This document shows positions 1 through 64,000 of a stretch of DNA of 64,000 nucleotides, piece by piece. This stretch comes from Eledone cirrhosa. Its lineage: Eukaryota. A program made the translations under genes and the position numbers. Location: positions 4,836,001-4,900,000 of the forward strand of contig OZ024752.1 of the NCBI GenBank assembly GCA_964016885.1. Reading direction: 5' to 3'. Each line of letters opens with the position of its first letter. Position 1 is the first letter of the stretch. Below the pieces are notes generated by a model that was not told the DNA's origin, searched no databases, and saw nothing but the letters and a program-made list of their open reading frames with translations.

Positions 1-269
1 CACCACCCCTCCCTCCATAATACTTCAGATTGTAAATATTTGAATAAGCTTTATTTAATTCTTTTTGCAAATGAATGTGTGGAAGTTGGAGATGATGATG
101 ATGGTGATGATGGTGATGATGGTGTTAGTGGGAGGTGTGAGATGATTCTTGGGGTGATGGGGAGGTGATTAAGGGTGATGGGGTGGTGATACTGTAGTTG
201 TCTTGAAGTTGGACAAGGAGGTGGTGGTGGTGGTGGTTGTGGTGGTAGTGGACAAGATGATGGTGATGG

Positions 270-960
270 GTACAATGTTAGTAGTGGTGCTGGCGGTGAT
301 GGGGGAGGTGGTTGTAATGGTTGTGGTGGTGGTTACAGTGTTAGTAGTAGTAGTAGTGCTGGTGGTGATGGTGGTGGTGGTTACAGTGTTAGTAGTAGTA
401 GTAGTGCTGGTGGTGATGGGGGATGTGGTTGTAGTGGTAGTTACAGTGTTAGTAGTAGTAGTAGTGCTGGTGGTGATGGGGGAGGTGGTTGTGGTGGTGG
501 TTACAGTGTTAGTAGTAGTAGTAGTGCTGGTGGTGATGGGGGAGGTGGTTGTAGTGGTGGTTACAGTGTTAGTAGTAGTAGTAGTGCTGGTGGTGATGGG
601 GGAGGTGGTTGTGGTGGTGGTTACAGTGTTAGTAGTAGTAGTAGTGCTGGTGGTGATGGGGGAGGTGGTTGTGGTGGTGGTTACAGTGTTAGTAGTAGTA
701 GTAGTGCTGGTGGTGATGGGGGAGGTGGTTGTGGTGGTGGTTACAGTGTTAGTAGTAGTAGTAGTGCTGGTGGTGATGGGGGAGGTGGTTGTGGTGGTGG
801 TTACAGTGTTAGTAGTAGTGCTGGTGGTGATGGGGGAGGTGGTTGTGGTGGTGGTTACAGTGTTAGTAGTAGTGCTGGTGGTGATGGGGGATGTGGTTGT
901 AGTGGTAGTTACAGTGTTAGTAGTAGTGCTGGTGGTGATGGGGGAGGTGGTTGTGGTGGT
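270..960. repeat. GT-rich minisatellite, 60/54-bp unit
   Basis: Repeated ggttacagtgttagtagtagtagtagtgctggtggtgatgggggaggtggttgtggtggt. Confidence 0.95.
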
Positions 961-1230
961 GGGGGATATATATTTATGTTATTTTAATGATTTCTTCATG
1001 TTTGTTTGTTGTTAAGGTTTCTCTCTTAGTTACTGGTGTTGTTGTTGTTGTTTAGTTAAGGTTAGTCCTGATCAGTCAGACTTATGATGGAAGGGCTTTC
1101 ACCTATGTCCATCCCATATTTTTCTTATATTTAGGGAATCCAGAACCACATTATCCAATGTGTTCATTTATAACATGGTAGGGTATACGTTAATGGACAT
1201 TTTACTGCTATTTCTAGCAGCTAGTTAGTT

Positions 1231-1365
1231 CAGTTATGGGCAAACTATGCCCAGAGAGCCACATGTTCATTTGTATTTTTGAATGGCTTGCTTGAAAGTG
1301 CAGCCCGTCTTATGATGAACCACATCCTATCCGATCCACTGCTTAAAAAGGGTTGCCCATGCCTG
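1231..1365. mobile_element. Short hAT-like MITE relic
   Basis: Ends cagttatgggcaa / ttgcccatgcctg; degenerate TSD. Confidence 0.5.
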
Positions 1366-1486
1366 TGTTAGCTGATGTTGCTGCTGTTTTTGTTGTTGTT
1401 TAGTCCAAGGTCAGTTCATGATTAAGCAGACTTTATGATTGGAGCAAAGAGAAGGCCTTTACAGCTGTTACAATAAAACATCATTT

Positions 1487-2378
1487 ATTTATATATAGTC
1501 TATCTATGTATTTAGATATAGTGTATCTATATATTTATATATAGTCTATCTATGTATTTATATATAGTGTATCTATATATTTATATATAGTCTATCTATG
1601 TATTTATATATAGTGTATCTATATATTTATATATAGTCTATCTATGTATTTAAATATAGTGTATCTATGTATTTATATATAGTGTATCTATGTATTTAGA
1701 TATAGTGTATCTATGTATTTATATATAGTGTATCTATGTATTTATATATAGTCTATCTATGTATTTAGATATAGTGTATCTATGTATTTAGATATAGTGT
1801 ATCTATGTATTTATATATAGTCTATCTATGTATTTAGATATAGTGTATCTATGTATTTATATATAGTCTATCTATGTATTTATATATAGTGTATCTATGT
1901 ATTTAGATATAGTGTATCTATGTATTTATATATAGTGTATCTATGTATTTATATATAGTGTATCTATGTATTTATATATAGTGTATCTATGTATTTATAT
2001 ATAGTGTATCTATGTATTTAGATATAGTGTATCTATGTATTTATATATAGTGTATCTATGTATTTATATATAGTGTATCTATATATTTATATATAGTGTA
2101 TCTATGTATTTATATATAGTGTATCTATGTATTTAGATATAGTGTATCTATGTATTTATATATAGTGTATCTATGTATTTATATATAGTGTATCTATGTA
2201 TTTAGATATAGTGTATCTATGTATTTATATATAGTGTATCTATGTATTTATATATAGTGTATCTATATATTTATATATAGTCTATCTATGTATTTAGATA
2301 TAGTCTATCTATGTATTTATATATAGTTTATCTATGTATTTATATATAGTGTATCTATATATTTATATATAGTGTATT
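1487..2378. repeat. AT-rich minisatellite, 22-bp unit
   Basis: Repeated tatttatatatagtgtatctatg variants. Confidence 0.95.
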
Positions 2379-3549
2379 GATGACTATATTATCATATCTT
2401 TTTCCCTTTTTTCAAAAATGGTTTGGTGTGATTTATGGAGGATTTTCTTACAAACTGAGCAAGCACATATAAACATCATCACTGGTTTGCTTGTTGCTGT
2501 TTCATTTTTAGTTAGCATCCAACAGTTCTATTATGATAGGAAGGAGCTGAGCCAATGCCAGGGTTTCTATGTAGCTGTTTTATATGCTAGACATAACAGG
2601 CAAATGTTCTACAACTCACACCAAAGCACTGCTACCTGTAATGATGAAGAGAGGAGGACAGCTAAATACTGGGATTTTACCAACTGCTTCCTTTTTGTGC
2701 CAGTCATGGTCAAGACTTCTAGTGTCCTCAGTCCCCAGACCTCCACTTTTCTGCAAGATCAGATAGAGTACTTCCCACTTCAGGAAAAAAACCCATGAGG
2801 TTGAGTGGCTGATGTAGTGGGTATTGCTGGCTGTTCCTCATAGCTGTGCTTTCATCATTTTGTCTTAACCAGCACTTACCTCGAGGTATACAATGTCAAC
2901 ACTCATGGGACAGAGGATAATATTACCCCTAACAACATTTGAACACAGAATATTGTAAAATATATATTCTAACTCTCTACAGTTTCTCCCAAATTTCTGT
3001 TTTTTCATTAACTTATAACATTCTGTAAATGATTTAGCAGAAAATGTTTAAAAACTGGTCTGTTAATTCAAATGTTTATAGTTTATTAATGGACTGATGG
3101 CTATTAAAATTTTAGAAAAAATACCCCAGTATTTAATGTAATGCAGTCATAGTACTGTTTTATACTTTTCAAGAATATCTTGTTAATGTTGTTTGATGTG
3201 GCCTATTAATTCAAATGTTTATAGTATCTTTACTGGTGGACTGGTTATTGTAAAAAATTGGAGTATGGACTTAAAATCTCAAGGTGATCCAGTCATAATG
3301 CTGTTTTGTACTTTTCTAGAATGTCTAACCATTGTGGTTTCATGTGTTACAGAGTGGTTAAAAATGAATGTAACATTAAAATATACATTTCCCTCACTAC
3401 TGTAAAATTTTGCTTTTGATTCCAGTCTCCAAAGAAAACAGAAGTGTGCTCCTTACACCATATTTATCGTACTAGTGTCTCTGAGATGTCAGTAACAATC
3501 CTGGTTTTCTCCCCTTTCCTGATTTTCTGATCTCTTTCCCCCTCACCCA

Positions 3550-3730
3550 TCACCTGCTCCTTCAAAACTAATGTCTTATCTGATGAGCATGCCACATCAA
3601 TCAGCATACAAGTATCTGTGTTTGTTAGTCTTTGATGACAATGTTAGTGGGGGTTAAATCTTATCTCACTCCCTGTGTATCTATATATCCCAGGAAATAG
3701 CTTTATTATTATTTTCTAACACATTCAGTA
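3550..3730 (-). mobile_element. Decayed restriction-like-endonuclease (RLE) retrotransposon fragment
   Basis: Across frameshifts: VLENNNKAISWD...NIVIKD...CMLIDVACSSD...KEQ, resembling the WD..RPDIV..IDVA.P.D..KE motif. Confidence 0.55.
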
Positions 3731-3782
3731 AAATTCCAATAAAGAAAGGGCCCTCTTCGCTGGCCTGTGGTAAATATATCTA

Positions 3783-4370
3783 CAGTAACCCCCCCGCTAT
3801 ATCGCAGTTCACTTTTCGTGGTCCCGCTACATCGCAGATTTTTCTTTGGAATGTATCTAATTTCCTATCGAGGTAATCCTCGCTACATCGTGGATATTTC
3901 GTTAGAACATATCTATTTTCTTATCGCAGTACGCACGTCTGAATAAAAAGTGCTTAAAATTTAAACTTATTAACTTAAGGCTTTAACTATGAAAAAAATG
4001 TTTTTATTTTTCATTCCATTACTGTTTTACTGATGTGCTTTTCTCTAATCTACTACAAACCCTTCATAGATTGACAGGAGATGTGCAGTGTATTACCAAG
4101 GGCTAACGTGGCTGGTAATGGTCCTCATTGGTAACTAGTGCTACGATGGTTGGTGGTAGTTTCTATACGATCGTTACTAGCTGTTTTTGGTGTTAAAATA
4201 CAAAAGTGTGTTTTAATGAGTTTATATGTACTTAAAGCATGTAGGAGAGGTATTTTAAGGCTTTAAACTATGAAAACAACTGTTGTCTTTATGGTCTCTC
4301 TATATTGTGGATTTTCATTTATCGCGATTGATTCTGGAACATATCCCCCGCGATAAACGGGTGATTCCTG
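3783..4370. mobile_element. Tc1/mariner-pogo (Tigger-like) non-autonomous element
   Basis: TA flanks; TIRs cagtaacccccccgctatatcgc / gcgataaacgggtgattcctg. Confidence 0.7.
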
Positions 4371-5065
4371 TATTTAGTAATAATAAATACAAAGACCAAA
4401 ATCCAGAGAAGGCTGGATAAAGGTTGTATAAATATAAGTATATATAAACCTGTAGAGCAAATATATATATATATGTGTGTGTGTATCATCATCATCATCA
4501 TTTTACGTCCGCTCTTCCCTGCTTTGAAAAGGACGATTTGTAGGTCTTCATTACATTTATTGAGTAGTGATGTGCATTTCGCAATTGATCAGCTCAAGGT
4601 TTGATCTGTATTGATCTGGCCCGACTTTGGAATCAAAAGCTTGTCGGACTTCTGTTATGGTAATGACAGAATGAACCTCTATTAGGGCTTCGAAACAATA
4701 TATAAAGATTCATATAATCCCTAAATATATATATGTGTGTGTGTGGGGGGGGGGGTATGTATGTGTTTGTGTGTGGTTTGTGTGTGGTGTGTATGTATGT
4801 GTGTGTGTGTTTGTGTATGTATGTGTGTGTGTTTGTGCGTGGTGTGTATGTATGTATGTGTGTGTGTTTGTGTGTGGTGTGTATGTATGTGTGGTGTGTA
4901 TGTATGTGTGTGTGTATGTGTGTGGTGTGTATGTATGTGTGTGTGTATGTGTGTGGTGTGTATGTATGTGTGTGTGGTGTGTATGTGTACCCATTTATCT
5001 TGTCTGCAGGTATTGTAACAGAGAGATAGAACCATCTACTCATCCTCATGTTTGTAAGTATAGGG

Positions 5066-5391
5066 CAGGCTAGGGCACCCTTTTCCTTATGATGAGCCAC
5101 ATAAGGTGGGCTGCACTACTAAAAACTAGGAGGGTCATGCAGACTAGAGGGTCATGCACACTAGAGGGTCATTCAGACTAGAGGGTCATGCAGACTAGAA
5201 GGTCATTCAGACTAGAAAGTCATTCAGACTAGAGGGTCATGCACACTAGAGGGTCATGCACACTAGAGGGTCATGCACACTAGAGGGTCATGCAGACTAG
5301 AGGGTCATGCAGACTAGAGGGTCATTCAGACTAGAGGGTCATTCAGCCTAGAGGGTCATGCAGCTCACAAGCCACAGTTTGCCCACAACTG
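5066..5391. mobile_element. hAT-type MITE containing a 17-bp tandem array (actagagggtcatgcag)
   Basis: Ends caggctagggca / tgcccacaactg; 8-bp TSD gtataggg/gtatagga. Confidence 0.65.
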
Positions 5392-6748
5392 GTATAGGAC
5401 AAAATAATGTTGGTGGCCAGCAAATGAACTAAGTGTAAGAACTACCTATTCTTTGGATAAGTTGCATTTTCAATTATTAACCTGTTCTTCAAATTATCGC
5501 TGTAGTATTATAGTTACTATGGTAACTACTAACACACAAAGAAGACACTTATCCCTTTAGCATTTAAACCAGCTGTATCTCGTAAGAATTCTCTCACCCC
5601 TTTCTCTTCAAACTGGCTGTAACCAGCCATTCATACTGATGTTGAGGTATTGTTCTCAAAATAAGTAATATCAAAATCTCATAGATTCAATATTATGTGA
5701 GATGATTATGTAAGATAAAGCCTTTACTGTGAAAATATAATAGTATATATTGAATAATGTAAATACTACAGGGTTAAAGTGCTCTAATAGTTTCTTTCCA
5801 GCCATTAAAGCTCTTGTTGTTCCCCCATTAGAGCAACAGTTGTAGTAAATGCTTAGTTGTTTATAACAATAGACGGAGAGTATTCAGTTATGGGTTTTTA
5901 TTCAAGAAAATGATCAACTAAAATAGAACAAATTTTTTGCAAGGATTTCTCAAAATGCCTCAGTTTTCTCTGAAACTTCTTGCCAATCATTTGTGCTATA
6001 ACTTTCATTGAAATAGTTGTAAAGCAGACATGTTGTTATTATTATTATTTTTATTATTATTTTATCTTCATCCAGCTACATATCACCAGTTCAATTGGGA
6101 ATAGAATAGTCAAACTGCTCCCTTAGATAATGCTACTATTTGAAATGTCAATAAATTAAAGAAAATTTGATATGTGTATTCAAGAATTTCTAATAATGAA
6201 GTGTTTATCCTATAATCTCAGTTCCATGTTTATTTTTCTCTCTCCACCCGACCCCTACCCTCTTGTACCACCTCAGTCACTTGACATTTTCCCACCCCCT
6301 TTACCATCAAATATCCTTTTATAATGTTATGATGGTGGAGAAAGTGTTGATTTCTAGGGGTTAGTGTGCCTATTATAAATCATTCCACCAGCACCCACTT
6401 ATTTCTCTTACACCCGCCTCACCCCACCCCACGCTACACAGTTCTCACACACCCCAATTTATTTTTTAATAGTTACCATGCGACATTGGGTTTTTTGTAA
6501 ATATTTGGACTTTGAAATTAAAGTCATCTTCCAACTCCGATGTTTGTGACCAATTGTTTTGTTATCCTTACATCTGTCATATTAGCGGAAAATACCCACA
6601 CGTGTGTCTGTGTATGTATAAGTGAGTGTGTTTTTATATTCACACATACAGATAGATATACATATGTATATTGATATATATATACATGCTTGGATGAATA
6701 TATATATCATATATATGTGTGTGTGTATCTATATCAAGCTATCTATTC

Positions 6749-6835
<87 letters not shown>

Positions 6836-7786
6836 CATACACATATATTCTAACATATACAGACATTAAATGAGGATAATGTTCACATATATATATTTAC
6901 ATATATATATGAGTATAAATATATATATATTTGTAATTTTGCACATACACACACATATAGTTATAAACTTATACAGGTTTGTATTAATGACCACACATAA
7001 ACTTACAAGTCTATTTCACTGAAAAGGAAAGTTTATTTTTCTATTTAACCGTCTATGTACACAATAACATCTTTAAAAGTAAATATGAAGTAGGGTGTAT
7101 TTAATAAAATATGTGTGTGTTATGCTACTCTCCACACAGACACACACATATATATATGTATATAAAAAGCACCCAGTACTCACTGTAAATGAAGTTGGTG
7201 TTAGGAAGGGAATCCAGCTGTAGTAACCAAGCCAAAATCAGTTCTGTATGAGCAAGACATGGTCACCTAACCTAGCATTGCCCACAACAGGACAACCCGT
7301 TTAACCCATGCTCGTGTGGAAAAATTGACATTAAACGGTGATGATGATGATGAGGATGATAAAAGGGGTCATAATTGCTGCAGATATTTATATAGAAACT
7401 ACATAATATGGTGGTTGCAGTCTGATGATATGTCATCCCCATACCAGTAATTGGTGTAAGTTGATGGTTGTTTAACCAGGAGGGTTGTGACATGATTAGA
7501 GAGACATGTGTGAGGTCATGTTGCTTGTGTTTGGTGACTGAGGTTGAATGTAGGGGGGTTATGAAGTGTTTGCTAACATTTGTGTATGGGTTTGATCTGG
7601 ATATATTTACATACAAGTGAAGGTAATTGATGGTCACAGGTACACACACAGGTACACAGGTACACACACAGGTACACACACAGGTACACACAGGTACACA
7701 TGAAGTATTGACAGGTGTAAGAATGACTAAGTAACATAGCAGGGGTTATTAATGTATATTTATTAGACATTAGATTTTTTATCATG

Positions 7787-8652
7787 ATTGTATGGCCATT
7801 GCTTCCTTCCTAAGACCATATTGTATGGCCATTGCTTTATTCCTGAGACCATATTGTATGGTCATTGCTTCCTTCCTAAGACCATATTGTATGGTCATTG
7901 CTTTATTCCTGAGACCATATTGTATGGTCATTGCTTCCTTCCTAAGACCATATTGTATGGTCATTGCTTTATTCCTGAGACCATATTGTATGGTCATTGC
8001 TTCCTTCCTAAGACCATATTGTATGGTCATTGCTTTATTCCTGAGACCATATTGTATAGCCATTGCTTCCTTCCTGAGACCATATTGTATGGCCATTGCT
8101 TCCTTCCTGAGACCATATTGTATGGCCATTACTTCCTTCCTGAGACCATATTGTATGGCCATTGCTTCCTTCCTAAGACCATATTGTATGGCCATTGCTT
8201 TATTCCTGAGACCATATTGTATGGTCATTGCTTCCTCCCTGAGACCATATTGTATGGTCATTGGTTCCTTCCTGAGACCATATTGTATGGCCATTGGTTC
8301 CTTCCTGAGACCATATTGTATGGCCATTGCTTCCTTCCTGAGACCATATTGTATGGCCATTGGTTCCTTCCTGAGACCATATTGTATGGCCATTGGTTCC
8401 TTCCTGAGACCATATTGTATGGCCATTGGTTCCTTCCTGAGACCATATTGTATGGCCATTGCTTCCTTCCTGAGACCATATTGTATGGCCATTGCTTCCT
8501 TCCTGAGACCATATTGTATGGCCATTGGTTCCTTCCTGAGACCATATTGTATGGCCATTGCTTCCTTCCTGAGACCATATTGTATGGTCATTGCTTCCTT
8601 CCTGAGACCATATTGTATGGTCATTGCTTCCTTCCTGAGACCATATTGTATG
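7787..8652. repeat. 33-bp minisatellite, about 26 copies
   Basis: attgtatggccattgcttccttcctgagaccat. Confidence 0.95.
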
Positions 8653-8798
8653 TTGTGGCCATTGACTAATATACTCTAATTAGTGTTCCTCCAGTAGAGT
8701 ATATTAGAAATAGCTGAGATCTACTTGGACCTTCTTCCAGACCATGCCAACATGGAAAATGACTATAGAACTGATTTAAAAAAATATATTCAATTGAA

Positions 8799-8830
<32 letters not shown>

Positions 8831-9494
8831 TAAAATAACAGATTAAAGTTTAAGCAAAGAATCGCTGCCTTCACCCTTAACGGGATCTTCTGAAACTAAA
8901 AAAATCAATCTGTGAACGCAGAAGTAAATATTTCGAAAAACGTTGCAACTGACGGAAAACAGGTAGATGATACTTTGGTTCGGGAAGGCGTTCCCTGGCA
9001 ATGAACGGAAGAAAGCGAACATAATATGTCGTTATGTGGAGCGGTGAGAACAATTACATGCAAAGACAAAACCACATTTATGGTATAATAGTCTTCAAAA
9101 TTATTATTATTACTATATATATATAACAAAGAAAGTGTGATAAGAAACCAGGTGGACCATTATGCACCAGAGTACTCAATACTTAGGGTAGTAGAGCGGG
9201 TAATAGGAAAATAGTCAGGACCCTGACGGCTGACTTCCGGCCGTTTCGACAGCTAGATCCGAAACGGATCTAGCTGTCGAAGCAGTCGGGGCTCAAACAT
9301 CCGTCCTGACTCTTTTCCTATATAAATATATATATGTATATATATATAAGCATAAGGGCACCCAGAAGTCATGACCTGGATGTGGCCTGGCCCTCTTAGA
9401 GTATGAGAAGTTAAGGACCAAAACAGTCGCTTGAGGGACATTTCTTCAGAAGACCTTCTGAGAGTTTCTTACTGCTATATATATATACATATTC

Positions 9495-9529
<35 letters not shown>

Positions 9530-9551
9530 TTTCATTAAATTAATTATGCTT

Positions 9552-9740
9552 AGGGCGGTGGATTGGCAGTATCGGTAGAGGGTCGGACGCCATGCTTTCT
9601 AGCATAGTTACGTCCCTTTACAGTCTGAGTTAAAATCCCGCCAAGGTTAACTTTGCCTTTCATCCTTACGGGGTCGATAAAATAAAGTACCAGTAATGTA
9701 CTGGGTAATTGCTGGCCTTGTGCCTAAAGTAGAAACAATT
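9552..9740 (+). mobile_element. tRNA-derived SINE family A, full-length (about 190 bp)
   Basis: A-box-like tggcagtatcggtag, B-box-like gagttaaaatcc (gagttcaaatcc in other copies), body ctttgcctttcatccttacggggtcgataaaataaagtaccag, AT tail; at least 10 copies in the window. Confidence 0.85.
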
Positions 9741-11430
9741 AAATTAATTATGCTTACAAGACTATTTCTCTTCTGAGTCAATTTGACTCTGAAATACCTT
9801 AAAAAGGAAATAGACTTAGTTTTGTAAGAGACAGCAATTTGATAAATAAATATATCCACTTCATTCCAGGTATTCAGTACCTTTCGTTTATTATTTCTTT
9901 CCATAGGCAACAGGAATGTTAACAATATTTTTTGTGTGTCTGTGTACATATACATTTTATAGCACTAGCGTTGTACAAAGGAGAAAAATAAGTTCTTAAT
10001 ACACTTTGTTCATGTGTATGTTTATATGTATATATATCTGTATGTGATTGTGTGTGTGTTAATGTATATATCATCATTGTAAATGTATGTGTATATATAT
10101 AAATACATGCACATACATACACATATGTATATATACACACATATATATCATGTGTGTGAGTATGTTGGTGTCTATAAAATATATGTATATAAAATATATA
10201 TAAAGAAAAGCTTTTTTCAATAATTCAATGGATGTTATATAAACATAATTATTTATAAACCGCTGCTATTTATTCAGCTTTTCCTACATGTCTAAACGTC
10301 CTATTCCCTAAACATAAGATACATTTGCTGTAGTTTACTATCAGCAACGAAGACAGAAGTAGAAGCTGAAGGGTGCTTCTGTGTTTGAGAAGCATATTTG
10401 ATAGGAACACCATGAGGTCATTCATTTGGGCGGTCTCATCTGAATGTGAGGCCCGGGGTGGGGGGATCAGATCATGAATATTGTAAGGTCCAGATGTGAA
10501 TTTGTGGTGAAGACTTGGTGTGTGTTTGTATGTGAGGTAGAGTAGTAAAGGCAGTTGGGAAGCTGTTTGCGGCTGTTGAGTTTTTTTTTCTTTCTATTAT
10601 ATATATATATATACACAAGGTGTCCCCCAAAAATGCATACATACTTCAACAGCATCCTAATCAAAGTATGTATACATTTTGGGGGGGGGGGGGACACACC
10701 CTGTATACATATCTTTTTTCTTGGAGCCTGATGTCTACTGCTACCACCTCTATCACCTACATAACCATCTCCATTCCCCCTCCCCATGAGATACACAAAT
10801 AGTATCACCACTTCCACTGCTACCAACACCATCACCACCATCAATGCTACCAAACCTCCACCATCAACACCAATACCACCAAAACCATCCTCACCACCAA
10901 CACCATCACCACCACTTCCAACTTCAATTCCACCAATGCCTCCACCATCATCCTCACCACCGTCACCATCATCATCCCCCACCGCCATCATCATCCCCAC
11001 CACCACCACCATCCATATCACCATCTACAAGAACAACATGTGATAATATAAGAGGTTGCATATCAACAAATCAAACAGATGGGGTTGCTACTGCTTTGGT
11101 GAGGATGATGGTTGTGGTAGTGGTGACAGCAGGGACTACAAGGGTGGGGGGCGGGTGTTATCTAACCCACAGGCAATCTATGTGTGGCTGGGTAGCCGGG
11201 TGAGATTTGGTTGGAGTTGTAGAAGCCATACAAGATATAATACAAAAAAAAAAACTTAATATAAACTTGAATTGTCAGAAGATCAATTTCTCAGCTAAGT
11301 TACTTTTACTGAAGGTCTTATGGCTTATTACATATAAATTGGTCGGTGGTACCTATATACCTATGTGTAGTAGTAGTAGCAGTAATAGTGTTAATAGTGG
11401 CAGTAATAGTGTTAATAGTGGTAGTAGTAA

Positions 11431-11479
<49 letters not shown>

Positions 11480-12206
11480 GTGTAGTCTTATGTTTGTATA
11501 TTTTCTGTTTGTTTACATATATGCGTGTGTATTTGTGTGAAATGAATGCAGTTTACTTTTTCACATTATTAATGTCGTCATTATTTTTAGTAGTAGCGGT
11601 GGTAGTAGTAGTATTAGTAGTACTAATAGTAGCAGTAGCAACTGTAACACATGTTTATAGATACAACAGCAGGTTTTCATTAGTCAGAAAATTAGCAAAA
11701 AAATCAGTCTACCTAGTTTGAAAATATTGGTGCCACTATCTCCTGGTCAGGGTAGACGAAGAAATTCAGCTCTATAAACCCACACAGAAAAATGCACACA
11801 CATACAAATATACACATTTAATATATATATATCATCATCATCGATTGATTAATGTCTATCTGCCACACTAGCATGGGTTAGACGGGTTTGTCCCATTTAT
11901 AGGCAAGTTGGGTCGTTGGGTGACCATGTCTCGCTCATATAGGACTATTTCTGGCTGGTTTTCTATGGCTGGATGCCATTCCTTATGCCAACCACATAGA
12001 AGTGTGTGCTGGATGCTTTTTGCCGTGTCTTTTACACGTCGACTTTACAGTGTGGGCTGGATGTTTTGTGGTACCAGCATAATATATATATATATATATA
12101 CATGCACATATCATTATAATTATATGCACATATATATATATTTGTGTGCATATACATATAATATATATATGTAATATACATACACACATCATACATCACA
12201 CATATA

Positions 12207-12241
<35 letters not shown>

Positions 12242-12243
12242 GC

Positions 12244-12282
<39 letters not shown>

Positions 12283-12321
12283 CATATATATATATATACA
12301 CACATATATATATATATATAT

Positions 12322-12370
<49 letters not shown>

Positions 12371-12628
12371 TATATATATACATATATATGTTACGACAAA
12401 AAAACACACAGTCCACGCTGTAATGTGGCCGTGTAGGTAACACGGTAAAAACCTCCCAGCCCCACACTGTAAACGTGGTTGGTGTTAGGAAGGGCATCCA
12501 GCCATAGAAAACCTGCCAGACAGTCCTATACGAGCAAGACAATCACTCTTGCCTCAAGTGGGACTACCCCCGTCCAAACCCATGCAAGCGTGGAAGATGG
12601 ACGTTAAACGATGATGATGACGATGATG

Positions 12629-12698
<70 letters not shown>

Positions 12699-14758
12699 GT
12701 ATATATATATATATATATATATTCATACACACATACATACAGAGATACATTATTCATGAATGGAGACACATACAACTGTACAGGCATACATGTGCTAATG
12801 TACATGCACACCCACATGTGCACACCCACATGTGCACACACTAGCATATGAATTCCCATATACACACAATTAATTGTTTAAACCTGAACTATCTTAAACA
12901 TAATAGACAGCAGAGAAACAGAAAATGTGGTTATGATGTTGATTTTGTTGGGGCTCACTGCTCTCTGGGGCCAAATCTTTCCAAGATCTTCCTTGTTTTT
13001 TATCCTTTCGGAGTCAATTGGTGGAATGACAGAGTTTCAGATGAGATGCCTTGTGGTAATTGTTCCGCTATTTGTTTTCAGTTAAAACACTGTTATAGTG
13101 TATTTGGATTGAAGACTTAAACTAATGCCTGGTTTAATACCGGCACCTGACCCTTTGTTGCCTTTGTATCCCAGATCTTCAGTTTTAGTATACTTCACTC
13201 CTCAAAGTACACCTTGCCTTTCTCATGTTTCATACTCTCTAAAATCTATCTTGAGTACAGCTCTTTCCTTCCTGACTAAACAAGACATAAATAATATAAA
13301 ACAAGATAAAAGAAAAGGAAAGAAGTTTTTATAGCGCCTACAATATTGATGGGGGATGGAAGAAGGTTAAATGCCTGCAAACTAAAGTGGCACTCTCTTG
13401 TATCAGCTTGTTTTATCTTACAAGTTCAATAAAATAAGTACCAGTCCATTACTGGGGCCTATTCTTCCTTTGTATCTCTTTCTCACTTCCATTCTCCCAC
13501 CCTGTATATACCCTGTTCTACAGATTAGTACTTAAACATTGTAGTCCTGGTCTGAAGTTGATAGAATGTCTTTTAGGTGGTGGGAGGGGCTTACAATGAT
13601 AAACTGAGCATTTCATGATTTCATTCTGACTAACACAGTTAATACCTGTTATGTATCCAGGAATAGTTGTATTTAACTTAACTATTTGGTGAAATTCTGA
13701 TGAAATACTATTTTGAAAGATATGGATGAAAAGTGCTAGGGATTTGAGGTTAACCTTTTAGCGTTTACATTGCTCAGTCAAATGTCATGTTTATCTATTT
13801 ACATTATTTTGAGTTAATCATACTCAAGAGGATTATCAACTATATTAGTTTGTAATTTTCTTAATTTTCCATGTGCAGACTTGAAATTTTGTCAGATGTT
13901 TAATGCACTTTTAAATGTATCATCATCAGCAGCATCGTTGACACTTTGGTGGGACAGTATTTTATGGACACATGGCCTTCTTGATACCAATCTTTATAAT
14001 CATCTCATACAGCAAACAGGGATATGGTGTTCCTATCTTTAAAATTGAGATACACATAGATGCCTGTTTAGTCACTATAGACAAATAAATACAATATTAA
14101 CTCACAACACTTGATAATAATCAGTTATATAAATAATAGTTTCCTGAATAGGTAGATAACTTCAAATTTATAGATGTATATAAATGATTAAATCAACTCC
14201 AGTATGGTACACACTAGGTTATTCTCTCATTTTTTAAATTCCCTTTGTGCAGAGTTTACTTTCAGTTACTTTGACTTGTCTAAGATTGTCAGACTTGCCA
14301 ACCACCCAAACAGGGAGTACCATGAAAAGAAGTGTCCCAAAACAGGAAGAAATGAGGCAAAATGGAGAGAATTTACATAATGAAAGCTATACACATTTTC
14401 ATAGGAGAAGACATCTCTCACCCAAAATGGGTGGGAGATCTCCCCGTCAGACAGGGAAAGTTGAGATGTCTGCATTGTGCTCCTATTGATGTGAAATTGT
14501 GTATGACATTGGAGACCAATCAATCACCATTATTTTGTTCAAAAATCCCGCTGAGGTTAACTTTGCCTTTCATCCTTACGGGGTCAATAAAATAAAGTAC
14601 CAGTAATACACTGGGTAATTGCTGGCCTTGTGCCAAAAGTAGAAACAATTATTTTGTTCCCAAAGGTTCTGTTTTCTTATCAGAAAAAAAAACAGTGATA
14701 GAAAGTGGGATGTGAACTCCAAATACAAAGAACAATGGTGGATACCACAAAAAACTCT

Positions 14759-15279
14759 CCTACATCACTCTTTCAACAACTCCGTGAACTGCCCTGGACC
14801 TACATCACTCTTTCAACAACTCCGTGAACTGCCCTGGACCTACATCACTCTTTCAACAACTCCGTGAACTGCCCTGGACCTACATCACACTTTCAACAAC
14901 TCCGTGAACTGCCCTGGACCTACATCACACTTTCAACAACTCCGTGAACTGCCCTGGACCTACATCACTCCTTCAACAACTCCGTGAACTGCCCTGGACC
15001 TACATCACACTTTCAACAACTCCGTGAACTGCCCTGGACCTACATCACACTTTCAACAACTCCGTGAACTGCCCTGGACCTACATCACTCCTTCAACAAC
15101 TCCGTGAACTGCCCTGGACCTACATCACTCCTTCAACAACTCCGTGAACTGCCCTGGACCTACATCACTCCTTCAACAACTCCGTGAACTGCCCTGGACC
15201 TACATCACTCCTTCAACAACTCCGTGAACTGCCCTGGACCTACATCACTCCTTCAACAACTCCGTGAACTGCCCTGGAC
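14759..15279. repeat. 40-bp minisatellite, 13 copies
   Basis: cctacatcactc(t/c)ttcaacaactccgtgaactgccctgga. Confidence 0.95.
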
Positions 15280-15414
15280 TCATACTAAATCTATTGACCA
15301 TTACAAAAGAATAAAACAGTTGATTATGACAGAATGGAAACTGAGAGGACAGAGAGCCAAAACAAACAGCAAGGCGTTCTATCCAATGATCTAATGACTA
15401 CTACTTCACTGTTA

Positions 15415-15566
15415 TGATGCCATGCTTTCTAGCATAGTTACGTCCCTTTACAGTCTGAGTTCAAATCCCGCCGAGGTTAACTTTGCCTTTTATCCTTACG
15501 GGGTCGATAAAATAAAGTACCAGTAATGTACTGGGTAATTGCTGGCCTTGTGCCTAAAGTAGAAAC

Positions 15567-15603
<37 letters not shown>

Positions 15604-15757
15604 GGCGGTGGATTGGCAGTATCGGTAGAGGGTCGGACGCCATGCTTTGCAAGCAAAGAGTTACGTCCCTTTATGATCCGTACAGGGTCGATAAAATAAA
15701 GTACCAGTAATACACTGAGATAATTGCTGGCCTTGTGCCAAAAGTAGAAACAATTAT
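15415..15757 (+). mobile_element. Two adjacent SINE family A copies (5'-truncated and internally deleted)
   Basis: Direct similarity to 9552-9740; further partial copies at 14540-14650 and 22358-22460. Confidence 0.8.
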
Positions 15758-17158
15758 ATAAAATGCTAATAAAGTTTTTAAATAGCTTTTAAATAGACAC
15801 CAAAATTGATATTGTCAGATTTATAAGTACATATAAAGGTTTGTCATTGAATTGTAAAACAATTACACATTGAAATATTGTTGTACAACATGAACCATTA
15901 AATATTAGAAGAGAATATTGAATGTGACCTAGTTTGTAAATGTTTGAGATAGAAAAATATATTTTAGATATAAAGCATGAAGTTTCTAAGGCTTTACCAA
16001 ACAATCTATACATCACATAGATAAACAACAACAATATATATTTCCTGAAATATTTTTAAAGAATGTATTACAATAATAGCCACACTATTTGTAGTATTGT
16101 AGCTGTAATTGTAATGTAATGATGTTAGTAGTGGTTATAATAGTAATATTAGTACAACTTTTTCTATTTAAATTTAATTTAAAAAAAAACAACCCTGACG
16201 ATGACAATTTCAATGATGATGATGATGATTAAATTTGGAAGCAGTCATAGAATGGATTGACTTGTTATGTAAAAGTCTTTAGAATATAAAAAACACCCTC
16301 CACAATTCAGAAGCAAAAGAAAACTCATATAGATTCTTAATACTTTTCTAATCTAGCCCCTAAAACTGTTGAGAGAAGAAATCCTTTACAGCCTGAGGCT
16401 TTGCTTTTTAAGGACATTAAGTGTTTTAAGAGAGACCAAGTGTTTTAAGAGATTTCAAGTGTTTTAAGAGAGATCAAATGTCTGTAGGCACATGAAGTGT
16501 TTTAAGAAATCCAAAACTCTACTTGAGAATAGAGCTAGCAGAAAAGATATTAAATAAGAAAAATAAGAAAGAAAGGTTAAACAAGCACCTTTACTGTCTC
16601 AGTGCATCACATGATTATTATATCCTAGAGAAAAGAACATTCTTTAATTCAGAATTATTTCTTTATCAACAGGAAAAACAAGATAAGTTCAAGACTAATG
16701 ATGCCATGATGTGTCTTCTGAATAAATAAGATTCTCAAGAGACAAAAAAAAAAGTTCTTTCATAGCATCAATATGCCATAAGATTGTGAGGCTTCTTCAA
16801 GGAGGCTGACGATTCTGTGGAAATTGTCTTTTAAATTTACTCTAGCACTTATGAGGTCTATATCTAGGCTGCAGTTTTGTTTCAATTCTCAGTTGAATCC
16901 AAATGATTGCACTTCTGATATTATTAACACTTAACATCACTGGCTTCTAAGCTATGCTGCATAGCAGATTTTTCTGTGGTGATTTTTCTGTGGTGAAATA
17001 TATTTAGGTGCAGATTTTTCTGTGGTGAAATATATTTAGGTGCAGATTTTTCTGTGGTGAAATATATTTAGGTGCACTATAAAAACAATAAAATTATGAA
17101 ATTTGAAATAACTATAATAATAGTCTCCAGGGTACTTTACTTGATTTTGACTACTTGA

Positions 17159-18003
17159 ATTGGCAGTATCGGTAGAGGGTCGGACGCCATGCTTTGACGC
17201 ATAGTGTTACGGCCCTTGCCATTCTGAGTTCAAATCCCGCCGAGGTTAACTTTGCCTTTCATCCTTACGGGGTCGATAAAACAAAGTACCAGTAATCTAC
17301 TAGGTAATTGCTGGCCTTGTGCCAAAAGTAGAAACAATTATTTATTTATATATATTTTTATTAATTATTTATGAACCCAGAAAGGAGGAAAGGTAAAATG
17401 AACCTGAGGTTTGAACTCAGAATGTAAAGGGATGTAACTAAATATAGCAAGGCTTTTCCTTTAACAACTCTACTGATTCTACAAATATATGTGAGGGGAA
17501 TTAGCTCAGATGGTAGAGTGCTTGCTTTGCATGTGAGAAGTATCGGGATTGATGTCGGATTCTCCAAGTGTTAAGTTTCCTGTAGTGCACCTGAACGCTG
17601 TACCATTATTACGGATTGCAGGGCGGTCGTTTGGCAGTATCGGTGGAGGGTCGGACGCCATGCTTTGCAGCGAAAAGTTACGGCCCTTTACGATCTGTGT
17701 TCAAATCCCGTCGAGGTTAACTTTGCCTTTCATCCTTACGGCGTCGATAAAATAAAGTACCAGTAATACACTGGGTAATTGCTGGCCTTGTGCCAAAAGT
17801 AGAAACAATTATTATTACAGATTGGCAGTATCAGTAGAGCGTCAGACACCATGCTTTGCGGCATAGAGTTATGGCCCTTTACGTTCTGAGTTCAAATCCC
17901 ACTGAGGTTAGATTTACCTTTCATCCTTACAGGGTTGATAAAATAAAGTACCAGTAATGCACTGGGGTTATTGCTGGCCTTGTGCCAAAAGTAGAAACAA
18001 TTA
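17159..18003 (+). mobile_element. Cluster of three SINE family A copies (17159-17340, 17620-17812, 17820-18003)
   Basis: Direct similarity to 9552-9740. Confidence 0.85.
17495..17566 (+). tRNA. tRNA-Ala(TGC)-like sequence, probably a pseudogene or SINE head
   Basis: GGGGAATTAGCTCAGATGGTAGAGTGCTTGCTTTGCATGTGAGAAGTATCGGGATTGATGTCGGATTCTCCA: acceptor, D and anticodon stems pair, anticodon TGC, G3:U70 present; the T arm is 1 nt short and mispaired. Confidence 0.75.
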
Positions 18004-19013
18004 TTTATATTTTTTTCACTAAAATGTATTGATTTGATCTTCAGTGCTCCATGAATAAACTTTGAGAAAGGCATGAACATCTTACACTCTCATCACCACT
18101 GATTTTCCTTTAATTTTGTTTAATGTCTTATCGAAAGAAATCAATTTGCTTTAGTCCTGTACACAGTTCACAGCTTTGCTATAATTATGAATGGTAATCC
18201 TTTTAAAGAACCAATTAATGACCTGCAATCTGAAGATTTTCAAAGGAAGTGTGAAAGCTTAAACATTTTCATTGCATTGCTTGCGTTGCCCTTTTTCTTT
18301 TTTACCTTTTCATGTAAGCATTTCCCAATATATAGCTTTGTAGGAGTTATTGCTGCAGAAAAACAGCAGAGCTTTTCTTTGAGTGTGGTGGTGGTGGTGG
18401 TGGTGGTGAGATGGTTACTGGTGCTGCCCATTAAAGTTGAAGGAAGAAATTAGGTCAGTTGTTTGGTGAATGTATGTGTGGTTGTTGATATATATATAAA
18501 TGTGTGTATATATATACATGTGTGTGTGTAGGTGTATGTATGTATATGTGTATATATATATTCACACACATATACACATGTTTGTGTGTGTGTTTGTTTA
18601 TGTAGAAATGGTCAGTGGTGCCTGATCTGTTTACTTTGAAGTTAAAATGTGTCTATATGGTCAGTGGTGTGTATCCATGTATGGATGCTGCTTAGAATTA
18701 GTTTAATGAAAGTAGTTTAAGTAGTGGTAAACTGGTATGATATACCATCCACAAGATAGGTGAAAGTATATTTTATGATGAAAGCATTAAAAGGCTGAAG
18801 TATATATTCAGGCATGTAGAATAGGGAAAAAAATTATATTAATGGAGAGCTAATATTATTTTCATTAGCCAATTAATGATTTTAAAATCAGTAGAGTTCC
18901 TAAAGGAAAAACCTTGCTATATTTAGTTACATCCCTTTACATTCTGAGTTCAAACCTAAGGTTCATTTTGCTTTCATCCTTCCTGAGTTCATAAATAATT
19001 AATAAAAAAAATA

Positions 19014-19091
19014 CAGGGTGTCCCCCCAAAATGTATACACACTTCAACAGCATTCTAATCAAAGTATGTATACATTTTTTGGGACACCCTG
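19014..19091. mobile_element. 78-bp Tc1/mariner MITE (copies at about 10615-10703 and 24177-24277)
   Basis: TA|cagggtgtccc...aaaatgtataca ... tgtatacatttt...gggacaccctg|TA. Confidence 0.8.
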
Positions 19092-19265
19092 TATATCTGT
19101 AAATAGTATATAAAATAGTAATATAAAAAAAGTTGTTTCGTCCCAGATCAGCTCCAATTGAGACGGCTTATGATCATATTCCACTTGGGTTTGTTTTTTT
19201 TATCTAGGACTACTTTGAGCTAATTTCTACCTGAAACTGTCATTGATGTCATTTTGCTGTTTTTG

Positions 19266-19570
19266 ATATTTAATTTGTTGGTAATTCAACAAATATAAAT
19301 GTTTATAACTGATTCAAAGCACTCCACAAATTTTCTGGAGTATAATATTCAATGATATTAAATAAATGGAAATTATATTTATAAAACCATATTTATTCTA
19401 TTATATAACTTGAACTGTTAAGATCCTATTCCTGGTTATGTCAATATTTATAAAACAAACTTTGTATTTTATCTGAAGAGAGCGTACCAAATTTTGGTAC
19501 CCTTGAAATATATATAATAGAATAAATATGGTTTTATAAATATAGTTTCCATTTATTTAATATCATTGAG
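19266..19570 (+). mobile_element. Non-coding Penelope-like pseudo-LTR insertion (inverted + direct pLTR)
   Basis: Matches both ends of the 55982-58868 element; about 59-bp inverted repeat 19349-19407/19511-19569 around a hammerhead. Confidence 0.75.
19465..19524 (+). ncRNA. Minimal type I hammerhead ribozyme (same family as 58763)
   Basis: tattttat-CTGAAGA-gagcgtaccaaattttggtaccctt-GAAA-tatata-TA-atagaata. Confidence 0.7.
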
Positions 19571-19731
19571 TATATACATATATATATAATATACATATAT
19601 ATATATATATATATTATATACATATATATATTATATACACATATATATATAATATACATATATATTTATAATATACATATATATATATAATATACATATA
19701 TATATATTATATACATATATATATTATATAC

Positions 19732-19787
<56 letters not shown>

Positions 19788-19952
19788 TATATACATATAT
19801 ATATATGTATATTATATATATATATATATAAAATATATAATATATATATATTATATACATATATATATATAATATATATATATATATTATATACATATAT
19901 ATATATATAATATACATATATATATATTATATACATATATATATAATATACT

Positions 19953-20028
<76 letters not shown>

Positions 20029-21494
20029 TCATCATCATCGTTTAATGTCCATCTTCCATGCTGATGATGATGATGATACCTAAATTAGATATTGAATGGA
20101 GTGGAAATTATGTCAGATATTCTGCTGTTTTATGACAACTCCAGAGATGTTTGGGATCTTATTGTAGAGATTCACCTCTATGTTCTTGCAGTGATTTTCC
20201 AGAAATTCTTTGGCATGTTCCAATATAGCAGCTATCAGTCTGAGAGAGAGCGGCCATATTGAAACCGATCTTTAAAAAACTACCAAGATTGGAAGTTTAA
20301 TATATGATTACAGGTCTACCAAATATAAACAAAATCTTTGAGTATATGGAATATAAGAAAAGATTTAACAATAGAAACTTCTGTTTTACAGTTTCCCTTT
20401 TTTCCTATTTTTATTTTCTTTTTCATTTTCTTAGGCATAATCTGCTCCCCATTGGTCTTCAATATTTGAAATTTTTCATTTAATTAATTTTTTTTTTCTG
20501 TTTTTTTTTCTTTCCATTTTTCTTTATATTTTTTATTATTACATGTCTCACTAGCTCTTTTTGATTACCAACTGTAAGGAGTACTCGATACTTCCCCCAG
20601 TCTGTCATAGCTTACTAGCTCTATACAGACGTTTAAAATGATTAAATAAATAAATATTGGATCTTTAACCTTTTAGCATTTAACCTGTTATTTTGCACAG
20701 CTACAGTTGCTGTGCTGGGGCTCAGTAAAATGACTTTTTTTAAACAAATATTTATTAACAACAAAAATCTGAATCACTAGTAACTCCATCTATCTTTGAA
20801 GTTATGAACTGTTGGAAACGAGTTCATAACTTTGAAGTTATGAACTGTTGGAAACGAGTTCATAACTTTGAAGTTATGACTTTTGGAAATGAGTTCAAAC
20901 TTGTTAGGACGTGTTATCTCATCTACGGCACTGAAGAGATTAAATCGGCCGTATCTGGCCAGAATTCTCTCACTTCTTTCTGTTCAAATTGGCTTTAACC
21001 AGCTGCTCATACTGATATTAAGGTATTGTTCTCAAAATAAATATCAAAATCTCATAGATTCTATATTATGCGGGATAATTATGTGAAGTAAAGCCTTCAC
21101 CACAAAAATATAGTAGTAAATATAGAGTAATGTTAAGGGGTAAAAGTACAGAGCCTTGTACAACTGCAGTAGTTTTGTATCTGGGGGGAAAAAAAAAAAG
21201 AATAAACCTAGCCTTTGGTAAGCTGTTGTAATGTTGTTAGTATTGATGTTTATCCCAAGGTCAACCCCAATAGAGGATTCTGGTCATGATAATCTCATTT
21301 TTTCTGTATATTTTGGACTACATTATCTAATACATTCATCTCTCAAGATAGTTAGCACGTTATTTGAGGGATCAGTAGCTGTTATATCTAGACATTTCAT
21401 CAACAACATAGTGGTTCTTTTATTTGTTTGTACATATGTGATTGTTACTTGTGATTATCTATATTAAATTACGTGTGCTATTTATATACACATT

Positions 21495-21714
21495 TAACCT
21501 TTTAACTTTTAAACCGGCCATATCCAGCCAGAATTCTCTCACCTCTTTCTGTGTGAACCGGCTATAACTGGCTGCTCATTTTTATGTTAAGGTATTGGTA
21601 TTGTTCTCAAAATAAAATTATCAAAATCTTGTAGATTCAATATTATGTAAGATAAAGTGTTTACTGTGAAAATGCAATAGTAAATATTGTGTAATGTAAA
21701 TGCTAAAGGGTTAT
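21495..21714. mobile_element. TTAA-type (piggyBac-like) MITE; copies at about 5549-5777 and 20665-21140 (interrupted)
   Basis: ttaacctttta...ctaaagggtta ends and shared internal sequence (gaattctctcac, ttgttctcaaaataa). Confidence 0.6.
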
Positions 21715-22670
21715 AGAATGTAACCTCCATCTCCCTGCTTCAATTATTTATTTTGAGAAAAATACCTTAACATCAGTATGAGTAGCAAGTTACGGCTGGT
21801 TTGAACAGAATAGACATCAGTCAGATATATTTGAAAAATTGCTTTGACTACAAAATTAACAGCAAAAAAAGCCCCACAAATATTATAAAAATGAAATAAA
21901 TAGTTTTTCACTTAATCTAACGACCATTGCATCACTTCATTAAATATCAGTCAGAATAATTAAACAACTCATTAACTTTTGGCCCAAATCCTACATTATA
22001 CTGTTGTTGGTGGTGGTGGTATTGTTGCTGTTGTTGTTGTTGATGGTGGTGGTGCTGTTGTTGTTGTTGTTGTTGTTGGTGTTGTTACTGCTGTTGCTAC
22101 TTTTTTTTTTTACAATGAATAGCTATTTAAAAAAACTATAATAATAATAATACTATAGGCAAAAGGCCAGCAATTTGGGGGGAGGGGAAGGTCGATTAAA
22201 TCGCCCCCAGTTCGTTACTAAAGCTTTATTTTATCGATCCCGCAAGGATGAACGGCAAAGTTAATCTTGCTGGGATTTGAACTGAGAACGTAAAGGGACG
22301 AAACTCTGATGTGAAGCATGTTGTCTAATGATCTGCCGATGCTAATAATCCACTGCCCTGAGGTTAACTTTGCCTTTCATCCTTACGGAGTCGATAAAAT
22401 AAAGTACCAGTAATACACTGGGTAATTTGCTGGCCTTGTGCCTAAAGTAGAAACAATTATTATAATTGTTCTTATTATTTGTTGTAGAAAGAGTAATAAT
22501 ATTTGTGATGAGTTAGCAGGGGTGGTGGTTAGTAGTAATGGTGGTAGTGGTAGTAGTAGTAGTAATGGTGGTAGTAGTAGTAGTAGTAATGATGGTGGTA
22601 GTAGTAGTAGTAGTAATGATGGTGGTAGTAGTAGTAGTAGTAATGATGGTGGTAGTAGTAGTAGTAATGA

Positions 22671-22702
<32 letters not shown>

Positions 22703-22724
22703 ATGGTGATAGTAGTAGTAATGA

Positions 22725-22768
<44 letters not shown>

Positions 22769-22905
22769 ATGGTATTAGTAGTAGTAGTAGACCTTTTTAA
22801 AATGGAAGCCATCTAAATGAATTTCAGGCAGAAAAAGTTCATTAACATGATTTTATTGGGAAAATACTAATTTTAATTGCCATCTCTCTCTTGCTCCATT
22901 CTTTT

Positions 22906-22971
<66 letters not shown>

Positions 22972-23811
22972 GTATGTATGTGTATGTATATATCATCATC
23001 ATCATTTTAAAGATTGGACAGGTCTGCATAGACCAAGTCGGTACAGAAGTGAGGCTACTGACCTTCCCAACAGGCCAGGGATCAGTATCTCCCTTATGTA
23101 CAGTCTCATGTTCTACCGAGTGCACAGGAGAGGGTGTTATGTCTTTGACATAGCAGGAGTTCCTTCCAATCAGTACCGGATTTAGGACAAATGAGGCCCC
23201 TTACTTGGGTCCTGATGGAGGGAATTCATCATAAGAAACTTTTTTAACAAGAAGATGCCCCCCTTCTCCAGCCAACAACACCTTGTGCTTGAGCACACCC
23301 AAGCACAATGGTAAACCCAGCACTGCTCCCAACTCTTTGTTTGGCATATGTGAATGTAAACTGTATGTATAGCGTACTTAAAATAAATTAAGGGTCAGCA
23401 TCAGGAAGGGGTGTGGCCCTTTCAATCCTTTGTTTGGCATATGTGATTTAGTGGTTAGGGTGCTCAGCTCACAATCAAAGAGCATGAATTTAGTTGTCAG
23501 CAGCAAATTTTTGTCTTTGAGCCAGGCAGATTATTTGACATTGCTTCAGTCTGTTCAGCTAGAAAAAAAATTGTGTTGTATCTGTAATTGAAATGGACAG
23601 TATTGTCACATAATGTGTCATACAGAATCTCCTTCTTGAGATATATGTTGAGGGTACATATGTCTGAAATGTTCAACCACTTGTATGATAATTTCACAAG
23701 CAGGCTGTTACAACAACTGATCAAACAACTGAATTGTTCATCATAGGTTCCAACAAATTTTTCAAGAACGATGTATGTATTTGTGTGTGTGTGTGTGTGT
23801 GTGTGCGTGTA

Positions 23812-24154
23812 TCATCATCATCATCATCATCATCATCTTTTTACGTCCACTTTTCCCTGCTTGCAAGGGTTGGACGGGAACTGATTCTGGCTTGATTTCT
23901 ACAGCTGGATGCCCTTCCTAACACCAACCTCATTTACAGTGAGTGCTGGGTGCTTTTTTTCCGTGGCACCTCCACGACCACTTTGCAGTGGAATGATAGG
24001 GACACCAGTCCCTATCATCTCATTTCTACAGCTGAGTAAACTGGAGCAATGTGAAATAAAGTGTCTTGCTCAAGGAAACAACACATCACCCGGTCTGAGA
24101 ATTGAACTCACAACCTTTCGATTGCAAGGCCAATGCTCTAACCACTAAGCCATG
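23812..24154 (-). mobile_element. SINE family B
   Basis: Reverse complement of 43413-43753. Partial relatives with the same tail at about 7165-7355, 11830-12075, 12400-12630, 34133-34450, 47163-47440, 51357-51500 and 59438-59590. Confidence 0.85.
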
Positions 24155-24745
24155 TATATATATATATATATATATACAGGGTGTTCCAAAAAAATGTATT
24201 CAGACTTCAACAGCATTCTAATAAATATTGCCTATACTGGTAATCAAAGTGTGTGTATATCTTTTGGGGATACCCTGTTTATATATTCAGACATATAAAA
24301 AGTTCGCTCCCTTCCACCTAAAATTGCCTCGGGAATGTTACCTTTTAATCAATTTTTGCTGTCTGAAGAAATCACAATATCTATTGTCATTGAAATATGT
24401 ATAACAGCCCAATTAATAAAGGACCCTAACATCGTCACCTTCACATTTTCCTCTTTATACACATTTAGGTTTGTTGGTTCACCACTGGCTAGAACTGGTC
24501 ATTCCGTATAGTCAACCATGATATAATAATAGGAAAAGCACTCAACGTTATGTAACTCACCCATCTTCGATGTTGAATCTTGTTGGTGGTGCGAGAACGG
24601 AGTTAATTATTATTGAGTAAAATGACAGGAGGCTAAACTGGCAACAGCTGGCCCTGACCGCCTTCAAGTCATAAACATTTTTCTCTGTGTTTTTAGCCTC
24701 TTGGATTGTGTTTACCATTATTCCATAACTAACTTTTATGCAATA

Positions 24746-24805
24746 AACACCTGATGATGTCACCAGGATCTTACAGAACTTGGTCACTGAAATGTAAATA
24801 GTGTT
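24746..24805 (+). ncRNA. Minimal type I hammerhead ribozyme candidate
   Basis: aacac-CTGATGA-tgtcaccagg...cttggtcact-GAAA-tgtaaa-TA-gtgtt, with aataaa shortly downstream. Confidence 0.65.
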
Positions 24806-24860
24806 GGCTATAATAAATCTTTGAAGGAATTTCACCAGTCCGGCCTCCTGTCATTTTACT

Positions 24861-24929
<69 letters not shown>

Positions 24930-24938
<9 letters not shown>

Positions 24939-25832
24939 TGAGGATGTCTGTCTGTGTGTGTGTGAGTTTGAATCCCTAAAACTAGAGAACCACCCAACCG
25001 ACTGTTTTCAAACTTTACACATGTAATACTTATGTTTCAAGGAGTGTTCTGAGCAAAATAAATTTCAAATTTTCAATGCCCTAGGGACCGCATTAGGCGA
25101 TTTAGTGATCTCTCTCTATAATTCTTAGTCTTTCTCTTTTTAGATAGATACATACATATAACGTCACGCCCTTATAATATCTGTCTGTATGTCTGGCTGT
25201 CTGCATTACGTCACTTCTCTGAGGATGTCTGTCTGTGTGTGTGTGTCTGTGAGTTTGAATCCATAAAACTCGGGAAATACCCAACTGATTTTTTTCAAAC
25301 TTTACATGTGTATTACTTGTTTCAGGGAGTGAAAATTCAACTTTTTGATCCCCTAGGGCCCACATTAGGTGAAAAACTACATTTTTTCAGGTTTTTAGGG
25401 GTTTTTTGAAGCGTTACGTCAGACTGATTTCCTTGAAATTGTAACTATGTATTAGTCAGTCTCTTCTTCATACCGTGAGCAAAGAAAGTCCAACTTTTTT
25501 ATGGCCTAGGGCCTGCATTAGGTGAAAAACTTCATATTTTCAACTTTTTAGGGCTTTTTTTAGGCAATAAACACCTGATGATGTCACCAGGTCTAGCCGA
25601 TTTTCCCGAAATTTCAAGGCATATTATGCACATAAAAAAAATTCATTTTCTTGATCCTCTATTAGGTGAAAACCTGCATTTTTCCTGCTTCATTGAGTAA
25701 AATCTTAAAGATTATCCAACCATCAGAGTATTCCGTTTATTTTCTTTACATATTGTCCAGGCATGCAGTTTTTCCACGATTAGGTCTATTCCAAAATACC
25801 TTATCCCGTGCAACGCCGGGTACCACTACTAG
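24930..25832 (+). mobile_element. Non-autonomous Helitron-like element
   Basis: Begins in (TA)n with ataaaactgaggatgtctgtctgt, has internal subrepeats, ends in GC hairpin cccgtgcaacgccggg + CTAG|T; no TSD. Confidence 0.7.
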
Positions 25833-25876
<44 letters not shown>

Positions 25877-26446
25877 AAGAGAGTGAGAGAGAGAGGGGGG
25901 GATTGGAAATAGCACGGAAAATATATCTAAGAATCTGTTTTTCTTTTTTTCTTCTTTGATTCATCTAAGTAACATTATTGAAAAAATGAGAGGAACAATT
26001 CTTTTAAAAAAAAGAGTTTTATAATGTATACAAAATATAACCAGTTTTGATGTATCAGTATGGACCATCTTATCAAATGTTGAATATTACAATTAAAAAG
26101 AAAATTCTTTTTTAAATTTAAAATTAAGTGTTGAAACGTCTGTTCATCTTTCTTGTTGTGAAGACAGCTTCTAAAATGGAGCCCTCTCTATATAGAGAGA
26201 TGTCATCATCCGGCAGCTTCAGCCGAAATAGACTCAAGAATTGATCTCCACGTGGGTCGTTCATTGCTGTTGCCAAGTCCTGGATTTCAATAGCAGAATC
26301 TTGGGAGATGACATCGGGAGAGGAGAGCTTGCGCTCCCCTATTATTAATAACCAGCTTGTGGTTTCCAAAGCACTAATGGGGACACAGCCTCAGGGGTGG
26401 CACGATGGCAGTGGCCAGCAAATCTTACTCTCCTTTTATGTAGTTA

Positions 26447-26481
<35 letters not shown>

Positions 26482-27146
26482 TTGGTAGTTGTGTTTTTCA
26501 CAGAACAAAATTAGTTTTAGAAATAGTTTTGTGTTAAAGGATTGGTCCAAAGTTCAGATGGGGGCAGTGAAAGGGGGAGATGTAAGTTAGAGACAATTGC
26601 TTTAGGGGAGAGAGGTAAATAAGAGAGGCAAATGGGGTTCTTAAAGGAAATTCTATTTTAGGAATATGGTTCTAGAGAGCATGAGTGTGTATGTGTGAGT
26701 GTGTATATAAACACATATGTGTGTGTGTGTGTGTCTTATTGTGAATGTGAAGGGATCAAAACAGATAAATATGGGGGGGCACATGTATGTACATATATAT
26801 ATTTGTTTGTTTTTGAAGTGTGGTGTGTGTGCTTTAGTTTTTTGTCACAGGTCCCTTTGTGGTGGGAAATAAAAAAAACAGCAAAGTACCAGTGATGGCT
26901 TTTAATCTAGAATTTTTGGGAAACATGTGTATGAACAACTTCTTCCTTATTTCATGGTGTCTGTGTGTGTGAGACAGAGAATATATATATGCATACATAC
27001 ACACACATATATATATATATGTAATCAGCCCCATTAGATTCTATCTCTCAGAGAGAGAGATAGAATCTAATGGGGGTGAGTACATATATATATATGTGTG
27101 TGTGTGTATGTATGCGTATATATATGTGTGTGTATGTATCTATATA

Positions 27147-27202
<56 letters not shown>

Positions 27203-27689
27203 TATAGCTGAAGCTTAGCGAATACATGCCTTATTGAGTCCATGTAAGAATATGAACAAATCTCCTTCATATAAATATTGGATTTTTCCTCTTTTGCAAG
27301 CTACAACAATCAGCAGATCAAAGCCCAATATGTGTGTATGTTAACATGTGGTTTAACATGCGGTTCAGTGTATATTTATTTGTGCATGTATATTTGCATG
27401 CATGCATACATGTGTGTGTGTGTGCTTGTTTACATGTGGGTTGCTGTATATTTATATATATATATATGTATACATATATATGTGTGTGTGTGTGTGTGTT
27501 TAACTCTCACATGTCAACTACTTCCCCTACATATTATCTACTTTAAGACCTTTGATGTTATCTTCAGATCATGAAACTAAATCTGAGATTTACTGTGTCT
27601 CCTTCTTACCTCTAATACTGACCCTCTCAAACCACTACCCATTAGCCATCTAATCTCCTCACACAACAGTTCTCTTACTATCACTCATA

Positions 27690-29022
27690 TCTGTGTGTGT
27701 ATGTGTCTGTATCTGTGTATGTATGTGTCTGTATCTGTGTATGTATGTGTCTGTATCTGTGTCTTTGTGTATGTATGTGTGTGACTGGATATGTGACTGT
27801 ATATGTATCTATGTCTGTATATGTATCTATGTATATGTCTGTATGTGTGTCTGTCTGTGTCATTATATGTGTCTGTCTGTATGTGTGTCTGTATATGTCT
27901 GTATGTATGTGTCTGTATGTTGTGTCTGTCTGTATATGTGTATGTATATATGTGTCTGTATATGTGTTTGCATCTGTGTCTGTATAGGTGTCTATGTATG
28001 TGACTATAGGTGTGTGTGTCTGTATGTATGTGTCTGTATAAGTGTCTGTATGTATGTGACTCTATAGGTGTATGTGTCTGTATGTATGTGACTCGATAGG
28101 TGTGTGTGTGTCTATGTATGTGACTCTATAGGTGCATGTGTCTGTATGTATGTGACTCTATAGGTGCATGTGTCTGTATGTATGTGTCTGTATGTATGTG
28201 ACTGTATAGGTGTATGTGTCTGTATGTATGTGTCTGTATGTATGTGACTGTATAGGTGTATATGTCTGTATGTATGTGACTGTATGTATGTGACTCTATA
28301 GGTGCATGTGTCTGTATGTATGTGTCTGTATGTATGTGACTGTATAGGTGTATGTGACTCTATAGGTGCATGTGTCTGTATATATGTGACTGTGTAGGTG
28401 TATGTGTCTGTATGTATGTGACTGTATAGGTGTATGTGTCTGTATGTATGTGACTGTATAGGTGTATGTGTCTGTATGTATGTGTCTGTATGTATGTGAC
28501 TGTATAGGTGTATGTGTCTGTATGTATGTGTCTGTATGTATGTAACTGTATGTATGTGACTGTATAGGTGTATATGTCTGTATGTATGTGTCTGTATGTA
28601 TGTGACTGTATAGGTGTATGTGTCTGTATGTATGTGACTCTATAGGTGTATGTGTCTGTATATATGTGTCTGTATAGGTGTATGTGTCTGTATGTATGTG
28701 TCTGTATAGGTGTATGTGTCTGTATGTATGTGTCTGTATAGGTGTATGTGTCTGTATGTATGTGACTCTATAGGTGTATGTGTCTGTATATATGTGTCTG
28801 TATAGGTGTATGTGTCTGTATGTATATGACTGTATAAGTGTATGTGTCTGTATATGTGACTATATAAGTGTCTGTGTATGTGTCTGTATATGTGACTATA
28901 TAAGTGTCTGTGTATGTGTCTATATGTATGTGACTCTATAGGTGTATGTGTCTCTATGTATATGACTATATAAGTTTATGTGTCTGTATATGTGACTATA
29001 TAAGTGTCTGTGTATGTATGAC
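27690..29022. repeat. Degenerate (TG/TA)-derived compound satellite
   Basis: Recurring gtatgtgtctgtatgtatgtgactgtatag motifs. Confidence 0.9.
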
Positions 29023-29442
29023 TTATATTCACCTATGTCTTTTAAAGTAATAATTTATTACTTCTTCTGTTCATCTGTTTGAAGAGCTATTAATTAGTGA
29101 ATATTACTAATTAGGTTTTCATTGGTAACCAAACAGGCTTTATACACTCAATTTCACCAACCAGCATCATCTGGCTTTTCTGCTTTTTACTGGTAGAATG
29201 CTGCATTGTGTGATCAAGGAGACATGTTATATAAATAAGGCAAATAAGCTTAATGGTCTGTTCATTCTATCATAGTAATTACTACTTTGATGAATGAATT
29301 GGTATCCACTATATTCTTTAGTCCATTCAAACATCCAATCTTTCCACAAATGCACATTATAATTTTGGAGCACAACAATAATATGGTTATGTCTTTCAGC
29401 TTCTTCTCTTATTGTATTTTATAGATGTTATATGTTATATAT

Positions 29443-29816
29443 CAGCAGTTGCCAAACTTTTGGACCTCATGGACCACTAAAATCATAATCTTAAATCCTG
29501 CAGACATCTAATATAAATGTTTTTAAAAAGATAAATACTTTTGTAAAATAATGATTAGAGAACTTCCATTTTATTAAACAATACTGAAGCATATATGTGT
29601 CATATTCTCAATAGATAATACATATGTGTAAAGTTCTTTCATGGATGTTAGTTCTTTACTGAGGAGGAGAAACATTTTTTAGGGATGTTATAAAATATAT
29701 TTTGAAGGAATATTATTTTTGTTTTAGTGTTAATAAAACATAAAAATTGCAAATAGTGCCAATTTTTTCTGTGGACTGCCAAAATTTTCTCTTGGACCAC
29801 CGGTTGGCAACCGCTG
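29443..29816. mobile_element. hAT-type MITE
   Basis: TIRs cagcagttgccaa / ttggcaaccgctg; perfect 8-bp TSD ttatatat. Confidence 0.85.
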
Positions 29817-30349
29817 TTATATATCACAATATTATATCTGTGTGTTGCTAGAGTTACATTTGATAATTCATAAACACATGCACAAAAACAAACAAAAAAC
29901 CATCATTACGTGAACAACATTATGAAGAAAGAGCTGACAATTTCAGATATCCTGACTTTCTTGAGAGACACAGAAAATGCATCAATGAATATATCACAAA
30001 AGATATATATGATATATATACTTACTTATTAATAAGCATCAGAAATGAATACTTATCAAAATTTGTCCAGCATAGGATTTTATATTAAATCTCTTGTCAA
30101 AAAAAGAATAAATAAAATAAACATGATACATTAAAAACAAACACGGTTATATTTAAAATGCACCACATTCTGTTGTTTTGTTTGACCATTATAGAAGTTC
30201 TTTGAGCACTAATAACTAGAGAAGTTAATGAATAATGATAAAAAAACAACTTCTCTGCATATATTGTCAAAATTTGAATGTATTCTGTTAATACTTTTAT
30301 AGTCAACAATATGTGAAAGACCTTGTGCTGATTTGTATACATACATTAA

Positions 30350-31085
30350 ATATACATGATGGCTGCAAACTCGTGTTCGAGCGTTACCATCACCTGATAA
30401 AATACAAAAAAATGTGAGGTACAAAAGGGGCTCTTTAAACCAGCCAAAGACTTGCACCTTCTGGCACATATATGGAAACTATAGGCTCCTCCGGAACTTT
30501 CCATTGCTTTGTTCTGGCTGTGTATTATCATGTGTCTTTTAAGACCTCCCATGCTAGCACATTCTTTGCCACATTCCTTACACCTTTTCAGATCATAATC
30601 TACATGAGGTCTACTGATATGACTTTGTTCGTGTCTAGTCAAACCAGTTTTATTCAGCCAGACTCGACCACAGTGCTGGCAAACCAGATGATGTTCAACA
30701 GCAGGCAGTTCAGAACAGTCTCCTTTCCTTACCATCCTTTTCAGTGTAAGGTATTCTCTCCAACGAGTTTCAAAGTGTTCACTACCCGACTTGATCAAAC
30801 GTCTCCACTTCACTCGCTCCTCAGCCATTTTCTCCCATTCATCAGATGAAATTCCAACACAAGCCAAGGTGTCCCTGATACACTCCCGGTACCGCATTTT
30901 TGGTTTGTGTGGTGGTCACCTTCCTTCACACAGTTCTCCATAGAGAAGTTGCTTTGGAATGCGATCATCAGACACCCGGACCACGTGTCCGCACCACCTT
31001 AACCGGTGCTGAAAGATGCTCTCTATAGTCATGCACATGCTCTGTTCGAGAACTTCCAAATACTCATGAACATTTTCCATCGCAC
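30350..31085 (-). mobile_element. RTE-type LINE 3' end with C2H2 zinc-finger-like repeats
   Basis: RLRWCGHVVRVSDDRIPKQLLYGEL; CQHCGR..GLTRHEQSH, CKECGK..GLKRHMIIH; a related 3' end occurs near 59890-60000. Confidence 0.8.
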
Positions 31086-31254
31086 CCCAAGTAACTTACA
31101 TAAATATACATACATATATAATATCCTTATTAGCAAGAAAGGCACCCATTAAACAATGATGATTATATATATAAGAAATAAATATCTGTTTTTACAAAAA
31201 CAATATAAAATAATTATAAAGTTAGGTGGTGAAGTTAAACACAGATCACTGTAT

Positions 31255-32310
31255 GAGATGTGATCTGGTGTACCACAGGGATCTGTTCTTGGTCCTCTTT
31301 TGTTTGTTGCATATATTAATGACAGATGCCAACTTAAAGAATGTCACAGTACTGAAATATACAGATGACATCAAGCTGTACCTTGAGATAAAAGGACAGA
31401 TCCTATAGATCTTTCCTGCAATCAGACCTGGGCACATGCAGCAATGGATCACAGACTGGCAACTCAAGCTGGCTGTGGAGAAGTGTACCACCATGCATTT
31501 TGGGAGGAAAAACCCAGCGTCCACATACTCCCTCCACAACACTAATCTCAAGAAGTCTTCTTGTGAAAGTGACCTGGGCATTACAGTCAGCAGCGATTTG
31601 CATTGGACAAAGCACGTCTCTAAAATTGTCAAGAAGGTTGAGGGTGTCTTGGCATCACTCAGCAACACCTTTATCAGCCACTCTCCAACTATGTATTTAA
31701 AGCTGTATATAGCTATGGTGCGGCCACACTTAGAATTTGCATCACCAGTCTGGAACCCCTATCTTGCTCAGAACATTGACCTCCTGGAAATTGTTCAGGG
31801 ACATGCAACCAAGCGAATACCCTCCATCAGGTATCTACCATACTCTGAACATCTTGCTTCCCTGGGCATGGATACATTGAAACTCCGTAGCCTGGCAACT
31901 GACTTGGTAAACACCCACAAAATTATTAACCATGTTGCCAACAACAACCCTGAGTACCTTTTTGATTTCCATGTGTCTAACACACGTGGACATGCCTATA
32001 AAGTCAGAAAACAGCACAGTTCCCATGACTTTCAGAAACATTCTTTCACGCTCAGAGTTGCTGAAGCATGGAACAAACTACCTGCATCAGTTGTTAGCTG
32101 TCGAGACATTGCATCCTTTAAAACCTCCATGCTTCCTGAGATCCGCCAACACTACACCTGATATCCTCCCTCCATACACACGCACACATGTATATCATGA
32201 CCCGTACACTGTTCACTTTCCTGACATTTGTACATTTTTCTATGTACTATACATACACCTTTGATGAGTTGTAGTGCACCTGAACACTGTACACAGCAAT
32301 TTCATTATTA
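31255..32310 (+). mobile_element. CR1/L2-superfamily LINE 3' fragment
   Basis: SGVPQGSVLGPLLF, YTDDIKLY, DLGI, VRPHLEFASPVWNP, TRGH..K, F..RV...WN.LP; (ATT)n-like tail. Confidence 0.88.
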
Positions 32311-32403
32311 TATGGTTAAGGTGATGGTGTTTGTAGTGGTACTACTGTTGCTACTGAAGATGATGGTGGTGATGGTGTTCCCAACATCTGTGATGATGTT
32401 GAT

Positions 32404-32595
32404 AATAATTGTTTATTCTTTAGGCACAAGGCCAGCAATTACCCAGTGCATTACTGGTACTTTATTTTATCGACTCCGTAAGGATGAAAGGGAAAGTTAA
32501 CCTCGGCGGGATTTGAACTCAGATCGTAAAGGGACGTAACTATGCTGGAAAGCATGGCGTCTGACCCTCTACCGATACTGCCAATCCACCGCCCT
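32404..32595 (-). mobile_element. SINE family A copy whose head continues as a tandem array
   Basis: Reverse complement of 9552-9740. Confidence 0.85.
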
Positions 32596-33540
32596 AGCAT
32601 GGCGTCAGACCCTCTACCGATACTGCCAATCCACCACCCTAGCATGGCGTCAGACCCTCTACCGATACTGCCAATCCACCGCCCTAGCATGGCGTCTGAC
32701 CCTCTACCAATACTACCAATCCACCACCCTAGCATGGCGTCAGACCCTCTACCAATATTGCCAATCCACCACCCTAGCATGGCGTCTGACCCTCTACCAA
32801 TACTGCCAATCCACCGCCCTAGCATGGCGTCTGACCCTCTACCAATACTACCAATCCACCACCCTAGCATGGCGTCAGACCCTCTACCAATATTGCCAAT
32901 CCACCGCCCTAGCATGGCGTGAGACCCTCTACCAATACTGCCAATCCACCGCCCTAGCATGGCGTCTGACCCTCTACCAATACTACCAATCCACCACCCT
33001 AGCATGGCGTCAGACCCTCTACCAATATTGCCAATCCACCGCCCTAGCATGGCGTCTGACCCTCTACCAATACTACCAATCCACCGCCCTAGCATGGCGT
33101 CAGACCCTCTACCAATACTGCCAATCTACCGCCCTAGCATGGCGTCAGACCCTCTACCGATACTGCCAATCCACCACCCTAGCATGGCGTCAGACCCTCT
33201 ACCAATACTGCCAATCCACCGCCCTAGCATGGCGTCTGACCCTCTACCAATACTACCAATCCACCACCCTAGCATGGCGTCAGACCCTCTACCAATATTG
33301 CCAATCCACCGCCCTAGCATGGCGTCTGACCCTCTACCAATACTACCAATCCACCACCCTAGCATGGCGTCTGACCCTCTACCAATACTGCCAATCCACC
33401 GCCCTAGCATGGCGTCTGACCCTCTACCGATACTGCCAATCTACCGCCATAGCATGGCGTCAGACCCTCTACCGATACTGCCACTCCACCGCCCTAGCAT
33501 GGCGTCAGACCCTCTACCGATACTACCAATCCACCGCCCT
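32551..33540. repeat. 45-bp minisatellite, 22 copies, derived from the SINE A head
   Basis: agcatggcgtc(t/a)gaccctctacc(g/a)atactgccaatccaccgccct is the reverse complement of the first 45 nt of SINE A. Confidence 0.95.
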
Positions 33541-34623
33541 ATTGATGTTGATAATAATAATGAAGAGCTTCAGTTTCTCTGAAGAAACTATATCTGTGTA
33601 TGTCTATATACCTATCCTATTAATAAATTATAAAGGCAAAAGATATGAAAAAGTTGTGAGGCTTCTTGATAATTCCATCTTCCATCTTCCTTCTCGAAAA
33701 ATGTATTATCGTATTAACTAATTCTTTTTCCTATCTGGGGATTGAAACTAGAACCCTGTTGCCATCATTCATAGAAGAATGACTGTCGTACATCATGACC
33801 AGCAGATAATAGAATGACATAATCTGACACCTTAGGTTTTGCTTAATGAGTAATTGTGTCTGGTTGATATATCAGGAGCCTTATAACCCAAAACATGGTT
33901 ACTTAAAATGCTAGAAATATCAGCCAAATTTCCAATTAATCCCACCTTACATTATTATTTAAGCAGATATCTGATGCAGGCCGCGCATCAGATGACTGGA
34001 CATAATTAAGGTAAATCTCCAGAGGCTCAATGTCACTTTGCATACCAGGCGAGTTACAGCTGGCCTTGCTGAATATTAAAAATAAAATATCAAATATTAT
34101 TATCAATGTTCGATATAATCCATACATACATATCATCATCATCATCATCATCACCGTTTTACGTCCGTTCTTCCATGCTAGCATGGGTTAAACGGGTTGT
34201 CCTGATGTGGGCAGTGTCCGGCCGGCTGACCATGCCTTGCACATACAGGAACTGATTATGGCTTGATTTCTACAGCTGGATGCCCTTCCTAACACCAACC
34301 TCATTTAAAGTGAGTGCTGGGTGCTTTTTCGTGGCGCCTACACGTCCACTTTACAGTGTGGGCTGGGTGCTTTTTTGCCGTGGCACCTCCACAACCACTT
34401 TGCAGTGGGAGGGTGTGTGGGCATATTATCTATAAGCTTCAGCTTCGGTTCGTACCCGTGGGATTTAATTAAAAACATTTTGAAGACCATATGCTATCGG
34501 TTTTAAAGTAGTGACTATGTCACTTAAAAAAACACACGGTATATTGCCAAATATACTATACATACATTCATGTATACATCGCTATTTCAGAGCACCAATC
34601 CTAATACCATATGTATATGTGTA

Positions 34624-34654
<31 letters not shown>

Positions 34655-34671
34655 GTGCGTATATATATATA

Positions 34672-34704
<33 letters not shown>

Positions 34705-34845
34705 GTGTGTACGTGTGCATACTTACATTGGTTAATAAATTATTTAAGTTCTTATATAAATGTATTTATTTTTATGTTTTAATTTTTTAGTTAAACAAAA
34801 TTTTAAAATGTTTCAGTATGTTATTTTTTTTCTTTTCGATTTCAG

Positions 34846-35124
34846 ATCTCCGAGATGATTTTAAAGTAGGGCCAGTAGACACAATGGTTGCTATAGGAGA
34901 TACAGCAATTTTGAAATGTCGTCCACCTCGAGGTGAACCTCCACCTCATGTGATTTGGCGGAAGGATACAAGCAGTCTTGTAACAGACAGTCGTATAACA
35001 ATGGAAGACGAAGGTGATTTAATATTGTCTTCAGTAGAAAAGGCAGATGCAGGAGACTATACTTGTGTCGCTGTAAATAAAGCCGGAGAACGAGAAAGTA
35101 AAACTGCAAAACTCACTGTATATG
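34846..35124 (+). CDS. robo: Roundabout (Robo)-like receptor, internal exon encoding Ig domain 2 (phase 1-1, 279 nt)
   Basis: Polypyrimidine tract + ttcag acceptor, g|gtaagt donor. Translation LRDDFKVGPVDTMVAIGDTAILKCRPPRGEPPPHVIWRKD...DAGDYTCVAVNKAGERESKTAKLTVY matches the Robo Ig2 pattern (LRDDF...C.PPRG.P.P...W.KD...DAG.Y.C...N..GERES..A.LTV). Confidence 0.93.
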
Positions 35125-35540
35125 GTAAGTGTATTTATATTTATTTACTGGGTTTTTTTTACTATTTAGTGACAGACCATACTCAGAGAGTATTGAGCTG
35201 GTAATGTTTCACTGACTAGCATGTTACAACACCCAGTGTTGGGGGTTGATGAATGTAAGCTGTATGTAAGCATACTTAAAATAAATTAAGGGTAGGCATC
35301 TGGTCATAGAAAACCTGCCACAAAATAAGTCTTGTCCCAACCGATAAAAAATGATGAGAATAAATATATATTTACATGTTCGGCTTCCTCACAGTTTCTG
35401 TCTAATAAATTCACTCATATGGCATTAGCTGGCATTAAGATATATTAGAAGACACTTGCCCATTTGAAGTGTTGTGCATAGGTGAAGTTGTGTAAAGGGG
35501 GAGTCTTGACAATGTTTTGTATTTCTATGTTAGTGTAAAC

Positions 35541-36074
35541 TAGAGGTGCTCAAACTTGTTGGGCCACTGCCTCCCTCCCCATGGCCAGGTAATAACCTCA
35601 GCGCCCTCCCACCCTATTTCCAGAGAGGCCTGCCTACTCACAAATTGTAAATAATATATAATAAATTAAATCATTTATTTATATATAATAAATAATTGTT
35701 TCTACTTTTGGCACAAGGCCAGAAAATTACCCAGTGCATTACTGGTACTTTATTTTATCGTCCCCATAAGGATGAAAGGCTAAGTTAACCTCGGCGGGAT
35801 TTGAACTCAGAATGACAAGGGCCGTAGCTCTATGTGTCAAAGCATGGCGTCCAACCCTCTACCGATACTGCCAATCCACCACCCTATATAATAAATAATA
35901 TAATATATACTATGTATAAATAAATATATATTTTCTATTTTACTATTTTTATATATAATACGTATCATTTGATATTTAATGTACTGTTGTATCACCTCTA
36001 CCCCAACGACTGCCCCAGTGCCTTCTCAAAGATGGAGGGGGGGGGGGGGGTAGTACCTACTTTGAGAACCTTTG
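35541..36074. mobile_element. hAT-type MITE with nested SINE
   Basis: TIRs tagaggtgctcaaa / tttgagaacctttg; 8-bp TSD gtgtaaac/gtgtagac. Confidence 0.7.
35693..35885 (-). mobile_element. SINE family A copy nested in a hAT MITE
   Basis: Reverse complement of 9552-9740. Confidence 0.85.
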
Positions 36075-37246
36075 GTGTAGACAAAATTGTATTTTCCTTC
36101 ATCATGACATATCTGTGAATATTATAATATCAATGCAGTTATAATGAAAGAAGACTATATGGATGCTCTCTTGTTAGCTAGTAGAAAAATTGGCCCAAAA
36201 TGTACACAGTAAAATCAAACGCAAGACATGGCCACAAAGCAAACTTCTTGGCCACTTAACCATACCAGATCTTGTAAACTATGTTCAAATTATCTGATAA
36301 TTGTATATTTGGTCATTTTATGAGATATTCTATAAAGCTGTGTATTACAAATGGCAAGTCTATTGGACAATACACATTGATATCAGTTTTGGAACAAGAA
36401 TCAAATAATTTGACTCTTAATGCAGGAAGCATTATAATAATAATCAGAAATAGTTATGTGATGAGAAAAACAAAATTTTAATCATAAGTAATAACAATTT
36501 CATTTTTTTCTTTTACAATAAAAGAGACTTCTGATATATTTCGATTTTCGATATTAGTATACCTTCATCAGCTTAGCCTAAGTTTCATTTTACTTGTATA
36601 CTTTTTAGTCATATTTTCATTATCGGAACCAAACATATTTGTTAGTCAGTTTTGTCAGATAATGTATATTTTACCTCAGGCTAAAACACATTTTACAATT
36701 GTTAATGCCATTTATACTGTGTATTAATTAATGCATTTTGCAATTAAGAAAGAACAAGCTGTAATTAACACACTGTATAATCAGCAGTAGCAAATGAAAC
36801 CCTGGAAAAATCTTGATTTTGAAATCTAATATATACATTATTATACTGTTTGAACACAAATTAGTTTTTATATTCAATCATTTGATAATTCTAAAAACTC
36901 ATATATCTAAATTAAAATTAATTTATATTTATTTTATTTTTCTTTGCTTTTTTTTATATAATTGAAAAACGCCAGAAGAAATTAAATTTTAAGAAAAAAA
37001 ATATTATACAATACACACAAACATATATGAATAGTTTTAACCCCCCACCCCACCCCAAAGGAAAGAATAGAAATGAGGAAAAAATTTTTCAAATATTTAA
37101 AATATAATGAAATTCCATACAATTTTCATAATCTTATTTAGTATTGCATGAGAATTTCAAAAAATATTCCAATTACTGAAAAAGAAGTAAAAGCAAATTA
37201 TCAAATCTATAATTTATTTTAATCATAAAATAGAGCAAAAGAGAAA

Positions 37247-37295
<49 letters not shown>

Positions 37296-37697
37296 TTTTA
37301 GTAGGAACCTTTCCAGAAGCTTACTATTTTATTTTCTATATGTATTGCTTGGTTTCTGAAAAAGTGATGATTTAAAGACTTGGTAAATTTAGGCAAAGTT
37401 CAAACAAACCCCTTTCACAGAAAATTCCTTTAAGACTTTCCCTTCTTTCTCTCTTTTTTTTTTTTTTTGGCTGTTGTTGTTGTTGTTGTTTAAAACCTTC
37501 TTTATTTTTAACCTGAGATGGCATTAAAGATTGTTATGCAATTATAATTGTAGCACCTGCTTAAGATTATATTTTAATTAATTCTACACATCTTAATAAT
37601 TCAAAAATGTCTTTGCCTAACAGTAGTGAAGAGTGTCAATTTCTTTTCAAAATGATAAAATAAATAAATTAAAACAAAACAAAACTAAAATAATATG

Positions 37698-38013
<316 letters not shown>

Positions 38014-38612
38014 ACAAACACACACAAACACACATACACACAAAACAATACAAACACTGATAAAATAAATAAATGCTCGCCAAGTCAATGCAATTACTGA
38101 ATAAAATAAGACCCACTCAAAAAACCCCCAAGCCATTAACTCTACCACAGAGATGTGCAATTTATAATTTTATGTAAGGTCTTAAGTTTTGCTGTATAAA
38201 TTTCTCACAAGCCATTAGAAATAATAAAGCATATGGCAAGATATCTCATAATTTCCTATTAGGCAAAATTTCCTTGCCTGCTTTATAGTTTGTCAAAATT
38301 TTTTAATCTTTCATTCATAACCAATAACAGTTTTGTCAGCAAACAGAAATACCTCTTTTGCGTCATCATTTCTCAGGGCAGATATTTGTTGGGCTGTCAG
38401 GATATTATTTTGCACTCATATACAAATTGTCCATGCATGTCAGCAATCCTGGCAATAAACAAAAAATGAAATTTTACGAGAAAAAAAGGATTAAATAAAA
38501 ATATTAATTAAAAATGAAAAATTATGCAAATTATTCAGTCATTGTTAGAGAGAAGGCAGTTCTTGTCTTAAAACAACTCTGTTGTTCTCTTTTCCTGTTT
38601 TATCACTCTATA

Positions 38613-38649
<37 letters not shown>

Positions 38650-38662
38650 TATATATATATAT

Positions 38663-40830
38663 ATCATCATCATCATCATACGTCCGCTTTTCCTTGCTTG
38701 CAAGGGTGGGATGGGTCCTCTTCAGCATATCTCCATTCGTCATGGTCCTTCAACATCTCCTCTGTGAGTTTAACCAATCTGAGGTCAGCTCTCACCACCT
38801 CTGCCCATGTTTTTCTTGGTCTTCCTCTATTGTGTCTTCCTTTCACCGAGATTTCTTGGCACTTCTTCACCCAGTGGTCATCTTCTATGTGCATCACATG
38901 GCCATACCAACACTGTCTTCTCTCCCACACACTTCAACTTATCCCTCTTATACACAGTTTCACTCTTAACTCATCCATTCTTAGTTGTTCATGCATATTG
39001 ACTTTGCACATCCATCGAAGCATGCTTACTTCCTTTCTCTCCAGCTTTCACATATCCTCCGCAGTTGCTGCCCATGTCTCACTACCATGCAGCATCATGC
39101 AACTCACACAGGCATCATACAACCGATCTTTCGTTCATAGGGAGAAACCCCCCGTTGTCAACAGAGGAAGCAGCTCTCTAAAATTCTTCCAATCCGTCCT
39201 TATTCTAGATATTATGCCTCAGAGCACCCTCCTCCCTTGCTAATCTGATCACCTAGGTATCGGAAGCTATCAACCTCCTCTATAGATCCTACCAACGTTT
39301 GAAAATGGTACCTCTCATTGACATTTCTACTATCAATTTTCCCTGAACATCTATTGCATATGAAGTTTTCCTTTTGTGTTAGTTTGCCTGCTACCCCACT
39401 GCATCTCTTGTGTACCCAAGATCTGCATTGTGTAGAGTTTATGCCAACTCCTTTTCTACATATCAAGCATGGCCATTTCCCTGATGGAATCAGAGTTTTG
39501 TCCTCTTTCCTACTTATCAACACTTTAGTCTTTGTTAGGTTCACTCTCAGTCCCCTTGATTCCATCTGCTGTTTCCACAGCCAGAATTCATTCTCTAGCT
39601 CCTCTACTGATTCTGCTATAAGTACCAGATCATCAGCATAGAGAAGTCCCCATCGGCAGCCAGTCCTCTGTTATGGCTTGGAGGACTATAATGAATAAGA
39701 GTGGGCTGAGGACCGAACCTTGATGTACTCCTACTTGTATCTGGAATTCCTCAATAAACTTCATTCCTACTCTCACTTTACTGACAACACCTCTGTACAT
39801 AGCTTGCACTGTCCTCACAAGCCATTCCTCTACCCCTAGTTTCCTTAGGGACCACCAGATCGGGGTACCTTATCAAAGGCCTTCTCTAGGTCAACATAAG
39901 CTAGATATAGTGGTTTATTTTTCTCTAAAAACCTCTCTTGTAGTTGTCTCACTAAGAAGGAGGCATCTGTTGTACTTTTCCCAGTCACAAAACCAAACTG
40001 CATCTCATCTAACTTGATCCTTTCTCTAATTAGTTGCGCTAGTATTATTTCTGCCTCTTTCGTAACCTGAAACATCAGTTTTATATACACATCTTGTAGG
40101 GCTTTCCTAAACTTATATTTAAGTGAAAGGTCCTTTAGCTTCCAGACCTTCATTTTCCATACCTTCCTGTGTGTCTCATTCTGTCTCTTGCTTATTGAGA
40201 TGTCACTAATGACTAACCTATGTTGGTGGGTATATACTTCACAGGTTATGTCTTAGTATTTGACACCATCTGTCTATCTCATTGCTTAACTAGCAGGAAG
40301 TCAATCTGGCTTATGTTCTCACCAGATAGGTAAGTGATTAGGTGATTGGCATGTTTCCTAAAGTTAGTGTTGCAAAGGTTAGTTCATTTGCATCACAAAA
40401 TTCAAGAAGCCTCACTCCTTCTTCGTTTCTTGAGCCATAACCATAACCACCATGTACCCTAGTGTATCCATCCTAGAGCTGTCCAACATGACCATTGAAG
40501 TCACCTGCTAGTATAACAGCAGTCTATTGACTACAATTAATCTAATCTTAATGATTCTATTACTTATTCTAACTACCTCTATTGTCTTGTTAATCTATTT
40601 CTCGGCCAGTTAAATGCCTACCCCACCTAACCCATCATCATTTCGTACCCAGAGAAGCTTATAGCTAAGCTGTTTGCTTGCGATTAATCTTGCTGAGGCA
40701 CCTCTCCATCTCACCTCTTGCATGCAACACACATCCACATGTCTTCTCTCTAGCATCTCCACTATCTCACCAGATCTATCTCCCAGGGTGCCAACATTAA
40801 GTGTGGCAACCCAGCGATGTGACATCTTTC
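38663..40830 (-). mobile_element. Degenerate, internally deleted RTE-clade LINE (APE endonuclease + RT)
   Basis: ATLNVGTLG...VDVCCMQEVRW (APE), QFGFVTGKSTTDA, YVDLEKAFDKVPR, GVHQGSVLSPLLF, FRYLG, WYGHV; (GAT)n 3' tail; many stops and frameshifts. Confidence 0.9.
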
Positions 40831-41827
40831 GTTGATTTTTCCTTTTCTGCAATGAAAAATATTTAAAATCATTATCATGATCATTATTATTGTTGTTGTT
40901 GTTGTTGTTGTTGTGCAATTGCTTGATGATGGTCGGGGAGGGGGGGCGGGGAGTCTCACATGGCCGCACTAGCAACCCCACTACCATGTGCAGCCATAAC
41001 TTGGTTAGTGTTATTGCTGTTTACACAGTTGTCATTACATTAGTATGTTGTCCTCATAATTTTTGGCATTAATATACTGATTGGATGCCCTTCCTATCAC
41101 CAGTACCACTTTACAGTATGGACTGGGTGCTTTTATTCATGCCACTAGCACTAGGGAAGTCATCTTACTGGACTTAGGGGACTTCTCCACCCCGCACCAA
41201 GTTATTCAGAGTGGTAGCTCTCCTAGATGGGTTGCATACACTTCGGCTTACGGAGCCTCCATATATTTATATATATATTTTTTTTCAGTGTGGTACCCTT
41301 GGTGGTAGGGTCCGTACTGTAGATAGAACTCAATATAATCTGATGGCAAGTAATCCAGTGAAATACATAGAAAAATTCCGTGTTCCACTGAGTTATTTCC
41401 TTAGATACAGAGTCAGATATAAGGTATTAATTTAACAATGAAAATAACAACAAAGTCAAGTTGTTTTACCTATTCATATCATTGTTTTACAATCATTTCG
41501 CAGGGTTGATCATATTGACATATTGTCTGATCTATACCAGTTATATAACTGTATACTATCAGACCTCAAATATAGGTTCGATCAGACCGTCTTCTTCAGA
41601 AACAATGAAGTTAGAATCTTTATTGGTAGTATATAAACAGGGTAAATACAAAAATAGACTCACCATACAAATATATATTCAGACAACATGTCAATATGAT
41701 GAACCCTCCAAAAAGATAGTAAAACAATGATATAAATAGGTAAAACAACTTGACTTTGTTGTTTTTATTTTCATTCTTAAATTAATACCTTATATATATG
41801 TATATATAACTTTGAATGAAGTTACGA

Positions 41828-42765
41828 CAAGTGCAGGCATCATCTGCAAAGAGGAGGTCACAGATAATATCAGTTCGGAGGAATGTTTTTGCTTTGAAAT
41901 GCTGGTGGTTGGGCCTGCTAAGAGAAAGGACTGGAGCGAAAGGTGCCATAGTGCGATCAGGAGCTTTGAAATGCTGGTGGTTGGGCCTGCTAAGAGAAAG
42001 GACTGGAGAGAAAGGTGCCATAGTGCGATCAGGAGCTTTGAAATGCTGGTGGTTGGGCCTGCTAAGAGAAAGGACTGGAGAGAAAGGTGCCATAGTGCGA
42101 TCAGGAGCTTTGAAATGCTGGTGGTTGGGCCTGCTAAGAGAAAGGACTGGAGAGAAAGGTGCCATAGTGCGATCAGGAGCTTTGAAATGCTGGTGGTTGG
42201 GCCTGCTAAGAGAAAGGACTGGAGAGAAAGGTGCCATAGTGCGATCAGGAGCTTTGAAATGCTGGTGGTTGGGCCTGCTAAGAGAAAGGACTGGAGAGAA
42301 AGGTGCCATAGTGCGATCAGGAGCTTTGAAATGCTGGTGGTTGGGCCTGCTAAGAGAAAGGACTGGAGAGAAAGGTGCCATAGTGCGATCAAGAGCTTTG
42401 AAATGCTGGTGGTTAGGCCTGCTAAGAGAAAGGACTGGAGAGAAAGGTGCCATAGTGCGATCAGGAGCTTTGAAATGCTGGTGGTTAGGCCTGCTAAGAG
42501 AAAGGACTGGAGAGAAAGGTGCCATAGTGCGATCAGGAGCTTTGAATCCAGTTGCATAGAGAAATTGCGTGTTGACCGAACAGGGACGAAGCAATGGGCC
42601 TTGATAACTGGAAGACTCTCCATAAACTCTTGCTCCTGCGACCTATGTGGCTTGGTCTGTGGGTCACTGGCGAGATTGAAATGTCACATGAGACACTGCT
42701 ATCCAGAGAGCTGAACTTTTGTTGGACACTCATATGTCAGATATCGACGGGAGAGTCTATCATAT
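41828..42765. mobile_element. RTE-type LINE relic with an inverted 5' segment; junction amplified as a 72-bp repeat
   Basis: Minus strand KAKT..DIICDLLFADDA (RT motif) joined to + strand C-terminus WRERCHSAIRSFE...CDLCGLVCGSLARLKCHMRH. Confidence 0.7.
41891..42546. repeat. 72-bp minisatellite, 9 copies
   Basis: gctttgaaatgctggtggttgggcctgctaagagaaaggactggagagaaaggtgccatagtgcgatcagga. Confidence 0.95.
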
Positions 42766-43380
42766 ATATGAGAGAAAGAGATGTGTGTGTGTGTGTATCA
42801 TATATATGTCTATATATTTGTGTGTATGTATATATATATATATATATGTATATGTGTGTGTGAAGAACTGGTAGAGACAAACATATCTGAGGGGGAGCTT
42901 CCTACACGATGTATAATATAGAAGTAAAATTTTGCATTCTAAATAAGGTTGGTTGAAAAATTCCAATCAACTCCTTTGAATCTGAAGATCAAAACTGACT
43001 TTGAGGGTATTCAAACCAGAGACAGAACTCATATACAATCTCAGTTGATTCAAACTTTTTGGCAACATTTTCGACAAGGTAGTGTGATTGAACATAATCT
43101 TTATGCCGGCTTAGTGAAAGAAATTGACATGTTTCAATCTTATTAAATTTCCTCAGTGAACCATATTTACTTACAAAGTTGGATTAATTAGAATAGTCAA
43201 CTATAGTTATATATGCGAGCAACCACATCATCATCATCATTTAACATCCATTTTCCAAGCTAGCATGGGTAGGATGGCTGACCCCTTGGGAGAGAATCAG
43301 GTCAGAGGACCGTGTTTCGCTCACCTGGGGCTGATTTTGGCTTGGGTTCTATATGTACAAACACACATATATATATATAT

Positions 43381-43412
<32 letters not shown>

Positions 43413-43752
43413 GGAGGCACATGGCTTAGTGGTTAGAGCATTGGCCTTGCAATCGAAAGGTTGTGAGTTCAATTCTCAGACCAGGTGATGTGTTGTTTCC
43501 TTGAGCAAGACACTTTATTTCACATTGCTCCAGTTTACTGAGCTGTAGAAATGAGATAATAGGGACTGGGGTCCATATCAATCCACTGCAAAGTGGTCGT
43601 GGAGGTGCCACGGCAAAAAAGCACCCAGCACTCACTGTAAATGAGGTTGGTGTTAGGAAGGGCATCCAGCTGTAGAAATCAAGCCAGAATCAGTTCCACC
43701 CTTGCAAGCAGGGGAAAAGTGGACGTAAAATGAAATGATGATGATGATGATG

Positions 43753-43753
<1 letters not shown>
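43413..43753 (+). mobile_element. tRNA-derived SINE family B (CORE-like centre, RTE-type tail, about 340 bp)
   Basis: tggcttagtggttagagc A box, gagttcaattc B box, ccttgagcaagacacttt CORE-like block, ggacgtaaaa..(tga)n tail. Confidence 0.85.
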
Positions 43754-43790
<37 letters not shown>

Positions 43791-43892
43791 ATACATGTGT
43801 GTGTATATGTGCTTTCAACCCTCTTTAGCAGGGTAAATGGATGCTAAAAACAATGGATATGATAATTACAAACACACTCACAAATATATATA

Positions 43893-43947
<55 letters not shown>

Positions 43948-44456
43948 ATAATGTATCTATCTTCATTTTTTTGCCTGCAATATAGTTTATCTAGTAACCC
44001 TTACTCTCTTTATGATTTTTTGTTGTTCAAAGAATTAGTTTTGTATTAAGATATGTGTGTAATTGTGTAAGTGTTTGTGTAAGTGTTTGTGTAAGTGTTT
44101 GTGTACACTCATATACACTCATATACATTAGTATAAGAGTGTATATGAGTGTATTACCAAACTGTATCTTTACTTTACCAGTTCAATTTTTACCATTTCT
44201 ACATGTATACCACGAGTACCACTTCTCACCAGAAGACCTGCTGAAACCATCAATCTACTCTGCCTGTTATTTCACTTCTTATTTCCATATAGTAGTACCT
44301 CTTCACCCAGTATCCATATCTTCACATCTACCCATGCCTACATCCATACCTAACATTCTCTACTGAACAGCTCAATCATTTCTTGTGCAATGCCACTTCA
44401 CTTGCCAACCCTTAACTACTTTTTACTCCCATTACTCCTATACATTTCCCTCAACT

Positions 44457-45563
44457 CTTTTACCCTAATACTACCACCATCTAGCACACCACCTTTACCC
44501 TAATACTACCACCATCTAGCACACCACCTTTTCCCTAATACTACCACCATCTAGCACACCACCTTTACCCTAATACCACCACCATCTAGCACACCACCTT
44601 TTCCCTAATACTACCACCATCTAGCACACCACCTTTACCCTAATACCACCACCATCTAGCACACCACCTTTTCCCTAATACCACCACCATCTAGCACACC
44701 ACCTTTACCCTAATACTACCACCATCTAGCACACCACCTTTACCCTAATACCACCACCATCTAGCACACCACCTTTTCCCTAATACTACCACCATCTAGC
44801 ACACCACCTTTTCCCTAATACCACCACCATCTAGCACACCACCTTTACCCTAATACCACCACCATCTAGCACACCACCTTTACCCTAATACTACCACCAT
44901 CTAGCACACCACCTTTACCCTAATACTACCACCATCTAGCACACCACCTTTTCCCTAATACTACCACCATCTAGCACACCACCTTTACCCTAATACCACC
45001 ACCATCTAGCACACCACCTTTACCCTAATACTACCACCATCTAGCACCACCACCTTTACCCTAATACTACCACCATCTAGCACACCACCTTTACCCTAAT
45101 ACTACCACCATCTAGCACACCACCTTTACCCTAATACTACCACCATCTAGCACACCACCTTTACCCTAATACTACCACCATCTAGCACACCACCTTTACC
45201 CTAATACCACCACCATCTAGCACACCACCTTTACCCTAATACCACCACCATCTAGCACACCACCTTTACCCTAATACTACCACCATCTAGCACACCACCT
45301 TTACCCTAATACTACCACCATCTAGCACCACCACCTTTACCCTAATACTACCACCGCCTTTACCCTAGCACCACCACCTTTGCCCTAATACTACCACCAT
45401 CTAGCACCACCACCTTTACCCTAATACCACCACCATCTAGCACACCACCTTTACCCTAATACTACCACCATCTAGCACCACCACCTTTACCCTAGCACCA
45501 CCACCTTTGCCCTAATACTACCACCATCTAGCACCACCACCTTTACCCTAATACCACCACCAT
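44457..45563. repeat. 35-bp C-rich minisatellite, about 31 copies
   Basis: taccctaatactaccaccatctagcacaccacctt. Confidence 0.95.
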
Positions 45564-45980
45564 TAGCTAAGATCTTTCTCTCCCTTATTATGAAGCATTT
45601 CCCCCAGCACATAAATATAACATTTTTAATAGAAATACCATTCAAATTTCTTACTCTACGACTCCTAACCTTGCACATAACATCACAGCTTCAAATTTAG
45701 CTAAACTACCTAGCCGTAGGAACACGTGCAACCCTGTAGCTAGTACTAACTGTAATTGTAGGAATCGGGTTGACTGCACCCTATCCGGGAAATGCCTCTC
45801 TAGTAACATTGTCTACAAATGTAAGGTTTAAACACCCACGTCCCTTAGGGCCTACATAGGGTTAACCACCAATAGATTCAAGCAACGTCTTTACATGCAT
45901 ACCCATTCTTTTCTTAACCCTTTAAGAAGGAATATGACGTCACTTTCGGCTTATATCTGGAGTCTAAAAGACAACCCACC
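45563..45980 (+). mobile_element. Penelope-like element fragment (linker + GIY-YIG, degenerate)
   Basis: LAKIFLSLIMKHFP..IFNRNTIQISYS; NCNCRNRVDCTLSGKCLSSNIVYKCKV*..AYIGLTTNRFKQR...TSLSAYIWSLKDN; paralogous to the 56.5-57 kb element. Confidence 0.75.
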
Positions 45981-45993
45981 CAATATACCCAAT

Positions 45994-46700
45994 ATGTTAC
46001 TAGTTAGTTGTTTGTTCTATGTGTGTGTGTTTTCATTTTGTCCTTAATTGTGAGTTGTGATGTTGCTATTCCATTCATATTAACTGTAAAACTAGAAACA
46101 TAGTATATAGCATAAGATGTACTGAGGGACAATGTAAAGATAAGAATATAATGTACATAGGTGAGACAGCTCGTAGCATAGGAGAACGATTAAATGAACA
46201 CTGGCGAGAACTCCAAGATAGAAAAGACTCATCAGTACTCCACCAACATGCTAAAATAGAACATAAGGGCAAATTAGAGAACATAGAAATAAAAATAGAA
46301 TCTACACACAGAAAAGACGCAATGTTTAGACAAATCACAGAGGCAATAAACATAAATGAACTCCAACCAAAATTGAATAGAAAACATGAATGGAACAGCA
46401 ACATCACAACTTACAATTAAGGACAAAATGAAAACACACACACATAGAACAAACAACTAACTAGTAACATATAAATAAAGAAATAAAAACACACACAGAC
46501 ACCCGGATATAACACATACGCAAAGTAAGTACACAACACACACAAAACCAAGATGGCGTAGGACAGAACAAAGGAGAGGCACAAAACAAAGAAAAGAATC
46601 CCCAGTCACTGAAGAGGTCACAGAATGTGTGACGAAAGAACTTTGACAATATATGAACAACCGTCCAGTTGTGGAACCAACCAACCAACCGGAAATTTAT
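45994..46700 (+). mobile_element. Penelope-like element 3' fragment (GIY-YIG) with inverted 5' duplication
   Basis: NCKTRNIVYSIRC...MYIGETARSIGERLNEH...RQITEAININELQPKLNRKHEW; about 45994-46078 is the reverse complement of about 46386-46470; hammerhead downstream. Confidence 0.85.
46605..46647 (+). ncRNA. Hammerhead ribozyme candidate downstream of a GIY-YIG ORF
   Basis: gtca-CTGAAGA-ggtcacagaatgtgtgac-GAAA-gaac-TT-tgac; a related degenerate copy sits near 53822-53860. Confidence 0.6.
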
Positions 46701-46811
46701 AAATTTTTAAATTTATAATTTAATTTATAATAAATTGTGTTTCTTATTGGCAACATGACCCTCCCAAAGTATAACAATATATATATATATATATATATAA
46801 ACACACACACA

Positions 46812-47131
46812 CAGTTGTCCCCCAGTATTCATGGCGGTTATGTTCCTAGAGCACCCGCGAAGAGTGAAAAACCGTGAATCCTGGACGTGGTCGATAAAAA
46901 TGCCTATAAACGTCAAAATATAACGTAAAATGTAATAAAAAATGAGTCAGTGTCGTGAAGGGGCGTCCAATAGACCGGCAAATACAGAATATTGTTATTA
47001 ATAATTTAACATTAAAAAATATCTATTGCCACAAAAAAAGCCATTATGTGGTGGTTTCCACGAACAATTATTAGTTAGGTTCTAAGGAAAATTTTGCGAA
47101 TGCTGGGGCCATGTATGCCAGGGGTACACTG
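46812..47131. mobile_element. Tigger-like MITE
   Basis: Ends cagttgtcccccagtattcatggc / gccatgtatgccaggggtacactg followed by TA. Confidence 0.6.
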
Positions 47132-47449
47132 TATATATATGGATGTATGTCTGCCTTTCTGTATCATCATCATCATCACCGTTTATGTCCATTTTTCCAC
47201 GCTAGCATGGGTTAAACGGGTTGTCCTGTTGTGGGCAGTCTCCAGTCGGCTGACCTTGTCTTGCTCATATGGGAACTGATTCTGGCTTGATTTCTACAGC
47301 TGGATGCCCTACCTAACACCAACCTCATTTACAGTGAGTGCTGGGTGCTTTTTTGCCATGTCACCTCCACAACCATTTTGCAGTAGGAGGGTGTTGGGGC
47401 ATATTGTCTATATGCTTCAGCTTCGGCTTGTTCTTGTGGGGGGGTTGGG

Positions 47450-47715
47450 TCTTCTATATTACTGCATGACACCAGAGGTCATGCTCTTGAGAGGAGCAAT
47501 TGGGAAAGGTCGGCCTTTATCACCTCATCCCAGGTCTTCTTGGGTCTTTCCACTCTGTGGCGTCCATCAACTTCTAGTGCTCTGCACCTTTTTATGCAGC
47601 TGTCATCCTTCATACGCATCACATGTCCATACCAACATAACCTCTTCTCCTGCACACAGCATTTGATTCCTCTGATGCTCATTCTCTCTCTCAACTCGTT
47701 TATACTTTCCTGTTC
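47450..47715 (-). mobile_element. RTE LINE 3' fragment
   Basis: RLCWYGHVMRMKDD...RPKKTWDEVIKADL. Confidence 0.8.
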
Positions 47716-48209
47716 AAGTATTCATAAGCAAATTTGAACCTCAGTTAAAAATAGCAAAGATAGAAGAATATGTAGACATGTAATGGCTTGTCTCTACTTC
47801 AATTATTATATTTATCATTATTTTTGTGGCATTTTAACTGCTTGTTTCCTTTTTTAATTTTACACAAGCATCATATTACCTCACTAATCTTGATCTTTTG
47901 TTATCTCCTTATGAAAGCCAGAAACCTGAAATTTAACCCTCACAGCTTCTTCCTGTGTCTTCCTATGTCTGTCCATGTGTGTGCATAAATATATTTGAGT
48001 ATTATATGGTAAATGTTATATATTTGTAGATTATGTGTATCAAATGATATGTATATAAAATAATTTGTAATAATTAAGCAATGAAGCTGAGTGATGAGAT
48101 CATGACACTGGTTCTGTGGAATGACGTGGCCACTGTCACCATTGAAATATGTATCACAGCCTTATCAATAAAGGACTTTAACATCTACAACTACATCTCA
48201 TTCTCTTAT

Positions 48210-48293
<84 letters not shown>

Positions 48294-48356
48294 AACAGTA
48301 ATGGTTGCATTCTTTAAGGGTATGTCAATATTTATTTATAAAACTGCTCTATATTA

Positions 48357-48421
48357 TATTTTATCTGATGAAAGCACACCATAATTTAACTGGGTGTCCT
48401 TGAAATATGTATAATGAAATA
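48357..48421 (+). ncRNA. Minimal hammerhead ribozyme (diverged member of the 58763 family)
   Basis: tattttat-CTGATGA-aagcacacc...ggtgtcctt-GAAA-tatgta-TA-atgaaata; stem II sequence differs (acacc/ggtgt vs gtacc/ggtac) but still pairs. Confidence 0.7.
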
Positions 48422-48551
48422 AATATGGTTTTATAAATATAGTTTCCATTTGTTAATATCGTATTTTTACTCCAATTATATGTTGAGTGCTTTATATCAG
48501 TTATAAAAATATTTGCTTGTTGTATCCCAACAATTTAAATAGAACTTCTAG

Positions 48552-48598
<47 letters not shown>

Positions 48599-48643
48599 GT
48601 GACGAAACATAAGTCAATTGCATGAACTCATAATCCTTTATTT

Positions 48644-48699
48644 ACTGCTATATATATTTCGATGATAGCCATTGAATGGCTATGACCTCATCAGGCAGT
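48644..48699 (-). ncRNA. Minimal type I hammerhead ribozyme
   Basis: Minus strand actgc-CTGATGA-ggtcatagccat-tca-atggctatcatc-GAAA-tatata-TA-gcagt, followed by aataaa. Confidence 0.8.
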
Positions 48700-49336
48700 T
48701 AGTCAGTTCTTAGATATGCCAGCTCTGTGTTTATAGTGTTGATGGTATCAGAGCCTTGGGACATATACACACACACATATATATATATAGGATAAGAGAA
48801 TGGGAAGTAGTTGTAGCTGTTAAAGTCCTTTAGTGATATATATATGTTATGTATTTTCATAGAAAATGTAAAGGAAAGAAGAGTGTAATTATATATATAT
48901 ATATATTAATATATATATATATATGTATATATTTAGTTTCTACATTCTCTTTCTCCAAGTTGACCTGTTTTTCTGATTCAGCCTCATTCTTATTCTAATG
49001 TCACAAATAATGAGTCAATGTTGTAAAAGACTTAGTATTCACAACCATCTGTCTATTTAAACATATCTATCTAATTTTCTAATGAGTATAAAGTCTATCT
49101 AGCTTGATAGGTGATCAAGTTTTTGGTCAGTTTACTGAAGTTACTGTTGCAGATGGTTAGGTCATTTGCATCACATAACTCTAGAAGCTTTGATCTTTCC
49201 TCATTTTTTTATCCATTTTTATCCATTAGCTATTATCTACACCATGCCAGCATGGGAAAGTGGATATAAAAATGAAGATGAATAGGCTGTTACAAGTGTG
49301 GAAAAATAGATGTAAAAATGATGGATGATGATGATG

Positions 49337-49534
49337 CCATATATACTCGAATATAAGCTGCTCCAAATATAAGCCGACCCCCACTCCTTTGTTTTATGCC
49401 TGAGAAATCGGCAAAAATCAAAACCTCATTTAAAAGCTAAGGCAATGACTCAACACATAAATATTGACCCCGAATATAAGTTGATCCTCCATCTTTTGGT
49501 CACATACCTTGGCTTATATTCGAGTATTGTATGG
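49337..49534. mobile_element. Tc1/mariner-pogo MITE about 70 bp upstream of a Robo exon
   Basis: TIRs ccatatatactcgaatataagc / gcttatattcgagtattgtatgg. Confidence 0.7.
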
Positions 49535-49607
49535 TAAATGTTATATATTTATGAATTATTTATAAAATTATGTATATAAAATGACTTTTTTTCTTTTTCT
49601 TTTCTAG

Positions 49608-49746
49608 AAAAACCCCGTATAACCATCCAGCCCAAAGATAAAGTTGTTGAAAAAGGTAAAAATGTTGAATTAGAATGCCGGGCACGAGGAGACCCTAAAC
49701 CAGTTATTACATGGCGGAGAGAAAAAGGCCAGCTTCCACCAGATCG
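49608..49746 (+). CDS. robo: Robo-like receptor exon, N-terminal half of Ig domain 3 (phase 1-2, 139 nt); absent from the ORF track
   Basis: ttttctttttcttttctag acceptor, cg|gtaaga donor. Reads EKPRITIQPKDKVVEKGKNVELECRARGDPKPVITWRREKGQLPPDR, in frame with the upstream exon; matches Robo Ig3 C.ARGDP.P.(V/I).WR..G.LP..R. Confidence 0.92.
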
Positions 49747-50280
49747 GTAAGATACCCTTTACTTTATAACAAGAGTATCTGTATACCATGTGTGCGAGTC
49801 TGCAAATAAACATATCCTATGTCAGTTTTGACAATGAGTATTCCAGTTGTTCAATCATCTAAGCTGCCACACATTGCATTAGTGTGTATGAAAACAGAGG
49901 TTTATTTACATAAATATTTCACATAATGTACAGGAGGGTAGAAAATGAATTAATTAATGAAGACAAATAGGGGGAGGGTGAAAGAAGAAGGTAGGGGCAG
50001 ATTCTACACTCTAGTCAAGGCAGTACATCAATACATCTCAGCTTACCCTGCTGACAAGATGGCAAAAGCATTGTTATGGAGAACGGCCAACACCACCTGC
50101 AGTATCATCCACTCCATCGCACAGAGTTCCTTCCTTAGGTTGGGATGTACTCTTCCCAATTTTATGGAAAAAAACTGAGCTGGAAGTCAGGAGATTGGTT
50201 AGGGTTAGGGAACTCAATGGAGCATTATATATAAATAAAAGTTCGGAGGCCATATTCAGTTGATTCAGGTTTATTTAAAA

Positions 50281-50342
50281 CTCTATTATACATATTTCAC
50301 TGAGGACTATTAATTATGATAGCCTGAGCTCTTCAGACGGGA
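50281..50342 (-). ncRNA. Degenerate hammerhead motif
   Basis: Minus strand CTGAAGA-gctcaggctat...atagtcctcagt-GAAA-tatgta-TA; stem I imperfect. Confidence 0.45.
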
Positions 50343-50849
50343 AAACCTAAAAAAAATATAGAAAGTTCCTAAGAAACCTTTAAATTTGGGAAAATCTAAT
50401 AATTTCCCCGAAAAAATATTTTCTTTTCATGAGGAGGCCGGCCGAACGTGTGGTGTTGTTTCTTTGGCAGTCGGCCCCTGTATGACCCCAAGAGGTTTGG
50501 CAGAAGTGTTGGTTAGTATAGGAAGTAATGAAAACGGTTGGTAGGCCTTCTCCTTATCTTGTCTATCATTAGCTGTTGTAGTAGTAGTGACAGGCTATCT
50601 ATAATAGTTGTGACATCCCCTCCCAACCCCATATTTTCCACAGATCTGCAACAACTGTGAATATTATAACCAATACCAAAATTAACTATACAAGAAATAG
50701 ATTAATATACAATAAATAAACTAATTAATTAATTAATTCTCTTCACTATAATAAAAAAATTTATAATGAAGAGAATTAAGAGGTAAGGAATAGCAGCCTG
50801 TATGCCTAGGCCACAGATCAGAGTGTATAACGTAGATGTTGTATAGTTA

Positions 50850-51110
50850 TAGTTTAACTGCTATAAAAACCAGATCGTCAGAATAGAGAAGTTCCCATGG
50901 GCAGCCAGTCTTAAACTCCTCTGTTATGGTTTGGAGGACTATAGTGAACAAGAGCGGGCTACGGACCGAACCTTGATGTACTCCTACTTGTATCTGGAAT
51001 TCCTCACTCAACTCCATTCCTACCCTCACTTTACTGACAGCACCTCTGTACATAGCTTGCACTGCCCTCACAAGCCATTCCTCTACACCTAGTTTCTTTA
51101 GGGACCACCA
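50850..51110 (-). mobile_element. RTE LINE RT fragment
   Basis: GVHQGSVRSPLLF...CPWELLYSDDLV; near-identical to about 39620-39858. Confidence 0.85.
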
Positions 51111-51822
51111 GATATTTGTGTATATATATTGAGAATGTGTGTGTGCAGGTGTATACATATTGAGAATGTATGTGCATGTGTATATATATTGAGAATGTAT
51201 GCGTGTCTCTCTATATATATATCAAGAATATGTGTGTGTGCATGTGTATATATATTGAGAATGTGTGTGTGTATATATATATATCAAGAATATGTGTGTG
51301 TGCATGTGTATATATAATGAGAATGTATGTGTGTATTGAGAATGTATGTGTATGTGCATCATCATCATACGTCTATCTTCCACGCGAGCATGGGTTAGAT
51401 GGGAATTGTTCCATTTGAGGTAAGATTGATTGGGTGACCATGTCTCACTCGTATAGGACTATCTGGCAGGTTTTCTACAGTTAGATGCCCTTCCTAACAC
51501 ACACACATATATATATATATATTGAGAATGTATGTGTGTGTGTATTGTGAATGTATGTGTGTGTGTGTGCATGTATATATATTTGTAATAAATATTTGCT
51601 CTACGGTTCTTATATATTTGATATATATTTATCCTTATCGAGCCCTCTTTGGATTTTAGTCTTCAAATTTATTATTATTACTATATATATATATATAAGG
51701 GTAAACATTGATGCAATTCAATTCAAGCACTCAACGTACTTTTTCCACATAGGAGTGACGGAGTAAATATCGAATAAGTAAAAGCGAAGTAGTTTCAGAT
51801 GTTCAAGTCCTTTAATAATAAT

Positions 51823-51896
51823 GCTGTGATATATATTTCAATGACGACACTGGCCACACTGTTCTGTGTGCGAGTGTCGTGACATCATCAGACAGC
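51823..51896 (-). ncRNA. Minimal type I hammerhead ribozyme (mirror copy of 52039-52112)
   Basis: Exact reverse complement of the + strand copy, in the other arm of the 51772-52163 palindrome. Confidence 0.85.
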
Positions 51897-52038
51897 TTGT
51901 TACATAATAAGGTTGTTTCCGAGGCAATCCAAATTGAATCGACATGGGAACGGATGAAAAACCCAAAAGCACGAACTTCATCCATTCCCATGTCGATTCA
52001 ATTTGGATTGCCTCGGAAACAACCTTATTATGTAACAA

Positions 52039-52112
52039 GCTGTCTGATGATGTCACGACACTCGCACACAGAACAGTGTGGCCAGTGTCGTCATTGAAAT
52101 ATATATCACAGC
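52039..52112 (+). ncRNA. Minimal type I hammerhead ribozyme
   Basis: gctgt-CTGATGA-(stem II incl. acgacact..cacac/gtgtg..agtgtcgt)-GAAA-tatata-TC-acagc: intact core, 5-bp stem I, palindromic stem III loop, AUC site. Confidence 0.85.
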
Positions 52113-52620
52113 ATTATTATTAAAGGACTTGAACATCTGAAACTACTTCGCTTTTACTTATTCTATATATATATATATATATATATATTAAGATAAGCAG
52201 AACAAGTAAAATTCAATCAATTTTTCAAAATACATTAAAAAATATAATATAAATATTTACCTCTTCTAGTGGCCCTTACTGATCAGTTTCGCTTTGTAAA
52301 ACCTCATAAATCCGATATATATATAAAGAATGTATGTGTGTGCATGTGTAAAATACACGTACACACACACACACACACACATACATTTATAGGACTGGTA
52401 TGCAAACAAGCTGCAGACACTTGTAAGATGTTTTGACAAAAAGTATAACAGTAACACATTGGAAGTGTAGCCATAAAACATTGACCATAAATGTGTCAAA
52501 GAAGCATGATCTGAAATCCAGTCATAAAGTAGAAAAAGAATACTAGCTCAAGTCTGGAAGTGATGTTTACTTTATAAATGCATATAACTTAATTAATCCT
52601 CAGATTATATGTGTATGTAT

Positions 52621-52970
52621 ATCATCATCATCATCATCATTTCCTTTTACGCCCTTTTTTCCCTGCTTGCAAGGGTGGGACGGGAACTGATTCTGGCTTG
52701 ATTTCTACAGCTGGATGCCCTTCCTAACACCACCAACCTCATTTACAGTGAGTACTGGGTGCTTTTTTGCCGTGGCACCTCCACGACCACTTTGCAGTGG
52801 AATGATAGGGACCCGAGTCCCAATCAACTCATTTCTACAGCTGAGTAAACTGGAGCAATGTGAAATAAAGTGCCTTGCTCAAGGAAACAACACATCACCT
52901 GGTCTGAGAATTGAACTCACAATCTTTCAATTGAAAGGCCAATGTTCTAACCACTAAGCCATGTGCCTCC
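52621..52970 (-). mobile_element. SINE family B
   Basis: Reverse complement of 43413-43753. Confidence 0.85.
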
Positions 52971-53762
52971 ATTCATATATATATATATATATATAGAGAG
53001 CCATCTTTCTTTATATAATAGGCTGAATGAATTGGTGGTGTATAACCTAATGAAACTTACGTACCTGTATATGTCACTGTTGTAACTAATTATATATCAT
53101 CAATTAATGTCCATCTTCCACATTAGCATGGGTTAGATGGGTTGCATCATGGTCTTTGTCATCATTTTTAAGTTGATTTTTTTCCAAGACTAGCATAGGC
53201 AGGATGAGGTTTGTTGAGGCAGTTTTCTACTGTTAAACCACCATCCTGATGCCAACTCTTACCTGCTTCTCTTTTTAAGTAAGGTACTGTTTTGCACATC
53301 AAACTTGTGTCACAATACTTTTCTTTATGCAGGTGATAAAGAAATTTCACTATTTGCACAAGGTTCTACAGGGTAGGATAGAACTGAATCAAGTTGCTTT
53401 TGAAGCAAACTAATTCATGGTCTTGGGATTCAACCAGATCCCTCTAATTAAACCACAGCTGTAGAGATCTCTCACTCTTTTGGCCATATACTGATATTTA
53501 TAAGTTATTTGTAATGTCGCTTCTTTCTTCCACTTAAACTAGAATATATATATATATATCATCTCCCTATTTTCCTTCGGCTGTAACATTTTTCGAAATA
53601 TTTACTTCTGCATCCAAAGATTGATTTATTTAGTTTCAGAAGATACCGTTAAGCAGCGATTCTTTGCTTAAACTTTAATCTCTTCTTATAATAAATATTT
53701 GCTCTATGGGTTTATATATATATATATATATATAATCCTTATCGAGCCTTCACATTTATTAT

Positions 53763-53798
<36 letters not shown>

Positions 53799-54049
53799 TG
53801 GGAGGAAACATAATAGTACCACTGATGATGTCACAGATGTGTGATGAAAGAACTTTGATAGACTATAAACATATATTTATATATGTATTTGTAACCGTTC
53901 GTCAATCAATGATAAACATTGATTGCCAGATAAATTAACTATGGAGATATAAAAGATACAGAAGCGAAAACCAACCCAAACCAAACAGTGAGTGTGTACT
54001 GTTATTATTTCTGGCAATATTATAACAATATATATATAGTATAGATCCA

Positions 54050-55340
54050 GTGTCATTGTCTTAGAGAGGTGTAGGTGAGCAAGTCACCTTGTCCCAGGTT
54101 TTTCTTGGTTTACCCACTCTGTAGCTTCCATCAATTTTCATTGCCCTGCACTTTTTTTATACAGCTGTCATCCTTCATACGCATCACATGTCCATACCAA
54201 CGCAGTCTCCTTTCCAGAACACAACATTTGATACTTCTTATGCTTAGTCTCCCTCTTAATTTATTTATGCTTCGCCTTTCGTGCACATTACTATTACACA
54301 TCCATCGGAGCATGAGAGCTTCATTTCTTTCTAATCTATGCAATACCCATGTCTCACTACCATGTAATATCGCCGTTCGTATACATGCATCATACAATCT
54401 GCCTTTCATTTTTAGAGAAAAACCCGTTGTGACCAACAGCGGTATAAGCTCTCTGAACTTTTTCCATCCCACTCTAAATCTGGCTACTACACTTTCAGAG
54501 CACCTTCCTCCACTGCTGATTTTGTCACCCAGGTAACGGAAGGTGTCGTTTATTTCTATAGAACCATCTGGGCAGTTGAAGGAGATATCTTCCAGTGGGT
54601 CCTTGATACTTACTGCACCTGAGCATCGGCCACATATCTACATTCTTAGATAGCTTACCTCTGATCCCACTACATCTTTTATGTACCCATAGTTTGCATT
54701 TGGGACATAGAATGGAGTTTATGCCTACTCCTTTCTTACACACTGAGCAAGGCCATTTCCCAGAGGGTACCAGTGCCCTATTCTCCTTTCCACATACTAG
54801 AACCTTAGTCTTAGACGAATTGACTCTAAGGCCTTTTGATTCTAGGCCATGCTTCCATGTTTGGAACTTCCTCTCTAGTTCAACCATGGATTCAGCTATG
54901 AGAGTTAGATCATCTGCATATACAAGTTCCCATGGGCAGCCAGTCTTAAACCCTTCTGTTATAGCCTGGGGGACAATAATAAACAGGCAGGGGGGCTAAG
55001 AACGGAGCCCTGGTGAACCCCCACTAAATTCATCTCCATATTCATCGTTAATTCTAACCTTGCTGACTGTTCCTCTATACATGGCTTGTATAGCTCTCAC
55101 AAGCCATTCTTCCACTCCTAGTTTTCTAAAGCCCACCAGATTAAGGTGCATGGAACTCTGTCAAAGGCTTTCTCCAGGTCAACAAAAGCTAAGTTTACTG
55201 TTAGCTAGGTACTCCTCCTGTAATTGCTGTACAAGGAAAAGAGCATCCGTGGTACTTTTACCTGGCACAAACCCAAACTGCATTTCATCTAGACCAATTT
55301 GGTCTCTAATCAGTTGAGTATTAACTCTTTCTGTGACTTA
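54050..55340 (-). mobile_element. RTE-clade LINE RT/C-terminal fragment
   Basis: GLRVNSSKTKVL...WPCSVCKKGVGINSILCPKCKLWVHKRCSG; RRLRWYGHVMRM; frameshifted. Confidence 0.88.
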
Positions 55341-57020
55341 TATATGTATATATGTGTGTATGTATATATAGCTACACTAATTGAACGATGGACTTTTTAA
55401 AACAAAGTTATACCTGCATCTCTACTTATGTGTGTGGGGGGTGTATATATATGTATATATATATGGGAGATACAGTTTCAATTCCTCATAGCAGCCAATG
55501 GCAACTTCTTTTGCCATCTTTAAGGGTCTTCACCCTATTTTCTAACATCTCCACATATGAGCACACCACTTTATTTATATGTGTGTGGCTGTAAAACTGA
55601 TGATAGTGCTATATTGTTAATCAACAATATATTTACATAGCAACTTATTCCCTGCACAATAGAGAAGTAACTTGACCAGTTTCTATACAGACCTCTTATT
55701 CATTACAAATACTGGGGAAGACCTCCATTGCAACTCCTTTAACAATGTTATCTGACCAATGGGGATTAACAAGAAAATTGACTATATTCAATATCTCCAA
55801 CAGTTCATTCATATCTTTGACACCTGAATGCTTGCACAGAACAAAGAAACTACTCACAAATAACTTTCGACCAAATCATCCGCTTTGAATGTATAACTAA
55901 ACTCGCATGTATTGTGTACTTTTACTCCCAAATGGGCTGGGCTGCATATATATATATATATATATATATATAAGTAGAAGGGATATTTAATTTGTTGGAA
56001 ATTCAACAAATATAAATGTTTATAACTGATTCAGAGCACTTGACAGATTTCTGGAGTAAATATTAAATGATATTAAATAAATGGAAACTATTAATAGGAA
56101 AAGAAAATCCATAATACAATTCTTCAACCTTAACTTAGAAATAGAGAATAACTATAAAATCGTTAACTTTTTAGACGTAACATTAAACCTTAGGCTTTAT
56201 TATCCTTTCCATAAAATTAATGAGAATCTAAATTACGTAAGTTTTAACTCTAATCATCCTAGATCTATTAAGAACACTATTGTCAATAGCGTCCAACAAC
56301 GAATTTCACGCATCTCTGCTAATAAAAATATTTTTGATGATAAGGCTGAATATTATAATGAAGCTTTAAATAGAGCAGGGTATTCGAATAAAATTAAATA
56401 TATTGACAACAATAACATGGAAAAATCACCCTAGTATTAATTATAATAATAATAAACAATTTAACTTAAACTCTAAAACAAACAAAAGAACTAGAACTAG
56501 AAATATTATTTGGTACTCACCCCCATTCTCATTAAGCATTAAAACACCTTTAGCAAAGATATTCTTTAAAGAACTAGACAAATGTTTTCCTAAAGCCCAC
56601 AGATACCACCCAATCTTTAACAGACATACTATAAAACTATCCTACTGAACATAGCACAAAATATAAATAGAATTAATAATAGAAACTTAAATTTAAACCC
56701 TAACCAAAATAACCATAATAGCAATAATAATATTTCTAGCAATATCCAACCTAATAGTACCGTTCTGAGCAACAACAACCCCGTAAAATGTAACTGTAGA
56801 ATCAAATCAAACTGCCCTTTACAAAACAAGTGTTTAGATAAAAACATAGTCTATAAATGCACAGTTAAAACTAGTGATAATATGTTTAACTATGTCAGTG
56901 CCACTTCTACAAAATTTAAAGATCGCTGGAATAACCACAATCACTTTTCAGAAGATCTGATGAAAAATCTTCTACTTCTCTTTCACATCTTATATGGAAC
57001 TTAAAAAGCAAGAATATAGT

Positions 57021-57363
57021 GGAGGCACATGGCTTAGTGGTTAGAGCATTGGCCTTGCAATCGAAAGGTTGTGAGTTCAATTCTCAGACCGGGTGATGTG
57101 TTGTTTCCTTGAGCAAGACACTTTATTTCACATTGCTCCAGTTTACTCAGCTGTAGAAATGAGATGATAGGACTGGGGTCCATATCATTCCACTGCAAAG
57201 TGGTCATGGAGGTACCACGGCAAAAAAGCACCCAGCACTCACTGTAAATGAGGTTGGTGTTAGGAAGGGCACCCAGCTGTAGAAATCAAGCCAGAATCAG
57301 TTCCCGTCCCACCCTTGCAAGCAGGGAAAAGCGGACGTAAAATGATGATGATGATGATGATGA
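57021..57363 (+). mobile_element. SINE family B inserted in the Penelope GIY-YIG region
   Basis: Near-identical to 43413-43753; removing it restores ...SKNI|DYSISW...; atag on both sides. Confidence 0.88.
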
Positions 57364-58762
57364 TAGACTATTCAATATCTTGGAAAACGATTTCGAAAGC
57401 ACCTGTGTACCGAAACATGGCTTTATCAAAATTTTGTAAATTGTGTATTGAAGAAATTTATATAATTAACTGTCAAAACTCTATTAATCTCAGAGCAGAA
57501 TTATTTAATTCTTGCAGACATCGCCAAAATTCTACATTCAGAACTATGTGTAACTTATAATATTCCTATAAATCTTCAAAATGATCCTATCTTTTTTTTT
57601 TTTTTTAATATTTTTAATATATTTATTTACGCTTTAATTTATATTTTTAATTATCGTGTCTATACTCTGCCTTTCATAGGTTATAGATTCCATACACTGG
57701 TGGTTTTTCCCTGTTTTATTGATAAAATCATAATATCTCTAATATCTGTAGTACTTTCACCTTCAGCAAAAATTTCTTATAATATATATATATATATTTA
57801 TTTATATATATATATGTGTATAGATATTTATGTATATCTATATAACTTTAATTTTAATTTTTTAATCTTTTAATTTTTTTATTTTTTTTATTTTTTAATT
57901 CTTTATTTTTCCAATGACACCCTCTAAAGCTATTTTTTTAAACATAGATTAATAACCATTAACTGATTTTAGAAAATGTATCCTATTCAAGACGATGTTT
58001 AAACATTCATATTTCTTTCAACTAAATAATTAATTAATCTCACACTAACGATTAACAAATAAAATCGGAGTTATCTTTCCTTTTAATCATATAACTTATT
58101 ATACCTAACTGTTAATTTTATTTAAAACATTCTCAGTGCTGAACAAGTTATCCAAATATATAAATTCATAATTTTAACTATTTATTTACATAAAATACAA
58201 AATCAACATCCCTCGTAACTCATATTAAGAACAACCACCCAAAACTTGAACTACTTATTTATTTATCTACATAAAACACATAATCAACACCCTCGTAACG
58301 CATATTATAAACAACTAATAATTGCAAATTATCTTTTTAATAAAAATACATATGCTATTATTAAAATATATATAGATATTTATATATTTAACCCACTACA
58401 ATATTATAATAAGATAAATACTTACAAACATAATTCTCCATATAATTATAGGTAAATATTCGAATTTTTCCCCCAAATTAACGTATATAAGTGGTCTTCT
58501 TCCTTTTTCCTTTTTCCTTCTTTTTCCTTTTTCTTTTTTTCTTTTTTTCTTTTTTTCTTTCTCTCTTATTATTATATATCTAAACTTTCCATAGCGTTTA
58601 AAATAACGGTTTTTCAATAATATAACTCAACCTTATTTACATATTCATTTTCATATTCATCCATAAGTTTGAAATATCCGTTCTTTAATCTCACTACCCA
58701 AAGAAAATTCAACTGATAAGGTATGGTTTCCTTGACTATGTCAAAATTTATAAAACACTGTA

Positions 58763-58824
58763 TATTTTATCTGATGAAAGCGTACCAAAGTTTTTGGTAC
58801 CCTTGAAATATATATAATAGAATA
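58763..58824 (+). ncRNA. Minimal type I hammerhead ribozyme in a Penelope-like pseudo-LTR
   Basis: tattttat-CTGATGA-aagcgtaccaaa..tttggtaccctt-GAAA-tatata-TA-atagaata; at the 3' end of the GIY-YIG element. Confidence 0.75.
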
Positions 58825-58863
58825 AATATGGTTTTAAAAATATAGTTTCCATTTATTTAATAT

Positions 58864-58912
<49 letters not shown>

Positions 58913-59273
58913 AACATACATATGTATATGTGTATGTATGTTTGTGTGTATATATGTGTAACTGTGTATCTGGTAAGGTGTTTTATTCTTGTTGCTTATT
59001 CTGAGATAGAATGCATATCCATGTGTGTATATGTATGCTTATATGAGTATGTGGTGTGTGTATGTATATATATATATATATACATACACACATAATCATG
59101 ATATACTTATATCTTCTTTACATATATGCATATATGTGCATATATACAAGGCATACATATGCTGTTTTGTAATTACATGAAACTTATATGTATGTAAATA
59201 CAAACAGCCACTCAAACAAACACATTGAAAGAGAAGATTCTAATTAGTTGTGTGTGTTGTGTATTCATTACAG

Positions 59274-59401
59274 GTCTCATCTGTTGGATAATGGTAATTT
59301 ACTGATTGAAGAAGCAGAAGTTAGTGATGATGGCTTGTACATATGCCAGGCAGAAAATTCAGTTGGTGTATCAGAAGCTGTTGCAAAACTCACTGTGCAT
59401 G
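59274..59401 (+). CDS. robo: Robo-like receptor exon, C-terminal half of Ig domain 3 (phase 2-1, 128 nt)
   Basis: ttacag acceptor, g|gtaagt donor. SHLLDNGNLLIEEAEVSDDGLYICQAENSVGVSEAVAKLTVH completes the I-set domain (D.G.Y.C.AEN.VG); phase matches the previous exon (cg+g = Arg). Confidence 0.92.
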
Positions 59402-60978
59402 GTAAGTATTACTTGTATATGATATATATATTTATATATCATCATCATCATCGTTTAATGTCCATCTTCCATGCTAGCATGGGTTAGATAGGTTTGTCCC
59501 ACTTGAGGCAAGATTGGTTGAGTGACCACACTTCGCTTGTATAGAACTGTTTCTGGCTGGTTTTCTACAGCTGGATGCCCTTCCTAACGCCATATATATA
59601 TATACCGTTATAGAGGTATTTATTTACGCTTTAATTTATATTTTTAATTATCGTGTCTATACTCTGCCTTTCATAGGTTATAGATTCCATACACTGGTGG
59701 TTTTTCCCTGTTTTATTGATAACGCACTGTATCTCTCTCTAGTGTGTTACCTTTTCAACATTTGTATATATATATATGTGTGTGTGGGTGAGTTTGTATT
59801 TGCACACATGCACACATATATGGGTATTTGTATATACATATTTCTATGTATACATATGCATATATATGTCCATAAGAACATATTTTAGTATTATGATGGC
59901 TGCAACTCAATTTCGAGTAACGCCATCGCTTAATACTTAAGCATGAGCCTTACAGATGTGCCTTTTTAGTCCTGCTAGGGACTTGCCTATGGTCAGCAAT
60001 ACCATGCATCCCCAAAAATGTGACATATCAAGCGATACCTGTGCTTGAAGCTTTTTTAAGTGAGGAAAGACTTTGCATGGGGTCAATCCCTCTCTCTGAA
60101 CATTGAATGCATTTACCCCAATAGAAGAACATTGGATGGAAATGAAGTCACAGCTTTTATACCAGAGAGACTTTCTAGAGAGATGTCTTAATGAAGACTA
60201 GGAGCCTTTCGCTCCACCAAAAATTAAAAAATCCTTATTGGATGGTTGTTGATTCTCCTGAGTTCCCCTGCCCTTTAGTATCATATATATATATATACAC
60301 ACACACATACAAACATATATATACACACACTCACACAGATATATACACATATACATACATATAATTATTCCATTTACCAAAGGTTTCATGAAGAAACCTC
60401 TGTTGAGGTCGCCTGTCTTCGTATACACACACATATACATATATGTGTGTATGTGGATTGTTGATGGACATGAGAAAAAACATTCAATTCAAAAGTAAAG
60501 TTTAAATATTCAATTAATGTTATTAATTTTTCTCAAACACCAATTACCAGGTGCCCTGGGTTAAACCACACTGCAGTTTAATGATACTCAACTACATTGA
60601 AAATTATGTCTTTTCTTTCTTAGGTCTACATATGATAGTTTTCTCTAAGGATTATTTGAAAGCAAGCCTTGGTGTTATCCAATTATCTTGCTTGAGGTCT
60701 ACCCCTGGGTTTCTTGCCGGTCGGTTTTGCCCATAAAATTAGTTCAGTGATTCTTTCCTGAGACATTCTAACCACATGCCCATATTATCGGAATTGATTC
60801 TGATAAAGCTAGTCTAGGCTAGGTGGTGGTGTTAAACCAGGCAATGGATCAAGTCTACTACTACCCAAGTACAGACTGGTAAGATTTGAACTCAGTAGGA
60901 ATAAGACGATTCTACCGGTACTTGATTTTAGTGACCCTGAGTGGATAAAAGGCAAAATTGGCCTCAGCAGGGTTTGAA

Positions 60979-61260
60979 GCACGGTGCTCCTGTGGTTGCT
61001 GCAGACGAGTTTGTCGCACTTCTGTTTCCAGAAGCAGACGATAATGTCTCAGGTCCAGTCATTTGGGAGCTACTCTGACACCCATACATAGTTGATGATA
61101 CGGGTGAGCCACTAGATCAGGTTATCTCTGTCTTCCTTCAATATCTCCGTGATGATAGTGCAGATTCCAAGAGCTTTGTGGTTTTTGAGCTTCAGTGTAG
61201 CTCTGACGTCATCAGGAGTGACAAGATCAAGTCTGGAATCGTTGGCTTAGGATGACCCCA
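60979..61260 (-). mobile_element. LINE RT N-terminal fragment inserted in an old SINE
   Basis: Minus strand LKLKNHKALG...EILK...LPNDW..IIV..K.K.D..CSNHR; SINE halves flank it at about 60910-60978 and 61285-61360. Confidence 0.6.
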
Positions 61261-62804
61261 GCCTTGTCGAGCAAGAGGAAAAAGAGTTTAAACTCAGAGC
61301 ACAAACACTCGGAACAAATACTGCAAGGCATTTTGTGCTAGATTCTAACAACTCTGCCAGTTTACCATTTCTAGAAATCATATGCTATTAATTACAGAAT
61401 CCTTCCTATTGTATATGGTAAATCTCCTTCAATATATTCACTCTCCTTTCATATAAATGTTGATTTAATGTCAACATTAAATATACAGCCATGATATATT
61501 CATCTGTCCAAAATCAAATCTATTATAGAATAGCCCTTTTCTTGGTGTGAAGTAGAGTCACTCATTCATGCATCTTTTTCTTTCTTGCTTTTTTTTTCAC
61601 TATCACTATTTTCTCTCCCATTTTAAAACAAATCTTATCTCTCCTTTATCTCTATCTGTAGTTTTGTATTAATATTGCCCCCCACTCCTCTCATTGTCTC
61701 GTCCTTTCTCTTTTTTCTCTCTTCTGCACACGCTTTCTCCAGATATTTCTCACTCACTATTTATCTTTTCCATACACATACATAAACATACACACACATA
61801 TACAATATACACACATGTACATACATACTCACACACATACACGCATGCATACATACATAAGCACACACATGTATACATACATACATTTACACATGAAAGT
61901 TAAACACATATAAGTACAGTAGATTTAAAATGCTCTCACATTCACATAAGCACGTAGCACATTGGATTAGAAACCTATTCTAAATTATCAGATTATTTAT
62001 TAATATAATGAATATAAAAAAAGCAAATCACATAAATATAAAGAAGAAAATAAAAATTAAAAAAAAGATTAACAAACAAATGAACAACTAGAACAAAATA
62101 AAAACATATTTGAAGCTTGCAACTCATGAAAGCAAATATCACATATCTATATATGGTTATAGAGCAATGTTGGAAAATTATAAAGGGAAACCTTGAAAAT
62201 GTGGATGCTTCAAAGTATTTTGGTTGTCAAAAAAATTCTCTGAGATTTTGTAAGCACAAATGGATTAGATGAAAGAGTGAAATACTATACAACAAATTGA
62301 AAAATGTTGTATGTAAACGATACTGTTCTGAGGAAATAGCATAAGATCTCACAGAGGAAATGTCAAATTATCTTTTCATTTATTTCACACGATTATATTA
62401 TTTGAAAAATAAGTGATGTATAAGATACAGATGACCTTGTGAAAAATTTAAACTGCATTTCTGTTTGCCGGTTAGAATTTCTACAACATGAAATTCTATC
62501 CAATATTATTGAAAACTGCCAAAAGTCATCTAAACAAAATAGGGGGGAAAAGGCTACAAATAAATATAAATTCAAAACCCAATAAAAAAACCAACAATCC
62601 CAAAAAAGAAACTGAAGAAAGCAATAAAATAAATAAAAAGGATTTTGTTCAGCTGACATTTTTGATTAATTTCTCCTATTAATTGTTTAGAGGGTGTACA
62701 TTTTTTGGCATTAATGTATTTGGTGTCGAAGTCAAGAGGGATATAGAATTTAGGGTGCTACAGATATTGCTACTGTGACATGTTGCTTTCACTGTAAATA
62801 TGTT

Positions 62805-64000
62805 TGTTATTGGGGTAGTATGTACCTTTCACTGTCAGTATATTTAATATTGGGGTAATGTCCTTCACTGTTAATATATTTAATATTGGGGTAATGTCCT
62901 TCACTACTAATATATTTGATGTTGGGGTAACGTCCTTCACTGCTAATATATTTGATGTTGGGGTAATGTCCTTCACTGCTAATATATTTAATATTGGGGT
63001 AATGTCCTTCACTGCTAATATATTTGATGTTGGGGTAATGTCCTTCACTGCTAATATATTTGATGTTGGGGTAATGTCCTTCACTGCTAATATATTTGAT
63101 GTTGGGGTAACGTCCTTCACTACTAATATATTTGATGTTGGGGTAATGTCCTTCACTGCTAATATATTTGATGTTGGGGTAATGTCCTTCACTGCTAATA
63201 TATTTGATGTTGGGGTAACGTCCTTCACTGCTAATATATTTGATGTTGGGGTAATGTCCTTCACTGCTAATATATTTGATGTTGGGGTAACGTCCTTCAC
63301 TGCTAATATATTTGATGTTGGGGTAATGTCCTTCACTGCTAATATATTTGATGTTGGGGTAACGTCCTTCACTACTAATATATTTGATGTTGGGGTAACG
63401 TCCTTCACTGCTAATATATTTGATGTTGGGGTAACGTCCTTCACTGCTAATATATTTGATGTTGGGGTAACGTCCTTCACTGCTAATATATTTGATGTTG
63501 GGGTAACGTCCTTCACTACTAATATATTTGATGTTGGGGTAACGTCCTTCACTGCTAATATATTTGATGTTGGGGTAATGTCCTTCACTGCTAATATATT
63601 TGATGTTGGAGTAACGTCCTTCACTACTAATATATTTGATGTTGGGGTAACATCCTTCACTGCTAATATATTTGATGTTGGGGTAATGTCCTTCACTGCT
63701 AATATATTTGATGTTGGGGTAACGTCCTTCACTGCTAATATATTTGATGTTGGGGTAATGTCCTTCACTACTAATATATTTGATGTTGGGGTAATGTCCT
63801 TCACTACTAATATATTTGATGTTGGGGTAATGTCCTTCACTGCTAATATATTTGATGTTGGGGTAACATCCTTCACTGCTAATATATTTGATGTTGGGGT
63901 AATGTCCTTCACTGCTAATATATTTGATGTTGGGGTAACGTCCTTCACTGCTAATATATTTGATGTTGGGGTAATGTCCTTCACTACTAATATATTTGAT
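62805..64000. repeat. 36-bp minisatellite, more than 30 copies, running off the window end
   Basis: gtccttcactgctaatatatttgatgttggggtaa(t/c). Confidence 0.95.

Follow-up and report, generated by a model that had tools for sequence, protein, structure and literature searches.

Insertions of endonuclease-positive Penelope-like elements (PLEs), so far as the available text of two descriptions goes (Craig et al. 2021, PMC8557442; Arkhipova et al. 2013, PMC3846280), consist of 5'-truncated copies and partial tandems at AT/TA-rich targets, in which the 5' end bears an inverted copy, only one of the ends has a tail, the inverted junctions are palindromic and the terminal repeat holds a hammerhead. 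The tail is 30-40 bp long (PMC8557442) and is optional or often one-sided in both accounts. The origin of the inverted repeats and tails is called undefined in PMC8557442, the source also of the idea that the tail is left by endonuclease resolution; in PMC3846280 palindromic head-to-head junctions are read as self-priming, proposed there for an antisense template. Minimal PLE hammerheads (Cervera and de la Pena 2014, PMC4209133, as far as excerpted) have a helix I of 4-5 bp, a long helix II, a short palindromic helix III and a highly conserved G10.1-C11.1 pair, and in Schistosoma opposite-strand hammerhead pairs lie 100-700 bp apart.

Purified Poseidon PAc of the green anole, an autonomous PLE protein that is predicted to dimerise, in vitro cuts both strands of AT-rich targets and extends them (Frangieh et al. 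2024, PMC11167929). Its RT has two internal start sites, both downstream of the hammerhead and one on either side of the tail. Hammerhead cleavage is not needed and no start-site difference is seen between strands in bulk; the portions of PMC11167929 that were available do not tie the start sites to inverted insertions or to one site per strand. Non-LTR retrozymes (Cervera and de la Pena 2020, PMC7229834; Li et al., bioRxiv 10.64898/2026.07.22.740005; both as available in part) are non-coding units of low GC with a type I hammerhead, found as tandem arrays and dispersed copies, and are taken to be non-autonomous PLE derivatives that PLEs are proposed to move. Their units are typically ~300 bp (51-972 bp listed, in a period search of at most 1,000), and cleavage was seen in one of nine dimers in the bioRxiv study.

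The locus described here lies in 64,000 nucleotides of Eledone cirrhosa DNA (the window: GCA_964016885.1, contig OZ024752.1, positions 4,836,001 to 4,900,000, forward strand; coordinates below count from its first letter) in a genome of ~3.0 Gb. The original prediction, drawn from the sequence alone, was of a 392-bp palindrome at 51772..52163 within a Robo intron and about 2 kb after an exon, and in these respects it was borne out. Self-alignment returns reverse-complement arms of 187 bp with an 18-nt loop and a single mismatch at the pair 51951/51984, where the family consensus letter at 51984 is G and two other copies share the A of the window, which would fit CpG decay. The exon at 34842-35126 matches Robo1/2 best, the half-exons of an Ig domain flank the element, and the latter begins ~1.95 kb into the intron. 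The features are as follows.

49610..49746, plus strand: Robo exon before the host intron, coding for the first half of an Ig domain (similarity to Robo)
59275..59403, plus strand: next Robo exon, second half of the same Ig domain, start approximate (similarity to Robo)
51694..52163, no strand: whole insertion, ~470 bp in a (TA)n run; left to right an inverted B-ended arm, the hairpin junction and a direct A-ended arm (mapped onto the natural tandem copy L019, with flanks)
51694..51771, minus strand: tail, 78 nt between site A and site B, on the left arm only (mapped on L019)
51772..51958, minus strand: left palindrome arm (reverse-complement alignment)
51823..51896, minus strand: left-arm type I hammerhead motif, in antisense to Robo, with a cut predicted after 51828 (descriptor scan)
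51946..51989, no strand: the family's own hairpin, here the arm junction; 13-bp stem 51946-51958 / 51977-51989 and 18-nt loop
51977..52163, plus strand: right arm, ending at site A beside (TA)n (reverse-complement alignment, mapping on L019)
52039..52112, plus strand: right-arm type I hammerhead motif, in the sense of the Robo pre-mRNA, with its core at 52044-52050 and 52096-52099 and a cut predicted after 52107 (descriptor scan)
48075..48219, plus strand: copy of an older subfamily, decayed and truncated at its 5' side, with an A end and a G as third core base (family profile)

The element and the palindrome had been equated, and the palindrome stands but the bounds do not: the left arm continues for 78 nt in family sequence and the right arm lacks those 78 nt, so the insert is placed at 51694-52163. 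The resemblance of site B to the TA target leaves the left edge of the insert uncertain by ~4 nt, and any target site duplication is masked within (TA)n. Similarly, the spacer has its predicted length of 18 but is not neutral, being the loop of a hairpin that is native to the family and present in every full unit. In the window the loop has the orientation of the right (A) arm and the tail belongs to the left one; neither arm therefore contains the other.

The prediction of a repeat family also holds. In the genome, 1,557 sites match a 27-mer from the arm exactly (a control has 0), and the core pattern has 2,177 matches spread across subfamilies. Among the best 40 candidates scored with the whole arm, full-length copies are 98-100% identical, with one at 94%. 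By extrapolation, the genome likely holds ~1,250 insertions, several hundred of them inverted. Family membership of the palindrome is thus upheld, but its status as the mobile unit is not: the palindrome, whose junctions vary between copies, is taken to be made at insertion, and the unit is about 1.27-1.36 kb (the period of L019 is 1,270 nt, and tandem copies are 1,270-1,364 nt) with a GC content of 39%. Tandem copies and arrays exist (L019, L085), and 132 exact read-through junctions are scattered genome-wide; the window copy itself is not tandem. The unit has no credible coding sequence, as anticipated: the longest stop-free frame in L019 is 110 codons and runs through a TA repeat. Copies are targeted to (TA)n, as seen in the flanks of both A and B ends, and stop at two fixed 3' places, i.e. 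site A, 56 nt past the predicted cut, and site B, 78 nt beyond A.

Older relatives share this plan. The decayed solo copy predicted near 48086 is confirmed (82% over 84 nt, with G replacing core C3), and more decayed pieces of the same superfamily lie at 24302-24455 (+) and 48782-48838 (-). An older family that is ~70% alike (L248-L277) keeps both end motifs with a tail of ~120 nt, and the hammerhead core in most copies listed; its listed inverted partners all stop at or before the A-equivalent site.

The description of the element as young, non-autonomous, retrozyme-like and Penelope-derived is supported by the near-identical copies, the lack of a coding frame, the hammerhead and the PLE-like insertion anatomy. 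Like retrozymes, the family is non-coding and low in GC and occurs both as dispersed copies and in tandem, every tandem unit carrying a type I hammerhead motif; it differs in that most copies are truncated or inverted and in unit size, which is outside the range given above. It shares with the PLE insertions of PMC8557442 and PMC3846280 all the marks listed at the outset; however, unlike those known PLEs and the autonomous PAc, the unit has no RT and GIY-YIG frame (PLE frames occur elsewhere in the genome), and its tail of 78 nt, or ~120 nt in the older relative, exceeds the published 30-40 bp, a difference that counts against the one-step model given below. The best reading of its class is a non-autonomous Penelope-like (retrozyme-type) element whose halves in the window are separately primed cDNAs joined at an internal hairpin.

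The arrangement of the ends was determined in an unbiased sample, the DNA around the first 100 matches of the 27-mer on C1, which comprises 80 insertions. Forty-six of these are inverted, 41 with both ends classed and five with one end left unclassed; the remainder are 14 single A ends, 15 single B ends and five that run past the fetched DNA. All 41 classed pairs join an A end to a B end (23 A|B and 18 B|A), with neither an AA nor a BB pair, an outcome whose probability under a free choice of ends at even odds is 0.5^41. A larger set, drawn from 202 family loci, is not unbiased and leaves out loci whose outer end was cut off or lay beyond the mapped stretch; it gives 79 distinct inverted insertions: 72 A+B, one B+B, no A+A and six with one end elsewhere. 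Both arms hold the core motif in 40 of these 79. In the PLEs of PMC8557442 and PMC3846280, as far as described in the available text, the tail is optional or often one-sided, whereas here one-sidedness is near-strict (72 of 73 pairs of classed ends). The sole B+B insertion (L312 2829-6125) belongs to an older subfamily and counts against a one-step A+B model. It is likely that the two fixed arm ends reflect how Penelope-type elements are copied.

The reading that we prefer, and consider probable, is that the palindrome arose in a one-step insertion of a young non-coding repeat, primed at both cut ends by a borrowed Penelope-type RT/endonuclease. The enzyme would cut the TA repeat and both cut ends would be primed on the element RNA, each nicked target strand starting a cDNA, one at A and one at B, from the same RNA or source. 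The two cDNAs would then extend toward each other and anneal at complementary ends, here presumably the 13-bp stem of the family hairpin. The template could be a multimer, a circle, or one unit copied twice or with strand displacement; insertions of more than a unit fit a circle or a multimer alike, and repeated passes within one arm are 89-98% alike. A further reading, to which we give slightly better than an even chance, is that Penelope-type enzymes in general insert by two-site twin priming, a dimer priming both nicked strands on one RNA with one subunit always at A and the other always at B.

L1 twin priming also produces, from two target-primed cDNAs, an inverted 5' portion that is joined through microhomology, but its second start site varies and the two portions are not known to overlap. 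Here, in contrast, each start lies at a fixed site and the two arms are copies of a common stretch. Sites A and B resemble the two RT start sites of PAc (PMC11167929, as available in part), which likewise lie downstream of the hammerhead and bracket the tail. These start sites, and the cutting and extension of both strands by PAc, favour the one-step model; the lack of a start-site difference between strands in bulk counts against it.

The arms and their junctions were compared in 55 inverted insertions, the 41 from the sample and 14 of the best-scoring copies. In 35 of 38 comparable pairs an arm differs less from its partner than from other copies (median 2.4% vs 5.7%), and private variants are common to both arms in nine of the 55; the arms thus appear to derive mostly from one template, or to have been homogenised later by gene conversion. 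Of 53 measurable junctions, 37 are flush and 16 have unassigned bases between the arms, the latter counting against a one-step model. Among flush junctions 32 of 37 overlap by at least 1 nt vs 45% for random joins, the long hairpin overlaps being inflated by the method. The hairpin junction of the window recurs, so that it is found at 10 places in all and in different subfamily variants, with the loop on the A arm in five and on the B arm in five. Arm ends are just mildly commoner at the hairpin than in neighbouring stretches, and no general stall is therefore claimed.

An alternative explanation is self-priming, in which a strand folds back at the internal palindrome and copies itself, the tail being left by endonuclease resolution. 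The exact coincidence of the window junction with the family hairpin at recurrent places, the near-identity of the arms of a pair, and the five hairpin junctions with the loop on the B arm, obtainable by folding of the B strand, are all features that such a route would produce. However, a fold-back copy must nest within its template, so that one arm should be a subset of the other, and in the window copy tail and loop belong to different arms. In the 41 sampled pairs the A arm reaches further 5' in 18, the B arm in 17, and six are level; the A arm is too short to hold the tail in 34. Because the arms are not regularly nested, and with the majority of junctions lying away from the hairpin, fold-back is not the general route, and we regard it as unlikely.

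A second alternative is that two independent insertions, or two unrelated RNAs, came together in opposite orientation within a single TA run. Many insertions are indeed drawn to TA runs, three of the 38 comparable pairs have arms no closer than the median outsider, and the arms of one large array differ by 82-95 substitutions per unit. The latter is a 12-kb inverted family insertion (G000 C1:130.882-130.894 Mb, L308-L310), with an A end on the left and a B end on the right. One of its arms has three like units and the other alternating units, with 2 and 13 differences between alternates and ~72 between neighbours. Its two arms derive from different variants, which tells against a one-step model. 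But separate events predict that about half of all pairs should be AA or BB, given single ends in the ratio 14 A : 15 B, where none is seen in 41, and the arms abut with no TA in between. Separate events are thus very unlikely as the origin of the palindromes, and one-step priming at both cut ends is retained.

Two further observations on family ends and neighbours were given mechanistic readings that did not survive control DNA. An abundant SINE-like repeat (so labelled by look) follows the predicted cut by 5 nt in 22 of 118 arms, which might suggest template switching at the cleavage site; since the SINE has 105,608 matches and precedes 4 of 34 ATT runs in control DNA this was ruled out, and its independent entry, many times over, at family position 131 is explained by the ATT target. 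Similarly, (TC)n runs follow 14 of 99 A ends and none of 90 B ends, but a telomerase-like addition of repeats was rejected as control TA runs with a TC edge show (TC)n more often (20 of 58 vs 14 of 85).

A linked GIY-YIG/RT reading frame, which had been suggested as something to look for, was not found: in 90 of the 150 scored loci (10,597 candidates) none has the terminal repeat of the family as its own end, and one nested family copy is present at a GIY-YIG locus (L147). Nor was an autonomous partner found beside the older relatives, or with the older relative or two window relatives as queries, and PLE fragments near some copies show no fixed link to the family. With no partner among the 90 loci, which tells against the one-step model, the claim of mobilisation by a PLE rests on insertion anatomy. 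Long PLE frames of 938, 844 and 1,096 codons from stop to stop were seen at L158, L159 and L160, the first with RT followed by GIY-YIG in Pfam; L158 belongs to a young family, as its five other copies are ~97% alike. About 1.1 kb downstream of a long PLE frame is a motif that by eye resembles the U3-A8 minimal hammerhead depicted in the available part of PMC4209133.

Each arm had been predicted to carry an intact type I hammerhead with, in the right arm, a cut after 52107. The core and the helices are present in both arms: helix I, of 5 bp, precedes CUGAUGA, the helix II region spans 45 nt before GAAA, and a palindromic helix III of 2 bp is followed by UC. A descriptor scan finds CUGANGA / GAAA / UH in type I order in both and places the cuts where listed above. 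"Intact" is nevertheless too strong, because a U.U takes the place of the G10.1-C11.1 pair at the core end of helix II, with two pairs and then a C.C mismatch after it, and the Rfam hammerhead models give no match in the window at the gathering score nor at E<=5. The overall form is that of the minimal PLE hammerheads of PMC4209133, differing, as far as the available text tells, in this U.U, or G.U in some relatives, where G10.1-C11.1 is highly conserved. In the family at large the position has no standard pair in 20 of 23 distinct rows and G.U in three, the 3' letter being fixed by the search pattern. Helix I is paired in 96% of cells, which is likewise largely fixed by the search pattern. 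Helix II covaries: 7 of 18 pairs are changed on both sides, a value reached by 1 of 500 shuffles and above slid controls, in an alignment of 24 copies (23 distinct) whose relatedness, and whose structure drawn from the window copy, favour the result. On the basis of this covariation and of the core kept in the older family, the motif was likely maintained by selection in the source lineage.

The role proposed for the window copy was a self-silencing switch used by the host, in which the hairpin would keep the ribozyme inactive in Robo pre-mRNA, to be released by editing or unwinding. In its favour, transcription of the intron runs through the element, the motif of the right arm has the sense orientation of Robo, and the covariation of helix II extends across subfamilies; yet the arrangement is the usual insertion product of the family, about half of all insertions being inverted, and in the folding model a fold that enforces helices I and II lies 107.7 kcal/mol above the duplex. 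The antisense arm would moreover be made first, so that the ribozyme arm would zip into the 187-bp duplex while emerging and stay off; the ribozyme is consequently read as off rather than switchable. With a helix III of 2 bp, the motif is of a kind that depends on dimers and cleaves weakly in vitro (PMC4209133), and its nearest partner on the same strand is decayed. Editing that opened the duplex would also strike the core adenosines, the copy is very young, and the window has 18 other inverted alignments of at least 120 bp. The switch is thus highly improbable; the window copy is likely a dead passenger, and it is a fair prediction that the hairpin would be present as double-stranded RNA in Robo pre-mRNA.

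That the palindrome is an assembly or library fold-back artefact is barely credible, given the defined 78-nt tail on one side, the distinct flanks, the one site that differs between the arms, the identical junction at nine other places in other variants and both polarities, and the one end rule obeyed by 79 distinct inverted insertions, to be set against the lack of a junction-bridging contig among those listed from public runs, where bridging is not expected of short contigs of a high-copy repeat. These contigs and the RAD reads at the locus, being short pieces of this kind, neither confirm nor refute the insert; in a run from another organism (X5) the flanks are covered and the element is not at 92%, a lack of cover that carries no weight. 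Among the public runs listed as containing the stretch none is an RNA run, a negative that bears neither way on expression.

Inverted copies with a one-sided tail, opposite-strand hammerhead pairs and two RT start sites are already published, as the available parts of the sources cited above attest. In the openly available literature covered on PLE twin or two-site priming, no statement of a strict A+B rule or of a two-site priming model was found. If true, two-site twin priming would account by a single rule for inverted copies, the one-sided tail and palindromic junctions, and hundreds of datable insertions would record it; near-strict A+B pairing of non-nested arms makes a sharp prediction for the PAc in vitro system (PMC11167929, as available in part). 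The window copy is ordinary and the family of modest importance, the end rule being of value as a test of PLE insertion. The family in addition extends retrozyme-type units to ~1.3 kb, and offers a hammerhead variant that lacks the G10.1-C11.1 pair, is kept across subfamilies and is cheap to assay. Its hundreds of hairpins per genome, if transcribed, would be a large source of double-stranded RNA, a trait of the family and not of Robo.

Several other elements were seen in the window. The Robo intron holds a 355-bp inverted pair of another repeat (52617-52971 with 57020-57368, 93%). A bacterial promoter scan gave hits at chance level, its model being inapplicable to this DNA, and a weak Rfam tRNA match (31.7 bits, 17495-17566, +) is probably a pseudogene or a SINE head. 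A second hammerhead family is represented at 48602-48767 (-), with copies of a fixed length of ~165 nt in (TA)n and a canonical G-C at helix II; of its 28 candidates in the genome, mostly 92-100% alike, two are inverted pairs, one of them with a longer arm. Further type I hammerhead-like motifs lie at 19473-19524 (+), 58771-58824 (+) and 46602-46660 (+), the last of which resembles motifs beside GIY-YIG frames in L137 and L170.
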